Shown here piece by piece: positions 1 to 64,000 of a DNA stretch of 64,000 nt. The stretch is from Bacteroidetes bacterium MED-G17 (lineage in GTDB: Bacteria; Bacteroidota; Bacteroidia; NS11-12g; UBA9320): positions 18,497-82,496 of the forward strand of contig NTKK01000002.1 in assembly GCA_002457675.1 (NCBI GenBank), read 5' to 3'. The notes beneath the pieces were generated by a model. That model did no database searches and had not been told where the DNA came from. It saw only the letters and a program-made list of their open reading frames with translations. The position numbers were made by a program, and so were the translations under genes. Position 1 is the stretch's first letter, and each line of letters opens with the position of its first letter.

Positions 1-311
1 AAAAAGGTATGTCATTTCATAGCTCTGTGGCTTCTGCTAAAGGCGCGGTTGAAGGCTTAGTAAGATCTTTAGCGGCAGAATGGGCGCCAAAATACAGAGT
101 AAACTGTATTGCACCATCGCTCACTGACACGCCTCTGGCAGAAAGATTGTTGCGCAATGACAAAATGCGAGAAGCTGCAAAAGACCGACATCCCTTGAAG
201 CGTATCGGAAGCGCAGAAGATATAGCAAGTGCCACCCATTTTTTGTTATCCAATAAAAGTAAATTTATTACTGGACAAATTATAGGAATCGACGGTGGGT
301 TGTCTGGTTAA
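1..311 (+). CDS. SDR family oxidoreductase, 3' part (truncated by window start)
   Basis: SDR C-terminal motifs RVNCIAPSLTDT, HPLKRIG, ITGQIIGIDGG; frame open to the window edge. Confidence 0.9.
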   Translation, partial: KGMSFHSSVASAKGAVEGLVRSLAAEWAPKYRVNCIAPSLTDTPLAERLLRNDKMREAAKDRHPLKRIGSAEDIASATHFLLSNKSKFITGQIIGIDGGLSG

Positions 312-2296
312 TTTACTTTACTACCGTTGGCAACTTTTACACTGGGTTGGTTGAATTGTAATTGACCCGATAAATCCTCTGACATCAAAATCATTCCCTG
401 ACTTTCGAAACCTCTAATTTTTCGTGGTGCCAAGTTACACACAACCGTAACCTGCTGTCCCAAGACGTCATTTGGACTAAAATGATGTGCAATCCCTGAA
501 ATTATTGTTCTTATTTCTCCCCCCATATCTACCTGTAGTGTAAGCAATTTATCCGCTTTTTCCATTTTTTTGGCTTCTATTATCGTGCCAACGCGTAGAT
601 CTATTTTTTCAAAATCATCAAACTGAATTTCTTCTTTATACATAGGTTTATTTTCTTTTTTTGGTAGTAATTTATCGATTTGAATTTGGATTTCGGCATC
701 CTCTATTTTTTCAAATAGCAGCATAGGTTTGTTAAGCTTGTGCTTGGGTGAAAGTACTTCTGCATTTGAAAGATTCAAGGTGTTTTTTATTTTTTCCGCA
801 GTATTGGGGAGAAATATTTGTGCCTGTCTTTTAATTTCTTCAACCAATTTCAGACAGGTAAATAAACAATTACGAACCTGTGGCTTGAGATTTTCCTCCT
901 TCCACTTTTTCCATGGCTCTTGCTCTTGAAGATATTTGTTGCCCAATCTTGCTAAATCTATAAAAAACGTATTTGCTTGTCTAAATTCAAAATTTGATAG
1001 CGCAAAGTCTATTTTTTGAGCTAAATCTTGCACCTTACTTTCAACAGTTATATCCATTTGACCTTGAGCCACATAACCTTCAAAATATTTATGGCTTAAA
1101 ACCAAAACACGGTTAATGAAATTTCCTAAAATAGCCACCAACTCGTTATTTACCCTAGCTTGAAAATCTTTCCATGTAAAATCTGCATCGTTATTTTCGG
1201 GCATTATTGAAGTTAATACATATCTTAACTCATCAACTTTATGTGGGAAATCTTTGAGGTAGTCATTTACCCAAATTGCATGATTTCTTGAGGTGGAAAT
1301 TTTTTTTCCTTCTAAGTTTAAAAATTCATTGGCAGGAACATATTTAGGCAAAATAAAATCACCGTGTGCATGCAACATTGCTGGAAAAATGAGGCAGTGA
1401 AAAACAATATTGTCTTTCCCGATAAAATGGATTAATTCAGTCTTTTCGTCTTGCCAATACTCCGTCCACTTTTCTGTTAATTCCTCTGTCATAGAAATAT
1501 AGCCGATTGGGGCATCAAACCAAACATAAAGAACTTTGCCGTCGGCGCCTTCAACGGGAACTTTAATACCCCAATTTAAGTCCCTGGTCATGGCTCGTGG
1601 TTTTAATCCTTCGTTGAGCCAACTTTTACACTGTCCATATACATGGGGTTTTAAACTTGTGCGAAGACCTTCTATATAGGAATCCAAAAAAGAGCTTTGC
1701 AATTTATCCAAAGGTAAATACCAGTTTTTTGTTTTTTTAAGGATTGGTGGACGCCCACTTAAGGCTGATTTTGGATTAATTAATTCTAATGGACTAAGTG
1801 ATTTACCACAAGATTCACACTGGTCACCATACGCATTTTCATAACTACAATTTGGACACCGTCCGGTGATGTATCTATCCGCCAAAAATTGCTGAGTTGA
1901 TTGATCATAATATTGTTCACTTTCATGTTCTTCAAAAACACCATTGTCGTATAATTTTTTGAAAAAGGATTGAGATCTACGATGATGGGTATCAGAGCTT
2001 GTTCTTGAAAAAACATCAAAATTTATCTTTAGTCCTTCAAAAGATTTTTTGATGTTTTCGTGGTAAAAGTCAACCACTTCTTTTGGAGACTTTCCCTCTT
2101 TTTTTGCTCTAATAGTAATAGGAACTCCATGCTCATCTGTGCCACATATAAATTTTACATCTAGATTTTTTTTGTGCCTTAAGAAGCGCACGTATAAATC
2201 AGCGGGTAAATAAGCCCCAGCAATATGACCAATATGCAAAGGCCCATTAGCATAAGGAAGTGCTGAGGTTACTATGTATTTATGGGTATTGGTCAT
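308..2296 (-). CDS. metG: methionine--tRNA ligase
   Basis: ALPYANGPLHIGH (HIGH), zinc knuckle CPNC..CESC, KISTS (KMSKS-like), C-terminal tRNA-binding OB domain. Confidence 0.98.
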   Translation of the reverse strand: MTNTHKYIVTSALPYANGPLHIGHIAGAYLPADLYVRFLRHKKNLDVKFICGTDEHGVPITIRAKKEGKSPKEVVDFYHENIKKSFEGLKINFDVFSRTSSDTHHRRSQSFFKKLYDNGVFEEHESEQYYDQSTQQFLADRYITGRCPNCSYENAYGDQCESCGKSLSPLELINPKSALSGRPPILKKTKNWYLPLDKLQSSFLDSYIEGLRTSLKPHVYGQCKSWLNEGLKPRAMTRDLNWGIKVPVEGADGKVLYVWFDAPIGYISMTEELTEKWTEYWQDEKTELIHFIGKDNIVFHCLIFPAMLHAHGDFILPKYVPANEFLNLEGKKISTSRNHAIWVNDYLKDFPHKVDELRYVLTSIMPENNDADFTWKDFQARVNNELVAILGNFINRVLVLSHKYFEGYVAQGQMDITVESKVQDLAQKIDFALSNFEFRQANTFFIDLARLGNKYLQEQEPWKKWKEENLKPQVRNCLFTCLKLVEEIKRQAQIFLPNTAEKIKNTLNLSNAEVLSPKHKLNKPMLLFEKIEDAEIQIQIDKLLPKKENKPMYKEEIQFDDFEKIDLRVGTIIEAKKMEKADKLLTLQVDMGGEIRTIISGIAHHFSPNDVLGQQVTVVCNLAPRKIRGFESQGMILMSEDLSGQLQFNQPSVKVANGSKVN

Positions 2297-2302
2297 TTAA
2301 GG

Positions 2303-2310
2303 CAAAGGTA
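2303..2310 (-). promoter_or_regulatory. Bacteroidota sigma-A -7 element TACCTTTG for metG
   Basis: Exact TAnnTTTG match 6 nt before the ATG. Confidence 0.6.
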
Positions 2311-2313
2311 TTG

Positions 2314-3219
2314 TTAAGAATGAACTCTCTGATTTATTTTTGATTTTTGAAATCTCAATAGTATTGGATGGATAAAAACCGCAATCAGGATAATTCCTGT
2401 ACCCCAATAAAAAGATGGTGCCAATTCTTTATTTTCCTTGAAAATAATACCTGCCAATAAAATACCATAAACTGGTTCAAGATTGATCGCCAAATTTGAG
2501 GTAAATGCACTCAAGTCTTTTAAGGCTATTACACTCAAAACAAAAGCAAGACTTGTACATAAAATTGCAAGAATTAGTAGATATGGAATATCCTGTTTTG
2601 GAAGAGTAAACTGATTATAAAATGATTGATCAAGTAAAGGTGTAACACAAACCAAAAAAACCCATCCGGCAAAAAGTTCTAATGACGAAATACTCAAAGC
2701 GTTATATTTTGCTTTGATATATTTTTTGTTGAGGGTTGAGAATAGCGCCGCAAACAATGCGGAAAGTAATCCTACCCAAATAGCTTGGTAAAAAGCTTTA
2801 CCCATTTGTGCAATGAGCAATATGCCCAAAATGATAATTAACCCAATTACAAGCTCCACCCATTGGAATTTTGTTTTTGTAAGCCACGGTTCAAGAAATG
2901 ACGTGAAGAGGGTTACTGTACTTAGGCAAGCTAATGTTAAAGATGCACTATTGCCAAGTTTTATGCTTCCATAAAAAGTAATCCAATGTATAGCAATCAA
3001 TATGCCAATGAGGATAAATCTCTTTTTATCAACTGGTTGAATTTTTTTTATACCACGCCAAACTTTTGGAACGAATAAAAGGGCGAAAGCAGCCATCCAC
3101 ATTCTGTGCCAAACCAATGAAATAGCAGAAAGCGATATCTGCTTACCTAAAATGGCTGTAAAGCCAAAAAGAAAAACTGCTATATGTAAGTATATGTAAG
3201 ATTTTATTCTAGAACTCAT
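2314..3219 (-). CDS. DMT/EamA family permease
   Basis: About 10 hydrophobic segments, N-terminal LHIAVFLFGFTAILGK, NLEPVYGI motif. Confidence 0.9.
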   Translation of the reverse strand: MSSRIKSYIYLHIAVFLFGFTAILGKQISLSAISLVWHRMWMAAFALLFVPKVWRGIKKIQPVDKKRFILIGILIAIHWITFYGSIKLGNSASLTLACLSTVTLFTSFLEPWLTKTKFQWVELVIGLIIILGILLIAQMGKAFYQAIWVGLLSALFAALFSTLNKKYIKAKYNALSISSLELFAGWVFLVCVTPLLDQSFYNQFTLPKQDIPYLLILAILCTSLAFVLSVIALKDLSAFTSNLAINLEPVYGILLAGIIFKENKELAPSFYWGTGIILIAVFIHPILLRFQKSKINQRVHS

Positions 3220-3223
3220 TTCA

Positions 3224-4351
3224 TTACGAATTGTTGAGCAATTTTTGATACAGTTTTTCGTACGAAGGAATTATTTCTTTTTGGTCAAATTTTTGGGCTT
3301 GTTTACGAGCGTCCTTTTGGAAATTTGCCATTTTATGAGGATCATTCAATAGTGATAGCGCTTTCTCTGTCATTCCATCAATGTCCCCAACTGAACAACA
3401 ATAACCTGTGCGCCCATCAAGCATAACTTCCTTCTGACCTCCCGTATTGGTGCAAATCACTGGAACTTCACACGCCATTGCCTCCAAGGCTGCTAACCCA
3501 AAACTTTCTGTTTCACTGGTAATAAGAAAAAGGTCGCCAACAGACAAAATTTCTTCAATTTTATTTTGTTTTCCCAAAAATTTAATGTTGTCAGCTTGGT
3601 TATTTTGACGAGATTTATTTTCTAAATTTTTTCTCTCCGGGCCATCACCAATTAGTAGCAACTTGGCAGGCAATTTCTCTCTGATCTTACAAAAGACTTT
3701 TATTACATCTTGCACTCTTTTTACTTTTCTAAAATTAGATGCATGGATAATGATGTGTTCATTTTGAGGTGCTACCCAATCTTTTAATGCATTATTTTCC
3801 ATTTTCTTAAAACGATTAAGATCCAAAAAATTCGGAACCACCGTAATATCTCTTTTCACATTAAAATAATCAATTGTATCTTCCTTTAAACTCTCAGAAA
3901 CTGTTGTAACTACATCTGAATGCTCAATACAATGGCTAATTACTGGAGTGTACATTTTGTCTCTTCCAATAAGGGTAATATCAGTTCCATGAAGGGTAGT
4001 AATTATTGGCAATTGAATCGCGCTACTTTTCAAAATATTTTTGGCCATAATTGCTGCTGCTGCATGAGGAATCGCGTAGTGAACATGCAACAAATCCAAC
4101 TTTTCGTACTTTACCAAATCAACTATTTTGCCTGTTAGGGCCAATTCGTATGGTGGGAATCTAAATAATGGGTATTTTGAAACAGAAACTTCATGAAAAA
4201 AAATGTTTTCTGAGAAATGTTCAAAACGAACCGGCTGCTCGTAGCTAATAAAATGTACTTGGTGTCCTTTTTTTGCCAAACTTTTACCTAGCTCAGTCGC
4301 AATAACACCACTACCCCCAAAAGTTGGGTATAAAACGATACCTATTCGCAC
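3224..4351 (-). CDS. bshA: N-acetyl-alpha-D-glucosaminyl L-malate synthase (GT4)
   Basis: YPTFGGSGVIATELG, HVHYAIPHA, TTLHGTDIT, ESFGLAALEAM; start placed at GTG 4351 rather than the ORF-track start. Confidence 0.93.
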   Translation of the reverse strand: MRIGIVLYPTFGGSGVIATELGKSLAKKGHQVHFISYEQPVRFEHFSENIFFHEVSVSKYPLFRFPPYELALTGKIVDLVKYEKLDLLHVHYAIPHAAAAIMAKNILKSSAIQLPIITTLHGTDITLIGRDKMYTPVISHCIEHSDVVTTVSESLKEDTIDYFNVKRDITVVPNFLDLNRFKKMENNALKDWVAPQNEHIIIHASNFRKVKRVQDVIKVFCKIREKLPAKLLLIGDGPERKNLENKSRQNNQADNIKFLGKQNKIEEILSVGDLFLITSETESFGLAALEAMACEVPVICTNTGGQKEVMLDGRTGYCCSVGDIDGMTEKALSLLNDPHKMANFQKDARKQAQKFDQKEIIPSYEKLYQKLLNNS

Positions 4352-4456
4352 TTTTAGAGAACAAAGTTCTTTAATTTCCGATTTAAGCGAATAGAAATCA
4401 TATTTATTTGACCATCTAGTAAGGTTAAATTTACATTCTACCCATTTTTTTGTCAC

Positions 4457-5398
4457 ATGCGAGTATGCCTTTTAATCATTCATTTAGTTTTCCTAAATTC
4501 TATTCTTTTTGGACAAACCAGATTTGAGGTCAGTATAAAACGAACTTCCTTTGAGTTGGTAGAAAATGATACCGTAAATATTTCCAGTGATGATGCCGAA
4601 CAAGAAAACCAAACAATGGATAAACTGTATGATGATGACCTGGACGCAGGTTGGGAAGGCGATGATTTTAATACCCTATTTGTTGGCTTAAGATTTACAA
4701 ATGTTCAAATACCTCAAGGCGCAATTGTTGATTCAGCCTATCTAGAAGTTTACTCTCATGAAGAAGAAAACGATCAAGCCTTAATTACTATCATCGGTGA
4801 AGCAACGGATAACGCTGAAACTTTTGATTTGGATAACCTTATTACTGATAGAAAACAAACGAATGATTCAGTGCTCTGGAACGTAAACGAAAAATGGACG
4901 ATCTGGACAAAATACAAATCAGCTGATTTTGCACAAGTCATTCAAGAAATTGTCGATAGAAGTGGATGGAAATCTGGAAATGCCCTTGCAATTTTTTTAA
5001 AGGGTTCTGACCAAGGCGCAAGCAATGAAGACAATGCACGAGATATGGAATCTTTCGAAAATGAAGAAGATCCAGCAGATGGTGGTGATGGAAAAAATCA
5101 TCCTGAAAGAGCACCTAAATTAGTGGTTGTTTACAGCGGAGCAGCATCCACAAGCAATATAGATATTTCACAAAATGTTGAAATTATTCCAAACCCTGCA
5201 AATGATTTTATTCAAATAAATATAGGAAAAAACCAAGAGTTTTACGTCTCAATAGTTGACCTAAATGGTAAAAAGATATATGAAAGAAATGTAAGGTCTA
5301 ATGAATATATCAATCTTTCCGAATTACCTAAGGGATCATACCTTATTCAAGGCACTCTAGAAATGGGGTCATTCAGCAAAAAATTATTGCTTAAATAA
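4457..5398 (+). CDS. T9SS type-A secreted protein with one acidic predicted beta-sandwich domain
   Basis: Signal peptide; domain with GLRFTNVQIPQGA..SAYL and IQEIVDRSGWKSGNA motifs; CTD IIPNPANDFIQI..LPKGSYLI..KKLLLK. Confidence 0.85.
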   Translation: MRVCLLIIHLVFLNSILFGQTRFEVSIKRTSFELVENDTVNISSDDAEQENQTMDKLYDDDLDAGWEGDDFNTLFVGLRFTNVQIPQGAIVDSAYLEVYSHEEENDQALITIIGEATDNAETFDLDNLITDRKQTNDSVLWNVNEKWTIWTKYKSADFAQVIQEIVDRSGWKSGNALAIFLKGSDQGASNEDNARDMESFENEEDPADGGDGKNHPERAPKLVVVYSGAASTSNIDISQNVEIIPNPANDFIQINIGKNQEFYVSIVDLNGKKIYERNVRSNEYINLSELPKGSYLIQGTLEMGSFSKKLLLK

Positions 5399-8277
5399 TG
5401 CTCGGAAACTTTTTCCAAGATAAAAAAGAAGTCAAATTCATCTTATTGAATTTGGCTTTTTTGTTTCATATACAGGGATACGGTCAAAACTTTATTTCAG
5501 GGACCATAAAAGACGCTGAAACACAAAACATACTTGTTGGAGCTGACATACGTCAAATTGAAGGTAAAACAATTGCAATCAGTAATGAAAACGGTGAGTT
5601 TAAACTAAAGTTATCCGATAAGTCTCCAGTGGTTATCAATTATATTGGCTACAAAAGCGACACACTTAGAAATTTTTCTACATTAAGCGTTGAAATCTTC
5701 CTTACACCCTCGTCAAAAGGATTAGATGCATTTACAGTAAATAGTAGATTTAGCCTCCAGCAAATTGGGTTAAGAAATCAAAAGGAATCTAAAAATATTA
5801 AAAATATCATCAGCGCAGATCAAATAAAATTATTTCCCGACATGAATGCAGCTGAAGCTGTGGCTCGTGTTCCCGGAATTACCTTGCAAAGAGATCAAGG
5901 CGAGGGTCGTTTTGTTCAATTACGTGGAACTGCGCCTTGGTTAAGTACATTAAATATCAATGGAGAACAAGTGCCAAGCCCGGAAGGAGATGTACGTTAT
6001 GTTGGCCTTGATGTTATTGCTGCTGACCAAATAGAGTTTGTTGAGATTACAAAAGCGCTAACACCTGATATGGATGGAGACGCAATTGCAGGAAATGTGA
6101 ATATCATTACTAAAAGAGCCCGAAATACTGAACCCACGTTAAATATGGCTTTTTCAGGAGGCTATAACAACATAAGTAAACAACCCAATTTAATGGCAAG
6201 TGTTTCGTTCGGTCAAAGAATTAAAAAGCTTGGCTTTCACCTCAATGCAAATCATCAAATAAATAATCAGGGAGCTCATAATATAGAATATAAATTTGTA
6301 CAGAGACCCACTCAAGAAGATACTAGCTTTAATCCCGTTTACTCTGATATCCAGTTTAGGCACTATAGCATAACAAGAAAAAGGACTGGTATAACCGCTA
6401 CAATGGACTACAGCTTTTCCAAAAATTCCTTCATTATTTTACGAGGAATGTTTAACAATTTTTCGGACAACGAAATTCGCAGCAGAGTAAGACATAAATT
6501 GGGCAGTGGAACTATAATAAATAAGTACTATGCTAAAGAAGCCAAAATAGAAAGAGATCTTAAAATGAGAACCAAACAGCAACAAATTGCGTCCTTGAAT
6601 CTAAATGGATCAAACTATATAAATAAAGCTAAATTAGAATATGGACTCGCCATTTCAAACGCCTTCGAACATACTCCTGACCGTTTTGAAATGGTTTTTG
6701 AAAGTGACGAACTTGACATACAGTTGGATTTATCAGAGCCTAACTTTCCAAGGATTTCATATCCCTTAGAAAGAGATATAAGTAATGCTTTTGATTTTGA
6801 GAATTACACTTTTGAAGAAATGGAACTACGAAACGACTTGGTTGAAGACCTCAACAAAACTGCGAGATTGGATTTAAGTATTCCTCTAAAAAATCCTAAA
6901 AACTACCTAAAAGTTGGGGGGAAATGGAGAAATAAAACCCGAGAAAGAAACAATATTGGAGTAACCTACAATAAATACTATGGCATCTTTTTACCAGGCT
7001 CAAGACAAATTTATCTTCAAGAAGGACCAGATTTAAATTTAGCTCTTTTGGCTGAAGATTTAAAAGTTAATAACCTTTTAAATCGTGGCTATGAACTTGG
7101 TCCAACTCCAGATCCTCAGCTTAGCAAGGACTTCTATGAATATTATCAACAACATTTTAAAATTGACGAAGACCAAAGCAAGCAGAAATCTTTTAATTCA
7201 GATTATCAAGCTAAAGAAAATATCTATGCTGCGTATGCAATGGGTGAATATAATTTGGGTAAATTAAGTATTGTAGGTGGTTTGAGGTATGAGCTTACGG
7301 AAATTGAACACAAGGGAAATGTTTTAAAACTTGAAAAAGGCAGGTTCTTCAGAGATTTATTTGAAGAACAAAAAAACTATTCGCGAAGTTTTCTTTTGCC
7401 ACAAATACACCTTACCTATCGGCCAGATAGAAATACCAACATAAGATTTGCGGCAACCACTTCTTACTCTCGTCCGAATTTTGAAGACAATTTGCCTTAT
7501 AGAGAAGAAGAGAATGAAGACGAAGTTACTTATGGAAACCCCCTACTAAATTACCCTAAATCCTTCAATCTTGACTTTATGCTTGAAAAATACTTATCAA
7601 ACAATGGTCTTTTATCTGGAGGTTTGTTCTACAAAAGAATTGATGATTTTATATTTTTCTATAAGCGATTTGCGCATGAAGATTCTAATTTTAGTACTGC
7701 AGGCCTTAACGAAATAACTATGGCCAATAATGGTCTTTTTGCAAACGTTATGGGAATAGAACTTACAGCGAATATCAAATTTTCTAAGCTACCCAAAAAT
7801 TGGCGATATCTTGGGATTTTATCAAATTACACCTTTACACTATCCGAAGCTTTTATAAATCAAAGATTACCAATTGAAAGATTAGACCAAGTATTCATCT
7901 ATGGTACGGATGGCAAAGGTTTTCTTTTGAATAATAAGCAGCGAGAAAAAATAACACTACCCGGACAATCTCCTCACACAGCTAATTTTTCACTTTTTTA
8001 TGACCATCCAAAATTTTATGCGAAACTTTCAGCAAACTTTCAAGATCGGTTCTTAAATGAACTTGGGGCAGAAAAAGAACTTGATGTATTTTACGATAGG
8101 CAATTTCACCTAGATTTTCTGGCAGACTATGTTCTAAATCCCAAAATCAAATGTTTTATTCAAATTAACAATATCACCAACCAGCCACTAAGGTATTACT
8201 TAGGAAATCCTTCGTTAACGAAGCAATATGAGTTTTACTCATGGTGGGGAAGAATTGGTTTAAAAGCAAACTTTTAG
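5398..8277 (+). CDS. TonB-dependent receptor (phytase-associated type)
   Basis: N-terminal carboxypeptidase-regulatory-like domain, plug FPDMNAAEAVARVPG..DQGEGRFV.LRG, barrel ending in terminal Phe; TAATG coupling to the upstream gene. Confidence 0.93.
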   Translation: MLGNFFQDKKEVKFILLNLAFLFHIQGYGQNFISGTIKDAETQNILVGADIRQIEGKTIAISNENGEFKLKLSDKSPVVINYIGYKSDTLRNFSTLSVEIFLTPSSKGLDAFTVNSRFSLQQIGLRNQKESKNIKNIISADQIKLFPDMNAAEAVARVPGITLQRDQGEGRFVQLRGTAPWLSTLNINGEQVPSPEGDVRYVGLDVIAADQIEFVEITKALTPDMDGDAIAGNVNIITKRARNTEPTLNMAFSGGYNNISKQPNLMASVSFGQRIKKLGFHLNANHQINNQGAHNIEYKFVQRPTQEDTSFNPVYSDIQFRHYSITRKRTGITATMDYSFSKNSFIILRGMFNNFSDNEIRSRVRHKLGSGTIINKYYAKEAKIERDLKMRTKQQQIASLNLNGSNYINKAKLEYGLAISNAFEHTPDRFEMVFESDELDIQLDLSEPNFPRISYPLERDISNAFDFENYTFEEMELRNDLVEDLNKTARLDLSIPLKNPKNYLKVGGKWRNKTRERNNIGVTYNKYYGIFLPGSRQIYLQEGPDLNLALLAEDLKVNNLLNRGYELGPTPDPQLSKDFYEYYQQHFKIDEDQSKQKSFNSDYQAKENIYAAYAMGEYNLGKLSIVGGLRYELTEIEHKGNVLKLEKGRFFRDLFEEQKNYSRSFLLPQIHLTYRPDRNTNIRFAATTSYSRPNFEDNLPYREEENEDEVTYGNPLLNYPKSFNLDFMLEKYLSNNGLLSGGLFYKRIDDFIFFYKRFAHEDSNFSTAGLNEITMANNGLFANVMGIELTANIKFSKLPKNWRYLGILSNYTFTLSEAFINQRLPIERLDQVFIYGTDGKGFLLNNKQREKITLPGQSPHTANFSLFYDHPKFYAKLSANFQDRFLNELGAEKELDVFYDRQFHLDFLADYVLNPKIKCFIQINNITNQPLRYYLGNPSLTKQYEFYSWWGRIGLKANF

Positions 8278-8279
8278 AT

Positions 8280-9254
8280 ATGAAGCTTGGCATTTTAGGT
8301 TTTTTGATTGGTCTTTTTTCAATCCAGACAAAAATAAAACCAGACGTAATCACTCAAAAAGTGCGTTATGATAGCGACGATCCAGCAATTTGGTATAACA
8401 CAAAAAATCCCAACAACAGTGTAATTTTCGGAACGGATAAAGATACAGATGGCTCAGTTTTAGCCTTTGATTTAAATGGAAAAATTATCGACTCGCTTTG
8501 CATCTTTGGGCTTAGAAGACCCAACAACATAGATATTCAACAAAACTTTAGTTATAACGGAAAACAACATTCAATTTTAGCACTTACTGAGAGGGAACTA
8601 AAACAAATTCGATTATTTTCTATTCCAGATATGCATGAAATTGGAAATGGTTTTAAGGTCTTTAAACATGATACATTTCCACGTTTTGACCTGCCGATGG
8701 GAATTACCTTAGGCGCTAAAAATCAAAAGTTGCTAATTTTTATCAGCAGAAAAGAAGGACCATCAAAAGGTTATATTCATCAATATTCCTTTGACCCAGC
8801 CAATGCAAGTTTGAATCTGACAAAAACACTAGGAAATTTTGATGGTAAAAATGAAATTGAAGCTTTGTGTTTAGACGACGACGAAAATATCTTGTATTAC
8901 AGCGACGAAGGATTTGGCGTTCACGCACTGAATTTAACAACCGAACATGATACTGTTTTTGGAGGAACTCAATTTGGAGAAGACCATGAAGGTATCGCCT
9001 TGATTAAAAATGACTCGCTTAACTTGGTTGTTGTTTCGGACCAAAAAAATGGTGAACTAGAACTCTTTGACGCTTCCAACAACTATATACATGTTGCAAG
9101 TGTAAAAATGAGTGCCAAAGAAACGGATGGAATTGAAATACTCAACTATCCAATAAAAATGTTTCCAAAGGGTTTATTAGTAATCATGTCAGATAACCGA
9201 ACTTTTCAATACTATTCTTTAAATAAACTAATTAATTCCTTAACAAATAATTAA
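8280..9254 (+). CDS. beta-propeller phytase (3-phytase, PhyC-like)
   Basis: SDDPAIW, GTDK, RPNNID, EIEAL..DD, DHEGIAL, VSDQ, ETDG motifs. Confidence 0.88.
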   Translation: MKLGILGFLIGLFSIQTKIKPDVITQKVRYDSDDPAIWYNTKNPNNSVIFGTDKDTDGSVLAFDLNGKIIDSLCIFGLRRPNNIDIQQNFSYNGKQHSILALTERELKQIRLFSIPDMHEIGNGFKVFKHDTFPRFDLPMGITLGAKNQKLLIFISRKEGPSKGYIHQYSFDPANASLNLTKTLGNFDGKNEIEALCLDDDENILYYSDEGFGVHALNLTTEHDTVFGGTQFGEDHEGIALIKNDSLNLVVVSDQKNGELELFDASNNYIHVASVKMSAKETDGIEILNYPIKMFPKGLLVIMSDNRTFQYYSLNKLINSLTNN

Positions 9255-9255
9255 C
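9240..9255 (+). promoter_or_regulatory. TTAAC-N6-TTAAC direct repeat, candidate OmpR/PhoB-family box
   Basis: 11-bp-periodic repeat about 50 nt upstream of the 9307 gene in a phosphorus-scavenging locus. Confidence 0.3.
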
Positions 9256-9306
9256 TTACTGCGAAAGGCAATACGTTTTCTTTGTTTCACTATAATTAAA
9301 AAAAAT

Positions 9307-12300
9307 ATGTTTAGAAATTACAAAATTCTTTTGATGCTTTTTGTGCTTTTCTTTTTTACAAGAAATAGCACAGCTCAGCTAAAAATGGAAAAATTAGGAA
9401 CTTTCACTGCGGATGCAGATTTCGCTGAAAGTGGATCGGAAATCATTGCTTTTGACGAAACTAGTAACAGAGTTTTTTCGACCAATGGCTTTCAAAACCG
9501 AATTGATATTATTGACGCAAGTGACCCAACCAATCCCACATTTGTCAACTCGATAGATGTTTCACTAATTGGTGACGGTGTACAAAGTGTTGCTGTAAGT
9601 GGAGGCATTGTAGCTGTTGCTATTTCTAATGCCGATGGTATGCAGAATGGTTTTGTAGGATTTTTCGATACAGACGGAATATTCAAGTCTTCAGTAGAAG
9701 TTGGGGTGCTTCCTGACGCGGTAACTTTTTCCCCAGATGGAAACACTGTCATCACATCGAACGAAGGAGAGCCAAGCGATGATTATTTACAAGATCCAAA
9801 AGGATCTATTTCTATTATTGATGTTTCTGTGGGTATTGATGCAATCTCTCAAGCGAATGTTACAACGCTTAGTTTTGATGAATACAACAATAACTACGAC
9901 AGAAATATCAGAGTCTTTGGGGTGACACAACCTTTTTTAACAGAATTCCTAGACACTACCCTAGAAGCCAACGGTGTAAAAACTTACAACAATGCTTCTG
10001 ACAAAGACTGGAGATTGTCTTCTAGAGATGGAATATTTTACGCGGAGATAAATGGATTTCGCGGAGATGTAGCCTCGAATGACTGGTTGGTTGTTGATTC
10101 ATTAGATCTTGCGACTAGTGGACACGAGCATGCCTACCTCAGCTTTTTGAATGAAAGAAGATTCAATGGAAACGGAATGGAAGTTTTAGCTTCCACGGAC
10201 TTTGCAGGCGATGTGAATACAGCCACTTGGGTTAATATTGAAGACAATAAGTCCATAAGTATGATGCTTAGTGCTGCCTCTGATGATACCGAAGAATACG
10301 TAGATGGACCAAATCAAACGGAAACTGTCGGTTCTAATGATTTTGGAAGTTCAGATCTTGAATTTAACTCTGAAAGAGACGGTATGACTAGACCTCAAGC
10401 GGTCGCAGTTAGATTTGATAATGTTCAAATTCAAAAGGGTGCAACTGTTAAAAATGCTTACGTACAATTTACAGTTGATGAAGCCGCAAAAAATGATGGA
10501 GAATGTTCTGTAGATATTTTGGTAGAAGCTAATGAAAATGCATCCACATTTGACGGAACTGATTCTTTAGTTGCTAATAGAACGAAGATGAAAAATCCGA
10601 ACGCCAGTGATTTAATTATCTCTGAAGTAGCTGAAGGTTCTTCGTATAACAAGTACATGGAAATTTATAACGGAACAGGTTCTGCAATTGATCTTTCCGA
10701 CTATGCCTTAGCAAATGTTGGTAATGCTCCAAGGAGAGAAGGTGAACATGAATTTTGGAGAGATTTCGATTCAGGTGCCGTAATACCTGCGGGTGGAACA
10801 TATATTATTGCCGATGATAGAGCAGACTCAGCATCAATTGTGAGCAAGGCAGATGAATTCCACAACTTTTTAAGCAATGGTGATGACGGTTATTGCTTGG
10901 TTAAAGGAAACAATTGGTATGGGCCAACTGGAAAATGGAAACCTGTTTCCATAGCAGTAGGCCCGGGAAGAGGAAGAGCAGATTATTTTGCTTTCAACTA
11001 TATCACCAATGCAGCAAGAAATTCTGTAGATGATGACAGGATTGTTTTTAATCTCGACGGAACCTTCGAAAATGAATTTGGAGCAGATGGAAGAACCTGG
11101 ATAGAGAATTGGTTTGATGGTGCAGGTGATAGAGACGCTGAGCCTTCAACGCCATTTAATAATCCAGCAGGTTCAAGATGGCAAAAGATAGGAACAGACA
11201 CTATAAGAATCATAGGTGCGGGATCGTATATAGGCCTACAAAAAACTGTCAATGGTGGCGAATTTGGAAATGATGTGGCATGGACTGGAGTCGCTAGAGA
11301 TACATTAGAATATCTAATATCATCTGAAAATCCTTCTATTACTGAAACGCTAGTACATTTTGATATTCAAGTAGGAGGTGGAAACTGGTGGAGATTTACC
11401 TACAGTGATGAGGGACAAGATATTTATTTCCCATATGCTAAGGTTGACTGTGTAGGTGATTTTATGGGTGATCCTGGTTCTGGATGGGACGTTGCAGGTG
11501 TTAACAATGGTACAAAAGATCACACCCTAATAAGAAAGTCTTCTGTAGCTGATGGAAACGGCGGAAATTGGACCGCTAGTGCTGGAACAAGTGCTGAAAA
11601 CTCTGAGTGGATTGTAAAAGATAAGGATGACTGGAATGATATTGCAAAGCACGCCACTGACATTGGAAAAGATATGTCTGTTCGTTGGACTATTGCAGCA
11701 AATACTTGGCAAACAGCAGACGAATCTGGTGCCGATCAACAAACCGTAGATATTTCTAAATTGGTTCAATCTGTAATTGATATGCCAGATTGGGAAGCTG
11801 GAAATGCAATCGCATTATACTTCATGCCTGCCGGAATTGACCAAGGTATAAGAGTTGCTAAATCAGCTGATGATGCTCCAGATGAAGCAGCAGAATTACA
11901 CCTAGAATTTGACGGTGGTGTAATCAACTGGTCTGATAACAACGAATGGCAATGGACAGAGTCAGGTTATATCGATATCTCAGAACACATTTCTGACAAT
12001 ACTGCTATAGCTTTTCACTACACAGGTGGAAATGGTCAAGGCGACGGATCCGGTTCGTGGTACAGAATTTCTGATATTGAAATCGCTCAGCAAGATTTGG
12101 CAAATGATTTAGAGCCAGAATACTCTGTTGTTGGTTCAGACAATAATACTGTCTACACCGTTGCTCAAGAAAATAATGCAATGATTGTTAGTACAATCAA
12201 CCCTCCTGCCATTTATGGAATCTATCCATTAGGCACCAAAGACCACAGCGCACCAGGAAACGGTTTAGACCCAACGAATGACGACGGTGGAATCAATATT

Positions 12301-13386
12301 GGCAACTTCCCCCTAAATGGAATGTATATGCCAGATGGTATGGCAGTTGCGAACATTGGAGGAAATGATTATGTATTCACTGCCAATGAGGGCGATGCTA
12401 GAGAATATGAAGATCTTCCTGGATTAATCGAAGAGGTTGATTTAATTGATGGAGGTAACGGTCTTGTGGGACAAGGATTCATGGATATGGATGACAATGA
12501 TACAGCTGACGATGGAACTGAAGACTGGTATACACAATGGGGTGGAGATGATAAATTAAATGACATGTCTTACCCAGTTGCGTTCAATGCGCACACAAAT
12601 GGTGTTACAGCAGAAGTAAATCTATATGGAGATACAGACGGTGATGGTCTAATCGAAGAATTGCACAGTTATGGTGCCAGATCATTTACCATATGGGATA
12701 ATAGATTGGCCGTAATTTATGACAGTAAAGATGAGTTTGAGCAAAACATTGCCAAAGAACACCCAGATAACTTCGGAAATGACAATGATGAGCAAGATTT
12801 TGAAGGTAGAAGTGACAACAAAGGCCCAGAACCAGAATCAGTAGCCGTTGGACAACTCGGAGATAAATACTTCGCATTCATAGGCCTAGAAAGAGCTGGA
12901 GGAATAATGGTATATGACGTTACTGACCCTGCTAATTCAAAATATGTTATGTATGAGTTGAACAGAGATGTAACCTTACCAATTGAAGAGCAAGGTGATC
13001 TTGGTCCAGAAGATGTAAAGTTTGTTTCAGCTGAAAATAGCCCTAACGGAAAAGCTATGGTTATTGTATCAAATGAAGTAAGTAATACGGTTACATTCTA
13101 TAATGTTGAATATTTAACTGGAAACATTGAAGACATCAACGATAAAGATGTTGTTAAAATTGCTCCAAACCCTTCCAACGGATTAGTTAATCTATATGTG
13201 CACAATGCAATTAAAGAAAACTACAATGTAGAAGTTTACAACCTAGTTGGAACTGTTGTTTACAGTGAAAGTAATTTACGTGGTGGAGTGACCGCCCTAG
13301 ACCTAAACCATCTTGACAAAGGTGTTTATATCATCTCTGTAGGAAACAACAAAGTTTCTAGCAAACAAAGAGTTGTATTGAAATAG
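9307..13386 (+). CDS. T9SS type-A secreted choice-of-anchor I (alkaline-phosphatase-related) protein with nested inserted domains
   Basis: Signal peptide; LPDAVTFSPDG..NEGEPS..DPKGSISIID, DLEPEY, QENNA, MYMPDG, TANEGDAR, GARSFTIW, RSDNKGPEPE, GLERAGG, DLGPE, SNEVS; CTD IAPNPSNG..GVYII. Confidence 0.9.
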   Translation: MFRNYKILLMLFVLFFFTRNSTAQLKMEKLGTFTADADFAESGSEIIAFDETSNRVFSTNGFQNRIDIIDASDPTNPTFVNSIDVSLIGDGVQSVAVSGGIVAVAISNADGMQNGFVGFFDTDGIFKSSVEVGVLPDAVTFSPDGNTVITSNEGEPSDDYLQDPKGSISIIDVSVGIDAISQANVTTLSFDEYNNNYDRNIRVFGVTQPFLTEFLDTTLEANGVKTYNNASDKDWRLSSRDGIFYAEINGFRGDVASNDWLVVDSLDLATSGHEHAYLSFLNERRFNGNGMEVLASTDFAGDVNTATWVNIEDNKSISMMLSAASDDTEEYVDGPNQTETVGSNDFGSSDLEFNSERDGMTRPQAVAVRFDNVQIQKGATVKNAYVQFTVDEAAKNDGECSVDILVEANENASTFDGTDSLVANRTKMKNPNASDLIISEVAEGSSYNKYMEIYNGTGSAIDLSDYALANVGNAPRREGEHEFWRDFDSGAVIPAGGTYIIADDRADSASIVSKADEFHNFLSNGDDGYCLVKGNNWYGPTGKWKPVSIAVGPGRGRADYFAFNYITNAARNSVDDDRIVFNLDGTFENEFGADGRTWIENWFDGAGDRDAEPSTPFNNPAGSRWQKIGTDTIRIIGAGSYIGLQKTVNGGEFGNDVAWTGVARDTLEYLISSENPSITETLVHFDIQVGGGNWWRFTYSDEGQDIYFPYAKVDCVGDFMGDPGSGWDVAGVNNGTKDHTLIRKSSVADGNGGNWTASAGTSAENSEWIVKDKDDWNDIAKHATDIGKDMSVRWTIAANTWQTADESGADQQTVDISKLVQSVIDMPDWEAGNAIALYFMPAGIDQGIRVAKSADDAPDEAAELHLEFDGGVINWSDNNEWQWTESGYIDISEHISDNTAIAFHYTGGNGQGDGSGSWYRISDIEIAQQDLANDLEPEYSVVGSDNNTVYTVAQENNAMIVSTINPPAIYGIYPLGTKDHSAPGNGLDPTNDDGGINIGNFPLNGMYMPDGMAVANIGGNDYVFTANEGDAREYEDLPGLIEEVDLIDGGNGLVGQGFMDMDDNDTADDGTEDWYTQWGGDDKLNDMSYPVAFNAHTNGVTAEVNLYGDTDGDGLIEELHSYGARSFTIWDNRLAVIYDSKDEFEQNIAKEHPDNFGNDNDEQDFEGRSDNKGPEPESVAVGQLGDKYFAFIGLERAGGIMVYDVTDPANSKYVMYELNRDVTLPIEEQGDLGPEDVKFVSAENSPNGKAMVIVSNEVSNTVTFYNVEYLTGNIEDINDKDVVKIAPNPSNGLVNLYVHNAIKENYNVEVYNLVGTVVYSESNLRGGVTALDLNHLDKGVYIISVGNNKVSSKQRVVLK

Positions 13387-13406
13387 GTTTTATAAAAATA
13401 ATCATT

Positions 13407-13438
13407 AAAAAAGGCCCATCTGTTGATGGGCCTTTTTT
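13407..13438. terminator. bidirectional intrinsic terminator
   Basis: AAAAAAGGCCCATC-TGTT-GATGGGCCTTTTTT between the convergent 9307 gene and tRNA-Pro. Confidence 0.9.
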
Positions 13439-13450
13439 GTTTTTAGCTTG

Positions 13451-13525
13451 TCGGGATGAGTGGATTCGAACCACCGATCTCACGCCCCCCAGACGTGCAC
13501 TTTAACCGGACTAAGCTACATCCCG
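13451..13525 (-). tRNA. tRNA-Pro(GGG)
   Basis: Reverse complement CGGGATG-TAGCTTAG..CACGT-CT-GGG-GG-GCGTG..GGTTCGAATCC-ACTCATCCCG-A forms a cloverleaf; CCA not encoded. Confidence 0.96.
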
Positions 13526-13538
13526 ATGTGATGCGAAC

Positions 13539-14768
13539 TTATACCAAATTGCTTAGGGTCATTTCGAGTGCTTTACTCGAAATACCCGTATTTTTTGGAT
13601 TAAATTGATGAACCCGCATCAAGGTTCTTCTCATCAGTTCACTTGTGTCTTTAAAGATGGTAACATCCTCTACATTATTTCCTACTTGGTGTAAATAGGC
13701 AAATGTTCTCGCCATGCCTGAATTTGCTATAAAATCTGGGATTACCGCTATATTCTCATCCGCGAATTGAGCGATAGGACCCATAAAAATTTCTTTATCT
13801 GCAAAAGGGACATTGGCACCATTTGAAATTACCTCTATACCTGAGTCGATCAGTTGCTCTACATGTCCGCGAGATATCAATCTAGAAGCTGCACCAGGAA
13901 TAAATATTTCCGCACTCAAATTCCAAATTTTTTCATCTACTTCTTGAAATGACAGCATTTTAGGATGATTGAGTTTATTGCCTTTTCGATTGATAAATAA
14001 GTCTTTTACTTCTGACAAACTCAGACCCTCTTCTTTTATCAAACCATTTTCTTTATCTATAATTCCAGTTATAAGCGCTCCATGCTTAGCAAGATAAAAT
14101 GCTGCTGCAGCTGCAACATTTCCCCAACCTTGAATAATGGCCCTCCTTCCCTGCAATCTTCCTCCCCAAATTTCATAGTAATGACGAACGCACTCTGCGA
14201 CACCAAATCCAGTAATCATGTCACTAATCGTATAGGCCTTTTCCACGTCTGGACTAAATCTTTCGTCTGTTATGCTTAAAGAAACGCCATCTTGGAGTTG
14301 CTGAATAGCTTGCATTTTTTCCTGTTCGGAATATCTTTCGAAATGGCCGTTGACTGTTCCCTCTTGCGGATGCAATAAACCTAGGTCTGCGGTATAAGGA
14401 ATGACTTCATGAATTTCATCAACATTCATATCTCCCCCAGTTCCATAATACATTTTCAAAAGCGGATAAACCGCCTTATACCATCTTCTAAGCACCCCTT
14501 CTTTCCTTGGATCATTGGGATCAAAATTGATTCCTGACTTAGCTCCTCCAATATCTGGACCACTTACAGCGAATTTTACTTCCATGGTTTTTGCCAAAGA
14601 CTCCACCTCTCTCATGTTCAAACCTTTTCTCATGCGCGTACCACCACCAGCTGAACCATTTCTTAACGAATTGATTACCAACCAACCTTCAGCTTCGGTT
14701 TCAGTGTCTGACCATTCAAATACGATTTCTGGTCTTTTCTCTTCAAATTGTTGAAGTAATTTGAGCAT
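13539..14768 (-). CDS. Glu/Leu/Phe/Val amino-acid dehydrogenase family protein
   Basis: GGGTR, IGGAKSG, Rossmann QGWGNVA, GANVPF, PDFIANSG. Confidence 0.9.
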   Translation of the reverse strand: MLKLLQQFEEKRPEIVFEWSDTETEAEGWLVINSLRNGSAGGGTRMRKGLNMREVESLAKTMEVKFAVSGPDIGGAKSGINFDPNDPRKEGVLRRWYKAVYPLLKMYYGTGGDMNVDEIHEVIPYTADLGLLHPQEGTVNGHFERYSEQEKMQAIQQLQDGVSLSITDERFSPDVEKAYTISDMITGFGVAECVRHYYEIWGGRLQGRRAIIQGWGNVAAAAAFYLAKHGALITGIIDKENGLIKEEGLSLSEVKDLFINRKGNKLNHPKMLSFQEVDEKIWNLSAEIFIPGAASRLISRGHVEQLIDSGIEVISNGANVPFADKEIFMGPIAQFADENIAVIPDFIANSGMARTFAYLHQVGNNVEDVTIFKDTSELMRRTLMRVHQFNPKNTGISSKALEMTLSNLV

Positions 14769-14770
14769 AC

Positions 14771-15862
14771 CTATAAGAGGTCAGAGAAGTTTCCATGTAG
14801 TGATCCCGCGAGGACATCATCATCAGCACCCGTAACTGATTTATAAATATTGTCAATATTTTTTACCCTCAAAATACCTAGAAGAGCAAAAATTAATGCT
14901 TCTTTATATTTTACTAGCATATCGTCAGGAATTACAATTTCAACATCTGTATGGGTTTTTATATGATCAATTAATGTTTTGTTGTGAACACCCCCACCTG
15001 TGGCGAGTACGCGCTTTACGCTTCCTTCCCCACCTGTTAAATCTTCAATGTTATTGCCAATTTGTGAACCAACGTGGTCGCAAAGGGTTTTCATTTTGTC
15101 CTCTTTACTAATGCCACTTTCTCTAACGTTAAACCAAAACTGATCGTTTATCCATTCTCTTCCTAATGTTTTAGAACCACTTTGATGATAATACTCAATT
15201 TTATTCAACTTATCCAATAATTGGTAGTCGATTTTCCCTGATTCAGCAATGGTCCCGTTCTCGTCATAGTCTTTGCCAAACTCTCGTGCAATACGATTGA
15301 ATAAAATATTTGCAGGGCAAATGTCAAATCCAATTCTTGCTCCGTTTTGATTTGAGGAAATATTGGCAAAACCACCAATATTAAGACATACATCATACTC
15401 TGAAAAAAGAAGCTCATCTCCAACGGCACTAAGAGGTGCGCCATGTCCACCAAAAATTACATCCATGGCTCTAAAGTTGGTTACCGATGGAATACCTGTC
15501 ATAGCCGTAATGGAATTCCCATCACCAATTTGCACCGAAAGATTATTGTGTGGTTGGTGAAAAATAGTATGCCCGTGCGAAGCAATTAAATCCGCATCTA
15601 AACTATTTTCATCAAGAAAATCGGCTATACACTCGCCAATATACTGACCGAAAAACCTATCTGTTTTATAAAAAATCAATGATGATTGATTTCTTAATTT
15701 GGAAAGTCGCAATCGCCATTTGTCGCCATAGGGTATTGTTTTGGCGTGGTTGATCTTATAATCCCATTTTTTGTCTTCCCTTTCACTTAATGTGAAATGT
15801 GCTATGTCTAAACCGTCCATTGAAGTTCCAGACATTACACCAATTATATTATATGAACGCAT
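14771..15862 (-). CDS. anmK: anhydro-N-acetylmuramic acid kinase
   Basis: IGVMSGTSMDGLD, IASHGHTIFHQP, GGHGAPL, NIGGFANI, TGGGVHN, KEALIFA. Confidence 0.95.
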   Translation of the reverse strand: MRSYNIIGVMSGTSMDGLDIAHFTLSEREDKKWDYKINHAKTIPYGDKWRLRLSKLRNQSSLIFYKTDRFFGQYIGECIADFLDENSLDADLIASHGHTIFHQPHNNLSVQIGDGNSITAMTGIPSVTNFRAMDVIFGGHGAPLSAVGDELLFSEYDVCLNIGGFANISSNQNGARIGFDICPANILFNRIAREFGKDYDENGTIAESGKIDYQLLDKLNKIEYYHQSGSKTLGREWINDQFWFNVRESGISKEDKMKTLCDHVGSQIGNNIEDLTGGEGSVKRVLATGGGVHNKTLIDHIKTHTDVEIVIPDDMLVKYKEALIFALLGILRVKNIDNIYKSVTGADDDVLAGSLHGNFSDLL

Positions 15863-15905
15863 AATTATTTAAATTGAATATGTAACTAAAAATTTAGCAG
15901 GGGTG

Positions 15906-15913
15906 CAAATTTA
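15906..15913 (-). promoter_or_regulatory. sigma-A -7 element TAAATTTG upstream of anmK
   Basis: TAnnTTTG match in the divergent intergenic region. Confidence 0.55.
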
Positions 15914-15976
15914 CGTTTTTGTGGTGCTTCATACAATCATTTTATAATAAGGCCTTATTTTGCAATCATATCTTTG

Positions 15977-16843
15977 ATGAAAGTAGCTGGAGTAACATTC
16001 ATTCGCAATGCAGAAAAATTTGCCTATCCAATTAAAGAAGCTATATTATCAATTTTACCGATTTGTGATGAATTGGTCGTTGCTGTTGGCAAGTCAGAAG
16101 ACAAAACGCTAGAAATAATTCAACATATAGATAGCGACAAAATCCAAATAATTCAAACAGTTTGGGATGACAACATAAGAACTGGCGGGCAGGTTCTAGC
16201 GATAGAAACCAACAAAGCCTTAGATGCTGTTTCAAATGATATAGATTGGTGTTTCTATATCCAAGCTGACGAGGCTATTCATGAAAAATATCTTTCCAAT
16301 GTTCGAAAAGCAATGCAAGACAATCTTAACAACAAAAACATTGATGGCTTGCTTTTTCATTACAAACACTTTTGGGGAAATTATGACTACATTGGAAACT
16401 CTAGAAAATGGTACAGAAAAGAAGTTCGCATTATAAGAAACAATAAAAAAATTAGATCTTACAAAGACGCCCAAGGTTTTAGAAAAAATAATCTAAAACT
16501 AAACGTAAAGCAAGTGGATGCATATATCTACCATTATGGCTGGGTAAGGCCACCTGAAAAACTTCAACTTAAAAATTTGGAGGCCAATAAACTTTGGCAT
16601 TCCGACGATTGGATAAGTAAAAATGTACCCAAGGGTTCTGAATTTGATTTTTCAAATATTGATTCTTTAGAAAAATTTGATGGTACACACCCGGAAGCAA
16701 TGGCAAAACTGATATCAACAATCAATTGGCATTTTAATCCCCCTCCGAACCGGTTGGGAACTAAAGAAAGAATTTCAAGATGGATAGAAAAACTTACTAA
16801 TTATCGCTTGGGAGAATACAAAAACTACAATTTGAGTAAATAA
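15977..16843 (+). CDS. glycosyltransferase family 2
   Basis: FIRNA..YPI.EAI.SILP, YIQADE, IYHYGWVRPP. Confidence 0.88.
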   Translation: MKVAGVTFIRNAEKFAYPIKEAILSILPICDELVVAVGKSEDKTLEIIQHIDSDKIQIIQTVWDDNIRTGGQVLAIETNKALDAVSNDIDWCFYIQADEAIHEKYLSNVRKAMQDNLNNKNIDGLLFHYKHFWGNYDYIGNSRKWYRKEVRIIRNNKKIRSYKDAQGFRKNNLKLNVKQVDAYIYHYGWVRPPEKLQLKNLEANKLWHSDDWISKNVPKGSEFDFSNIDSLEKFDGTHPEAMAKLISTINWHFNPPPNRLGTKERISRWIEKLTNYRLGEYKNYNLSK

Positions 16844-16847
16844 ACTA

Positions 16848-18380
16848 ATGAATAAAATATCTGCGAGCATAATAACCTACAACGAAGAAGAACATATTAT
16901 AAAGTGTATTCAATCAGTAGCTAAGGTAGCAGATGAAATTGTGGTTTTGGACTCAAATAGCACAGACAATACCGTTGCATTGGCAGAGAAATATGGAGCA
17001 CGTGTTTTTCAGAGAAAATTTGTAGGCTTTACAGAACAAAAAAATGCAGCCGTGAGCCATTGTAATTACAATTTTATATTGTCTCTTGATGCTGATGAGG
17101 AACTATCTGAAGAATTGATCAGGGCTATTTTACTATGTAAGAAAGATGGTGAAGGCAAAATTTTTTCTTTTAACCGCTTAAATCATTTCAACAGAAAACC
17201 TATCAAATCATGCGGTTGGTATCCAGATAAAAAAATAAGACTTTTCCATAAAGATTATGCCCGTTGGGTAGGTGGTATGGTTCATGAAGAAGTTCAATCC
17301 AACAAGCCCAACGAGAAAATAGTACATCTCAAAGGTGACCTTTTGCATTACGGATTCAATAATTCCAATGACTTACTAAATAAAATGCAAAAATATGCCA
17401 CCATATATGCGAGAGAAAACGCATATAAAAAGAAAGTAAACGGCTTGGAAATATGGATCAAAACACAAGCGGCATTTTTTAAAAACTTTTGGCTAAAAAA
17501 AGGTTTTGCTGATGGATACATAGGATATCTTATTTCTAAAGCCAATGCAAATGGGGTGCATTATAAATATGCCCAGCTTAAAGAACAAAACGAATCCTTA
17601 AGATGCAGCCTCATCATCACCACCTATAACAGGCCCGAGGCACTCCAAATTGTTTTAGAATCCGCACTAAGGCAAAATAAATTACCAAAAGAAATAATCG
17701 TTGCTGATGATGGTTCAGGGTTTGAAACAAAAGAACTACTTGCGCAATACTCCAATCGGATAATTCCTATAAAGCACATTTGGCAAGAAGACCAGGGTTT
17801 TAGAGCTTCCCATGCCCGAAACAAAGCCATTGCAGCTGCCCAAGAAATGTATATTATTTTGATTGACGGTGATATGGTTTTACCAAAAACATTTATCCAA
17901 GACCATCTATCCGCTTCCAAAAAAAGTAGGTTGGTGCAAGGATCAAGAGTTTTACTTAGTGAGCATTTGAGCATTAAAACAATTAAAAATATGCAAACAC
18001 CAGGATTTTTTAGCCTTGGTTTAAAAAACCGAAAAAATAGAATTCATTCTAAAGTTTTATCCAAGATTTTTTCATATCCTAACGAAAATATCTTTAAAGT
18101 GCGGAGCGCAAATATTTCTTTTTGGAAGTCTGACGCAATTGCAGTTAACGGTTTCAACGAAGACTTTAATGGCTGGGGGAGAGAAGATTCTGAATTTGTG
18201 CAACGCATATTAAATAATGGCATACAAAAATTTCATCCTAAATTTATGGCGTCTGCCTATCATTTATACCACAAAGAAAGTTCTAGAAAACAACTTCCAG
18301 AAAATGAGAAAATACTCCAAGAGACAGTTAGTAACAAGCTGTTAAAATGCGCTAATGGTCTAAATAAATACCTCAACTAA
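16848..18380 (+). CDS. bifunctional double GT2 glycosyltransferase
   Basis: Two GT-A domains: ITYNEE..LDSNSTD..LDADE and IITTYNRP..ADDGS..IDGD..FNGWGREDSE. Confidence 0.88.
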   Translation: MNKISASIITYNEEEHIIKCIQSVAKVADEIVVLDSNSTDNTVALAEKYGARVFQRKFVGFTEQKNAAVSHCNYNFILSLDADEELSEELIRAILLCKKDGEGKIFSFNRLNHFNRKPIKSCGWYPDKKIRLFHKDYARWVGGMVHEEVQSNKPNEKIVHLKGDLLHYGFNNSNDLLNKMQKYATIYARENAYKKKVNGLEIWIKTQAAFFKNFWLKKGFADGYIGYLISKANANGVHYKYAQLKEQNESLRCSLIITTYNRPEALQIVLESALRQNKLPKEIIVADDGSGFETKELLAQYSNRIIPIKHIWQEDQGFRASHARNKAIAAAQEMYIILIDGDMVLPKTFIQDHLSASKKSRLVQGSRVLLSEHLSIKTIKNMQTPGFFSLGLKNRKNRIHSKVLSKIFSYPNENIFKVRSANISFWKSDAIAVNGFNEDFNGWGREDSEFVQRILNNGIQKFHPKFMASAYHLYHKESSRKQLPENEKILQETVSNKLLKCANGLNKYLN

Positions 18381-18410
18381 ACTTATAGTTAGCCTATTTT
18401 TGAAGTCGTT

Positions 18411-19346
18411 TTGAAAGAAAAAGTATTGGTCATTGGTGCCATGGGTCAGGTAGGAACAGATTTGGTAAATAAACTGGCAAGCATTTATGGTACGTCTAAT
18501 GTGATAGCAAGTGACATTAAATCGCCACAAAAAAGCAACACCTTTTTTGAAACAATGGATGTCTTAGACAAAAATGCCATAAAAGATGTTTTCACCAGGC
18601 ACAAACCAACAATGGTTTACCACCTTGCGGCTATGCTTTCTGCAACAGCAGAAAAATATCCAAAAAAAGCCTGGGAACTTAATATGCAAGGTCAATTTAA
18701 TATTTTCGACGCATGTTTAGACCACCAAGTAGATCGTCTATTTTGGCCCAGCTCAATAGCCGTTTTTGGCCCAAATACACCTAAAATTTTAACTCCTCAA
18801 AATGCCTATTGTGATCCAACTACCATTTATGGAATTAGCAAACTCGCTGGTGAGCAGTATTGCAATTACTACTACAAAAGGTATAACCTTGACGTAAGAA
18901 GCATTAGATATCCAGGTTTAATTAGCTGGAAGGCACAGGCTGGTGGAGGAACAACCGACTATGCGGTAGAGGTTTTTTCAGAAATTATTAAAACTAAAAG
19001 TTACAGCTGCTTTCTTAAACCAGATACTATGTTGCCAATGATGTATATGGATGACGCAATTAGAGCGACCATCGAAATCTTAGAAGCTCCTTCAGTTAAA
19101 ATTAAAGAAAGGACATCATACAACATTGCTGGGTTTTCTTTCACACCAAAACAACTTTTTGACGAAATTGCGCTGCACGAACCTGCTGCTGAATTTGACT
19201 ACCAAACTGATGAGCGACAACAAATTGCTGACTCTTGGCCAAAAAGTATTGATGACAAAGTAGCAAGAAATGATTGGTCATGGCACCATCAATTTTCCCT
19301 AAGCAAGATGGTTAGCAATATGTTTGAAAACCTAACCAAACCTTAG
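18411..19346 (+). CDS. L-threonine 3-dehydrogenase, NAD-dependent epimerase/SDR type
   Basis: GAMGQVG, HLAAMLSA, PSSIAVFG, YGISK, GGGTTDYAV, RQQIADSWP; TTG start with TATTTTTG 8 nt upstream. Confidence 0.88.
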   Translation: MKEKVLVIGAMGQVGTDLVNKLASIYGTSNVIASDIKSPQKSNTFFETMDVLDKNAIKDVFTRHKPTMVYHLAAMLSATAEKYPKKAWELNMQGQFNIFDACLDHQVDRLFWPSSIAVFGPNTPKILTPQNAYCDPTTIYGISKLAGEQYCNYYYKRYNLDVRSIRYPGLISWKAQAGGGTTDYAVEVFSEIIKTKSYSCFLKPDTMLPMMYMDDAIRATIEILEAPSVKIKERTSYNIAGFSFTPKQLFDEIALHEPAAEFDYQTDERQQIADSWPKSIDDKVARNDWSWHHQFSLSKMVSNMFENLTKP

Positions 19347-20114
19347 CTACATATCCAACTCAATGTAACTAGGGCAATGATCTGAGTGCATAGCTTTACT
19401 CAAAATTTTTGCACCTTTTATTTTTGCGTCCAAGGAATCACTTACAGATATATAGTCTATTCGCCAACCCTTATTGTTTTTTCGTGCATTGGCTCTATAA
19501 CTCCACCATGTATAGTGATTTTGCTCATCAGGATGAAAATGCCGAAAACTATCGATGTTGCCTGAGGAGAAATATTTATCCATCCACGCTCTTTCTTCTG
19601 GTAAAAAGCCACTTGAATTTTTATTGCCAATAGGGTTATGTATATCAATGGATTGGTGACATATATTAAAATCACCGCATACAATTAAATTGGGATGATC
19701 TTTTTTTAATGCAGTCTGGTATTCCATAAAAAAATCCAAAAAGTCATATTTGACTTGCTGCCGAAAATCTCCTGAAGAACCTGAAGGAAAATAAGCAGAT
19801 AGTACAGTGAAATTATCGAATTTCATCTGTAAAATTCTTCCCTCGCTATCAAAAAGGCTGTGTTTGCACTCATAAATAAGCTCTTTAGGTGTGCGTTTGG
19901 TCAAAATACCTACACCGCTATACCCTTTCTTTTCAGCTGATTTCCAGTAGCATGAATAACCTAAATGTTCAAATAAAGAATCGTCTATTTGATCTGGTTG
20001 TGCTTTGGTTTCTTGCAAGCACACTATATCAGGATTTTCCTCTTCCAAAAAACCGAGTAAGTTCTTTTTCAAAGCAGCCCTTATTCCATTTATGTTGTAG
20101 GTTAATATCTTCAT
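19347..20114 (-). CDS. xth: exodeoxyribonuclease III / AP endonuclease
   Basis: YNINGIRA, CLQETKA, GYSGV, GDFNICH, GWRIDY, SDHCP. Confidence 0.95.
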   Translation of the reverse strand: MKILTYNINGIRAALKKNLLGFLEEENPDIVCLQETKAQPDQIDDSLFEHLGYSCYWKSAEKKGYSGVGILTKRTPKELIYECKHSLFDSEGRILQMKFDNFTVLSAYFPSGSSGDFRQQVKYDFLDFFMEYQTALKKDHPNLIVCGDFNICHQSIDIHNPIGNKNSSGFLPEERAWMDKYFSSGNIDSFRHFHPDEQNHYTWWSYRANARKNNKGWRIDYISVSDSLDAKIKGAKILSKAMHSDHCPSYIELDM

Positions 20115-20117
20115 ATT

Positions 20118-22178
20118 TTAAAAACGTATGAGTTCCTCTAAAGCTTTTGTAAGCTTTTCTGCAGATGGGAGCATAATTTTTTCCTGACTTTTATTTAGCG
20201 GAACGGCCGGTAAGTCAAGTGACCCTAGCAATTTTATGGGTGCATCTAAGTAGGCAAAACAGTATTCTTGAATCCTACCCGCTATGGCTTGAGCAAATGA
20301 GTTGTTTAAAGTTTCTTCGGTGAGGATAAGTACTTTACCGTGTTTTTTACTAAGCTCAAATATTGCCTCGTCATCGCACGGACTTAAGGTTCTTAAATCC
20401 AAAATTTCAATTCGACCCAAAAATGATTTTGCTGCATGTAGTGCCCAGTGCACACCCATTCCGTAAGTAATTATCCCAATTGATTCTCCATTTTCTATCA
20501 TTTCTTTTGATGCAGAAAGAGCTATACGTGCTTTGCCCAGAGGAATTACGTAATCTTGATTTGGCTCTTTTGTTTTCGCATTTTCAGTTCCAGGTACTTT
20601 ACTCCAATAAAGTCCTTTATGTTCGAACATAACTACAGGATTTGGATCATAAAAAGCCGCTTTCATTAATCCTTTCATATCTGCAGCATTGCTTGGATAA
20701 CATATTTTGATTCCTTTAATAGGCAAAATACTAGACTCTACTGTTCCAGAGTGATAAGGTCCACCCCCACCGTAGGCACCGGTAGGAACCCGAATTAGCG
20801 CTTGCACAGGAAATTTGCCTTTTGATAAATAATTGGATTTTGATAATTCTGTTACAAGTTGATTAATCCCTGGCCACAGGTAGTCGGCAAATTGAATTTC
20901 AACAATGGGAAGCGCACCCGCAGCAGCCATTCCTGCCGTACTTCCTACAATATAAGCTTCTTGTATGGGCGTATTAAACACTCTATCTGTTCCATGCTTT
21001 TTTGCAAGTGTTGCGGCCTCACGAAAAACTCCTCCTAATCGTATGCCAACATCTTGACCATATAAGACAGCATTGGGGTGATTTGTCAAAATTTCATCTA
21101 TGGCATGAAGTGCCGCATCAACCATAATCACTTTATCAGAATTTGGAGGTGTCCTTAGACCTTTTTCCTCGAGTATTGGTGTTGGTGCTAGAACATGTTC
21201 GTATATGGAATTTGCTGTTGGTTCTTGTGCATTTTTGGCACGTTCAAAATCCTTATTGATTTGTTTTCCAACCTCTTCAAAAACCAGTTCAATTTGTTCT
21301 TTTGTGAAATCTGCTTTTTCTAATTCTTCAATGAAAATGGGCAAGGGGTCATTTTTTTGATGCTTATCCAAATCATCTCTATACCATTCGCTTCTCACCC
21401 CTGAAGTATGATGACCTAAAAGGGGAACTTTAACGTGCAAAAGGGCAGGCAGCCTATCTTTCCGACACTTTTTTACCCAATGTTGTATTTTGTTATAACA
21501 TGTTGAAAAGGATCTTCCATCGAAACTGTCTCTTTCTAGTCCCTTAAAACCGGCTGCGTATTCATAGGCATTCATTGTTCGCATTTCGTCTCCGCTTGCA
21601 GAGATGCCCCAATCATTGTCTTGTACCAAAAAAATGATGGGTAAATTATGTAATACGGACATTTGAAGTGCTTCTGAAACCTCCCCTTCTGTAACCGATC
21701 CATCACCTAAAGAGCAGACTACAACAGATTTTTTATTGTTTTGAAGTAGTTTTCGATTCTCTAAAAACTTTAGTCCGTGAGCCAATCCTGTGGTAGGTAT
21801 GGCTTGCATGCCTGTAGCACTACTTTGGTGAATTATTTTGGGTTTGTCTTCATCAAGTGAGGAAGGATGTGCATAATATGTCCGACCACCCGAAAAGGGA
21901 TCATCTTTTTTGGCCAATAGTTGAAGCATTAGCTCATATGGGGAGTACCCCAAACCCAAAAGCAAAGAATCATCTCGATAATAGGGAGAAACCCAGTCTT
22001 GCGTTTCTAAACTAAAGGCAAGAGCCAATTGAATCGCTTCATGACCTTTTGAAGTGGAATGAACGTAGGTAGCAATGTCTCTATTTTCGTCATAAATTTT
22101 GGAAAGATGCCTTGCTTGTGCAAAACACTTTAGCGCCTTTTGAAAGGTTATGTTAGAGATTTTTTTGCTACTTGACAC
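20118..22178 (-). CDS. fused alpha/beta E1 component of a 2-oxoacid (probably branched-chain) dehydrogenase
   Basis: TPP motif GDGSVTEGE..QDN, GQDVG..GGVFR, EIQFADY, FEHKGLY. Confidence 0.9.
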   Translation of the reverse strand: MSSSKKISNITFQKALKCFAQARHLSKIYDENRDIATYVHSTSKGHEAIQLALAFSLETQDWVSPYYRDDSLLLGLGYSPYELMLQLLAKKDDPFSGGRTYYAHPSSLDEDKPKIIHQSSATGMQAIPTTGLAHGLKFLENRKLLQNNKKSVVVCSLGDGSVTEGEVSEALQMSVLHNLPIIFLVQDNDWGISASGDEMRTMNAYEYAAGFKGLERDSFDGRSFSTCYNKIQHWVKKCRKDRLPALLHVKVPLLGHHTSGVRSEWYRDDLDKHQKNDPLPIFIEELEKADFTKEQIELVFEEVGKQINKDFERAKNAQEPTANSIYEHVLAPTPILEEKGLRTPPNSDKVIMVDAALHAIDEILTNHPNAVLYGQDVGIRLGGVFREAATLAKKHGTDRVFNTPIQEAYIVGSTAGMAAAGALPIVEIQFADYLWPGINQLVTELSKSNYLSKGKFPVQALIRVPTGAYGGGGPYHSGTVESSILPIKGIKICYPSNAADMKGLMKAAFYDPNPVVMFEHKGLYWSKVPGTENAKTKEPNQDYVIPLGKARIALSASKEMIENGESIGIITYGMGVHWALHAAKSFLGRIEILDLRTLSPCDDEAIFELSKKHGKVLILTEETLNNSFAQAIAGRIQEYCFAYLDAPIKLLGSLDLPAVPLNKSQEKIMLPSAEKLTKALEELIRF

Positions 22179-22185
22179 GCTTTGT

Positions 22186-24030
22186 TTATTCCACTGTTAC
22201 ACTTTTGGCCAAATTTCTCGGCTGATCAACATTGCACCCACGGAGGACAGCAATATAATAGGAAATTAGTTGTAAGGGAATAATTGACAATAATGGCACA
22301 AGCGCGTCCTCAACATCTGGTATTTCTATTGCAAAATCTGCAAGCGCTTTTACCTCATTATCACCTTTTGACACGATGGCTATTACCACACCATTTCTAG
22401 CTTTAATTTCTTGTATGTTACTAACTATTTTTTCATAATGCCCTCGTTTGGTTGCAATTACTATAATGGGCATATTTTCATCAATTAGTGCAATGGGTCC
22501 ATGTTTCATTTCCGCGGCAGGATAGCCCTCTGCATGGATATACGAAATTTCTTTTAGCTTAAGTGCTCCTTCTAATGCGATTGGAAAATTGTAGCCACGT
22601 CCTAAATATAAAAAATTACTGGCTTCATGATATTTTTCTGAAATTTCCCTGCACAAGTTATCGCATTCCTTAAGCAATGATTCTACTTGCTTAGGAATAA
22701 CTTCTAATCCGCTTAGCATTTCACGAAGTTTTTGGGTGCCAATTGCACCTCTAATTTGCGCCAAACCTAAAGAGAGTAAAGTTAGCACGGAAACTTGTGC
22801 AGTAAAAGCCTTTGTTGAAGCAACGCCAATTTCTGGGCCTGCATGGGTGTATGCGCCTGCGTCTGTAAGTCTGGCTATGGAAGACCCTACTACATTGCAA
22901 ATACCATAAATAGTTGCGCCTTTACTTTTGGCTAATTCTAGTGCGGCCAGCGTATCTGCAGTTTCCCCAGATTGTGATATAGCAATAACCAAATCATCTT
23001 CAGTAATTATTGGATTTCTGTATCTAAATTCTGAGGCGTATTCAACTTCGACTGGTAGTCTTGCAAAATCTTCAATTAGGTATTCTCCTATCAGACCTGA
23101 ATGCCATGAAGTCCCACAAGCGACAATGATAATTCTTTTTAAATTTTTTATTTTATCTTCATATTCAATTAAACTGCTCATGGCAAACCTCAACTCAGTT
23201 GGGCTAAATCTGCCACGTAGGCTATTGCTAATACTCGTTGGTTGTTCAAATATTTCTTTAAGCATGAAATGCTCATATCCACCCTTTTCTATAGCTTCCA
23301 AGCTAATAGACAGTTCTTGGATAAAAGGTGTCTTTTCTACATTCTCAAGTGTTTTTATTGATAGCTCACCCTTTTCAATAATCACAATTTCTTCATCTTC
23401 AAGATAGCTTACTTGTCTTGTGTATTCTATGATCGGTGTGGCATCTGAAGCTATGAAATACTCGCCCTTATTTTGGCCTATTCCAACAACAAGAGGACTG
23501 CCTTTTTTTGCGCCTATTAATATGTTCGGGTTTTTTTGATCAATCAAAACGATAGCATAAGCACCAATTACCTCATTCAGTGCCAGTCGGACGGCTTCAT
23601 AAAGTTCTACACCGTTTTTCTCTTGTATTTCTTCTATCAGTTGCAGCAAGACTTCGGTATCTGTATCACTTGCGAAAGTTCTTCCTCTATTTTCCAATGC
23701 TTTTTTTATGGTCGCATAATTTTCAATGATTCCATTGTGAATCATTGCCAAACTGCCTGATTGACTAATATGTGGATGTGCGTTAGCATAGTTTGGAGCG
23801 CCGTGGGTTGCCCATCTTGTGTGACCTATACCTAGACTTCCCTGAATATTTTGATCTTGCACAACATGGACTAAGTCTTTAACTTTTCCTTGTGTTTTGT
23901 ATACTTTTAGCTCTTCGTCTAATAAAGCCACTCCAGCGCTATCGTATCCTCTGTATTCCAGCCTCTCGAGTCCTTTGATTAGGTAATCAAAAGCATTTTT
24001 ATTCCCAATATATCCTACAATTCCACACAT
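22186..24030 (-). CDS. glmS: glutamine--fructose-6-phosphate transaminase
   Basis: MCGIVGY, GHTRWATHG, SQSGETADT, PRNLAKSVTVE. Confidence 0.98.
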   Translation of the reverse strand: MCGIVGYIGNKNAFDYLIKGLERLEYRGYDSAGVALLDEELKVYKTQGKVKDLVHVVQDQNIQGSLGIGHTRWATHGAPNYANAHPHISQSGSLAMIHNGIIENYATIKKALENRGRTFASDTDTEVLLQLIEEIQEKNGVELYEAVRLALNEVIGAYAIVLIDQKNPNILIGAKKGSPLVVGIGQNKGEYFIASDATPIIEYTRQVSYLEDEEIVIIEKGELSIKTLENVEKTPFIQELSISLEAIEKGGYEHFMLKEIFEQPTSISNSLRGRFSPTELRFAMSSLIEYEDKIKNLKRIIIVACGTSWHSGLIGEYLIEDFARLPVEVEYASEFRYRNPIITEDDLVIAISQSGETADTLAALELAKSKGATIYGICNVVGSSIARLTDAGAYTHAGPEIGVASTKAFTAQVSVLTLLSLGLAQIRGAIGTQKLREMLSGLEVIPKQVESLLKECDNLCREISEKYHEASNFLYLGRGYNFPIALEGALKLKEISYIHAEGYPAAEMKHGPIALIDENMPIIVIATKRGHYEKIVSNIQEIKARNGVVIAIVSKGDNEVKALADFAIEIPDVEDALVPLLSIIPLQLISYYIAVLRGCNVDQPRNLAKSVTVE

Positions 24031-24033
24031 GTT

Positions 24034-25287
24034 TTAGAGATTAAATTTTTCCTTTATTGTATCGACAAAATTCAATTTTTCCCACGGAAATAACTCTACT
24101 TCTAACGATTTTTTTTCTCCATTAGAATCAATAAACGTTTTCAATTTTATTTCTGGTGTTCTACCCATATGTCCATATGCAGCAGTTTCCGAATAAATTG
24201 GTGTTCTAAGTTTTAGTCTAGTTTCTATTGCTACTGGACGCATGTCAAAAATTTCCAAAAGCTTTCGAGCTATTTCTCCTTCTGAAAGTTGGGTTCTGTT
24301 CGAGCCATAAGTATTAACATACAATCCAGTAGGTTGAGCAACGCCAATTGCATATGATACTTGAACCAAAATTTCATCGGCCAATCCTGCTGCAACTGCA
24401 TTTTTGGCGATGTGTCTTGTGGCATATGCTGCTGATCTGTCTACCTTACTCGGATCTTTACCCGAAAAGGCTCCGCCGCCATGGGCTCCTTTTCCTCCAT
24501 AGGTATCCACTATTATTTTTCTTCCTGTGAGTCCTGTATCTCCATGTGGACCACCAATGACAAACTTGCCCGTTGGATTGATATGGTACGTAACGTCTTT
24601 GCCAAATAAGTTCTGCACTTCAGGTTGATATTTTTCAATCACTTTGGGCATAAGAATGTTGACTAGGTCCGAACTGATTTGATGGTGCATTTTTTCATCG
24701 GAATCAAATTCATCATGTTGGGTGGATATAACGATTGAATCAATTCGCTCCGGTTTATGATTATCAGAGTATTGTATGGTGACTTGTGACTTAGCGTCTG
24801 GTCTAAGGTATTCAAATTCTTTTGTTTCTTTTCTTATTTTGGCAAGTTCAACAAGTATTTTGTGTGCGATTGATAACGCAAGTGGCATAAATTCTTCGGT
24901 TTCTTTTGATGCATAGCCAAACATCATTCCTTGATCACCTGCACCCTGATCTTCTTCATCTTTTCTTTCAACACCTCTATTTATATCTGCACTTTGACTA
25001 TGAATTGCAGACATTATTCCACAACTATTGCCATCAAATTGATAAGCGCTCTTTGTATAACCAATGTTATTAATTACACTGCGTGTAATATCTTGAACGT
25101 CTAAGTATGTATTGGATTTTACTTCGCCTGCCACAATTACCTGCCCCGTAGTTACCAAAGTCTCACACGCTACTTTGCTTTTGGGATCAAAGGCTAAAAA
25201 ATTATCTACCAAAGCATCGCTAATTTGGTCCGCAATTTTATCTGGATGACCTTCTGATACCGATTCTGAAGTGAAGAAATAAGACAT
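24034..25287 (-). CDS. metK: methionine adenosyltransferase
   Basis: [35 protein letters not shown]. Confidence 0.98.
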
Positions 25288-25313
25288 GTTCGACAAATCT
25301 AATTTATTCTCGA

Positions 25314-26651
25314 TTACCCAAACAAATGTTCCATCAACTTGGGAATATTTTCAAATTCAAGATATTGTTGATTTTGTTTTCCGTTCGGAGATGGAGGAAG
25401 AAAAATATGCTCCGCACCATTTTTTATGGCCTCTTCCTTCCGTAGGTTTATTTTATTGCTTCCCCTAATTTCTCCTGTAAGACCTACCTCACCGATAAAA
25501 ATAGAAGTATGTGGCAAAGCTATTTCATAAAAAGAGCTTAACAGCGCAGCAATTACTGCCAGATCAACTGTCGGGTCTTCTAATTTTAGTCCGCCAGTAA
25601 TATTTAGAAAAATATCCTTGTTGCCCAATTGAAGATCACATTTTTTTTCGAGTACAGCAATAAGCATATTTAGTCGTCGCATATCAAAACCATTGGTATT
25701 TCTTTGAGACGTTCCGTATACAGCATTACCTACCAATGCCTGTATTTCAACCATTAATGGTCGAATACCTTCTATGGAAACTGATCTTGCCAGTCCAGGA
25801 TGGTTTTCATTTCGCTTTGTTAAAGTTAGCTGAGAAGAATCCTGCAGCGGGATAAGCCCTTTGTGAGTCATTTGGTAAATACCTAAAGCCATAGCCGAAC
25901 CAAATCGATTTTTTACTGCCCGAACCATTCGATAATCATGGTTACGGTTACCCTCAAAATATAAAACAACATCGACCAAATGTTCTAAAATTTTTGGTCC
26001 AGCAAGTTGTCCGTCTTTGGTGATGTGACCTATCAAAAAGATACATTTATTTGTTTTCTTGGCCAATTGCATTAACTCTTGCGAACAGAATCTAATTTGA
26101 TTAAGACTCCCAGGGGCAGAATCAATTCTGTTGGAATAAAGGGTTTGTATGGAATCTACCACAACCAAAGGATGATTGTTGTTTTTTAAGACGTCTAAAA
26201 TTTGCTCTAGATCTGTGGTGTTCAATAGCATTACATTTTTATTTAATTGTTTGTGTAGTCTTTGGGCTCTTTGCCTGACTTGATTTGGACTCTCTTCGCC
26301 CGTTACATAAATACTAGTCCATGGAGATTGAAGTAAGTTTTGTAACATTAAGGTTGACTTTCCTACACCTGGTTCGCCTCCCAAAAGTATAAGAGATCCA
26401 GGAACCAAACCGCCCCCAAGCACTTCATTAAATTCATCATCTACAAATTGTATTCTATTCTCTTTTTGCTCGTTAACTAAGGTAAGGGGAATTAAATCGC
26501 TATTTTTTTGTGAGCCTTTTGAAACGCTGGTTTTTACTTTTTGCTGTTCTTCAAACGAATTCCAAGCCTGACAGGCGCTACACTTTCCTAACCATTTAGA
26601 TGATTCAAAACCACAAGATTTGCATTTATAAATCCACTTGCTCTTTGCCAT
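25314..26651 (-). CDS. radA: DNA repair protein RadA/Sms
   Basis: C4 zinc finger, [15 protein letters not shown], Lon-like C-terminus. Confidence 0.97.
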
Positions 26652-26757
26652 ACATTTTTATCGTCAAAATAAACCATAAAATTATTGATGGAAAATCAAG
26701 TTTCAATAATCTGTCATATTTCAAGTATTTTATTTGTGCGTGGCTTACAAAATTTTC

Positions 26758-26765
26758 TATTTTTG
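26758..26765 (+). promoter_or_regulatory. sigma-A -7 element TATTTTTG upstream of the exbB operon
   Basis: TAnnTTTG match about 40 nt before the ATG. Confidence 0.55.
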
Positions 26766-26803
26766 TTCGCGTTATATCAAAGAATCGCTAATCGATCAAA
26801 AAA

Positions 26804-27646
26804 ATGAAAAAACAAATTCTAATTTTCGCAATCTTATCTGGATTATTCCTTTTTGGCTCTACATCAGTCCTAATTGCAGAAGAAATTGAGAATGACACAG
26901 CAGAGACAGAACAAATAGACAGTTCGACTGTAGAAACAGCAGACTCTGGGGTTACAAACGAGAACCCAGAGGAAGCCAACGAAAAAGCACCTGTTGTAAA
27001 AAAACAAGGGAGGAAAGTAATCAAAGAAAAGTTTATCGAAGGGGGAGCAGGATTTATGGCTTTACCTCTAATTGCATTGATACTTGGACTAGCGATTGCG
27101 ATTGAAAGAATGTTGACATTGTGGTTGGGAAGTATCAATACAGTCAAATTCGTAGAAAGTATTGACGAAGCGACTGCAGACGGAAACGTTGAAAAAGCTT
27201 TAGAAATCAGTAGAAACACCAAAGGTCCTGTTGCTTCAATATTTTATCAAGGACTTGATAGAGCAAAAGAGGGTATTGATATGGTAGAAAAATCGGTAGT
27301 TAGCTATGGTTCTGTCCAAACGGGTAAATTAGAAAAGGGTTTGGTTTGGATTTCTTTGTGCATTGCTCTAGCACCTATGCTTGGTTTTTTAGGTACAGTA
27401 ATCGGTATGATTCAAGCGTTTGACGAGATTGAAAGAGTGGGAGATATTTCTCCAAGTGTTGTGGCAGGAGGTATTAAAGTGGCACTTTTAACCACTGTTG
27501 CTGGTTTGATTGTAGCTATTATCCTACAGATATTTTACAACTTAATTTTAAGTAAAGTTGACTCTGTTGTCAATGAAATGGAAGAAACCTCCGTTTCTTT
27601 AGTGGATATTCTATTGAAGAACAACGTAGTTAATACAGAAAAATAA
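26804..27646 (+). CDS. exbB: MotA/TolQ/ExbB proton channel protein
   Basis: FIEGGAGFM, APMLGFLGTVIGMI, GIKVALLTTVAGL. Confidence 0.9.
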   Translation: MKKQILIFAILSGLFLFGSTSVLIAEEIENDTAETEQIDSSTVETADSGVTNENPEEANEKAPVVKKQGRKVIKEKFIEGGAGFMALPLIALILGLAIAIERMLTLWLGSINTVKFVESIDEATADGNVEKALEISRNTKGPVASIFYQGLDRAKEGIDMVEKSVVSYGSVQTGKLEKGLVWISLCIALAPMLGFLGTVIGMIQAFDEIERVGDISPSVVAGGIKVALLTTVAGLIVAIILQIFYNLILSKVDSVVNEMEETSVSLVDILLKNNVVNTEK

Positions 27647-27651
27647 TCGAC

Positions 27652-28065
27652 ATGCAAAAGAATATTCGTTGGGCATATTACCTTGTTGTACTGTTGTTGG
27701 TTCTCATATCAGCTTTTGGCCTTTTTGGCAAAAACATCAATATGGGGGCCAATGTAGGGCTTAATCTTGCCTTCGGCCTTTTAGCTGTTGGTACTTTAGT
27801 AGCCATTGCAGGATTTGCCATCCAATTAAAGAATAATCCCCAAAATAGCCGAAAATCTTTAATGGGTATCGGCATTATTGTGATTTTGTGTGGCATTTGC
27901 TATGCTTTTGCGAGTAGTGAAGTTACTGAGCTTTATATCAACAATGGACTGGAAAGTGCCTCTGCGTCGAAAAGGGTAGGTGGTGGATTGTTACTCACTT
28001 ACATTTTGGGTTCTATTGCCATTGTAGTAAGCATCCTGTCTGGATTGATAAAGTCTATAAGATAA
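27652..28065 (+). CDS. 4-TM membrane protein of the exbB-exbD cluster
   Basis: Four hydrophobic segments; lies between exbB and exbD as usual in Bacteroidota. Confidence 0.8.
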   Translation: MQKNIRWAYYLVVLLLVLISAFGLFGKNINMGANVGLNLAFGLLAVGTLVAIAGFAIQLKNNPQNSRKSLMGIGIIVILCGICYAFASSEVTELYINNGLESASASKRVGGGLLLTYILGSIAIVVSILSGLIKSIR

Positions 28066-28074
28066 AAATTCAAA

Positions 28075-28623
28075 ATGGCCAGAAAACCAAGATCCGTACC
28101 AGAAATAAACGCCGGCTCAATGGCAGACATTGCCTTTTTATTGTTGGTATTTTTTTTGGTGACAACAACCATGGATATCCCTACGGGCTTGCAAGTAGGT
28201 TTGCCACCTATTCCTGATGGTCCACCACCTGAATCAAAACAAAGGCAAAAAAATGTTCTAGAAGTTCTAATTAATTCTAGAAACCAACTTTTAGTAGAGG
28301 GCGATTTAGCAGAGATTTCTCAATTGAATGAGATTACTAAGACCCATTTGTTAAATGAAGGAAGAGATCCTCGGTATGCAGAATCTTCCGAGGAAGCAAT
28401 TGTATCACTTAAAAACGACCGAGGTACTGACTTTGTAACTTATGTAGGTGTTTACAACGAAATAAAACGTGCTTACAATGAGGTCAGAGATGAATATTCC
28501 GAAGCCAAATTTGGAAAACCCTTCGCTAAATTGAAAAAGAAAAGTGTTCCCTACGACGAAGTAAAAAAGAAATACCCAATAAAAATTTCAGAAGCGGAAC
28601 CAGAAGATATGGGAGGAAACTAG
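28075..28623 (+). CDS. exbD: ExbD/TolR family protein
   Basis: EINAGSMADIAFLLLVFFLVTTTM. Confidence 0.92.
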   Translation: MARKPRSVPEINAGSMADIAFLLLVFFLVTTTMDIPTGLQVGLPPIPDGPPPESKQRQKNVLEVLINSRNQLLVEGDLAEISQLNEITKTHLLNEGRDPRYAESSEEAIVSLKNDRGTDFVTYVGVYNEIKRAYNEVRDEYSEAKFGKPFAKLKKKSVPYDEVKKKYPIKISEAEPEDMGGN

Positions 28624-28626
28624 ATT

Positions 28627-29100
28627 ATGTCTAAATTCAAAAAGAAAGAAAGCAGAGGTTCTCAAACCATAAATACATCTTCATTGCCTGATATCGTATT
28701 CATGTTGTTGTTTTTTTTCATGGTTGCTACCAAAATGAGAGACAATGAAATGAAAGTAAGAACATCTGTTCCTAAGGCCTCAGAAGTAGAAAAAATGGAG
28801 AAAAAATCTTGGGTAAATTTCATTTTTGTAGGCCCTCCGTTAAAAACAGAAGTTTATGGTGAGACCCCAAGAATACAACTAAATGACAAAATTTCCTCAG
28901 TTGACGATGTACAAGAATTTATAACTCTTGAAAGAGAAAAGGTAACTGAAGCTGAAATTCCATTTCTAACAACTGCCATCAAAGCAGACAAAGAGGTAAA
29001 AATGGGTATTGTTCAAGATATCAAACAAGAACTTAGAAAAATCAATGCACTCAAATTGAGTTATATTGCTTCAAAAGAAGAACGAGGTGCTGTTCAATAA
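28627..29100 (+). CDS. exbD: ExbD/TolR family protein (second copy)
   Basis: TSSLPDIVFMLLFFFMV, KAD..MGIVQDIKQELRK. Confidence 0.92.
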   Translation: MSKFKKKESRGSQTINTSSLPDIVFMLLFFFMVATKMRDNEMKVRTSVPKASEVEKMEKKSWVNFIFVGPPLKTEVYGETPRIQLNDKISSVDDVQEFITLEREKVTEAEIPFLTTAIKADKEVKMGIVQDIKQELRKINALKLSYIASKEERGAVQ

Positions 29101-29124
29101 AGCACCGGTTTCTTAAACCCGTAT

Positions 29125-30096
29125 ATGCCATCAAATTTTGATTCGGTAAAAAAATATCTCAAACCTCAACTACACGAGTTCGAAAAAAGATTCAGAGAAA
29201 GTATGCGCAGTCAAGTCCCTTTGCTTGACACCATCATGACTTATATTGTAAAGCGAAAAGGGAAACAGATAAGACCAATGTTTGTGCTGCTTTCTGCCGA
29301 CCTATTTGGTGAAATAAACGAAAAAACTTTCCGTGGCGCCTCATTGGTTGAACTTTTACATACAGCTACGCTAGTTCATGATGATGTAGTGGATGAGGCG
29401 AATTATCGACGCGGTTTTTTATCAATTAATGCCCTTTGGAAAAATAAAATTGCTGTTTTGGTTGGTGACTATTTACTCTCAAAAGGACTTCTTCTATCGC
29501 TAAAAAATGAAGAATTTGATTTTCTCAAGATATTGTCACACGCAGTAGAACAAATGAGCGAAGGCGAATTATTACAGCTAGAAAAAGCACGAAAAATTGA
29601 TACCTCAGAAGATATTTATTTTGAAATCATCCAGAAAAAAACTGCCTCTCTTTTGTCTTCTTCTTGCACCATTGGAGCCGCCAGCGTCATCCAAGATCAA
29701 GAAGTTCTTAAAAAAATGGCTGTTTTTGGAGAGAAAATCGGATTAGCTTTTCAAATTAAAGATGATCTTTTTGATTATGGTAAGCATAGTGTTGGTAAAC
29801 CACTTGCCAATGATTTAAAAGATAAAAAACTTACACTACCCTTACTTTATTCCCTTAGGGTAAGTTCATCTTCAACAAAAAAAGAAATTATTAAAATCAT
29901 AAAAAGCGGAAAAAGCAACAAAGACTTTAGTCGACTAATTGAAATAGTAAACCGAGAAGGTGGAATTCAATACGCTACAAATAAAATGAATCAATTCAGA
30001 GAAGAAGGACTTGAAATTCTCAACGCAATTCCACAAACAAAAAACACGAGTTACCTAGAAAGTCTCGTAAACTTTGTCGTGGAAAGAAAAAACTAG
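29125..30096 (+). CDS. polyprenyl diphosphate synthase (IspB-like)
   Basis: GKQIRP, LVHDDVVD..RRG, FQIKDDLFD. Confidence 0.93.
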   Translation: MPSNFDSVKKYLKPQLHEFEKRFRESMRSQVPLLDTIMTYIVKRKGKQIRPMFVLLSADLFGEINEKTFRGASLVELLHTATLVHDDVVDEANYRRGFLSINALWKNKIAVLVGDYLLSKGLLLSLKNEEFDFLKILSHAVEQMSEGELLQLEKARKIDTSEDIYFEIIQKKTASLLSSSCTIGAASVIQDQEVLKKMAVFGEKIGLAFQIKDDLFDYGKHSVGKPLANDLKDKKLTLPLLYSLRVSSSSTKKEIIKIIKSGKSNKDFSRLIEIVNREGGIQYATNKMNQFREEGLEILNAIPQTKNTSYLESLVNFVVERKN

Positions 30097-30824
30097 TTTA
30101 GCAAGTTGATGATGTTTTCTAAAAGTTCTTCTTTTTGACTAGGTTGGTAACCTTTTTGTGTGGCTACTAATTTGCCATTTTTATAAAACATAAGAAATGG
30201 AATTGACTGAATTTTATGATAATCTGTAATAAAACTTTCTTCATCTACATCAATGTTTACGACACGTAAACCCTGTTCTCTTTGATTCTCCTGTAAAGAA
30301 TCCAAAATAGGACTTAGCAGTTTACAAGGTCCACACCACTTGGCTTTAAAATCAAAAAGAACCAACCTTCCACTTTGGCTTAAATTCTCAAATTGCTGAA
30401 TATCAATGCTGCCTTTTTTTTGATCATTTTCTAATGGATAATTTTTTGCCGACCAAGCCATTATTCCACCATCTAAATCATATATCTCTTTAAAACCCAT
30501 TGCCAATAACTTTGTTGCTGCCACTCGACTTCTACCACCTGATTTACAATAAACCAAAGTGGGCTTACTTTTATCAAGTTGTTGAACTGATTGATTAAAA
30601 TTTGACGCATAAACGCTAATATTTTTTGCGCTTTTTAGGGAAGAGGATAAAAATTCCTGGCTTGTACGGACGTCCAATATTTGTATTTCTTTATGTTTAT
30701 TTATCAATTCTCTGGTCTGCTCAGGACTTCTCAACGAAATCCCTTCTTTTTGAGACAATCCTTTTTGACACGATGAAAAAAAGATGATATATAGGACAAA
30801 AAATAATTTAGTTACTCTTTTCAT
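30093..30824 (-). CDS. rhodanese + thioredoxin fusion lipoprotein
   Basis: Lipobox FSSC, LDVRT..EF, VYCKSGGRS, WCGPC. Confidence 0.87.
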   Translation of the reverse strand: MKRVTKLFFVLYIIFFSSCQKGLSQKEGISLRSPEQTRELINKHKEIQILDVRTSQEFLSSSLKSAKNISVYASNFNQSVQQLDKSKPTLVYCKSGGRSRVAATKLLAMGFKEIYDLDGGIMAWSAKNYPLENDQKKGSIDIQQFENLSQSGRLVLFDFKAKWCGPCKLLSPILDSLQENQREQGLRVVNIDVDEESFITDYHKIQSIPFLMFYKNGKLVATQKGYQPSQKEELLENIINLLN

Positions 30825-32325
30825 TGTATAGTATGATTTCCTCAATGATACGTCGATTATTAGACAATCTTGGAACTTTGTTTTGACCACCCAATTTTCC
30901 GTGACTTTTTAGCCATTGATAAAAAGTATTTTTTGAAAGTTGGGTTATTTTAGGTGGGAGCATAGCAAGATTTCCATTTCGTTTTGCTTCATAGTCGGAA
31001 TTCAGTTCTTTCAGTTTTTGGTCTAAAAAGTTGATAAATCTTTGTAAATCAGTTGGGACTTTGTTGAACTCTATTAACCATTCGTGCCCACCAGATTTTC
31101 CATCCTCAATATATACTGGTGCCGCCGTAAACTCATGAAAATCTGCTCCTGTATTTTTACATGCCCATTCCATTGCCTCCTCTGCATTGTGAATCATCAA
31201 CTCTTCTCCAAAGGCATTTATAAATAATTTAGTTCGACCTGTTATCCTGAATCGATAGGGTTTTTTACTTGTAAAAACAATGGTATCCCCTAAATCATAT
31301 CTCCACAAACCAGAGTTGGTGCTAATAAGTACAGCGTAATCCTTGTTTGTTTCAATTTGATCGAGCATATAGGTTTTTGGATTGTCCTCTTCATAGTTTT
31401 CCATAGGGATAAACTCATAAAAAATACCATAGTCAACCATAAGAAGCATATCCTTGTTGAGCTCTTGTTGCATGCCAAAAAAGCCTTCTGATGCATTATA
31501 CGCCTCCATAAATCTCATGTTTTTTTTGGCTATAAGTTGCTCAAATTGTGCATGATATGGTTTGAAATTAACCCCTCCATGAAAGTACAATTCCAGATTT
31601 GGCCAAAGCTCTCCAATGCTCTTGCACCCAGAAATTTCCAAAAGCCTTTTAAGCAACAATAAAGTCCATGTTGGAACTCCAGATATATTTGTAACATCTT
31701 GATTAACAATTTCTTGCGCCATCGCTTCAATTTTTACCTCCCAGTCCGGCATTAGAGCCACTTTCGGTTTGGGCGTTGAAATCAAGTTAATGTAAAACGG
31801 TAAATTGTTCATCATAACAGCGCTCAAATCGCCAGTATAAGAATGGTCATTGTATTTATTTATAGATTTACTCCCACCGATAAAAAGAGATTTTCCAGTA
31901 AAAATTTTTGAATCTGGGTATTGATCAAAATAAAAGGTAAGCATATCTCTGCCTCCTCTAAAATGACAGGATTCAAGTGTTTCAAAACTAACTGGAATGT
32001 ATTTACTCTTGTTTGAAGTTGTGCCGCTTGATTTGGCAAACCATTTGATTTCTGAAGGCCATAAAATATTCTGTTGTCCTTCTAAGTTTTTGTTGATAAA
32101 AGGTTTTAGCGCTTCATAGTTCGCAACTGGAAGCCTATCTGTAAATTTCGTGAATGTTGAAATGGACTCAAAACCGTATTTTTTGCCATAAACTGTACTT
32201 TGCGCCACCTTAAGCAAGTTAAAAAGCGTATTAATTTGGGCATCAATTGGGTTTTCAATGCTTTTGTAAATCTGAGGTAAACGTTTACGCATATACCACC
32301 CAACTAAAGAATTTACAACACCCAT
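30808..32325 (-). CDS. GH3 family acyl-adenylate-forming protein
   Basis: AKSSGTT..SKYIP, YNASEGFF, GLWRY.LGD, GKLGGQNKVPRL. Confidence 0.92.
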   Translation of the reverse strand: MGVVNSLVGWYMRKRLPQIYKSIENPIDAQINTLFNLLKVAQSTVYGKKYGFESISTFTKFTDRLPVANYEALKPFINKNLEGQQNILWPSEIKWFAKSSGTTSNKSKYIPVSFETLESCHFRGGRDMLTFYFDQYPDSKIFTGKSLFIGGSKSINKYNDHSYTGDLSAVMMNNLPFYINLISTPKPKVALMPDWEVKIEAMAQEIVNQDVTNISGVPTWTLLLLKRLLEISGCKSIGELWPNLELYFHGGVNFKPYHAQFEQLIAKKNMRFMEAYNASEGFFGMQQELNKDMLLMVDYGIFYEFIPMENYEEDNPKTYMLDQIETNKDYAVLISTNSGLWRYDLGDTIVFTSKKPYRFRITGRTKLFINAFGEELMIHNAEEAMEWACKNTGADFHEFTAAPVYIEDGKSGGHEWLIEFNKVPTDLQRFINFLDQKLKELNSDYEAKRNGNLAMLPPKITQLSKNTFYQWLKSHGKLGGQNKVPRLSNNRRIIEEIILYNEKSN

Positions 32326-32427
32326 TTTTCTGATTATAACCAAAATTAGTCTCTTTTATTGAATGCCACAATTACTAAGAAATAATTGTTGACCTACGGA
32401 TAGAAATCTTTAGTATTGCTTGACGTT

Positions 32428-33006
32428 ATGCAAGTTTTTGAACTTGAAGTTCTGCCATGGACTATTGTGCTTTTGAGTATGATCTATTTGATACTCTTAT
32501 TGCAACAGAGTCATTGGTGTTGGCTATTTGGTATTGCTTCTTCAGGCTTGTCATATATTGTGTTTCAGCCTAAATTATTTTTCGAAAGCCTTTTGTATTT
32601 ATACTACGTAGCTATTGGCATTTACGCATGGCGAGATTGGCTTAAAAAAGGCGTAAAAAACAACAGTAGGGTAAGAAGATTGTCAATAAGAAGTCATGCT
32701 TTTTTACTTATTTTCCAAATAGCCTTGGTAACTTTAATTGGGTATTTATTTAAATCAAAGCAAGATGATTTAAAATCTTTTGTTAGCGAAAGGCCTTATG
32801 CTGACGCGTTTACAAGTATATTTAGTGTTGTAGCTACTTTTTTAGAAGCCAGACGCTATTTAGTTTCTTGGTTATATTGGATTGTTATTAATTTCTTTTC
32901 TGTTTGGCTTTACCTCAAGGTACAAGAACCGGTTTTGGCGGGACAAATGGCAGCATATGGTTTGCTCTCTATGCTTGGTTTTTGGAGGTGGAAAAAATTA
33001 TCTTAA
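32428..33006 (+). CDS. pnuC: PnuC family vitamin (nicotinamide riboside/thiamine-type) transporter
   Basis: WCWLFGI, PYADAFTS..SVVA, SWLYWIVIN; multi-TM. Confidence 0.85.
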   Translation: MQVFELEVLPWTIVLLSMIYLILLLQQSHWCWLFGIASSGLSYIVFQPKLFFESLLYLYYVAIGIYAWRDWLKKGVKNNSRVRRLSIRSHAFLLIFQIALVTLIGYLFKSKQDDLKSFVSERPYADAFTSIFSVVATFLEARRYLVSWLYWIVINFFSVWLYLKVQEPVLAGQMAAYGLLSMLGFWRWKKLS

Positions 33007-36000
33007 TAATTTTACAGTACCTTTTAAATATTTGACTTCACCATTATAAGATTCTGTTCTTATTTGATATTGATACACACCTAATGGTGATTTTTTTCCA
33101 TTCCAAGCTTGGTTTTTGGCACCATCAAAAATTAATTGACCCCATCTATTGTATATTTTCATTTGATATGATTTCATACCCAATCCAATGGGTTTAAACG
33201 CTTCGTTTATATCGTTATTATTAGGGCTAAATGCGTTGGGTATATAAGTGGTAGCTAAAAAATGTACTTTAAGCATTTTAGCAATACTATCTTCACATCC
33301 ATTTTTTGAAGTTAGTATTTGTTTTATCTCATAAGTCCCACTATCCGAAAATTGGTGAAAGAAACTTGCATCTGTATATAGGGAACTATCACTAATCTCA
33401 TATTGGTATTTCGTAGCACCAACACTTTTGTCTATAAATTCAATATTGGCATTTAGAATATCTGTTTCATTCGGGAAAAAATCAAAGCCTGTTTTGGGTA
33501 AAGGGTATATCTCTATGGACTTCGTAGCCTCATAAAAACAATTTGGTAGCGTTTCAAATTTTAGGAAAATAGTATACAGACCACTTTTTTGATAAGTATA
33601 TAACAAGGTATTCTGATTGCTTACTGTATTCCCATCACCTAGATCAAAAATTGAATTGGAAATACTTGTTTTTAAACCTTCAGAAGCATTATTGATGATT
33701 TGTTGATCTCCAATGCAAACACTGTCTGCTACAATTTTAGCTCTGACTATGTTTTGAATTTTTATGTTTTCAAATGCCGTGTCTTTACAGCCTAAGTCAT
33801 CAGTTAAAATAAGGCTTACAGTGTACAATCCAGTATCTGAATAGGCATATTCAAAACTGTCCAAGACACTATTTTTACCGTCTCCTAGCGTCCATTGAGG
33901 ATTTATGTTAGGTGATTTAAAAAGAGCTAAATTATCCGAACACGGCAAGGAGATATCTATTTGTGCCTGCGGCTTTTCTAACAAATTAAAATTATAGGTA
34001 GAATCTTTGATACAATCATTTTTTGCTTTGGTAAACAGTTGAACTTGATATGCTCCGCTTGACAATTTTTTCCTCCAATTGCTTTTTTGAATAGTATCGC
34101 CCTCAAAAACCCAAAAAAGTTCGCTCAAAGAGTCTATTGGGCTAGGTGTAGCTTCCCAAGTAAAATATTCGTTTTCACATTTTCCTGAAAAGTTGGCTAT
34201 TGGGCTTACCAAAGACTTGGTCCAGAATGTTTTTTGAATCGAGTCTTTACAACCAAATTGATTTTCTACATATTGCCAGATATGGCTTTGTCCACCCTTT
34301 TTAGGAACTACAAGTAGGGGATTTACTTGTACAAACTCTTGATTTTTCCAATACCATTTTATCTCTTTTACTTTATTCCGTGGAAAAATAGCCTGGTCTA
34401 TTGCATGTAAAGTATCGCCAAGACATATGTTGGAAGCAACAAAATTGGCTGATGGTTTAGGAAATACATCAAGAATTTTAGTCAGCGTGTCTTTACAAGC
34501 AAAATTGGTTTCTATTTCTAAGCTCATATTGAATTTTCCGGTATCGTTGTGCACCATTTTAAATTGCTTGCTGCTGTTTATCAATTGAGTATCTAATCGC
34601 CAATTATAATTCAATATTGTATCAATCGATGTGTTTTTTGAAATGTAGAAAATTGTGTCTCCTAAACATTTTTCTTTATAATCAAAATTGGCTACCGGTT
34701 TTTGATAAACCCATGTCGTATCTATAGTATAATCTTCACATCCAAATGGAGTTCGAGTCGCCAACACAATTTCTTTTTTTCCGTCTGTTTTCCAACGAAT
34801 AATAGCTGTATCACCTACTATAGAGTCATTATTTATCCTCCAATAATGTGAAAAAGAATCTGTTGATTGTGTAGTTGCCACATAACTCAAATAATCCATC
34901 TGACAGCCATTGGCAATTTGCAAGCTTGGCTTGGGTGCTTTATAAATTTGCAGAGTGTCTCGAATAGTGTCTTGACATCCTCTAGAATCAACTATCCACA
35001 ATTTGATGGCTTTATGCCCTGAACTATCAAACATTACTTTGGGTTCAAAAACATCGAAACTGTCTTTGCCAATTGTCCAACTTGTTGTAACAAGCGGATT
35101 GCTGAACGAGCTTTCATTTTTTGTTTCTACAAGCTGAAAAACACAAGCATTATTGACGATGAAATTAGCTTGAGGGTTTTTGTTTACCCTTACATAAAGC
35201 GAGTCATGGAGATAACAACCCGTGGGATCTGTTACGGATACAAAATACTTTTTGTCCTTACGAATATTGGCGTAAGGTCTAGTAAAAAATGGGTCGCTCA
35301 AACTGTCTTGGGGCGTCCACGCGTATTGTTTAATTCTGCCAACACCTCCATCAGCTATATTGCCAATCCGTATAGGAAAACCTTCACACATGTCGGCGGT
35401 ATCTTTCATGTCAATGGTAATAGCTGGATAGACTGTGATGAAAGCTGAGTCTACACTTTTACAATTGCCTCGATCCGTAGTCAATTTGATCAACTGTTTT
35501 GCATTGGAAGCTGTAAAATTTTGTGCTGAAAAATAAGCTAAACTGCTCGTTGGTTGGTTGATTCTTTGGGTATCGTTCCAAGAATAAGTATAATAAGCAG
35601 GGGATTTTGTTCCAACCAAAATAGGATCATAGCTACATATTGTCGTATCTGAACGAACATTTTGTAAAACGATTCTACCTACGGCTTCCGTAGCCTCTTC
35701 ACATAAACAACTTTTCGCGTCAATATGTAATAGTAAGTTACAGGCTTGACCTTTTTGTAAGAGATACCTAAATCTTTGTTTGACGGTTTGGTTTTTCTTT
35801 ATTTCTACCGAGATAGTATCTCGCGCAAGCAGTGTATCGGAAGGATCCACTATTCCATTTTTATTGGCGTCAAAAATTAACTTAACTCCCAAGTTTATAT
35901 TTTGCTTTTTTACCGTACCCATATTGGTAATTTCATAATCTATTTCTGCCCACTCTTCACTTAATTCCATCATTGATTTTGCTTTTACAAACTTCAGTTG

Positions 36001-39000
36001 GTAAATACTTTTCTTAACAGAATCTAAAAGAAGTTGATCGCTAGTGTTTACAAATATTTTACAAGAGGAATTATTCTTCACACAGGTAACGGACTGCATC
36101 ACCACAGCTTGCATATATAAAGGCACTTGACCGCAGACCAATTCGTCTGAAAGCACATAAGTAGCCAACTGGAAATGTGCGCTATCCCTAGGGGCTATTC
36201 CAACAGGAATATCCATAATATAGCGGTTGTTGCCATTTGTGGTATCATATGTTATTTTTTGAATACCGTTATGCAAGCTGACTGTTTTTGTAGGATTTAT
36301 GTAAAATCCTTTGGGTACATTAAAGATTATTTTGTCTGTTTGGGTAGTGCTATCTGGGCCTAGATTTAGAAACTTAACTGTTGTATTGTCTTCATAGTTA
36401 CATGCATCAAGTGGATTCATGGTAAACTTTAGTGACGAATAGTAAGGTTGTTTTACGCCTTTAATTCTTATAGGTTTTCCCGCTGTTATGCCTGCATAAA
36501 CTGGATCTCCACATTTTAAAAATCCGCCTGGTTTTAGCATAAAAAAACTACCACTTATAAAATTGCAATTGGTGTTTATTTTAAATTTTAGTTGGGCATT
36601 CGCCCTCGAACTATTCACTTTTTCAATACCCTTTTTCTTAAGAAGAGCATCATATGGCTCCAAATAGAATCGATAAACATTGTTTGCCACTTTGCTAGGG
36701 TTTCTAACCAATGATGAATCTTGAGCGGATTTATAAAATAGCCAAAGTGTATCGGATAGCTCCATCCCTGGCTGAAGGTATATGTCAATAAATGGATTGT
36801 ATACATTTGATTGACCAACATTTGATAGTTGCACTTCGTACTGTTGAGGTGAACAAAGATCTACTTTTTGATTGCTGTCGTTTAATGAAATTTCTAAACG
36901 TGTATTAATTACCTTAAGTGATAAGTTGACTTTAGAAAATTGACAAGCATAGTCATCCAAAGAGTCTGGATAATTTACACAATCCCAACCAGCAAGCAGA
37001 TCAAAATTTTTGGGTGTACAAGCGGTAAATTTTGCTTTCACTTCGAACTGCTTTTGTGCTTGGGCAGCCAATGTACCAAAAAGAAAAATATCATTTTGCT
37101 TACTGAGCAACTTGTTTGAAGACAGTTCTTTTATCTGCAAAAGCTGCATTCCTTGATATTTTCTTGCACCAAAAAATAGCTTTTCAGCAATGCCCTGTCT
37201 GTTGGTATTTGAAACACTAATAACCCAAATCGCCGTATCGTTGGCAGGGTTTACTTCTTGTTCTTGAGCTACTATATTTATACTCGCTTTTTCAATATTT
37301 ACTAAGTCTCGAGAATTGCTAGAATATAGGGTATCAAGACCGTTTCCTAATTGGTTTCTTTGCCTAAAAACAAAAGAATAGTTGACGGTATTACTTCCCG
37401 AATTGGCTACACAATTGGTAGTAATTTTTGGTTGAAATACTCCATGAAAACCATCATCGCTTAGCAAAAACTCTCCACCTTTATCACTGAACAAAGAATC
37501 TAGCGAAAAAACAACTTGATTTGTGTTGGAACTACTAGGGTATACTTTTAAATTGTATTGGTTTCTAATGCTTCCAATACCTTTGGTTCCATAGTGCCAC
37601 ATCCGTGCTTCTTGGCATGTAAAACCTTTGGGCAAATGCACAATTACTTTTTCTACATTGGCCCAGTTTCTATACTCATATGGGAATATGTCATTTCCCG
37701 CGTAATTTGAGCAACATGGCCCTAAACCTAAGTAAAAATTTTGGCTTATGTACTGTTCTTTGCAGCCCGAATTATTATAAGTTCCTGGCCCCCAATTCGT
37801 AAAATAATAACCCACCAAGTTAAGTCGGTCTGAAAAGGTATCGCATTGAAATTTTTGGCTAGCTGAAGGATTGCTTACGGAGGATATGTAGAATTCGTTG
37901 GTAAACTCCATTTCTCCAATATTTCCTCCATAATTGTCATTTACAATATACAATACTTCAAGCTCAATACTATCTGCATTTTGGTAATTAAAATTCGTGG
38001 GTAATCGGCTCCCACCCGAGGTCAGGCCTGCATAACTCAAATCAAAAGAAAAAGTTCTATTTTGACCCGTTGTATTTTGACTGTAGTTTATACCTGTCCC
38101 ATTAAAATATTGCACGTTGGAACGATATATTTTAGCGCGCACTGATTGTACGTCCAAAAATTTTCCTAAACGTATTTTGCTAATGGCACGGCAATAATTC
38201 CATCGAAATGAATTGGAGTAAATTTTACCTCTAAAAGTTGCTTTTAGGGTATCACCGAACATAATTCTCTTCTTTTTCACCTTGCCTTGGTCTATACTCC
38301 CTGTACTGTCTGGAATTCCGTCAGAATTATTGTCTGGTTTACCAAAACTTATTCGCTCAGCTAAAAAATCGTTAAAATGCAAGCCATAAGCACAAGTAGG
38401 TGAACAATGTAGTTTTATCTGGTCTTCATCGCAAAAAGGAAGAAACCATTTATTCTTTGCACAAGTTGTGTCTGGATTGTAACGCCATTGTATTTTGTAC
38501 TTGAGATTGTTGTTTTTGGTATTGATACAATTTCCTTTAATCTTTATTTTCAATTCACCCCGATTTAGCGTTACCTTAGGAGAACCATAAAAAACGGCAC
38601 GAATGGTATCACCTTTTTTAATCAGCTTATTAGGTTTCCAAGAAGTCCCATTTTGGTGAATAAATTGAAAATCCGCAGCTTGCAAGGAATGACTTAAACC
38701 AGCTTCAAGAATTAAATCTAAGGAACTTTTAGCCGCTGTACTTGCCGTGACAAGTCTGCCTGAATTGAATTCATAATTTAGCTCTGCATCACGAGAAGGT
38801 TTGATGTCTGTAGGGGCCAATTTAGTAAACCTGATGGACTGATAATAACCATATGAACCCCATGTTGTGCCTTCTGTAATTTGGTTTTTACATTGGTTTT
38901 GGTGATTTACCAAAGTATACCATCTATTGCTCCAAAAAGCCGCATTACAATTTTCTGATATACATGCACGGCTATGCCAATAAACATAAATGCTATCTAG

Positions 39001-40164
39001 GCTATTGAGCGCTGGCAAGTCGACTATCACTGAAGCTGCTGCATTATTGCCCAAACAAGCATAAATCCCGTTTCTATTTGCGTAACTAAGCACGCTGAGT
39101 GTTTGTATTTTTATTTTCTTACCTTTTTTTCCCATCGAATAATAAAAGCTGTCTGTAAGAACTTCGCTAAGCATATTATTACTTGATTGCCGCACGGTAA
39201 GCGTAAGTTTTCTTGCAGTATCGTTTCCTGTATTTACCAATATAGACCGTTGTGCATGCGGTTTTGAAAAATCAAAGCAAGGTGTGGTATAGGACGTATT
39301 GATTGTTTTTATTTTGGGACTTTTGGTGCTAATCTGACTACCTACTTTTTTGCTTTGTCGAATGCAAATATTGCGCCCGCAATACCAAATTGCTTGATAG
39401 TGAACATCTAAAGAATCACAAGCTACATTTTGAAAACTATCTACAAAAGTGATTTGCTCGTGTTTATCAAAATAAATGTCTTTGTTGCCAATTTTTTTAA
39501 AATAACTACTGTCTAAAATGTGCCAAAAGGTATCCTTGCTCTTTTGGGTTAATTTAGGTTTAGCACCTCTCCATTGTAGGCCTGACCCAAGCATTCTGAA
39601 AAGAGCTATTTTGACCAATTTTCCATTGCCGCTGTTGCTTAAAACCACTTTTCTAGAAAATGTATCTTTCACATCTAAAGTATTTAAGGATTGGCTAATA
39701 GACAATATTTGGAGTGATGGCTGTAGAATATTTAGTGGTGTGGATGTTTTTTGAAGTTTGGTGCTGCCTTGGTTTACTTCCACTTTATAGGTGAATAGAG
39801 CGCCTGAACTAACTTTATTGCTCGCTCCGCAAAGTACTTTGCATCGCAACTTACAGGTAATTGACGAGGCCAGGCCAATTGAGGAAAAAGTAAATATAGG
39901 CCGAGCTGGGTTGCTTACATTGCTTTCTGAAATTCCATTGCCTAACAAGCTACCCGAAGCATACTCCATATTTTCTGGCAAGGATAATTGTATACTGCCT
40001 GCGCCAATAGCAGATGTACTTATATTTCTTAGCTCTATGGTAATAAAATCTCCCGAGGTACATAGGTGAATAGATGATGGATTACTTAAACTTAACACCA
40101 TGCTTTGTGAACAAAGCGTATATGGCAGAAAACAAAAAACAATCCATTTAAAAAATCTTTTCAT
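32998..40164 (-). CDS. giant (2388 aa) T9SS type-B CTD surface protein with PKD-like repeats
   Basis: Signal peptide from ATG 40164; repeated W.LGDG/GC.D(T/S) PKD-like units; CTD YIPNAFSPNN..N..F..IYNRWG..W.G..GVY..GTVKLLR. Confidence 0.9.
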   Translation of the reverse strand: MKRFFKWIVFCFLPYTLCSQSMVLSLSNPSSIHLCTSGDFITIELRNISTSAIGAGSIQLSLPENMEYASGSLLGNGISESNVSNPARPIFTFSSIGLASSITCKLRCKVLCGASNKVSSGALFTYKVEVNQGSTKLQKTSTPLNILQPSLQILSISQSLNTLDVKDTFSRKVVLSNSGNGKLVKIALFRMLGSGLQWRGAKPKLTQKSKDTFWHILDSSYFKKIGNKDIYFDKHEQITFVDSFQNVACDSLDVHYQAIWYCGRNICIRQSKKVGSQISTKSPKIKTINTSYTTPCFDFSKPHAQRSILVNTGNDTARKLTLTVRQSSNNMLSEVLTDSFYYSMGKKGKKIKIQTLSVLSYANRNGIYACLGNNAAASVIVDLPALNSLDSIYVYWHSRACISENCNAAFWSNRWYTLVNHQNQCKNQITEGTTWGSYGYYQSIRFTKLAPTDIKPSRDAELNYEFNSGRLVTASTAAKSSLDLILEAGLSHSLQAADFQFIHQNGTSWKPNKLIKKGDTIRAVFYGSPKVTLNRGELKIKIKGNCINTKNNNLKYKIQWRYNPDTTCAKNKWFLPFCDEDQIKLHCSPTCAYGLHFNDFLAERISFGKPDNNSDGIPDSTGSIDQGKVKKKRIMFGDTLKATFRGKIYSNSFRWNYCRAISKIRLGKFLDVQSVRAKIYRSNVQYFNGTGINYSQNTTGQNRTFSFDLSYAGLTSGGSRLPTNFNYQNADSIELEVLYIVNDNYGGNIGEMEFTNEFYISSVSNPSASQKFQCDTFSDRLNLVGYYFTNWGPGTYNNSGCKEQYISQNFYLGLGPCCSNYAGNDIFPYEYRNWANVEKVIVHLPKGFTCQEARMWHYGTKGIGSIRNQYNLKVYPSSSNTNQVVFSLDSLFSDKGGEFLLSDDGFHGVFQPKITTNCVANSGSNTVNYSFVFRQRNQLGNGLDTLYSSNSRDLVNIEKASINIVAQEQEVNPANDTAIWVISVSNTNRQGIAEKLFFGARKYQGMQLLQIKELSSNKLLSKQNDIFLFGTLAAQAQKQFEVKAKFTACTPKNFDLLAGWDCVNYPDSLDDYACQFSKVNLSLKVINTRLEISLNDSNQKVDLCSPQQYEVQLSNVGQSNVYNPFIDIYLQPGMELSDTLWLFYKSAQDSSLVRNPSKVANNVYRFYLEPYDALLKKKGIEKVNSSRANAQLKFKINTNCNFISGSFFMLKPGGFLKCGDPVYAGITAGKPIRIKGVKQPYYSSLKFTMNPLDACNYEDNTTVKFLNLGPDSTTQTDKIIFNVPKGFYINPTKTVSLHNGIQKITYDTTNGNNRYIMDIPVGIAPRDSAHFQLATYVLSDELVCGQVPLYMQAVVMQSVTCVKNNSSCKIFVNTSDQLLLDSVKKSIYQLKFVKAKSMMELSEEWAEIDYEITNMGTVKKQNINLGVKLIFDANKNGIVDPSDTLLARDTISVEIKKNQTVKQRFRYLLQKGQACNLLLHIDAKSCLCEEATEAVGRIVLQNVRSDTTICSYDPILVGTKSPAYYTYSWNDTQRINQPTSSLAYFSAQNFTASNAKQLIKLTTDRGNCKSVDSAFITVYPAITIDMKDTADMCEGFPIRIGNIADGGVGRIKQYAWTPQDSLSDPFFTRPYANIRKDKKYFVSVTDPTGCYLHDSLYVRVNKNPQANFIVNNACVFQLVETKNESSFSNPLVTTSWTIGKDSFDVFEPKVMFDSSGHKAIKLWIVDSRGCQDTIRDTLQIYKAPKPSLQIANGCQMDYLSYVATTQSTDSFSHYWRINNDSIVGDTAIIRWKTDGKKEIVLATRTPFGCEDYTIDTTWVYQKPVANFDYKEKCLGDTIFYISKNTSIDTILNYNWRLDTQLINSSKQFKMVHNDTGKFNMSLEIETNFACKDTLTKILDVFPKPSANFVASNICLGDTLHAIDQAIFPRNKVKEIKWYWKNQEFVQVNPLLVVPKKGGQSHIWQYVENQFGCKDSIQKTFWTKSLVSPIANFSGKCENEYFTWEATPSPIDSLSELFWVFEGDTIQKSNWRKKLSSGAYQVQLFTKAKNDCIKDSTYNFNLLEKPQAQIDISLPCSDNLALFKSPNINPQWTLGDGKNSVLDSFEYAYSDTGLYTVSLILTDDLGCKDTAFENIKIQNIVRAKIVADSVCIGDQQIINNASEGLKTSISNSIFDLGDGNTVSNQNTLLYTYQKSGLYTIFLKFETLPNCFYEATKSIEIYPLPKTGFDFFPNETDILNANIEFIDKSVGATKYQYEISDSSLYTDASFFHQFSDSGTYEIKQILTSKNGCEDSIAKMLKVHFLATTYIPNAFSPNNNDINEAFKPIGLGMKSYQMKIYNRWGQLIFDGAKNQAWNGKKSPLGVYQYQIRTESYNGEVKYLKGTVKLLR

Positions 40165-40216
40165 CCTAACCAATATGTAAAAATAGGGGTTTTGAAAAAA
40201 TTCTATTTTCTGGGAC

Positions 40217-40245
40217 AAAAAAAGGAGCACCGATTGGCACTCCTT
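40217..40245 (-). terminator. intrinsic terminator, last member of the hairpin array
   Basis: Minus strand AAGGAGTGCC-AATC-GGTGCTCC-TTTTTTT. Confidence 0.8.
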
Positions 40246-40543
40246 CTTGGCAAAATGTTATTTTGCCTGATGCGTATAATGTACAAAGTAAAAGGAAAAT
40301 TCCCTTTCACCTTGCAACCCTAAAGGGAGTGCCGTTGCTGACACTCCCGAGCTTAAAAACTATATAATAAAAATGAGAAAAGCTATGACATTGCTTTTCA
40401 ACACCAAAGGGAATGCCGTTACTGACACTCCCAATTGGTTTTTGTACCAAGAAAATCCTATAGCTCAATTTTTATAAAGCTTTAGATACCTTTTTCTAGA
40501 AAGGGAGTGCCCCTGTGTGCTGCAAAACAAATAGACACCCCCT
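40217..40543 (-). repeat. array of four related stem-loops, candidate structured ncRNA or leader
   Basis: Copies at 40217-40245, 40322-40348, 40406-40432, 40500-40543; minus-strand consensus GGGAGTGTC-loop-GGCACTCCC-TTT; the two middle copies are 25/27 identical. Confidence 0.8.
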
Positions 40544-40613
40544 CATGAGAAAGATATAAATAATCAGCGTGACATCGTAGTGTAATGTTTTAACACACTG
40601 ATTTTCTTAACCC

Positions 40614-41237
40614 TTATGCTAGCGCTAATATTGTGCCAGTATTTTGGGTAGTATATAATAAACCCCAAGGCATATGTCCTACAGGGGTAATACTTTGATT
40701 TTTTTGCTCTTTTTCAGTGATCACTCTACATTGCAACGTGTTTTCACTACACAAGAAGCAGCAACCATTAAAAACGCGGACGCCGAATATATCGGCAGTG
40801 CCGCTATTTTGAATGGAAGCCGGGGTATCGCTTAAAACTGAGGTACACACAAGAAAATCAATCATGGTGTTACCTACATTTTCTTTAAATAATTTGCCAA
40901 TAGAAACTACAGAGCAAATTATTTTATTATGGCTATTTGGGGTTGAACCCAAAATACTGTACCTAATTATATTTTTTACATTGTACTTTTTTGCAATGTT
41001 TGCATCGTCCCAAAACTTGACATCACCAAAAACATTGCATTCATCAGTAAAATTGACCTCTGCATTGAGACGATTTGGCAAACACGCAAAAAAACAAGCA
41101 ATGAGGACTATGAAAACTTGAAATGAAGACCCCATATCACCATGAAATAAAAAGAAGGAGAGGCCTATGAATACCCCTACCTTTTGCCTCATTGCTCTGA
41201 CTTTTAAACTTCCCAATATATCTATTCCGTTTTGCAC
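40614..41237 (-). CDS. orphan hypothetical protein, possibly secreted (alternative start ATG 41135)
   Basis: 207 stop-free codons in AT-rich DNA; MGSSFQVFIVLIACFFACLPNRLNA resembles a signal peptide; no family recognised. Confidence 0.5.
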   Translation of the reverse strand: MQNGIDILGSLKVRAMRQKVGVFIGLSFFLFHGDMGSSFQVFIVLIACFFACLPNRLNAEVNFTDECNVFGDVKFWDDANIAKKYNVKNIIRYSILGSTPNSHNKIICSVVSIGKLFKENVGNTMIDFLVCTSVLSDTPASIQNSGTADIFGVRVFNGCCFLCSENTLQCRVITEKEQKNQSITPVGHMPWGLLYTTQNTGTILALA

Positions 41238-41271
41238 TCTTTGTATATTATCTTAATACAATTTGCTGTGG

Positions 41272-41328
41272 CAAAGTTGGGCACAATAGTGCATTGCGGT
41301 ATTGATCCTTTACGGTATTTTACCAGTA
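41272..41328 (-). promoter_or_regulatory. candidate activator-dependent promoter
   Basis: Imperfect -7 CAACTTTG (41272-41279); T(G/A)CGGTATT direct repeat at 41295 and 41311; quasi-palindrome TACGGTA-TTT-TACCAGTA at 41311-41328. Confidence 0.4.
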
Positions 41329-41684
41329 TTTTTATTCCTCTAAACTGATTTGAATCATGATTACATTGCAAAAAAATATTATTTTTTTTCACAGCAGTAA
41401 CTATATGATATACAGGCTTTTATATTTTATTAAAAAAATCGATTTTTTTAAGCTGTGGTAAAAAACAACTATTTTCCTTGAGGTAGTAAAAAAATTTGGA
41501 TTTTTTGAGAAAAAAAACATCGAGTGTAGTCCAAATTCTTCAAACATATCCAATAACTTTTGGTAAGGAAAAATTGCTCTAAACAATTGAATTGATTATT
41601 ATAATTTTGGCTGAATTTCTTTGGAAAAGACGTAGACTAGGTTAAACTACACAAATGATATGGTCTTTCTCAATACGTTATTGG

Positions 41685-41715
41685 AAAAAAAAGCACCTGT
41701 TTAAGGTGCTTTTTT
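41685..41715 (-). terminator. intrinsic terminator after the CAT-anticodon tRNA
   Basis: AAAAAAGCACCT-..-AGGTGCTTTTTTT hairpin flanked by A and T tracts. Confidence 0.85.
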
Positions 41716-41791
41716 GGTGGGCCCACCTGGACTCGAACCAGGGACCAACTGATTATGAGTCAGCTACTCTAACCAACTGAGCTATAGGCCC
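41715..41791 (-). tRNA. tRNA with CAT anticodon, most likely tRNA-Ile2 (lysidine)
   Basis: GGGCCTATAGCTCAGTTGGTTAGAG..CTGA-CT-CAT-AA-TCAG..GGTTCGAGTCC..GGGCCC-ACCA; no initiator features; TACTTTTG promoter at 41810-41817. Confidence 0.93.
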
Positions 41792-41838
41792 TTTTTGTAG
41801 AAAGGATTACAAAAGTAATTTTTTGTTACTTTGTGTCC

Positions 41839-43134
41839 ATGAAAAAGTTTGCGTCTTTCTTGTTTTCGCCACTACCAATTGACAAACTAGCTATTTGGCG
41901 CATACTTTTTGGATTGCTCATGTGTTGCGAAGCATGGGGGTCTATTGCTGTTGGATGGATTGATAGAGTATTTGTTTCACCTCAGTTTCACTTTCATTTT
42001 ATAGGTTTTGAATTTTTGCCAGTGCTGCCAGGTAAATGGCAATACATTCCCTATCTACTAATGGGAGTATTTGCTTTGAGTATGGCATTGGGCTTCAAAT
42101 ATCTATTGAGTACAGGCTTGCTGTTTATCTTCTGGTGGAATACTTATTTGACCCACAAAATTGGCTACAATAACCACCATTATTTATACGGTATTTTACT
42201 TGGTCTTTTTTTGCTGGTGCCCGCTGACAAAAAATATAGTTTTTCCAAACAAAAATTGAGTCATGCTTTTCGTTGGCATTACCTAGTTTTTTTGGTTTTG
42301 CTTTTTTTGGCGTTTTCATATGCTGCTGTGGCCAAAATTTATCCAGATTGGTTAAACGGTCACCCTATAGGTTCATGGCTAGACAACAAAGAAGGTTTTC
42401 CTGCTTTCTTTTCCAACCCAAATTTTCATTTGCTCGTTGCCTGGGGAGGAATCGCGTTTGATGGATTGGTAATACCTTTACTACTTTATAATAAGACAAG
42501 ATGGATAGGTGTTACTGCTTCTTTTGTTTTTCACTTATTCAACTCAATAGTTTTTGAAATAGGCACCTTTCCTTATGTAATGCTAGCTGCTTTGTTACTC
42601 TTTACAGAACAAAACTGGATAGAACGAATGCCCTTCTACAAAAAATCTCCAGCTTATAAACTTCCCCAAGTAAATGGCTTCCAAAAAAGCGTAACAATTT
42701 TCTTTTTTAACATGTTTGTTCTTGTTCAGTTTTTGATCCCTCTTCGCCATTATGCGTTCACAGATAATGTGTTTTGGACTGAAGAAGGCCATAGATTAAG
42801 TTGGCGAATGATGCTTCGATATAAAGTGGGTCATGGGTATTTTTTAATTACAAAATCTGATGGTAAAGTTATTCAACATTGGCCTCAAAAATATTTGAGC
42901 CAAGATCAGTATAATAGGGTATGTACCAAACCCGATATGCTATACACATATGTTCAATACATAAAAAAACTCTACCCAAAAGCAAAAATTTATGGGCATA
43001 TACAAGCCAGTATAAATGGCAGACCGCTCAAAAAATTTGTCGATCCAAGAGTAGATTTGGCTAACATAAAATGGAAGCCTTTTGCTCACGCAAATTGGTT
43101 AATACCCTTTGAAGGATTCACACCTTTGGAATAG
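41839..43134 (+). CDS. HTTM domain / vitamin K-dependent gamma-carboxylase-like membrane protein
   Basis: RILFGLLM, YNNHHYL, AKIYPDWLNG, FHLFN..F.IGTFP, WTEEGHRLSWRMMLR. Confidence 0.9.
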   Translation: MKKFASFLFSPLPIDKLAIWRILFGLLMCCEAWGSIAVGWIDRVFVSPQFHFHFIGFEFLPVLPGKWQYIPYLLMGVFALSMALGFKYLLSTGLLFIFWWNTYLTHKIGYNNHHYLYGILLGLFLLVPADKKYSFSKQKLSHAFRWHYLVFLVLLFLAFSYAAVAKIYPDWLNGHPIGSWLDNKEGFPAFFSNPNFHLLVAWGGIAFDGLVIPLLLYNKTRWIGVTASFVFHLFNSIVFEIGTFPYVMLAALLLFTEQNWIERMPFYKKSPAYKLPQVNGFQKSVTIFFFNMFVLVQFLIPLRHYAFTDNVFWTEEGHRLSWRMMLRYKVGHGYFLITKSDGKVIQHWPQKYLSQDQYNRVCTKPDMLYTYVQYIKKLYPKAKIYGHIQASINGRPLKKFVDPRVDLANIKWKPFAHANWLIPFEGFTPLE

Positions 43135-44035
43135 GTAAAATATCAAAAATTTCTTCAATCTCATCTGAAAAAATACATTCGCTTACTATCTGTTTACTTG
43201 GCCGATGTAAAACCACAACACCTGCTTTGAAATGCCTATGTGCCACAGGGAGTTTTGAAAATGTAGAACTGTTTTTTCTAATTTGACTTCTGGCAATAAA
43301 TATATAATCGCCATAGAATGATAATCCTCGAAGCATTCCACCAATGGCAATATTTTGAAGTTGTTTATTTCGTAAATCAAAGATGGATAACAATCCAAAA
43401 GCACTTTGTAAAAAATAGATTTTTTCATTTTTGTAGCGAGGAGAGTGGGGCATACCCAAACCCCCTAGCAAGATTTTGTTTTCAATGGCATCGAGAAGTA
43501 TACCACCTTCTATAATATTTTGTCTCCATCCTTGTGGCATAATTGAGTCGCTAAGTGCTGTGATTGCAAAAGGCTGGTTTTCTTTGATGGCCATTCCATT
43601 TAGATGACACGTATCAAAAAATTGGTTTTTTTGATTGATGAAAAATGGTCGCCATACTTCTTGGCTTTTATGCTGATCTATCCTTGTAAGACAATTGAAT
43701 TTGGTATTTACTGCCAATACGCTGCCTTGGCACCAAAAAATATCATGAATATCTAAGTTTTCAGTGTTCCAATGTTCAATAACAAAGGGGCTTTGAAGTT
43801 TCCATTTTACTCGAGAGATACCTGTTTTTTCAGCCATTATCAAGTCTAAATTTTCATCTAAAGCGAGGCCCAATGGTCTATTGGCTGAAACAGATTTGGT
43901 TCGTACATTAGTACCGTCATTGGAAAAAATGAAAAGAACTTTACCTCTCTCGTACGTGCTAACAGCTAGTGTTATTTCAAGTTCAGCCAATAGCTGAGCA
44001 AAAAATGGAGGATGATAAATAGACTGTTTTTTCAG
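43118..44035 (-). CDS. TIGR03032/DUF4915 family beta-propeller-like protein (start uncertain: CTG 44035 or TTG 43990)
   Basis: LAVSTY..GK, DIHDI, VNTKFNCL, WRPFFI, CHLNGMA, GLGMPHSPR, RGLSF, EEIFD. Confidence 0.85.
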   Translation of the reverse strand: MKKQSIYHPPFFAQLLAELEITLAVSTYERGKVLFIFSNDGTNVRTKSVSANRPLGLALDENLDLIMAEKTGISRVKWKLQSPFVIEHWNTENLDIHDIFWCQGSVLAVNTKFNCLTRIDQHKSQEVWRPFFINQKNQFFDTCHLNGMAIKENQPFAITALSDSIMPQGWRQNIIEGGILLDAIENKILLGGLGMPHSPRYKNEKIYFLQSAFGLLSIFDLRNKQLQNIAIGGMLRGLSFYGDYIFIARSQIRKNSSTFSKLPVAHRHFKAGVVVLHRPSKQIVSECIFSDEIEEIFDILPIPKV

Positions 44036-44036
44036 C

Positions 44037-45929
44037 TTATTCTAAAATTTCTTCAATGCTTTGGTAGGAAACTGCATGATACCCTGGCTTCGCCTCGATA
44101 AAAACCTCTTTTGCCCATGCTTTTCCTTCTTCTGTTTGAGCAAGTCTTTCATACAAGGGTGTCAAAAATTTTCTGCGTCCTACCCCTATCAAAAATTTTC
44201 TTATCGCTGGATACGCTGTTTTGTATTCCTTTTCAATGGCTATTTTAAACCAATCACACAAAATTTCTGCATTGCTTCCATTTGTAAGTTGAAAGTTGGT
44301 ATCTAGCATCTTCATTTGTTTGTTGCTAAGATTTTCTAATTCAATCCCTCTCAGAAAATACAGCCAATGATGAGTTGTCCAATCTTGTGTTTCTTTTTTG
44401 GTCAAATTTCCTCCTTTATTGAATGTCAAAAGCAAATTGTCTATTTTATCTAGAGCATGACTTTTAACCTTGGGTATATTTCCAGGAATACCAGGACCAT
44501 AGACCCACATATGTGGCTTAATGCTATCTTCTGCCCCTGACAATGTATCAAGTAAATGCTTGTCTAAATAGTCCAAAAAATCTTGGGTTGACATTGGCTT
44601 AAATGCATTCTCAGTGAAGTATTGTTTTAGAAAATTGTCAAACTTTTTTCTACCCACAAAACTTTCAATAGTTTGTAAGAAAAATCTTCCTTTTTCATAT
44701 GCCACATCTGTAAGCCCCTCATCTGGATCTCTATTTTCAAGGTTTAAGTATAGATGTGTATCTTTTCTTTTTCCAGCTTTATTTAATCTTTGAATGGTAT
44801 TTTGCAATTCACCAAAGCCCAATGTAGTGAGCATCCTTTCGTACTCTGTGCCGTAAATTTTTTCCATTATTCTTTGCTCAAAATACACGGTAAAACCTTC
44901 ATTTAGCCAAAAGTCATTCCACGTCTTGTTGGTTACTAAATTTCCACTCCAACTATGCGCCAATTCATGAGCGATTAATGAAACCAATGATTTATCGCCA
45001 GCTAAAATAGTGGGTGTTGCAAAAGTTAATCTTGGGTTTTCCATCCCACCAAAAGGAAAGCTTGGAGGAAGAACCAATACATCATATTGCCCCCATTTGT
45101 ACGGACCGTATAATGCTTCGGCACTATCAATCATGTGTTGCATATCTTCAAACTCATTAACTGATTTTTGGAGCATTGCAGGCTCTGCATATACACCGCT
45201 ATTTCGGCCGGTGCTTTTGAATTCCAAATTGCCAACAGCCAAAGCCAATAGATAGCTACTAATAGCTTGCTCCATTTTAAAGTTATATACCCCAGAATTG
45301 TTTTTTTCCTTTGGATTTTCTGCGCTCATTAAGGCCAATAAATTGGGGGGGCAAGTGATTTTTGCATCATAAGTAAATTTAACACCTGGTGCGTCTTGAC
45401 AAGGCACCCAAGACCGAGCCAAAATGGCTTGAGATTGACTAAATAAAAATGGATCCTCACCTGCTGTTTGTTGTGGGTCTAACCACTGTAACGCAGCTGC
45501 TTCAGGGGAAGTGGTATAAGAAATTAGTATTTTTTTCGCATTTTTAGGAAGTTTAATTGTGAGTGCTTGTCCAAAAGTTTCATGCTTAGCACCTAAAGAA
45601 AAGGCACATGGAGTGCCATCATCTTGATATACATTATGAATAGTCAAATCACGGGTATCAAGCACTAGAGAATCGCAAGTGGCCCTTCTATTTAACGTCC
45701 AAGTGCAGGTTCCTGAAAGTGTTTTGGTATTAAAGTCAACCTTCAAGTCTAATGACGCATGACCTGCAATTACCTCGTCCAGGTTGGCAAAAGAATGTGG
45801 GTCTCCTAAGCCTGCTCTTTTATTTGTATCCATATTGTTTTTGTATTCCTTTGAGTTACATGTACAAAGAAGAAATAAACTAAAAACCCATATTGTACGT
45901 TTTAGTCCTACAATTGTGTTTGGATTCAT
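44037..45929 (-). CDS. M1 family aminopeptidase (leukotriene A4 hydrolase-like)
   Basis: PFGGMENP, AHELAHSW..WLNEG (HEXXH-18-E), YEKG, VGRRKF. Confidence 0.95.
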   Translation of the reverse strand: MNPNTIVGLKRTIWVFSLFLLCTCNSKEYKNNMDTNKRAGLGDPHSFANLDEVIAGHASLDLKVDFNTKTLSGTCTWTLNRRATCDSLVLDTRDLTIHNVYQDDGTPCAFSLGAKHETFGQALTIKLPKNAKKILISYTTSPEAAALQWLDPQQTAGEDPFLFSQSQAILARSWVPCQDAPGVKFTYDAKITCPPNLLALMSAENPKEKNNSGVYNFKMEQAISSYLLALAVGNLEFKSTGRNSGVYAEPAMLQKSVNEFEDMQHMIDSAEALYGPYKWGQYDVLVLPPSFPFGGMENPRLTFATPTILAGDKSLVSLIAHELAHSWSGNLVTNKTWNDFWLNEGFTVYFEQRIMEKIYGTEYERMLTTLGFGELQNTIQRLNKAGKRKDTHLYLNLENRDPDEGLTDVAYEKGRFFLQTIESFVGRKKFDNFLKQYFTENAFKPMSTQDFLDYLDKHLLDTLSGAEDSIKPHMWVYGPGIPGNIPKVKSHALDKIDNLLLTFNKGGNLTKKETQDWTTHHWLYFLRGIELENLSNKQMKMLDTNFQLTNGSNAEILCDWFKIAIEKEYKTAYPAIRKFLIGVGRRKFLTPLYERLAQTEEGKAWAKEVFIEAKPGYHAVSYQSIEEILE

Positions 45930-46024
45930 GTTTTTCAAAAGTAGACAAGAATTTCATTCCATGCATTTTAAATATGATGAATTACTTATATTCTAATTAT
46001 TACTATTTTCGCCAATCCTCAAAA

Positions 46025-46822
46025 ATGATGCGATTTTGTTTTTTACTTACTTGTCTGATTACAATGGCTGCATCTCAGGCACAAACCCAAGAAAGTTATG
46101 ATGATTCAGATGGGTATTACAATAGCTACAGTTATGAAGATAGTAGTTTAGCTAGCACTGACACAACTTTTGTTGATTATACCGAAGAAAGTAATGCTTT
46201 TGAAGGCTTTGACGATTTGGGACTAGGTAGTGTTGCTGAGGGAGAAAGTAGGCCACGAACAAGGGTTCTTGTAAACCACATGGAAGTTGAAAAATACCAC
46301 ATGCCACTAGATTCGATATCGGGCTTAATTACCTATTTGGAAGTGGTTCAAGTTAAAGAGCAAATCAATAGTGAATCTTTTCCCTATCAAGACTCTTTAT
46401 ATTTGCGTGCAAAACGCTGGCTTTCAAGTATGTATTCAAAAAAACAGCTGAAAAATATGATTCAAGAAGAAGGTATTTATCCCGAAGGTGAAGGATTATA
46501 TTTTCTACTTAAAAGTAATTTTCCTTTGGTTAAAAAAATTAATGAGTCTGTAAAAGAAGATGATGGCAGGATAGAGTTTGAAATGCAAGTTCGATTTAAG
46601 GATGAGCGCTATAGATATAAAATAGACAATTTTGTTCATGTAAAAATTGACGGAAATGGTGAGGCTGACAGAATCTATTTAGAATATTATAAAAACACGG
46701 AAGACAATGTTTCGATGAACAATAGTGTATTAATTACTGTGGATGAACAAATCAAAGAAATGGTTGCCAAACTCAAGGACTATTGCGCCGAGCCAATATG
46801 GGTAGATGAAGACGATTGGTAA
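46025..46822 (+). CDS. exported protein, acidic N-terminus plus DUF4468-like domain
   Basis: Signal peptide from ATG 46025; YLEVVQV..LYLRAKRW..FKDERYRYKIDNF. Confidence 0.7.
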   Translation: MMRFCFLLTCLITMAASQAQTQESYDDSDGYYNSYSYEDSSLASTDTTFVDYTEESNAFEGFDDLGLGSVAEGESRPRTRVLVNHMEVEKYHMPLDSISGLITYLEVVQVKEQINSESFPYQDSLYLRAKRWLSSMYSKKQLKNMIQEEGIYPEGEGLYFLLKSNFPLVKKINESVKEDDGRIEFEMQVRFKDERYRYKIDNFVHVKIDGNGEADRIYLEYYKNTEDNVSMNNSVLITVDEQIKEMVAKLKDYCAEPIWVDEDDW

Positions 46823-47203
46823 CTAGAAAAGCTTGTCGTCTCTAACCAACATCAAAATGCTATTGTGGGAAATCATCAAGTACTTTTCACCTGCTATTGA
46901 TAATTCATAAGCCCTATTTTGAATAAAAACAGCCAAGTCACCTTCTTTTGCTTGTAAAGCAACGTATTTGGGCTCTTCGTGTTTTTCCTTCCAAGGTTCC
47001 TCTATATCTGTTTGAGGAATTGGATAGCCAGGTCCAATTTTTATGATATATCCACTTTGTAGAGCTTCCTTTTGATGCACACTAGGCGGCAAATACAAGC
47101 CCGACGGTGTAGTTTCTTGGGGTTTAAGTGCCTTTACAAGAACTTGATCTCCAACCATTTGTACCTTGTCAACATTTTGTATTCTAATTTGATTTATGCT
47201 CAT
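46823..47203 (-). CDS. GroES/Cpn10-like protein (no adjacent groEL)
   Basis: GDQVLVK..TPSGLYLPP..GPG..KEGD. Confidence 0.85.
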   Translation of the reverse strand: MSINQIRIQNVDKVQMVGDQVLVKALKPQETTPSGLYLPPSVHQKEALQSGYIIKIGPGYPIPQTDIEEPWKEKHEEPKYVALQAKEGDLAVFIQNRAYELSIAGEKYLMISHNSILMLVRDDKLF

Positions 47204-47703
47204 TCTACTACTTTGTTTATTATGCTGATAGGCAGGTTGATTTTTATACTTTGCTTGAAGCTCTCAAATAATATTACAAAAATTTTGTGTCCTTTTTTTT
47301 GCAGCAAAATGCCTTTTTGTCCCTTTAATGGGCCTGAGTTTATTTCAACCTTCTGACCCAATTGATAATCTGCTTCTTCAAAGTTTTGCTCCGTATGATA
47401 ACCGCTTTTTTCTATTTGTCTAATTATGTCAATTTCTTTATCACTAACCAAAGCCATCTTTTTTGAAAACTTTAGATAAGATACTATGCCTTGCACTTGC
47501 AATACCTTTTCGAGTTCTTTTTCTAAAGGTCGCACAAATAGATAACCATTGAACAAGGGAATTTCTACCCATTTTTTTCTATCGGACCATTGTTGTAGCT
47601 TCTTTACCAGTGGTAAATAATGCACTATACCTAATTGAGTTAATGTTCGAGAAACTTTTTTCTCCTGTCGTGATGCAATATAAACTACTTTCCAAGTGCC
47701 CAT
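47200..47703 (-). CDS. UpxY family NusG-paralogue transcription antiterminator
   Basis: WKVVY...RQEKKV, YLPL..WSDRKKWVEIPLFNGYLFV, KOW motif GQKVEINSGPLKGQKG. Confidence 0.92.
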   Translation of the reverse strand: MGTWKVVYIASRQEKKVSRTLTQLGIVHYLPLVKKLQQWSDRKKWVEIPLFNGYLFVRPLEKELEKVLQVQGIVSYLKFSKKMALVSDKEIDIIRQIEKSGYHTEQNFEEADYQLGQKVEINSGPLKGQKGILLQKKGHKIFVILFESFKQSIKINLPISIINKVVE

Positions 47704-47707
47704 AATA

Positions 47708-47740
47708 AAAAAAGAAAAACCCCGAAGAATCGGGGCTTTC
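47708..47740 (-). terminator. intrinsic terminator after tRNA-Phe
   Basis: Minus strand GAAAGCCCCGA-TTCT-TCGGGGTTTTTCTTTTTT. Confidence 0.85.
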
Positions 47741-47742
47741 GG

Positions 47743-47815
47743 TGGTACCACCTGGAATCGAACCAGGGACACAAGGATTTTCAGTCCTTTGCTCTACCAA
47801 CTGAGCTATGGCACC
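47743..47815 (-). tRNA. tRNA-Phe(GAA)
   Basis: GGTGCCATAGCTCAGTTGGTAGAGC-AAGGA-CT-GAA-AA-TCCTT..GGTTCGATTCC..GGTACC-A; TATTTTTG promoter at 47832-47839. Confidence 0.97.
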
Positions 47816-47951
47816 ATTTCTAAATGGAGGGCAAAAATAAAACATTCTCTTATTGCTTTTTCAACTTATGCGTTTTTTTTATGGGTATAAAAAACTGTTG
47901 GTACGCAAACAAATTGCTCTTTCATTAATTCTTTAATTACATTTGATTGGC

Positions 47952-49241
47952 ATGTTTATCTGGTCACAAATAATTTTTATTCTGTGCTTTCTCTTGGCCA
48001 TTTTCTTTTTTGTAAGAAATGTGGGTCGCATAAGAAAAAATATTTCTCTAGGCCAAGACATCAACCGAAGTGACAACAAAAAGGCGCGTTGGAAGCAAAT
48101 GGGCAGAGTGGCTTTGGGTCAAGGCAAAATGACTACAAGACCCATAGCGGGTATTTTGCATATCGTTATTTATACTGGCTTTATACTCATCAATATTGAA
48201 GTCTTGGAAATATTGTTGGATGGATTTTTTGGTACGCACCGACTATTTCTGCCGTATTTAGGTCAGTTTTATGGTGTACTAATTGGCTTTTTTGAGGTTT
48301 TGGCTTTGCTTGTTTTTGTGGCTTGTATTCTGTTTTTAACTAGGCGTTTCGTGTCAAAAATTTCTCGTTTTCATTCAGCTGAAATGAAAGGCTGGCCTAC
48401 CAAGGATGCTAGTTATATTCTACTAATTGAAATTGTTTTGATGGTTGCTTTAATTACTATGAACGCAAGTGACCACATCTTACTTCATCATTTCAACCCA
48501 CCAATTAGTAGCCGAATTTCGGTTCTTTTTGCCAACCTTTCTTCTGCTGACTTAGCACTTATTGAGCGCACCGCTTGGTGGTTTCATATTGTTGGAATTT
48601 TTGCTTTTCTAAACTATTTACCATTTTCCAAACATTTCCATATAATCATGGCATTCCCTAACACATGGTATGCTAGCTTGGAGTCTAGTGGAAAAATTGG
48701 TCATATGGAAAGTATAGACAATGAAGTAAAAATGATGTTCGCTCCTGAACAAGCCAACCCAAATATTGCTCCTCCAGAAAGTTTTGGTGCAAAAGATGTA
48801 AACAACCTTGCATGGACCAGCATAATGGGAGCGTATGCCTGCACAGAATGCGGACGGTGTACAGATAGCTGTCCCCAAAATCAAACAGGAAAAAAACTAT
48901 CACCACGAAAAATAATGATGGATGTAAGAGACCGTGCCGAGGAGCTGGGTACTTTTCAAAGACAAAATCCTGAAAAAGAAAACGACGGTAAATCGTTGCA
49001 CGATTACATAAGCCAAGAAGAATTGATGGCCTGCAATACATGCAATGCATGCGTAGAAGCCTGTCCAGTTTTAATAAACCCTTTGGAAATCATAGTCGAA
49101 ATGAGACGATTCAAAATTATGGAAGCTTCCCAGGCACCATCTGAATGGAATGGGATGTTTAGCAATATTGAAAACAATGGTGCTCCTTGGCAATTTAGCC
49201 CAGCCGATAGAGACCAATGGACAAAAGATTTAGAAGAATGA
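47952..49241 (+). CDS. membrane-bound Fe-S oxidoreductase subunit (FadF/HdrC-like)
   Basis: About 5 TM helices, SKHFHI, two ferredoxin motifs CTECGRC..CP and CNTCNAC..CP. Confidence 0.9.
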   Translation: MFIWSQIIFILCFLLAIFFFVRNVGRIRKNISLGQDINRSDNKKARWKQMGRVALGQGKMTTRPIAGILHIVIYTGFILINIEVLEILLDGFFGTHRLFLPYLGQFYGVLIGFFEVLALLVFVACILFLTRRFVSKISRFHSAEMKGWPTKDASYILLIEIVLMVALITMNASDHILLHHFNPPISSRISVLFANLSSADLALIERTAWWFHIVGIFAFLNYLPFSKHFHIIMAFPNTWYASLESSGKIGHMESIDNEVKMMFAPEQANPNIAPPESFGAKDVNNLAWTSIMGAYACTECGRCTDSCPQNQTGKKLSPRKIMMDVRDRAEELGTFQRQNPEKENDGKSLHDYISQEELMACNTCNACVEACPVLINPLEIIVEMRRFKIMEASQAPSEWNGMFSNIENNGAPWQFSPADRDQWTKDLEE

Positions 49242-50023
49242 AAGAAAAAATACACATACCTACCATGAGCGAGTTGGCTGCAAACAACCAACAAGCAGAA
49301 GTACTTTTTTGGGTTGGTTGCGCAGGAAGCTTTGATGACCGAGCCCAAAAAATAACCAAAGCAATTGTGAAGATTCTTCATAGTGCGAAGGTTTCTTTTG
49401 CCATTTTAGGACAAGAAGAAACATGTACAGGTGATCCTGCTAAACGAGCCGGAAATGAGTTTCTTTTTCAAATGCAAGCCTTTACCAATGTTCAAACATT
49501 GAATGCCTATGGTGTTAAGAAAATTGTAACCGCATGTCCTCATTGTTTTAATACATTAAAAAATGAATATCCTGCACTTGGTGGAAATTATGATGTAATC
49601 CACCACACCGTTTTTATCAACCAACTTTTAATAGAAGGGAAATTTTCTATTAAAGGCGGGGCATTTCAAGGGAAAAAAATCACTTATCACGACTCTTGTT
49701 ATCTCGGTAGAGCAAATGGAATCTATGAAGCACCTCGAGATTTGATAGAAAAGTTGGATGCAGAATTTATAGAAATGAAACGTTGCAAAAGCAAAGGTTT
49801 TTGTTGTGGTGCAGGTGGCGCACAATTGTTTAAAGAGGCGGAAAGTGGACGTTCGGAGGTTAATCAAAGTAGAGCTAAAGAAGCCATGAATACGGGCGCG
49901 TCTATCGTAGCAGCAAATTGCCCTTTTTGTACCACGATGATGCGAGATGGGCTCAAAGAAAACGATAGCTCAGCTCAAGTAAAAGATATAGCAGAATTAA
50001 TTGCAGAAGCCAATGATCTCTGA
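49238..50023 (+). CDS. CCG-domain Fe-S protein (HdrB/GlpC-like), partner of the upstream gene
   Basis: FWVGCAG, CTGD, TACPHC, YHDSCYLGR, CCGAGG, NCPFC; ATGA overlap. Confidence 0.9.
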   Translation: MKEKIHIPTMSELAANNQQAEVLFWVGCAGSFDDRAQKITKAIVKILHSAKVSFAILGQEETCTGDPAKRAGNEFLFQMQAFTNVQTLNAYGVKKIVTACPHCFNTLKNEYPALGGNYDVIHHTVFINQLLIEGKFSIKGGAFQGKKITYHDSCYLGRANGIYEAPRDLIEKLDAEFIEMKRCKSKGFCCGAGGAQLFKEAESGRSEVNQSRAKEAMNTGASIVAANCPFCTTMMRDGLKENDSSAQVKDIAELIAEANDL

Positions 50024-50486
50024 GTCCAAGCTACATGACAAAGACAAAGTTTGGGTATTTCAATCCTCCCGGACATTTGATCCAAACCTTCAAAGTCAAA
50101 TATTGTCTACCATTGCTGATTTCACCAAAGATTGGCAAACCCATGGCAAAGCGCTCCAAAGTGGCGCTCAAATATTATATAATCATTTTATAGTAATTTG
50201 GGTCGAAGAAGCCTTCCAAAGTGCTTCTGGTTGTTCAGTAGATAGGATGATGTCTTTTTTTCAAAAGCTTGGAGAACAACATCATTTAGATCTTTTTAAT
50301 AGAACAACTTTGGCTTTTATAGAAAAAGATAAGGTCTTCTTCTATAAGTTATCAGAGGCCAAAAGAAAAGTAAAACAAAAGGCGTTTTCAGAAAACGTTC
50401 TTTTCTTTAATAATAGCATTTCTTCTGGAAAGCAGTTTCACCAAAATTGGAAAATCAACCCTTATCAAAGCTGGCTCAATAGATAA
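50013..50486 (+). CDS. conserved Bacteroidota hypothetical protein
   Basis: KVWVFQSSR, W.THG..L, ASGCSVD motifs. Confidence 0.8.
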   Translation: MISESKLHDKDKVWVFQSSRTFDPNLQSQILSTIADFTKDWQTHGKALQSGAQILYNHFIVIWVEEAFQSASGCSVDRMMSFFQKLGEQHHLDLFNRTTLAFIEKDKVFFYKLSEAKRKVKQKAFSENVLFFNNSISSGKQFHQNWKINPYQSWLNR

Positions 50487-50490
50487 AATT

Positions 50491-50787
50491 ATGCTTGGAT
50501 TAAATAAAATTAAAGAGGCAAAAGCCAAAGCAGATGAATTGAAAAACAACTTAGAACATATGCTTTTTGAAGAAGAAAGGGAAAATGGTATGATTCAGGT
50601 TGCTGTCAATGGAAATAGAAAAATAACCAAATTAAAGATCAATGAAAGTCTGCTTCGAGTAAGAGAAGGGGGAGAAATTGAAGAGAAAGTTCAAGACGCT
50701 TTAAATACCGCCTTAGGAAAAGCTGAATTTTATGCAGAGCAAGAACTTAAAAAGCTTATGCCCAACATACCAGGTTTAAATTTCTAA
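50491..50787 (+). CDS. YbaB/EbfC nucleoid-associated protein
   Basis: GMIQVAVNGN..I..L.I, ALN.AL.KA, C-terminal IPGL. Confidence 0.88.
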   Translation: MLGLNKIKEAKAKADELKNNLEHMLFEEERENGMIQVAVNGNRKITKLKINESLLRVREGGEIEEKVQDALNTALGKAEFYAEQELKKLMPNIPGLNF

Positions 50788-51129
50788 AGCAATTTGAGGG
50801 TCCCAAAAAACCTCATTAAAATTCTCTATTTGGTCATCATTGATTTTAATCCCTTCAGATTCCAAAAGAGTCTGCATTGTTTTTTCTCCTCCAAAATGAT
50901 GTTTCCCAGTTAACAAACCTACTCGGTTTACTACTCGGTGAGCTGGAACTGGTGGAACAACCCCGTGCGCATTATTCATGGCATAACCAACAATTCTTGC
51001 AGAACGACTAGCACCAAGATATTTGGCAATAGCACCATAGGAAGTAACCCGCCCTTTTGGGACCAATCTTACCACTTGATAAACCAAATCAAAAAACTCT
51101 TTTTTACTTGTAATATCTAGTATTGGCAT
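50776..51129 (-). CDS. alkyltransferase-like (ATL/YbaZ) MGMT-family protein
   Basis: VPKGRVTSYGAIA..ARIVG, PAHRVV (Ala in place of the catalytic Cys). Confidence 0.88.
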   Translation of the reverse strand: MPILDITSKKEFFDLVYQVVRLVPKGRVTSYGAIAKYLGASRSARIVGYAMNNAHGVVPPVPAHRVVNRVGLLTGKHHFGGEKTMQTLLESEGIKINDDQIENFNEVFWDPQIALEI

Positions 51130-51198
51130 AATATTTGTTCATCTACTAACAACATTTTCAATTGCCAAACGTAATCTAAAAACATATTTTTGACCAGC

Positions 51199-52617
51199 AT
51201 GTTTAAAAAATTCGCATCGCTAATAACTTTGTCTGCATTTGTTTTTTCCCTCTCGGCCCAAATAGCATACCGAATTGAGATCAATTCAAAACTAAATGAT
51301 GGAGATACACTAATCTTAGCCAATTACTTTGGCGATAAACAATATGCGAAAGACACGGCTTTTGCACAAAATGGAAAAGCACTATTTTCAGGACAAAATG
51401 CACTTTCCAACGGTGTATATTTAGTTGTAATGCCGCAAAAAAATTACTTCGAAATATTGATACCTAAAGAAGATCAAAACTTTGAGTTGGATGTTCCGGA
51501 AGATTTGAACCCGCAAAATATTGTAGTCAGAGGTAGCAAAGACAATACGCTATTTCTTGAGTTTGGCGCATTTGCCCAAGAACAAGGGAAAAAAGCAAGA
51601 GATATAAGAGCGGCTTTTCAAAAAGCGAAAAGTGAAAAAGAAAAGAAAGAATTGAGAGAGAAGAATGCAAACATTGCCAACTCTGTTAGCCAAATGAGAT
51701 TGGATTTGGCCAAAGCAAACCCCGAGACTTTTGCATCAAAAGTTTTTATGTCTATGACTGATGTGGAGATTCCAGATGCGCCAAAGGACTTAGATGATGA
51801 AGCACAAAAAGAGTGGACATATAATTATTATAAAAAACACTACTGGGACAATGTGGATCTTAGTGAGGATGGATTGGTAAGGACACCCGTTTTTCATAAT
51901 AAGCTGAAACACTATATCCAAAAAATATACCCGCAAGTACCTGATTCTGTGATCGCTGGTGCAGACCGCTTAATCAATAAAATTGATGAAGAAAAAGCCC
52001 CTGAATTATTTCATTTTGCAGTTTGGTGGCTCACCAATACATATGAAGAAAATAAAACGGTGTGCATGGACAAAATGCTCCACTATATGGCTTCAAGCTA
52101 CTATTGTGCCGGACGAGCGTGGTGGGCTGATTCAACCACAGTAGCCAAATTTTGTGAACATGCCAAAAATATTGGACCAACACTTTGCGATAAACAAGCG
52201 CCTGAGATGCTCATGCCTGACGAAAACAAAAAACTGCAAAGTTTGCATGCCCTGATAGCCGACTATACTGTTGTCGCCTTTTGGGATCATGAATGCGGGC
52301 ATTGTAAGAAGGAAGTTCCTAAACTAGCAAGCATCTACAGGGATTCCCTCAAAGATTTAGGTGTCAAGGTGTATGCTGTCTACACCCAAGGAGATTGGGA
52401 AGGTTGGAAAAAATTTGTAAAAGAAAAAAACTTGCCTTTCATCAATGTTGCAAATATGTATGGTATGGACAACTTTAGAGAAAATTATAACATCATTTCA
52501 ACACCAAAATTCTTGATTTTAGACAAAAACAAAATCATCAAACTCAAAGATGTCCCAGTTGATAAAATCTATGAAGCGATTGGTTTTCTCAAAAAAGAGG
52601 AAAAAAATTCCAACTAA
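51199..52617 (+). CDS. exported TlpA/redoxin-domain protein (DUF5106-type)
   Basis: Signal peptide, HYWDNVD..LVRTP, FWDHECGHCKK, YNI.STP. Confidence 0.85.
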   Translation: MFKKFASLITLSAFVFSLSAQIAYRIEINSKLNDGDTLILANYFGDKQYAKDTAFAQNGKALFSGQNALSNGVYLVVMPQKNYFEILIPKEDQNFELDVPEDLNPQNIVVRGSKDNTLFLEFGAFAQEQGKKARDIRAAFQKAKSEKEKKELREKNANIANSVSQMRLDLAKANPETFASKVFMSMTDVEIPDAPKDLDDEAQKEWTYNYYKKHYWDNVDLSEDGLVRTPVFHNKLKHYIQKIYPQVPDSVIAGADRLINKIDEEKAPELFHFAVWWLTNTYEENKTVCMDKMLHYMASSYYCAGRAWWADSTTVAKFCEHAKNIGPTLCDKQAPEMLMPDENKKLQSLHALIADYTVVAFWDHECGHCKKEVPKLASIYRDSLKDLGVKVYAVYTQGDWEGWKKFVKEKNLPFINVANMYGMDNFRENYNIISTPKFLILDKNKIIKLKDVPVDKIYEAIGFLKKEEKNSN

Positions 52618-52619
52618 GT

Positions 52620-53183
52620 CTAAAGGTATTTTGGCTTGAAGACCAAACCCGTTGAATAATAAGGACCACTATACTGACTAAACTCATTTAACAGATTTAA
52701 TCTTAGTCCAAAACCCAATTTACACCCTAGCCATGGAAACAACATCCATTGTGCATCAATACCTCCTTCTATTGGAATAATAGGCTTTACAGTTTTCTTA
52801 TTTTGCAAGTCAATTTGGTCGGTTTTTCCAAAGCCTACAGCAATCGGTATCATTAGGTCAATATTATTGAAACTTACCAAGTCTTGAAAAACTGTGCAAC
52901 CTACATAATCAAATTTTTGGCTAATCAGTAAAGCATTTTCTTTTGCTAGATTTCCTGTAAAGCCATAGTAACCAATATGCCATAGTCTTTTTTCCTTAGA
53001 TTTTTTTCCTACAACAAAACCCCATAGTCTAAAACTATTGGCATCTACAAAGGTCATTTTGTTGTTTAATCCCACAAAAACACTTTCACCACCCGCCAGA
53101 GACTTTCTAAGTATTTGTCCTGACATAGTTGTATTGAAGAAAAATAAAAATAATAAAGAAGCTATTTTAGCTTTGAAGACCAA
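52620..53183 (-). CDS. hypothetical protein, possible small outer-membrane beta-barrel
   Basis: Signal-like N-terminus, alternating amphipathic strands; start uncertain. Confidence 0.6.
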   Translation of the reverse strand: MVFKAKIASLLFLFFFNTTMSGQILRKSLAGGESVFVGLNNKMTFVDANSFRLWGFVVGKKSKEKRLWHIGYYGFTGNLAKENALLISQKFDYVGCTVFQDLVSFNNIDLMIPIAVGFGKTDQIDLQNKKTVKPIIPIEGGIDAQWMLFPWLGCKLGFGLRLNLLNEFSQYSGPYYSTGLVFKPKYL

Positions 53184-54171
53184 GGAAATTTAATGCGTTT
53201 TGATAGAGTAGCTTTTCTTTTTCTTGTTGGCTCAAATTGGGGTGGTTCTCAATAAATTTTCCGTGCTCTAAATCACCTAGTGGAAAGGGATAGTCCGTTC
53301 CGTAAGCTACCTTATCTATACCAATGGTGTCTATTAAATATCTCAATGCTTTTGAATCATGGGTGATACCGTCCACCCAAAACTTTCCCTTATAATCATA
53401 AGGGTCTGAAACGCCATTTAAATTTACCAAATCCGGTCTGCAATGCCAACCATGAGAAATTCTACCCAAGGTAAAAGCAAAAGAACCACCGCCATGCGCA
53501 AACATTATTTTGAGTTTTGGAAATTTATCAAATATACCGCCAAACATCATCGAACAAATGGCTCTGCAGGTTTCAGCAGGCATTCCTACAAGCCAAGGCA
53601 ACCAGTATTTTTTCATATCTTCCATACCCATCATTTCCCATGGATGGATAAAAATAGGCATATGTAAATCTTGTGCTGCCTCCCAAAAAGGAAAAAAACT
53701 TGGATCATCTAAATTTTTGTCTAAAACGTGACTACCTATCTCTACACCATGCAAACCGATCGATTTGCATCTTTCCAATTCTTTTATGGCTAGATCGACA
53801 TCTTGCATGGGTAAAGTTCCTAAACCTATAAATCTATCCTTGTTTGACTCCTGAACTGAGGTCATATGGTCATTTAAATAAATTGACCAATCGTATGTAT
53901 CTATTGATTTTGCCCAGTAATTAAACAAAACAGGTATAGTACAGAGCACCATCTTGTTCACGTTATTTTTATCTAAATCTTCGATAATTGCTTGTGGATC
54001 ATAGCAATTTTTTTGTACTCTTCTAAAAAACACACCATCGTCACGCATCATTTTTTTAGCACCAGTCTCAGGCTCATCTTCTAAATGTATAAACCCTTTG
54101 TAGCCATACTTTTCATGCAACATGGGCCAAGAATCAGGCATGATATGTGCATGCATGTCAATTTTTTGCAT
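53167..54171 (-). CDS. nbaD: 2-amino-3-carboxymuconate-6-semialdehyde decarboxylase (ACMSD)
   Basis: IDMHAH, FIHPWEM, WLVGMPAET, AHGGGSF, GTDYPFPLG; downstream of nbaC. Confidence 0.9.
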   Translation of the reverse strand: MQKIDMHAHIMPDSWPMLHEKYGYKGFIHLEDEPETGAKKMMRDDGVFFRRVQKNCYDPQAIIEDLDKNNVNKMVLCTIPVLFNYWAKSIDTYDWSIYLNDHMTSVQESNKDRFIGLGTLPMQDVDLAIKELERCKSIGLHGVEIGSHVLDKNLDDPSFFPFWEAAQDLHMPIFIHPWEMMGMEDMKKYWLPWLVGMPAETCRAICSMMFGGIFDKFPKLKIMFAHGGGSFAFTLGRISHGWHCRPDLVNLNGVSDPYDYKGKFWVDGITHDSKALRYLIDTIGIDKVAYGTDYPFPLGDLEHGKFIENHPNLSQQEKEKLLYQNALNFLGLQS

Positions 54172-54192
54172 ATCCACGAAAGTGCATTAATT

Positions 54193-54714
54193 TTAGATAA
54201 AACGCTTATCTGCGGCCATTGTGACGCCACAAGTTTTACAAGTTCTCAATTCTTCACTTCCATAGTATTTTTTAAATCTTGGTATAAAGTCTTTCTCAAT
54301 ATTGTTTAGTGGAAATAATTCCTGGTGTAGTTTCTCATTGCAATTTTCACAAAACCACAACAAGCCATCCTTCTCATTTGCTTTTCTTTTATTCTCAATT
54401 ACCAAACCTATAGAACCTTCTAAACGAATAGGGGAATGCGGCACTTTTGCCGGCAATAAGAACATCTCACCAGCCTTTATTGGTATATCTACCACCTGAC
54501 CATTTTGTTGGGTTTTTACCACAATTTCTCCTTCTATTTGATAAAACAGCTCTTCTGTTTCATTGTAATGAAAGTCTTTTCTAGCGTTTGGGCCCGCAAC
54601 AATCATCACTATATAATCCCCAGATTCATGGTACAAATTTCGATTTCCCACAGGTGGCTTAAGTTCATTCCTATGTTCATCTATCCATTTTTGCAAGTTG
54701 AATGGTGCTTTCAT
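54193..54714 (-). CDS. nbaC: 3-hydroxyanthranilate 3,4-dioxygenase
   Basis: [27 protein letters not shown], rubredoxin-like CENC/CKTC. Confidence 0.96.
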
Positions 54715-54814
54715 GGCCTCTAAGGTAAAAAAAACAAGGATAAAAACGATACAAACAAAAAAAGCATCGTTACATTTTACTTTCTCTATTAGCTTTGTGT
54801 GTTATATTGCTATT

Positions 54815-55012
54815 ATGATATTTTTAATTGGATTGGGAATTAATGAATTGCTAATTGTAGCGATGATTGTCCTTTTGTTGTTTGGCGGAAGAAAACTTCC
54901 TGAATTGATGAAAGGTTTGGGCAAAGGCATAAGAGAATTTAATAATGCCAAGTCAGACATTAAAAACAAACTTGACGAATCAATTAAAGACGAAGACGAG
55001 AAAAAGGCCTAA
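54815..55012 (+). CDS. tatA: twin-arginine translocase TatA/TatE
   Basis: [23 protein letters not shown]; TAGCTTTG promoter at 54790-54797. Confidence 0.93.
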
Positions 55013-55017
55013 TCTAT

Positions 55018-56412
55018 ATGAATAGACGCTTTCAATCGCTTTTAGATATTCAAAAAACCAAGATATCTTGTGTCGATTTGGTAGAATTTTATTTGGGGCA
55101 AATTCAAGCCCAAAATGCATCTCTTAATGCTTTTATTGAAGTATGGGAAAAAGAGGCACGCATCCGAGCCAAAGAAATAGATGAAAAAATTAAAAAAGAC
55201 ACTGCAGGAAAATTGGCCGGTATGGTCATAGGTCTCAAAGACAATTTATTAGTAAAAAATCAAGCGGCTTCAAATTCATCAAAAATTTTATCTGGCTTTA
55301 CCAGCCCATATACAGCAAGCGCAATTCAAAAGTTGCTCGATGAAGACGCCATATTAATTGGGCGTTTAAATAATGACGAATTTGCTATGGGTTCTTCCAA
55401 CGAAACTTCTTTTTATGGACCAGTAAAAAATGCGATTGATTTGGAAAGAGTCCCAGGAGGTTCTTCTGGAGGGTCAGCAGTTGCTGTACAAGCAGAAATG
55501 TGCACCGCTGCGTTAGGAACGGATACGGGCGGTTCCGTAAGGCAACCTGCTGCCTTTACAGGAACCATAGGATTAAAGCCAAGTTATGGGAGAATTTCTC
55601 GTTATGGAGTTATGTCTTATGCCTCGTCTTTTGATCAAATTGGCCCGATTAGCTATTCAATATCAGACGCAGCAATTTTGCTAGAAGTTATGTCTGGAAA
55701 AGATCCAAAAGATGCAACTAGCTCTTCAAAAAAAGTGGAAGCGTATAGCGCACTTAAACCAAATGAACCAAAGCGTATTGCGTATATCGAACCTGAGGGG
55801 TTAGACGACGAGGTATCAAAAGCTTATACCTACCAAATAGAAAAAATTTCTGCAAGCAAGCACCAACTAGAAAGAATAAGCATTGACTTTGCTGATGCAC
55901 TGGTTCCAACATATTATGTACTTACCACTGCAGAAGCGTCTTCAAATTTGTCACGATATGCCGGCATGATTTATGGACACCAATCAAAAAAGCAAAATAG
56001 CTTAGATGAAATGATTATGCAATCCCGCAACGAAGGTTTTGGCCCCGAAGTAAAAAGAAGAATAATGACGGGTACCTTTATTCTTTCAGAAGAGCATTTT
56101 GAAGCCTATTACACCAAAGCACTGTTGGTTAGGAGAAAAATTAAAAATCGTTTGAATGAAATTTTTGAAAATTTTGATGCCATACTGTCACCAACAGCAC
56201 CCACTGTTCCTTTTAAACTTAATGAAAAAAAACAAGACCCTATTGCAATGTATTTAGCAGACCAATTTACCGTTATGGCTTCGTTAGGTGGCGTTTGCGC
56301 CATTTCTATACCTATGAAAAATATAACTGGAAAACTTCCCCTTGGCTTACAAATTACCTGCAATAGTTTCTGCGAAAAATCTCTGCTGAACTTGGCTAAT
56401 GAATTGGTATAA
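55018..56412 (+). CDS. gatA: Asp/Glu-tRNA amidotransferase subunit A
   Basis: KDN, DEFAMGSSNE, PGGSSGGSA, GTDTGGSVRQPA, GFGPEVKRRIM.GT. Confidence 0.95.
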   Translation: MNRRFQSLLDIQKTKISCVDLVEFYLGQIQAQNASLNAFIEVWEKEARIRAKEIDEKIKKDTAGKLAGMVIGLKDNLLVKNQAASNSSKILSGFTSPYTASAIQKLLDEDAILIGRLNNDEFAMGSSNETSFYGPVKNAIDLERVPGGSSGGSAVAVQAEMCTAALGTDTGGSVRQPAAFTGTIGLKPSYGRISRYGVMSYASSFDQIGPISYSISDAAILLEVMSGKDPKDATSSSKKVEAYSALKPNEPKRIAYIEPEGLDDEVSKAYTYQIEKISASKHQLERISIDFADALVPTYYVLTTAEASSNLSRYAGMIYGHQSKKQNSLDEMIMQSRNEGFGPEVKRRIMTGTFILSEEHFEAYYTKALLVRRKIKNRLNEIFENFDAILSPTAPTVPFKLNEKKQDPIAMYLADQFTVMASLGGVCAISIPMKNITGKLPLGLQITCNSFCEKSLLNLANELV

Positions 56413-57565
56413 ACAAACAATATCCGTTTTTCTTACCCTGTTATTTTTTTCTCTTCAGGCGCAAGTTAATATTGAGTCCGAGATTGAGCGACTAAAAAAG
56501 GTTTTTCCTTATATCAACAAACAAAGAGTAAAGGAAGAAATAAAAAAGACCCTTGAAAATCCGACCGAAATGAGCCATATACTTGGGAGAGAAAACTTAT
56601 TTCTTGACTCAATAAAAAGCTATTTAAAAACCAACAATGTTCCTACCGAAATTGCTTATTTACCTGGTGCAGCAAGCGGTTTTAATCCTTTTAAAAAGTC
56701 CGTCTATGGTGGTACGGGAATATGGTGTTTTAAATACGCCGTGGCCAAAAAATACGGGCTAACCATTAGCTCTTATATTGATGAACGAAAAGACCCCTTA
56801 AAATCTTCAAAAGCTGCTGCAAAATACCTAGCAGACTTGTATACTTATTATGGCGATTGGAATTTGTGCATCTTGGCATTTTATTTTGAGCCAATAGAGC
56901 TGAACAAAGCCAGTATTTTGGCCAATGAAAAATGCGCACTTGAAAAAATAAAAAAATACCTACCTCCTAGAACTGAAAATATTCTTTCTTCATTTATTGC
57001 TTACTATATGTTGTCTCACAACAAAGAATATTTTGGTCTTCCACAAAAAGCAATTGACACTTATGCAGGAGAAAAAATTCTTATTTCCAAAGCATGTCGT
57101 TTGGAAAGCATAAGTAAATTACTCGAAATCCCTTTGGATAGACTTCTTTTTGCCAATCCTATCTATAAAAGACAAGAAATTCCTACATCCTCTAAATCCT
57201 ATTATATCTCCATACCAAAACAAAAAGTGCAACGTTTTTTGGCTTTGGAAGATAGTATTTACAAATTGAAGAAATTGGAAAAAAGAGAAATCAAAACAAA
57301 ACCTCCAGCAAAACCTAAATTAGTCAGTAAACCCAGCAAATCACTTTTGTATTATACCATCCGTTCTGGCGATTACCTAGGGAAAATTGCCGACCTCTAC
57401 GATGTTGGTATTAGCCAGGTTAAATCATGGAACGGCATAAGAGGAAGCAAAATTCGTGCAGGTCAAAAGCTTAGAATTTATGTTGCCCCAAGTAAATACA
57501 GTTTTTATAAAAAAATAAATGGGATGAGCAATGCCCAGAAATCACAAATAATGCGAAGAGATTAA
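56399..57565 (+). CDS. MltD-like SLT + LysM protein with degenerate active site
   Basis: KYGL....IDERKDP.KS..AAAKYL.DLY..YGDW; LysM YTIRSGDYLGKIA..IRAGQKL; catalytic ES reads AS. Confidence 0.85.
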   Translation: MNWYKQTISVFLTLLFFSLQAQVNIESEIERLKKVFPYINKQRVKEEIKKTLENPTEMSHILGRENLFLDSIKSYLKTNNVPTEIAYLPGAASGFNPFKKSVYGGTGIWCFKYAVAKKYGLTISSYIDERKDPLKSSKAAAKYLADLYTYYGDWNLCILAFYFEPIELNKASILANEKCALEKIKKYLPPRTENILSSFIAYYMLSHNKEYFGLPQKAIDTYAGEKILISKACRLESISKLLEIPLDRLLFANPIYKRQEIPTSSKSYYISIPKQKVQRFLALEDSIYKLKKLEKREIKTKPPAKPKLVSKPSKSLLYYTIRSGDYLGKIADLYDVGISQVKSWNGIRGSKIRAGQKLRIYVAPSKYSFYKKINGMSNAQKSQIMRRD

Positions 57566-59130
57566 TGAGCAAAAAGCAAGGCAAAAAAGACAACATTGAG
57601 CCGAAAGAAATTTTTGGCTTCTTGGTGGTACTAAACCTTTTGCTTTTTGCACTTATTTTACTCATCCCTTCTGGCAAAATTTCTTTATTTAAAAAGGTTG
57701 ACTTTGTTTTCGTTCCAAAAGAAAAATTATGGGAAAATACCAAGCCTATTTCTAAAGAAGAACAGCTAGAAAGCATTATACAAAAGATTGAAAATCAAGT
57801 AGCAGATACGCAGAAAAACGCCGATACCATATTATACAAACTGCCTATTATGCATCCCGATTCGGGGAAAAATGCACTTTTATCTTTTTATCAAACGCTT
57901 ATCCAACTTCGATCCAAAAAAAACAAAGTATATAGAATTTTACATATCGGCGACTCTCAATTGGAAGGAGATAGAATAACTGATTACCTCAGAGAAAAAA
58001 TGCAAAACCGCTTTGGAGGTAAAGGCCCTGGCATTATAAATCCTTTAGAACCTACAGCCTATTATAGAAAATCCGTTCTATTAAAACAAAGCAAAAATTG
58101 GCACAAAGAAGCCATTTACGTCAAAAATTCAAAAAATAAAAAGGGTGCTTACGGTATTGGAGGAGCAAGCTTTATCTATTCTAATTACAACAAAATAATC
58201 GGCTACGATACAACTATTTATAAGGTTGATAGCTTGTTTGCAGACAGCTTACAAATAGACACCATGTCACAACATGGAACCGTTGAGGACACCACAATTG
58301 TTCCAATTTATAAAAATCAAGTTTTTCAAAAAGCATGGATCAAAGCAAAAACTTTGCAATCTAGCTTCCCAAGAGCCAAAAATTTTGAACAAATACAACT
58401 GATATACATGGCTCAAGACAGTACATACTTCAGCTTTTCAGAAAACAACAGAAAAGGCTTTTGGCTTACCCCATGTTTATACCCCAAAAAGGTGCAAATA
58501 CCTTTATTTTCTGACAAAAAAAACATCTCTATGTATTTTCAGGGGCCCAATATGCGTTTGTTCAGCATGTCATTAGACGGGCTTAAGGGCATAGCTGTCG
58601 ACAATTTTCCGATGCGGGGAAGTTCTGGCCTGGGATTTGAAACCATCAACCGCACTTGGTTAAGCAATCAATTAAAAATGATGGAGGTAAAACTACTCAT
58701 TTTACAGTTTGGCATCAATGTTGTGCCCAATCCACAAAAAAATTACAACTATTATCAACGCATGTTTTCTGCCCAGTTAAAAGCAATCAAAAAAGCACAT
58801 AATGATCTGAGTATTTTGGTCATTGGTCCGTCTGACATGAGTCGAAAAAAAATGGGTGTATATGAATCTTATCCGAACATACCCCTGATTCGTGACGCTA
58901 TGAAGCGTGCAGCCTTTGAAAACGGTTGTGCTTTTTGGGATTTATACGAGAACATGGGTGGCCAAAACGCCATGCTTTCTTGGGTGAAAAGAAAACCTCC
59001 TTTGGCTGCAAAGGACTATACCCATTTCAACCCAGAAGGTGCCCGATATATAGGTGAAATGTTGTTCAATGCACTTATAAATGACTTTAAAAATTATGAA
59101 AAAACCATATACAATTCAAATAGACCTTAA
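57565..59130 (+). CDS. membrane-anchored SGNH/GDSL family protein (PatB/Ape-like)
   Basis: N-terminal TM, HIGDSQ, RGSSG, QFGIN, DYTHF. Confidence 0.82.
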   Translation: MSKKQGKKDNIEPKEIFGFLVVLNLLLFALILLIPSGKISLFKKVDFVFVPKEKLWENTKPISKEEQLESIIQKIENQVADTQKNADTILYKLPIMHPDSGKNALLSFYQTLIQLRSKKNKVYRILHIGDSQLEGDRITDYLREKMQNRFGGKGPGIINPLEPTAYYRKSVLLKQSKNWHKEAIYVKNSKNKKGAYGIGGASFIYSNYNKIIGYDTTIYKVDSLFADSLQIDTMSQHGTVEDTTIVPIYKNQVFQKAWIKAKTLQSSFPRAKNFEQIQLIYMAQDSTYFSFSENNRKGFWLTPCLYPKKVQIPLFSDKKNISMYFQGPNMRLFSMSLDGLKGIAVDNFPMRGSSGLGFETINRTWLSNQLKMMEVKLLILQFGINVVPNPQKNYNYYQRMFSAQLKAIKKAHNDLSILVIGPSDMSRKKMGVYESYPNIPLIRDAMKRAAFENGCAFWDLYENMGGQNAMLSWVKRKPPLAAKDYTHFNPEGARYIGEMLFNALINDFKNYEKTIYNSNRP

Positions 59131-59854
59131 GTGGCCTAAGGCTTTATTAATTCTTGTTTTTACGGTCACCTTCTTTTCTTGTGATTCTTTGTATGAAGTA
59201 CTTGAGGCAGTAGACAAAACTACCAGCACAAGCATCACTGAAAAAGAAGCCATTTCTGGCCTTAAACAGGCCCTTGAAAAGGGAGTCCAAAACAGTACTG
59301 GTTTATTGGGTAAATCAAATGGCTTCTTAAATAGCTTCCAGTACAAAATTCCCTTTCCTTCAGATGCACAAAAAGTAGAGAAAACACTGCGTAATTTAGG
59401 TGAAGGAGCGCTTGTTGACAATATGATTACCGCCATCAATCAAGGCGCAGAAAATGCCGTTAGGCAATCAGGGCCTATATTTAAAAAAGCCATTCAAGAC
59501 ATGACCATAACAGATGCCATCAATATTGTAAAAGGCGGAAATGGGGCGGCAACAAATTATTTAAAGCAGAACACTTCAAAAGATTTGGTTCAAAAGTTTT
59601 CTCCAGAAATTCAAGGTGCTTTGGATCAAGCTCAAGCCACCAAATATTGGACCGATGTATTTACCATCTACAACAAATTGCCTACCACACAACAAAAAAT
59701 AAACCCAAACTTGAATGCTTTCGTAACCCAAAAAGCAATAAGTGCAATTTTTGATGTAGTGCAAAAGGAAGAAAATAAAATAAGAGCCAATCCTACCGAA
59801 AGAAGCTCAGAGATTTTAAAGAAAGTATTTGCCTATGCAGACGCAAATAAATAG
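59096..59854 (+). CDS. DUF4197 domain lipoprotein
   Basis: Lipobox FSC, GLKQALEKG, KIPFP, MTITDA..I..G...AT.YL, EE.KIR.NP..R.S..LKKVF. Confidence 0.88.
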   Translation: MKKPYTIQIDLKWPKALLILVFTVTFFSCDSLYEVLEAVDKTTSTSITEKEAISGLKQALEKGVQNSTGLLGKSNGFLNSFQYKIPFPSDAQKVEKTLRNLGEGALVDNMITAINQGAENAVRQSGPIFKKAIQDMTITDAINIVKGGNGAATNYLKQNTSKDLVQKFSPEIQGALDQAQATKYWTDVFTIYNKLPTTQQKINPNLNAFVTQKAISAIFDVVQKEENKIRANPTERSSEILKKVFAYADANK

Positions 59855-59874
59855 CCTTTACCTTTGTATTTTTT

Positions 59875-61059
59875 TTATTTGGTAATGGCCTCTATGCCTG
59901 GCAAACCGTTTCCTTCAAAATAAGTAAGCAACGCTCCGCCACCAGTGGAAACATAGCTAACTTTTTCTTCAAAACCCAACTGTTTTATTGCCGCTGCAGA
60001 GTCCCCACCGCCAATAAGCGAATAGGCACCTTCTTCGGTTTGCTTCGCAATGGCTTTGGCCAACTCTAGTGTACCAGTTTCATAAGATTTCATCTCAAAA
60101 ACCCCCATTGGGCCGTTCCACAAGATACTTTGCGCGTCTTGTATGATGTGCACATACTTTTTTATTGCCTCTTGGCCAATGTCAAGACCCATATATCCGT
60201 GTGGGATTTCTCGACTATTGATTGTTTTTTTGTTGGCTTCCTCAGCAAAAGCATCAGCAACCAAAGTATCTTCAGGCAAATGGATATGCACACCCTTTTC
60301 TTTGGCTTTTGCTAAAATTTTGTTGCATAATTCCACGCGATCTTCTTCCAAAAGAGAATTGCCTATTTCTCCACCTTGGGCCTTAATAAAGGTGTAGGCC
60401 ATACCTCCTCCAATAATTAGATGATCAACCAAGGGCAACAAATTTTCTATAATCAATATTTTGTCTGACACTTTAGCTCCGCCCATAATGGCAACAAAGG
60501 GTTTTTGTGGTGATTCCAAAATTTTCCTCGCATTTTCAATTTCTTTAGCCATTAAAAAGCCAAATGCTTTTTTATCTTGAAAAAATTGGGCCACCACAGA
60601 GGTGCTTGCGTGGGCACGGTGAGCTGTGCCAAAAGCATCATTGATGTATTCATCTGCGAGTTTTGAAAGGGATTGCGCAAAGCTTATGTCCCCTTTTTTC
60701 TCTTCTGAATAGAACCGCAGGTTTTCCAGCAGTAGCACTTCGCCAAAAGGTGTTTCTTTTACCGCTTGCTCTACCACAGGACCAATACAATCTTCCACAA
60801 AATTTACTGGTACTCCCAATAGGTAATGTAATTCTTCAACAAGGGGTTTCAGCGAAAATTCAGATTTTTTTTCCCCTTTTGGCCGTCCCAAATGGGACAT
60901 CAAAATTGCCTTTCCCCCATCTTCAAGTACCTTTTTTATACTTGGCAATGCAGCCACCATTCTGGCTTGATCTGTTATTTGCCCGTCTTTAATAGGGACA
61001 TTGAAATCAACACGAATCAATACAGACTTGTTTAGGTAATTTTTTTTCTGAATGTGCAT
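59875..61059 (-). CDS. pgk: phosphoglycerate kinase
   Basis: RVDFNVP, SHLGRP, LLENLRF, GGAKVSDK, WNGPMGVFE, STGGGA. Confidence 0.98.
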   Translation of the reverse strand: MHIQKKNYLNKSVLIRVDFNVPIKDGQITDQARMVAALPSIKKVLEDGGKAILMSHLGRPKGEKKSEFSLKPLVEELHYLLGVPVNFVEDCIGPVVEQAVKETPFGEVLLLENLRFYSEEKKGDISFAQSLSKLADEYINDAFGTAHRAHASTSVVAQFFQDKKAFGFLMAKEIENARKILESPQKPFVAIMGGAKVSDKILIIENLLPLVDHLIIGGGMAYTFIKAQGGEIGNSLLEEDRVELCNKILAKAKEKGVHIHLPEDTLVADAFAEEANKKTINSREIPHGYMGLDIGQEAIKKYVHIIQDAQSILWNGPMGVFEMKSYETGTLELAKAIAKQTEEGAYSLIGGGDSAAAIKQLGFEEKVSYVSTGGGALLTYFEGNGLPGIEAITK

Positions 61060-61733
61060 TATTTTAAATCGTTGAAGGTCTGCAGGGCATCAAATTTTTT
61101 GGCTTCCTCGCCCACTCTTTCGATCACAACTTTCTGCATTACATCTCCTTGAATGGTATTATAAACAATCGAAAAGCCACTAACTACTTTTCCAAAAACT
61201 GCATGTTTTGAAGTGATGGGGTCTTTGTTAAAATCTAGACGTGTATTGTCTACCAAATTGATAAAAAACTGACTTCCATTGGTGTTGACTCCAGAGTTTG
61301 CCATACTGATTGTCCCTTGGGTGTTGCTTAAATTGGGTGAAAACTCATCTTTAAACGAATAACCAGGGCCTCCTGATCCTGTACCTTGCGGATCTCCACC
61401 TTGAATCATAAAGTCGTTGCCGTCTCCATTTACTTTGGATATGACACGATGAAAAGTGAGTCCATCAAAATAGGGTACCCCATCACTTTTGGCTGTATTT
61501 GGCATGTTTCCTTCTGCCAAGGCGATGAAGTTCGATGCAGTTAGCGGCGCTTCTTTGTAATTTAACTCTACCGAAAATTCTCCTCTGTTCGTTGTGAAAT
61601 GTGCATAGATTCCTTCAGGCAATTGGCTGGTGCTGTCTTTTTGCTGAGGGGTTGTTTGGTCAACTGATTCTTCTTGCTTATTGGCACAAGAAACCAATAG
61701 GCCAAAAAATAGAATGGTGTATATTCTTCGCAT
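61059..61733 (-). CDS. cyclophilin-type peptidyl-prolyl isomerase, lipoprotein
   Basis: Lipobox [46 protein letters not shown]. Confidence 0.94.
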
Positions 61734-61758
61734 GTTGCAAATAAAGAGTAGATTTTGC

Positions 61759-62190
61759 TTATCCCTTCCTTAGTTTTTGAAAAAAATCTTGCATAAGGCT
61801 TTGGCTTTTTTCTTGATGTACGCCCAATGTATAGTCCAATTTGGGCTTGATGATGTGTTGAGTAAATCCGGTTTTGGGTTCGTGCAAAGCAAAATGAACC
61901 TTAGGAATTCGTGCATGAACAATGGCGCCATAGCACATTACGCAAGGCTCAAGGGTAATATATATTTCACATTCATTTAAATATTTGGATCCCAAATAAT
62001 GGGTGGCCGCAGTAATGGCCAACATTTCTGCATGGGCAGTTGGGTCCTTCAGCTTTTCTACTTGATTGTAGCCTTTTCCTATGATTTGCTTGTTTAGGAC
62101 CACCAATGCTCCAATGGGCACTTCGTCTTCTTCTTTGGCCCTTTCTGCCAATTTTAAAGCTTGTGTCATAAAATATTCTTCGTTTAGCAT
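61759..62190 (-). CDS. tadA: tRNA adenosine deaminase
   Basis: [22 protein letters not shown]. Confidence 0.88.
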
Positions 62191-62202
62191 ACTTTTGGTC
62201 TA

Positions 62203-62625
62203 ATGAAAAAAACAGATGATAAGAGCTTGCAAATTAAGCTTGAATATGAGATTTCCGAAATTTTGAGGGCAGACAACGGGGTATATGCTGCTTTTGATTA
62301 CCACATAAATATCAGTAGTTCTGAGCAAACTGTAAAATTGAATTTGTTGACCTACAACCCCAAACACCAAGACTACATGTTGTTTCACACGGTGTTAGGA
62401 AATTCTTCTATTGATTGTTTACAGAAAATGTTGACCTATTTAGAAGAACACCAAAAAAAACCAGTCAAATACAGCTTTACCATAACATGGTCAAAAAGGG
62501 GGAATAATCAGAAACACCGGTCTTATTTTCGAGCTGCTTCTGAAAGCATTGCTTTGGAAAAATTCTTTCATGAAAAAAACCCGGATGATTATGAATGGAG
62601 TATAGAAATGAACCCATTGACCTAG
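62203..62625 (+). CDS. hypothetical protein
   Basis: 140-aa ORF filling the gap between tadA and the antiporter; no family recognised. Confidence 0.7.
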   Translation: MKKTDDKSLQIKLEYEISEILRADNGVYAAFDYHINISSSEQTVKLNLLTYNPKHQDYMLFHTVLGNSSIDCLQKMLTYLEEHQKKPVKYSFTITWSKRGNNQKHRSYFRAASESIALEKFFHEKNPDDYEWSIEMNPLT

Positions 62626-62656
62626 TTTTCTTTTTTATCTTCATCTTTGAAAAGCC

Positions 62657-63613
62657 ATGACGCTTTATTTTCTTTTTGTATTGGGCTTTGTTTTCCTAAT
62701 AAAGGGTGCCGATTGGCTGGTAGAAGGTTCACAATCCATTGCCAAAAGGCTTGGCGTTTCTGATTTTGTGGTAGGGCTTACTGTGGTTTCTTTGGGCACT
62801 TCATTGCCCGAATTGCTGGTCAACTTGAATGCCAGTTTAAGTGGAAATGGTGGCTTAGCCGTAGGAACTGTTGTGGGAAGCAACATATCCAATATACTCT
62901 TAATTTTGGGCGTTTCTGCAATCATACACCCAATTGCTGTTCAGCGAAACGTCCTTACATATCAAATTCCTTTTAACATGCTTGCTGCGCTACTCTTAGG
63001 TTTTTTGGTTAGCACATCTTTTGCATCATTTGATAAGGCTATGAATATTAGTCGCTTAGACGGGTTTGTTTTGATGGGCTTTTTCGTTTTGTTTCTATTG
63101 TTCATTGTCCGGTCATCAAAAGAAGAGTTGCTACAAGAAAAGCGAAGTGATGTGCAAGGGCATTTTTTAAAATCTTCTGTGATGATTTTTGTGGGTGCTT
63201 TGGGGCTTTATTGGGGTGGAAAATGGGTTGTTGACGGAGCCGAGCAGATGGCCCGCAGTTTGGGATGGAGCAATGAATTGCTTGGTTTGAGTATTGTTGC
63301 CATTGGTACCAGTTTGCCGGAATTGGTAACATCTGCCGTGGCCGCCTCCAAAAAAAATGCGGACATTGCTTTGGCAAATGTTCTGGGCTCAAACATATTC
63401 AATATCTTATGGGTGCTGGGCTTAAGCGCAGCCATTAGGCCCATTCCTTTTAAGCCAATGGTGCATACAGATTTGGCTGTATTTATGGCTTCGGTATTGC
63501 TTGTTTTTTTGAGTTTGTTGTTTGGGGGTAAAAGTCGTTTGACCCGCTGGAAGGGACTCGCTTTTTTATTTATCTACGCCCTATACCTCGCATTCGTTAT
63601 GGTTAGAGGATAA
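62657..63613 (+). CDS. calcium/sodium antiporter (YrbG-like CaCA)
   Basis: Two GTSLPEL..GSNI.NIL alpha-repeats. Confidence 0.94.
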   Translation: MTLYFLFVLGFVFLIKGADWLVEGSQSIAKRLGVSDFVVGLTVVSLGTSLPELLVNLNASLSGNGGLAVGTVVGSNISNILLILGVSAIIHPIAVQRNVLTYQIPFNMLAALLLGFLVSTSFASFDKAMNISRLDGFVLMGFFVLFLLFIVRSSKEELLQEKRSDVQGHFLKSSVMIFVGALGLYWGGKWVVDGAEQMARSLGWSNELLGLSIVAIGTSLPELVTSAVAASKKNADIALANVLGSNIFNILWVLGLSAAIRPIPFKPMVHTDLAVFMASVLLVFLSLLFGGKSRLTRWKGLAFLFIYALYLAFVMVRG

Positions 63614-63641
63614 AAAAAGGCCGGTTTGAAACCGACCTTTT
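63612..63641. terminator. intrinsic terminator (stronger on the minus strand, likely bidirectional)
   Basis: Minus strand AAAAGGTCGGTTT-C-AAACCGGCCTTTTTTT. Confidence 0.8.
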
Positions 63642-63649
63642 GCTAGGTA

Positions 63650-63781
63650 TTATAAGTTTTGTTCCACAAGTACCTTTTTATGTGCAATGGCATTCTTCCC
63701 TACAACGGTTAAGTAATAGGTGCCTGATTCCAAGGCCAAGTCACTTACAGAGACTGGCTGACTTACTTGGTGCTGGTTAGG
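63650..63781 (-). pseudogene. out-of-frame relic of a T9SS type-A C-terminal domain
   Basis: Startless frame reads PNQHQVSQPVSVSDLALESGTYYLTVVGKNAIAHKKVLVEQNL*; bounded by TAG at 63782-63784. Confidence 0.55.
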
Positions 63782-64000
63782 CTAATCCCCCAATTTCCCA
63801 AATTGTTTTTACTTGAATAAGACTTCATGAACTGAATCTTACCCAACAAGGACTGGTAATTTCCTTTAATGGAAGTTAGGCTTCCCCCAAAAGGACCATT
63901 CGCAGAATATTCTGATTTGATTCTACCATGAGCAAATCCTCCCGATAAGGTTAACCAAGATTTGTTTTTGAACTTAAATTCATGTCCCAAAAGTGCTTGA
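63763..64000 (-). CDS. 3' end of an ORF entering from beyond the window, beta-barrel-like, possibly truncated
   Basis: Frame open to the window edge; amphipathic beta-strand pattern; no terminal aromatic residue. Confidence 0.5.
   Translation of the reverse strand, partial: QALLGHEFKFKNKSWLTLSGGFAHGRIKSEYSANGPFGGSLTSIKGNYQSLLGKIQFMKSYSSKNNLGNWGISLTSTK

What the first reader, a model, noticed from the sequence alone, without database searches (positions are those of the whole stretch)
9307..13386. Five-level 'Russian-doll' nested domain insertion in one secreted protein (A-B-C-D-E-D'-C'-B'-A')
Seen in the translation: the choice-of-anchor I propeller breaks at IRVFG (aa ~205, nt ~9921) and resumes at DLEPEY (from aa ~927, nt ~12085). 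From my knowledge of the family these motifs are normally only a few residues apart. The gap holds B, a DUF5017/choice-of-anchor-J-like jelly-roll (YAEINGF..NDWL..STDF.G...ATW, 9922-10245, completed by W.W.ESGYIDIS..IAFHY, 11914-12084). B is split by C (SDDTEE..VRFDNVQIQKGA..AYVQF..VANRTKM, 10246-10590, completed by SVRW..LVQSVID..DWEAGNAIAL, 11653-11913). C is split by D, a lamin-tail-like domain (LIISEVAEGSSYNKYMEIYNGTG..NGDD, ~10600-10908, completed by VDCVG..KDHTLIRK..SEW, 11434-11652). D is split by E (GKWK..VGPG..DD..VFN.DGTF.N..TW.E.W..WWRF, 10909-11433). Internal control: the 4457-5398 protein has domain C intact, and its ITDRKQT|NDSVLW aligns across the junction VANRTKM|...|KDMSVRW. 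Single domain insertions are common; four successive properly nested ones are very unusual. Inference: the protein forms a stalk in which each domain is held by two linkers, projecting binding modules from a phosphatase-like head.
Basis: partly seen in the sequence, partly recalled or inferred. Interest (0 to 1): 0.88.

Follow-up and report, generated by a model that had tools for sequence, protein, structure and literature searches.

The report
Five protein domains nested like dolls
One secreted protein of a small marine bacterium really does carry four domains inserted one inside the next within a loop of a fifth, a rare but not record-deep architecture whose innermost piece is swapped between strains.

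Summary
ORF 9307-13386 (1359 aa) is a T9SS-secreted choice-of-anchor I propeller (A) whose loop between IRVFG and DLEPEY holds about 720 residues: B[C[D[E]]].

B is a DUF5017/choice-of-anchor-J-type jelly roll. C is an unnamed CBM-like sandwich. D is a lamin-tail domain. E is an unnamed lipocalin-like barrel.

Each domain is contiguous in other natural proteins. Profiles built from those contiguous copies hit this protein in two pieces with adjacent profile coordinates. An AlphaFold model shows the C and D halves completing single folds around their inserts. B was not modelled confidently.

The gene is reproduced in an independent contig and in 14 DNA runs, and RNA-library contigs bridge four junctions.

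Simpler natural forms exist: uninterrupted A, A[D], and A[B[C[D]]] in the sister species. Between near-identical scaffolds only the D(+E) cassette differs.

Function is inferred: a surface binding protein in a TonB-receptor/phytase operon. The 'phosphatase-like head' is not supported, because A matches only generic seven-bladed propellers. Six-level nests are already described in cyanobacterial RNA polymerase, so depth is not unprecedented. The use of five different folds and the swappable core are the new points.

The parts
9307..9375 (+). N-terminal signal peptide (aa 1-23)
   Evidence: Read from the sequence (hydrophobic stretch ending ...STAQ). No signal-peptide predictor was run.
9376..9921 (+). 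A1: N-terminal part of the choice-of-anchor I seven-bladed propeller (aa 24-205), ending ...IRVFG
   Evidence: NF038117 profile 1-167 at C10:27932-28423. Pfam PF22494 E 2.7e-96. In P0138, P0163 and P0141 this part is directly followed by A2.
9922..10251 (+). B1: N-terminal two thirds of a DUF5017/choice-of-anchor-J-type jelly roll (aa 206-315)
   Evidence: Custom B HMM 7-114 -> aa 212-319, iE 1.6e-26. A7 profile 7-114 at C10:28436-28759. PDB 8jiy chain 114-158 matches aa 275-316. Pfam DUF5017 is weak (18.5 bits, below the 28.8 cut-off).
10252..10593 (+). C1: N-terminal part of an unnamed CBM-like beta-sandwich (aa 316-429)
   Evidence: C HMM 3-108, iE 2e-29. The 4457 protein's aa 76-134 match aa 366-427. 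Model range 117..674 aligns 168 of 176 residues of 8wab_B, Z 12.9.
10597..10911 (+). D1: N-terminal part of a lamin-tail domain (aa 431-535)
   Evidence: Pfam LTD 44.1 bits (cut-off 34.3), aa 431-527 = profile 3-90 of 109. D HMM 3-106, iE 3.9e-40. Lamin Ig folds give Z 8.4-9.0 over model 238..537.
10912..11433 (+). E: contiguous lipocalin-like beta-barrel of no named family (aa 536-709), the innermost domain
   Evidence: E HMM 8-164 -> aa 542-703, iE 4.6e-34. Tandem contiguous copies occur in P0197, P0226 and the own-genome ORF in L002. No Pfam or NCBIfam hit. Model 339..508 matches BfSGBP-B at Z 11.5 and lipocalin-like 4gzv at Z 8.7.
11434..11652 (+). D2: C-terminal part of the lamin-tail domain (aa 710-782)
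   Evidence: D HMM 110-181, iE 3.7e-32. In all 43 LTD proteins printed (P0005-P0047), a segment matching aa ~710-783 follows within a few residues of one matching aa ~433-534.
11674..11910 (+). C2: C-terminal part of the CBM-like sandwich (aa 790-868)
   Evidence: C HMM 109-182, iE 6.3e-23. The 4457 protein's aa 154-196 match aa 812-859.
11932..12081 (+). B2: C-terminal third of the jelly roll (aa 876-925)
   Evidence: B HMM 116-164, iE 2.5e-12. A7 profile 115-164 at C10:30425-30577. PDB 8jiy chain 166-217 matches aa 879-929. Not confirmed in 3D (pLDDT below 50).
12085..13146 (+). A2: remainder of the propeller (aa 927-1280), starting AQQDLANDLEPEY
   Evidence: NF038117 profile 167-458.
13153..13386 (+). 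T9SS type A C-terminal sorting domain and stop codon
   Evidence: PF18962 E 5.8e-12. TIGR04183 E 2.8e-09.
4457..5398 (+). First gene of the apparent operon: T9SS-secreted protein with one intact C domain
   Evidence: Used as a contiguous C copy in A10.
5398..8277 (+). TonB-dependent receptor
   Evidence: PF00593, PF07715 and PF13715.
8241..9254 (+). Beta-propeller phytase (PF02333), 52 nt upstream of the nested gene
   Evidence: PF02333 E 6.3e-16. The same neighbour sits upstream of the G001 orthologue.

Best explanation
The ORF encodes one real, transcribed, T9SS-exported surface protein built by four successive domain insertions.

Shown:
- A surface hairpin of a seven-bladed choice-of-anchor I (MSP130-type) propeller holds a jelly roll (B).
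- A loop of B holds a CBM-like sandwich (C).
- A loop of C holds a lamin-tail Ig domain (D).
- A loop of D holds a lipocalin-like barrel (E).
- Linkers between domains are 0-7 residues long.
- Every inner domain is held by two chain connections.
- The scaffold A[B[C[ ]]] is conserved under purifying selection.
- The innermost D(+E) unit is exchanged as a cassette between near-identical scaffolds and evolves fastest.

Inferred:
- The nest acts as a doubly tethered holder that presents ligand-binding modules at the cell surface. These most likely bind glycans or other polyanions, with E at the tip.
- The protein works with the co-transcribed TonB-dependent receptor and phytase, a gene pair that responds to phosphate starvation in Flavobacterium. 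Its role would be capture of organic-phosphorus-bearing or algal polymeric material.

My odds: architecture real, about 0.95. Binding or capture role, about 0.5. Link to phosphorus acquisition, about 0.4.
For: Architecture:
- Profile continuity at all four splits.
- Every domain is contiguous in other proteins.
- In 3D, 8wab_B aligns 168 of 176 residues across model 117..674, skipping D and E. Lamin Ig folds align about 105 residues across 238..537, skipping E.

Reality of the gene:
- Independent contig L077 is 99.88% identical over 8535 nt with no gaps.
- 14 DNA runs from 7 studies hold at least 0.99 of the sampled words.
- RNA-library contigs bridge the B1/C1, C1/D1, C2/B2 and B2/A2 junctions.
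- P0003 has the same architecture at 72% identity.

Selection:
- dN/dS is about 0.067 for B and 0.060 for C against the G001 orthologue.

Cassette:
- P0003 against P0004 and G001: A and B 99-100% identical, C 92-97%, D1 41-42%, D2 60-63%.
- 273 of 283 differing alignment columns lie within aa 415-800.
- E is 35% identical between P0001 and P0003, against 74-89% for the scaffold.

Binding folds:
- C matches a chondroitin-sulfate CBM at Z 12.9. E matches the BfSGBP-B glucan-binding barrel at Z 11.5 (PMC7974029 abstract and passages).

Context:
- A TonB receptor and a PF02333 phytase lie directly upstream, and the phytase neighbour is kept in G001.
- The F. johnsoniae phytase/TBDT pair is induced by phosphate depletion (PMC8115612, Table 1 passage).
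- Choice-of-anchor I is fused to the 5'-nucleotidase C-terminal domain in P0138 and P0184.
- The T9SS sorting domain is present.
Against: - No ligand, activity or localisation was tested.
- C and E have no significant sequence match to any solved or named family, so their binding role rests on fold resemblance only.
- B was modelled at pLDDT below 50, so its complementation is not shown in 3D.
- A resembles only generic propellers.
- The role of LTDs is unknown, and the LTD is dispensable for ExeM extracellular DNA degradation in vivo (PMC6085458 passages).
- RNA-library contigs do not prove transcription, since DNA can be present in such libraries (caveat).
- dS is saturated, so dN/dS values are rough.
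- No intermediates A[B] or A[B[C]] were found, so the order of assembly is unknown.
Confidence: 0.6

Rival explanations
1. The nest is real but is a neutral frozen accident. Permissive loops accumulated domains, and the modules work just as they would in a tandem chain. Double tethering and the tip position have no special role.
For: - The same domains occur in ordinary tandem or other arrangements elsewhere: C-C-C-A in P0138 and P0163, D followed by E in P0159, and B at another A site in P0184.
- The nest is confined to three 90%-identity clusters.
- The A loop and the LTD loop are reused as insertion sites in other proteins.
Against: - The scaffold halves are under strong purifying selection.
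- The architecture is kept between P0001 and P0003 at 72% identity.
- Cassette exchange occurs precisely at the innermost position.
Confidence: 0.28
2. The propeller is a phosphoesterase (phytase- or phosphatase-like enzyme), and the nested modules are its substrate-targeting CBMs.
For: - The phytase and TonB-receptor neighbours.
- Fusions of choice-of-anchor I with the 5'-nucleotidase C-terminal domain and with Phytase-like PF13449.
- LTDs commonly accompany phosphoesterases (PMC6085458 discussion passage citing Mans et al. 2004).
Against: - The 50 best VIA matches and the 50 best Foldseek matches of a confident model (pLDDT 86.5) contain no phosphatase or phytase. Most are WD40-type propellers.
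- No sequence match of A to a solved enzyme.
- The family's bacterial function is unexamined (PMC11878542 passages).
Confidence: 0.15
3. Assembly artefact: a chimeric contig joined pieces of several genes.
For: The source is a 17-contig draft genome.
Against: - Independent contig L077 is collinear at 99.88% identity.
- 14 DNA runs from 7 studies hold at least 0.99 of the words.
- RNA-library contigs cross four junctions.
- P0003, P0004 and G001 share the scaffold.
Confidence: 0.01
4. The halves are broken remnants: insertions destroyed B, C and D, which no longer fold.
For: - Curated models miss or under-score the split B: DUF5017 scores 18.5 bits against a 28.8 cut-off, and NF038128 finds nothing in the own genome.
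- B was modelled at pLDDT below 50.
Against: - dN is 0.14-0.17 with saturated dS for both halves of B and C.
- HMM continuity is exact.
- The C and D halves form single folds in the model.
Confidence: 0.03

Closest known systems
SI3 insertion of cyanobacterial RNA polymerase beta' (RpoC2), described as a six-level recursive domain insertion (PMC13114784: abstract and passages seen)
   Same: Recursive A1-B1-C-B2-A2 nesting to a depth equal to or greater than here, emerging from one loop of a host domain.
   Different: SI3 reuses one small domain family (hybrid motif/HABAS) in an essential cytoplasmic enzyme. Here five unrelated folds (propeller, jelly roll, CBM-like sandwich, Ig-like LTD, lipocalin-like barrel) nest in a secreted protein, and the innermost unit is swapped between strains.
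Choice-of-anchor I proteins with an LTD inserted at the same propeller loop (A[D]A') in the same bacterial family: L007, L009, L010, L011
   Same: Same host family, same insertion site (profile about 167), related LTD (60-62% identity to L007) and, in L010, the T9SS tail.
   Different: A single-level insertion of 177-198 aa, with no B, C or E. The LTD was verified in 4 of the 11 such genomes. In the other 7 it is inferred from gap size alone.
MSP130 / choice-of-anchor I family (PMC11878542: abstract and passages seen)
   Same: Seven-bladed propeller and cell-surface location. The profile score is above the curated cut-off.
   Different: MSP130 proteins are discussed in animal biocalcification, and no nested insertion is described in the passages I saw. 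The function of bacterial members is unstudied.
BfSGBP-B, surface glycan-binding protein of Bacteroides fluxus (PDB 7kv5-7; PMC7974029: abstract and passages seen)
   Same: E resembles its C-terminal beta-barrel, which binds beta-1,3 and mixed-linkage glucan (Z 11.5, rmsd 3.1, 139 residues aligned). Both are Bacteroidota surface proteins.
   Different: About 15% identity and no sequence-profile match. The binding tryptophans were not compared. BfSGBP-B is a linear PKD-barrel lipoprotein.
ExeM-type LTD-bearing extracellular nucleases and tandem-LTD proteins (PMC6085458: passages seen)
   Same: An LTD on a secreted protein that keeps company with phosphoesterases.
   Different: There the LTD is terminal or tandem and uninterrupted. 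Here it is both an insert and a host.

Membership tests
choice-of-anchor I (NF038117 / PF22494) | Profile score above the curated cut-off | tested here: met
   NF038117 scores 432.8 bits against a cut-off of 300. PF22494 scores 323.8 bits against 32.
choice-of-anchor I (NF038117 / PF22494) | Whole profile covered | tested here: met
   Profile 1-167 plus 167-458, in two pieces 719 aa apart.
choice-of-anchor I (NF038117 / PF22494) | Seven-bladed propeller fold | tested here: inconclusive
   Shown for an uninterrupted same-family relative (L048: pLDDT 86.5, pTM 0.89; seven-bladed propeller matches at Z 28.5-32). Not modelled for this protein itself.
choice-of-anchor I (NF038117 / PF22494) | A C-terminal sorting or anchor signal | tested here: met
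   T9SS type A sorting domain: PF18962 E 5.8e-12 and TIGR04183 E 2.8e-09.
Lamin tail domain (PF00932) | Profile score above the gathering cut-off | tested here: met
   44.1 bits against 34.3, covering profile 3-90 of 109 only. The rest is supplied by aa 710-782 according to the custom D HMM.
Lamin tail domain (PF00932) | Lamin-type Ig fold | tested here: met
   3gef, 3jt0 and 1ifr give Z 8.7-9.0 with 101-107 residues aligned over model 238..537. pLDDT is about 80-95.
DUF5017 (PF16409) / choice-of-anchor J (NF038128) | Curated profile score above the cut-off | tested here: not met
   PF16409 scores 18.5 bits against 28.8. NF038128 finds no match in the own genome. The domain is split and divergent.
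DUF5017 (PF16409) / choice-of-anchor J (NF038128) | Homology to members that do pass | tested here: met
   P0246 passes both models (129 bits and 165 bits). An HMM built from P0246, P0150, P0184 and P0187 copies hits P0001 at iE 1.6e-26 and 2.5e-12. PDB 8jiy (DUF4955) matches in two pieces.
Nested (recursive) domain insertion | The two halves of each host are adjacent in homologues and in profile coordinates | tested here: met
   Met for A, B, C and D.
Nested (recursive) domain insertion | The halves complete one fold in 3D | tested here: inconclusive
   Met for C and D in the model. B has pLDDT below 50. A was not modelled in this protein.
CBM96 / DNRLRE-type chondroitin-sulfate-binding module (for C) | Sequence-profile membership | tested here: inconclusive
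   1 of 7 C copies hits PF24517 at E 0.048, and no PDB profile hit was found. The fold match to 8wab_B is Z 12.9.
Lipocalin-like / BfSGBP-B barrel (for E) | Fold, and glycan-binding residues | tested here: inconclusive
   Fold: Z 11.5 (7kv7) and 8.7 (4gzv). No sequence-level match. Binding residues were not compared.

The most novel reading that the evidence does not exclude
The nest is a natural display scaffold. A conserved, doubly tethered chain of three host domains (A[B[C[ ]]]) holds an exchangeable tip cassette (LTD, or LTD carrying a barrel). Recombination swaps that cassette within a species, and it diversifies several times faster than the scaffold. This gives a streamlined marine bacterium variable surface-binding specificity on a protease- and shear-resistant mount. 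It would also be the deepest nest of unrelated folds so far described.
Probability: 0.25. Interest if true: 0.72.

Novelty: new variant of a known kind. Interest (0 to 1): 0.55.

Why it matters
Nested insertion is a known but rare way of building proteins. The survey I read (PMC13114784) reports mostly single-level cases and one six-level case made of repeats of one domain family.

Here five unrelated folds nest in one chain, and nature supplies a graded series for comparison:
- uninterrupted A;
- A[D];
- A[B[C[D]]];
- A[B[C[D[E]]]];
- two alleles that differ only in the core cassette.

This gives a ready test bed for three questions. How do discontinuous domains fold co-translationally? Does double tethering stabilise extracellular modules? 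Which loops tolerate grafting, which is useful for protein engineering?

It also flags two unnamed, widespread Bacteroidota domain families (C and E) and links a choice-of-anchor I protein to a phosphate-scavenging-type operon. No function is yet known for that family in bacteria.

Tried and rejected
Alignments for folding. MAFFT misplaced fragments of unrelated families, so A2, A3 and A4 were discarded after checking. A5, with the C halves as separate rows, was clean and was used.

More rows for B:
- Choice_anch_J domains of relatives gave no phmmer hit to B.
- B-type domains from the phylum were cut at profile 114/115, but MAFFT placed them in LTD columns (A8). A8 was not used, so B stayed unmodelled.

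Offline MAFFT did not reproduce the tool's alignment exactly: 0 of 28 rows were identical.

Searches for intermediates (A[B], A[B[C]], B[C], C[D]) found none in:
- 255 retrieved proteins;
- 191 genomes of the order;
- the B1-C1 word search (4 hits among 1105 candidates, lengths 747-2379 only; 'shorter' and 'longer' were not searched).
Apparent 'C1-D1' labels were phmmer alignment overhangs; the C HMM finds nothing there.

The metagenome scan with the B1-C1 probe returned 1 locus from 368 pattern matches.

The C and E profiles gave no hit better than E 0.22 (C) or 0.38 (E) against PDB sequences.

The protein atlas gave only unnamed Bacteroidota clusters for E, and its recognition value was low.

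dN/dS: dS was undefined for A1, B1, D2 and A2 because of saturation.

The LTD tree was printed without branch supports and with a midpoint root. It is a lead, not proof of the direction of replacement.

In one search one partial match (G513, profile 17-106) was not examined for a second half.

Parts of the operon without RNA-library contigs are not evidence of silence.

Supplementary files of papers were closed and not consulted. Figure 2a of PMC13114784 (nesting-depth distribution) could not be seen, so I give no frequency for four-deep nests.

Full report
THE OBJECT

The window holds an ORF at 9307-13386 (+) of 1359 aa. Curated models find:
- choice-of-anchor I: PF22494, E 2.7e-96, three stretches; NF038117, 432.8 bits against a cut-off of 300, two stretches, the larger being aa 927-1257 = profile 167-458;
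- a lamin-tail domain at aa 431-527 that covers only profile 3-90 of 109;
- a sub-threshold DUF5017 hit at aa 277-324;
- a T9SS type A sorting domain at the C terminus.

The genome is a 1.67-Mb, 99%-complete draft of 17 contigs.

IS EACH DOMAIN REALLY SPLIT? Three independent lines agree.

(i) Natural contiguous copies.
- In the first 43 LTD proteins listed (P0005-P0047), each segment matching aa ~433-534 is followed within a few residues by one matching aa ~710-783.
- In 17 of the 20 proteins mapped, C1 (aa ~314-428) is followed within 3-20 residues by C2 (aa ~790-870).
- E occurs as contiguous tandem copies in P0197 and P0226, and in a 625-aa T9SS ORF of the same genome (L002).
- B1 and B2 are adjacent in P0246, P0184, P0150 and P0187. 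P0246 is a bona fide DUF5017/choice-of-anchor J protein (E 1.9e-37 and 1.6e-48).
- A1 and A2 are adjacent in P0138, P0163 and P0141.

(ii) Profile continuity. HMMs built only from such contiguous copies hit P0001 in two pieces with adjoining profile coordinates:
- B: 7-114 and 116-164.
- C: 3-108 and 109-182.
- D: 3-106 and 110-181.
- E: one piece, 8-164.
A separate six-frame search of 401 genomes of the phylum with a B profile found 55 genomes with a match. Only in this genome is the domain clearly in two pieces, with profile 7-114 and 115-164 lying 555 aa apart. Most other listed matches span nearly the whole profile in one piece, and the rest are partial. PDB entry 8jiy also matches in two pieces that are adjacent in the chain.

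(iii) Structure. An AlphaFold2 model of aa 196-940 was made with a curated alignment (A5, checked). It has mean pLDDT 64.2:
- D about 80-95;
- E about 66-87;
- C 50-88;
- B below 50.
VIA-align gives the following:
- 8wab_B (a chondroitin-sulfate CBM) aligns 168 of its 176 residues over model 117..674, so it uses both C halves and skips D and E (Z 12.9).
- Lamin Ig folds align 101-107 residues over 238..537, skipping E (Z 8.7-9.0).
- E (339..508) matches the barrel of BfSGBP-B (Z 11.5) and Bacteroides lipocalin-like proteins (Z 8.2-8.7).
B's complementation is therefore supported by sequence only.

INSERTION SITES AND LINKERS

In uninterrupted relatives the motif ending A1 and the motif starting A2 are separated by a variable stretch of about 10-16 residues. 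In a confident model of such a relative (L048: pLDDT 86.5, pTM 0.89) this stretch is a surface hairpin (residues 188-198) of lower confidence, 70-77. By the HMM borders, the linkers between nested domains are 0-7 residues long.

NOT AN ARTEFACT, NOT DECAYING
- An independent metagenome contig (L077) is collinear with window 6466-15000 at 99.88% identity, with 10 mismatches and no gaps.
- 14 DNA runs from 7 studies hold at least 0.99 of the sampled words.
- Contigs of four RNA libraries from 3 studies, with 0-2 differences each, bridge the B1/C1, C1/D1, C2/B2 and B2/A2 junctions. The tool warns that DNA can be present in such libraries.
- Against the same-genus orthologue, dN is 0.14-0.17 for both halves of B and C while dS is saturated. 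This gives dN/dS of about 0.06-0.07.

NATURAL SERIES AND CASSETTE EXCHANGE

In 191 genomes of the order, 70 have a choice-of-anchor I match.
- By my count of the listed rows, 46 matches cover the profile end to end in one piece.
- 13 genomes, all in the window's family, are split at profile about 167-175.
- Eleven of those have gaps of 177-198 aa. Four of the eleven were verified as LTD inserts; the other seven are inferred from gap size.
- G001, of the same genus, has a gap of 548 aa, and this genome has 719 aa.
- G099 is split at another site (profile about 191-227).

G001 and P0004 carry A[B[C[D]]] without E. P0003 carries the full five levels.

P0003 against P0004 and G001 is 99-100% identical in A and B and 92-97% in C, but 41-42% in D1 and 60-63% in D2. 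Of 283 differing alignment columns between P0003 and P0004, only 10 lie outside aa 415-800. So the D(+E) unit, with its short linkers, was exchanged between near-identical scaffolds.

In an LTD tree the E-bearing LTDs sit next to the family's A[D]A' LTDs, while the plain LTDs of P0004 and G001 lie far away (no supports printed, midpoint root). That points to replacement rather than simple loss of E.

E is the fastest-evolving part: 35% identity between P0001 and P0003, against 74-89% for the scaffold.

Only three 90%-identity clusters in 5.8 billion proteins carry the B1-C1 junction. No A[B], A[B[C]], B[C] or C[D] intermediates were found, so the order of assembly remains open.

FUNCTION

The gene is the last of four tightly packed same-strand genes: a T9SS protein with one intact C domain, a TonB-dependent receptor, a PF02333 phytase and the nested protein. 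The phytase neighbour is kept in G001. In F. johnsoniae a PF02333 phytase and its adjacent TBDT are strongly induced by phosphate depletion (PMC8115612, Table 1 passage).

Choice-of-anchor I is fused to the 5'-nucleotidase C-terminal domain in P0138 and P0184. LTDs are reported to accompany phosphoesterases, and their role is unknown (PMC6085458 passages).

The propeller itself resembles only generic seven-bladed propellers: Z 28.5-32, with no phosphatase or phytase among the 50 rows shown by either program. The bacterial function of this family is unstudied (PMC11878542 passages).

I therefore read the protein as a surface capture or binding protein of a phosphorus-scavenging-type operon, with fold-level hints of glycan binding for C and E. 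I mark this reading as inference.

COMPARISON WITH WHAT IS KNOWN

A survey of 2.7 million classified domains reports that most insertions are single-level. It describes a six-level recursive nest in cyanobacterial RpoC2 SI3, built from one domain family (PMC13114784: abstract and passages; the figure with the depth distribution is not held). The present depth, four successive insertions, is therefore not a record.

What differs here:
- five unrelated folds are nested;
- the protein is extracellular;
- simpler natural forms exist;
- the core cassette is swapped.

VERDICT

Novelty: a new variant of a known kind. Interest: moderate, 0.55.

Noticed in passing
L030 (G001:C8), D2/C2 junction of the orthologue: The same-genus orthologue carries a 19-aa perfect tandem duplication exactly at the junction between the LTD and the second half of C. 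This could be a scar of recombination or slippage at the cassette border.
   Followed up: no
G099:C2:152917-158103; proteins P0184, P0150, P0258: There is a second insertion site in the choice-of-anchor I propeller (profile about 191-227). It holds about 1227 aa in G099. In P0184 and P0150 it holds a contiguous B domain plus a Phytase-like PF13449 region, with tandem C domains at the N terminus.
   Followed up: partly
P0035 aa 1305-1555; P0121 aa 1618-1870: Two tandem-LTD proteins carry an insert of about 70 aa at the same LTD loop (HMM position about 107) that holds E here, so this loop has been used as an insertion site more than once.
   Followed up: no
G000:C11:179725-181599 (L002) and C11:206442-206663 (L004): The same genome encodes a 625-aa T9SS protein with two E domains (32-36% identical to the nested E). 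It also holds a C2-like segment with a sorting domain in a frame cut by a contig end.
   Followed up: partly
window 10001-13000: This stretch of the gene has GC 0.40-0.41 and GC skew +0.16 to +0.21, against GC 0.33-0.37 and skew near zero in the flanks. The cause (amino-acid composition or foreign origin) was not examined.
   Followed up: no
window 10907-10908: RNA-library contigs from two runs of different studies both begin at 10907/10908, next to the D1/E border. Variant letters occur at 11014-11015. This may be a strain-variation break at the cassette.
   Followed up: no
G019:C20:5397-6851 and 14401-16155 (L048, L012): In a same-family genome, an uninterrupted choice-of-anchor I gene lies about 8 kb from a gene with three tandem C domains. 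This echoes the pairing of the C-domain protein (4457-5398) with the nested gene in this window.
   Followed up: no
window 4457-9254: The four genes from 4457 to 13386 are packed with overlapping or near-touching ends: 5398 is shared by two ORFs, 8241-8277 overlap, and a 52-nt gap precedes 9307. This suggests one operon. No promoter or terminator scan was run.
   Followed up: no
P0159 aa 267-629: One protein has an uninterrupted LTD followed directly by an E domain in tandem, so D and E also keep company outside the nested form.
   Followed up: no
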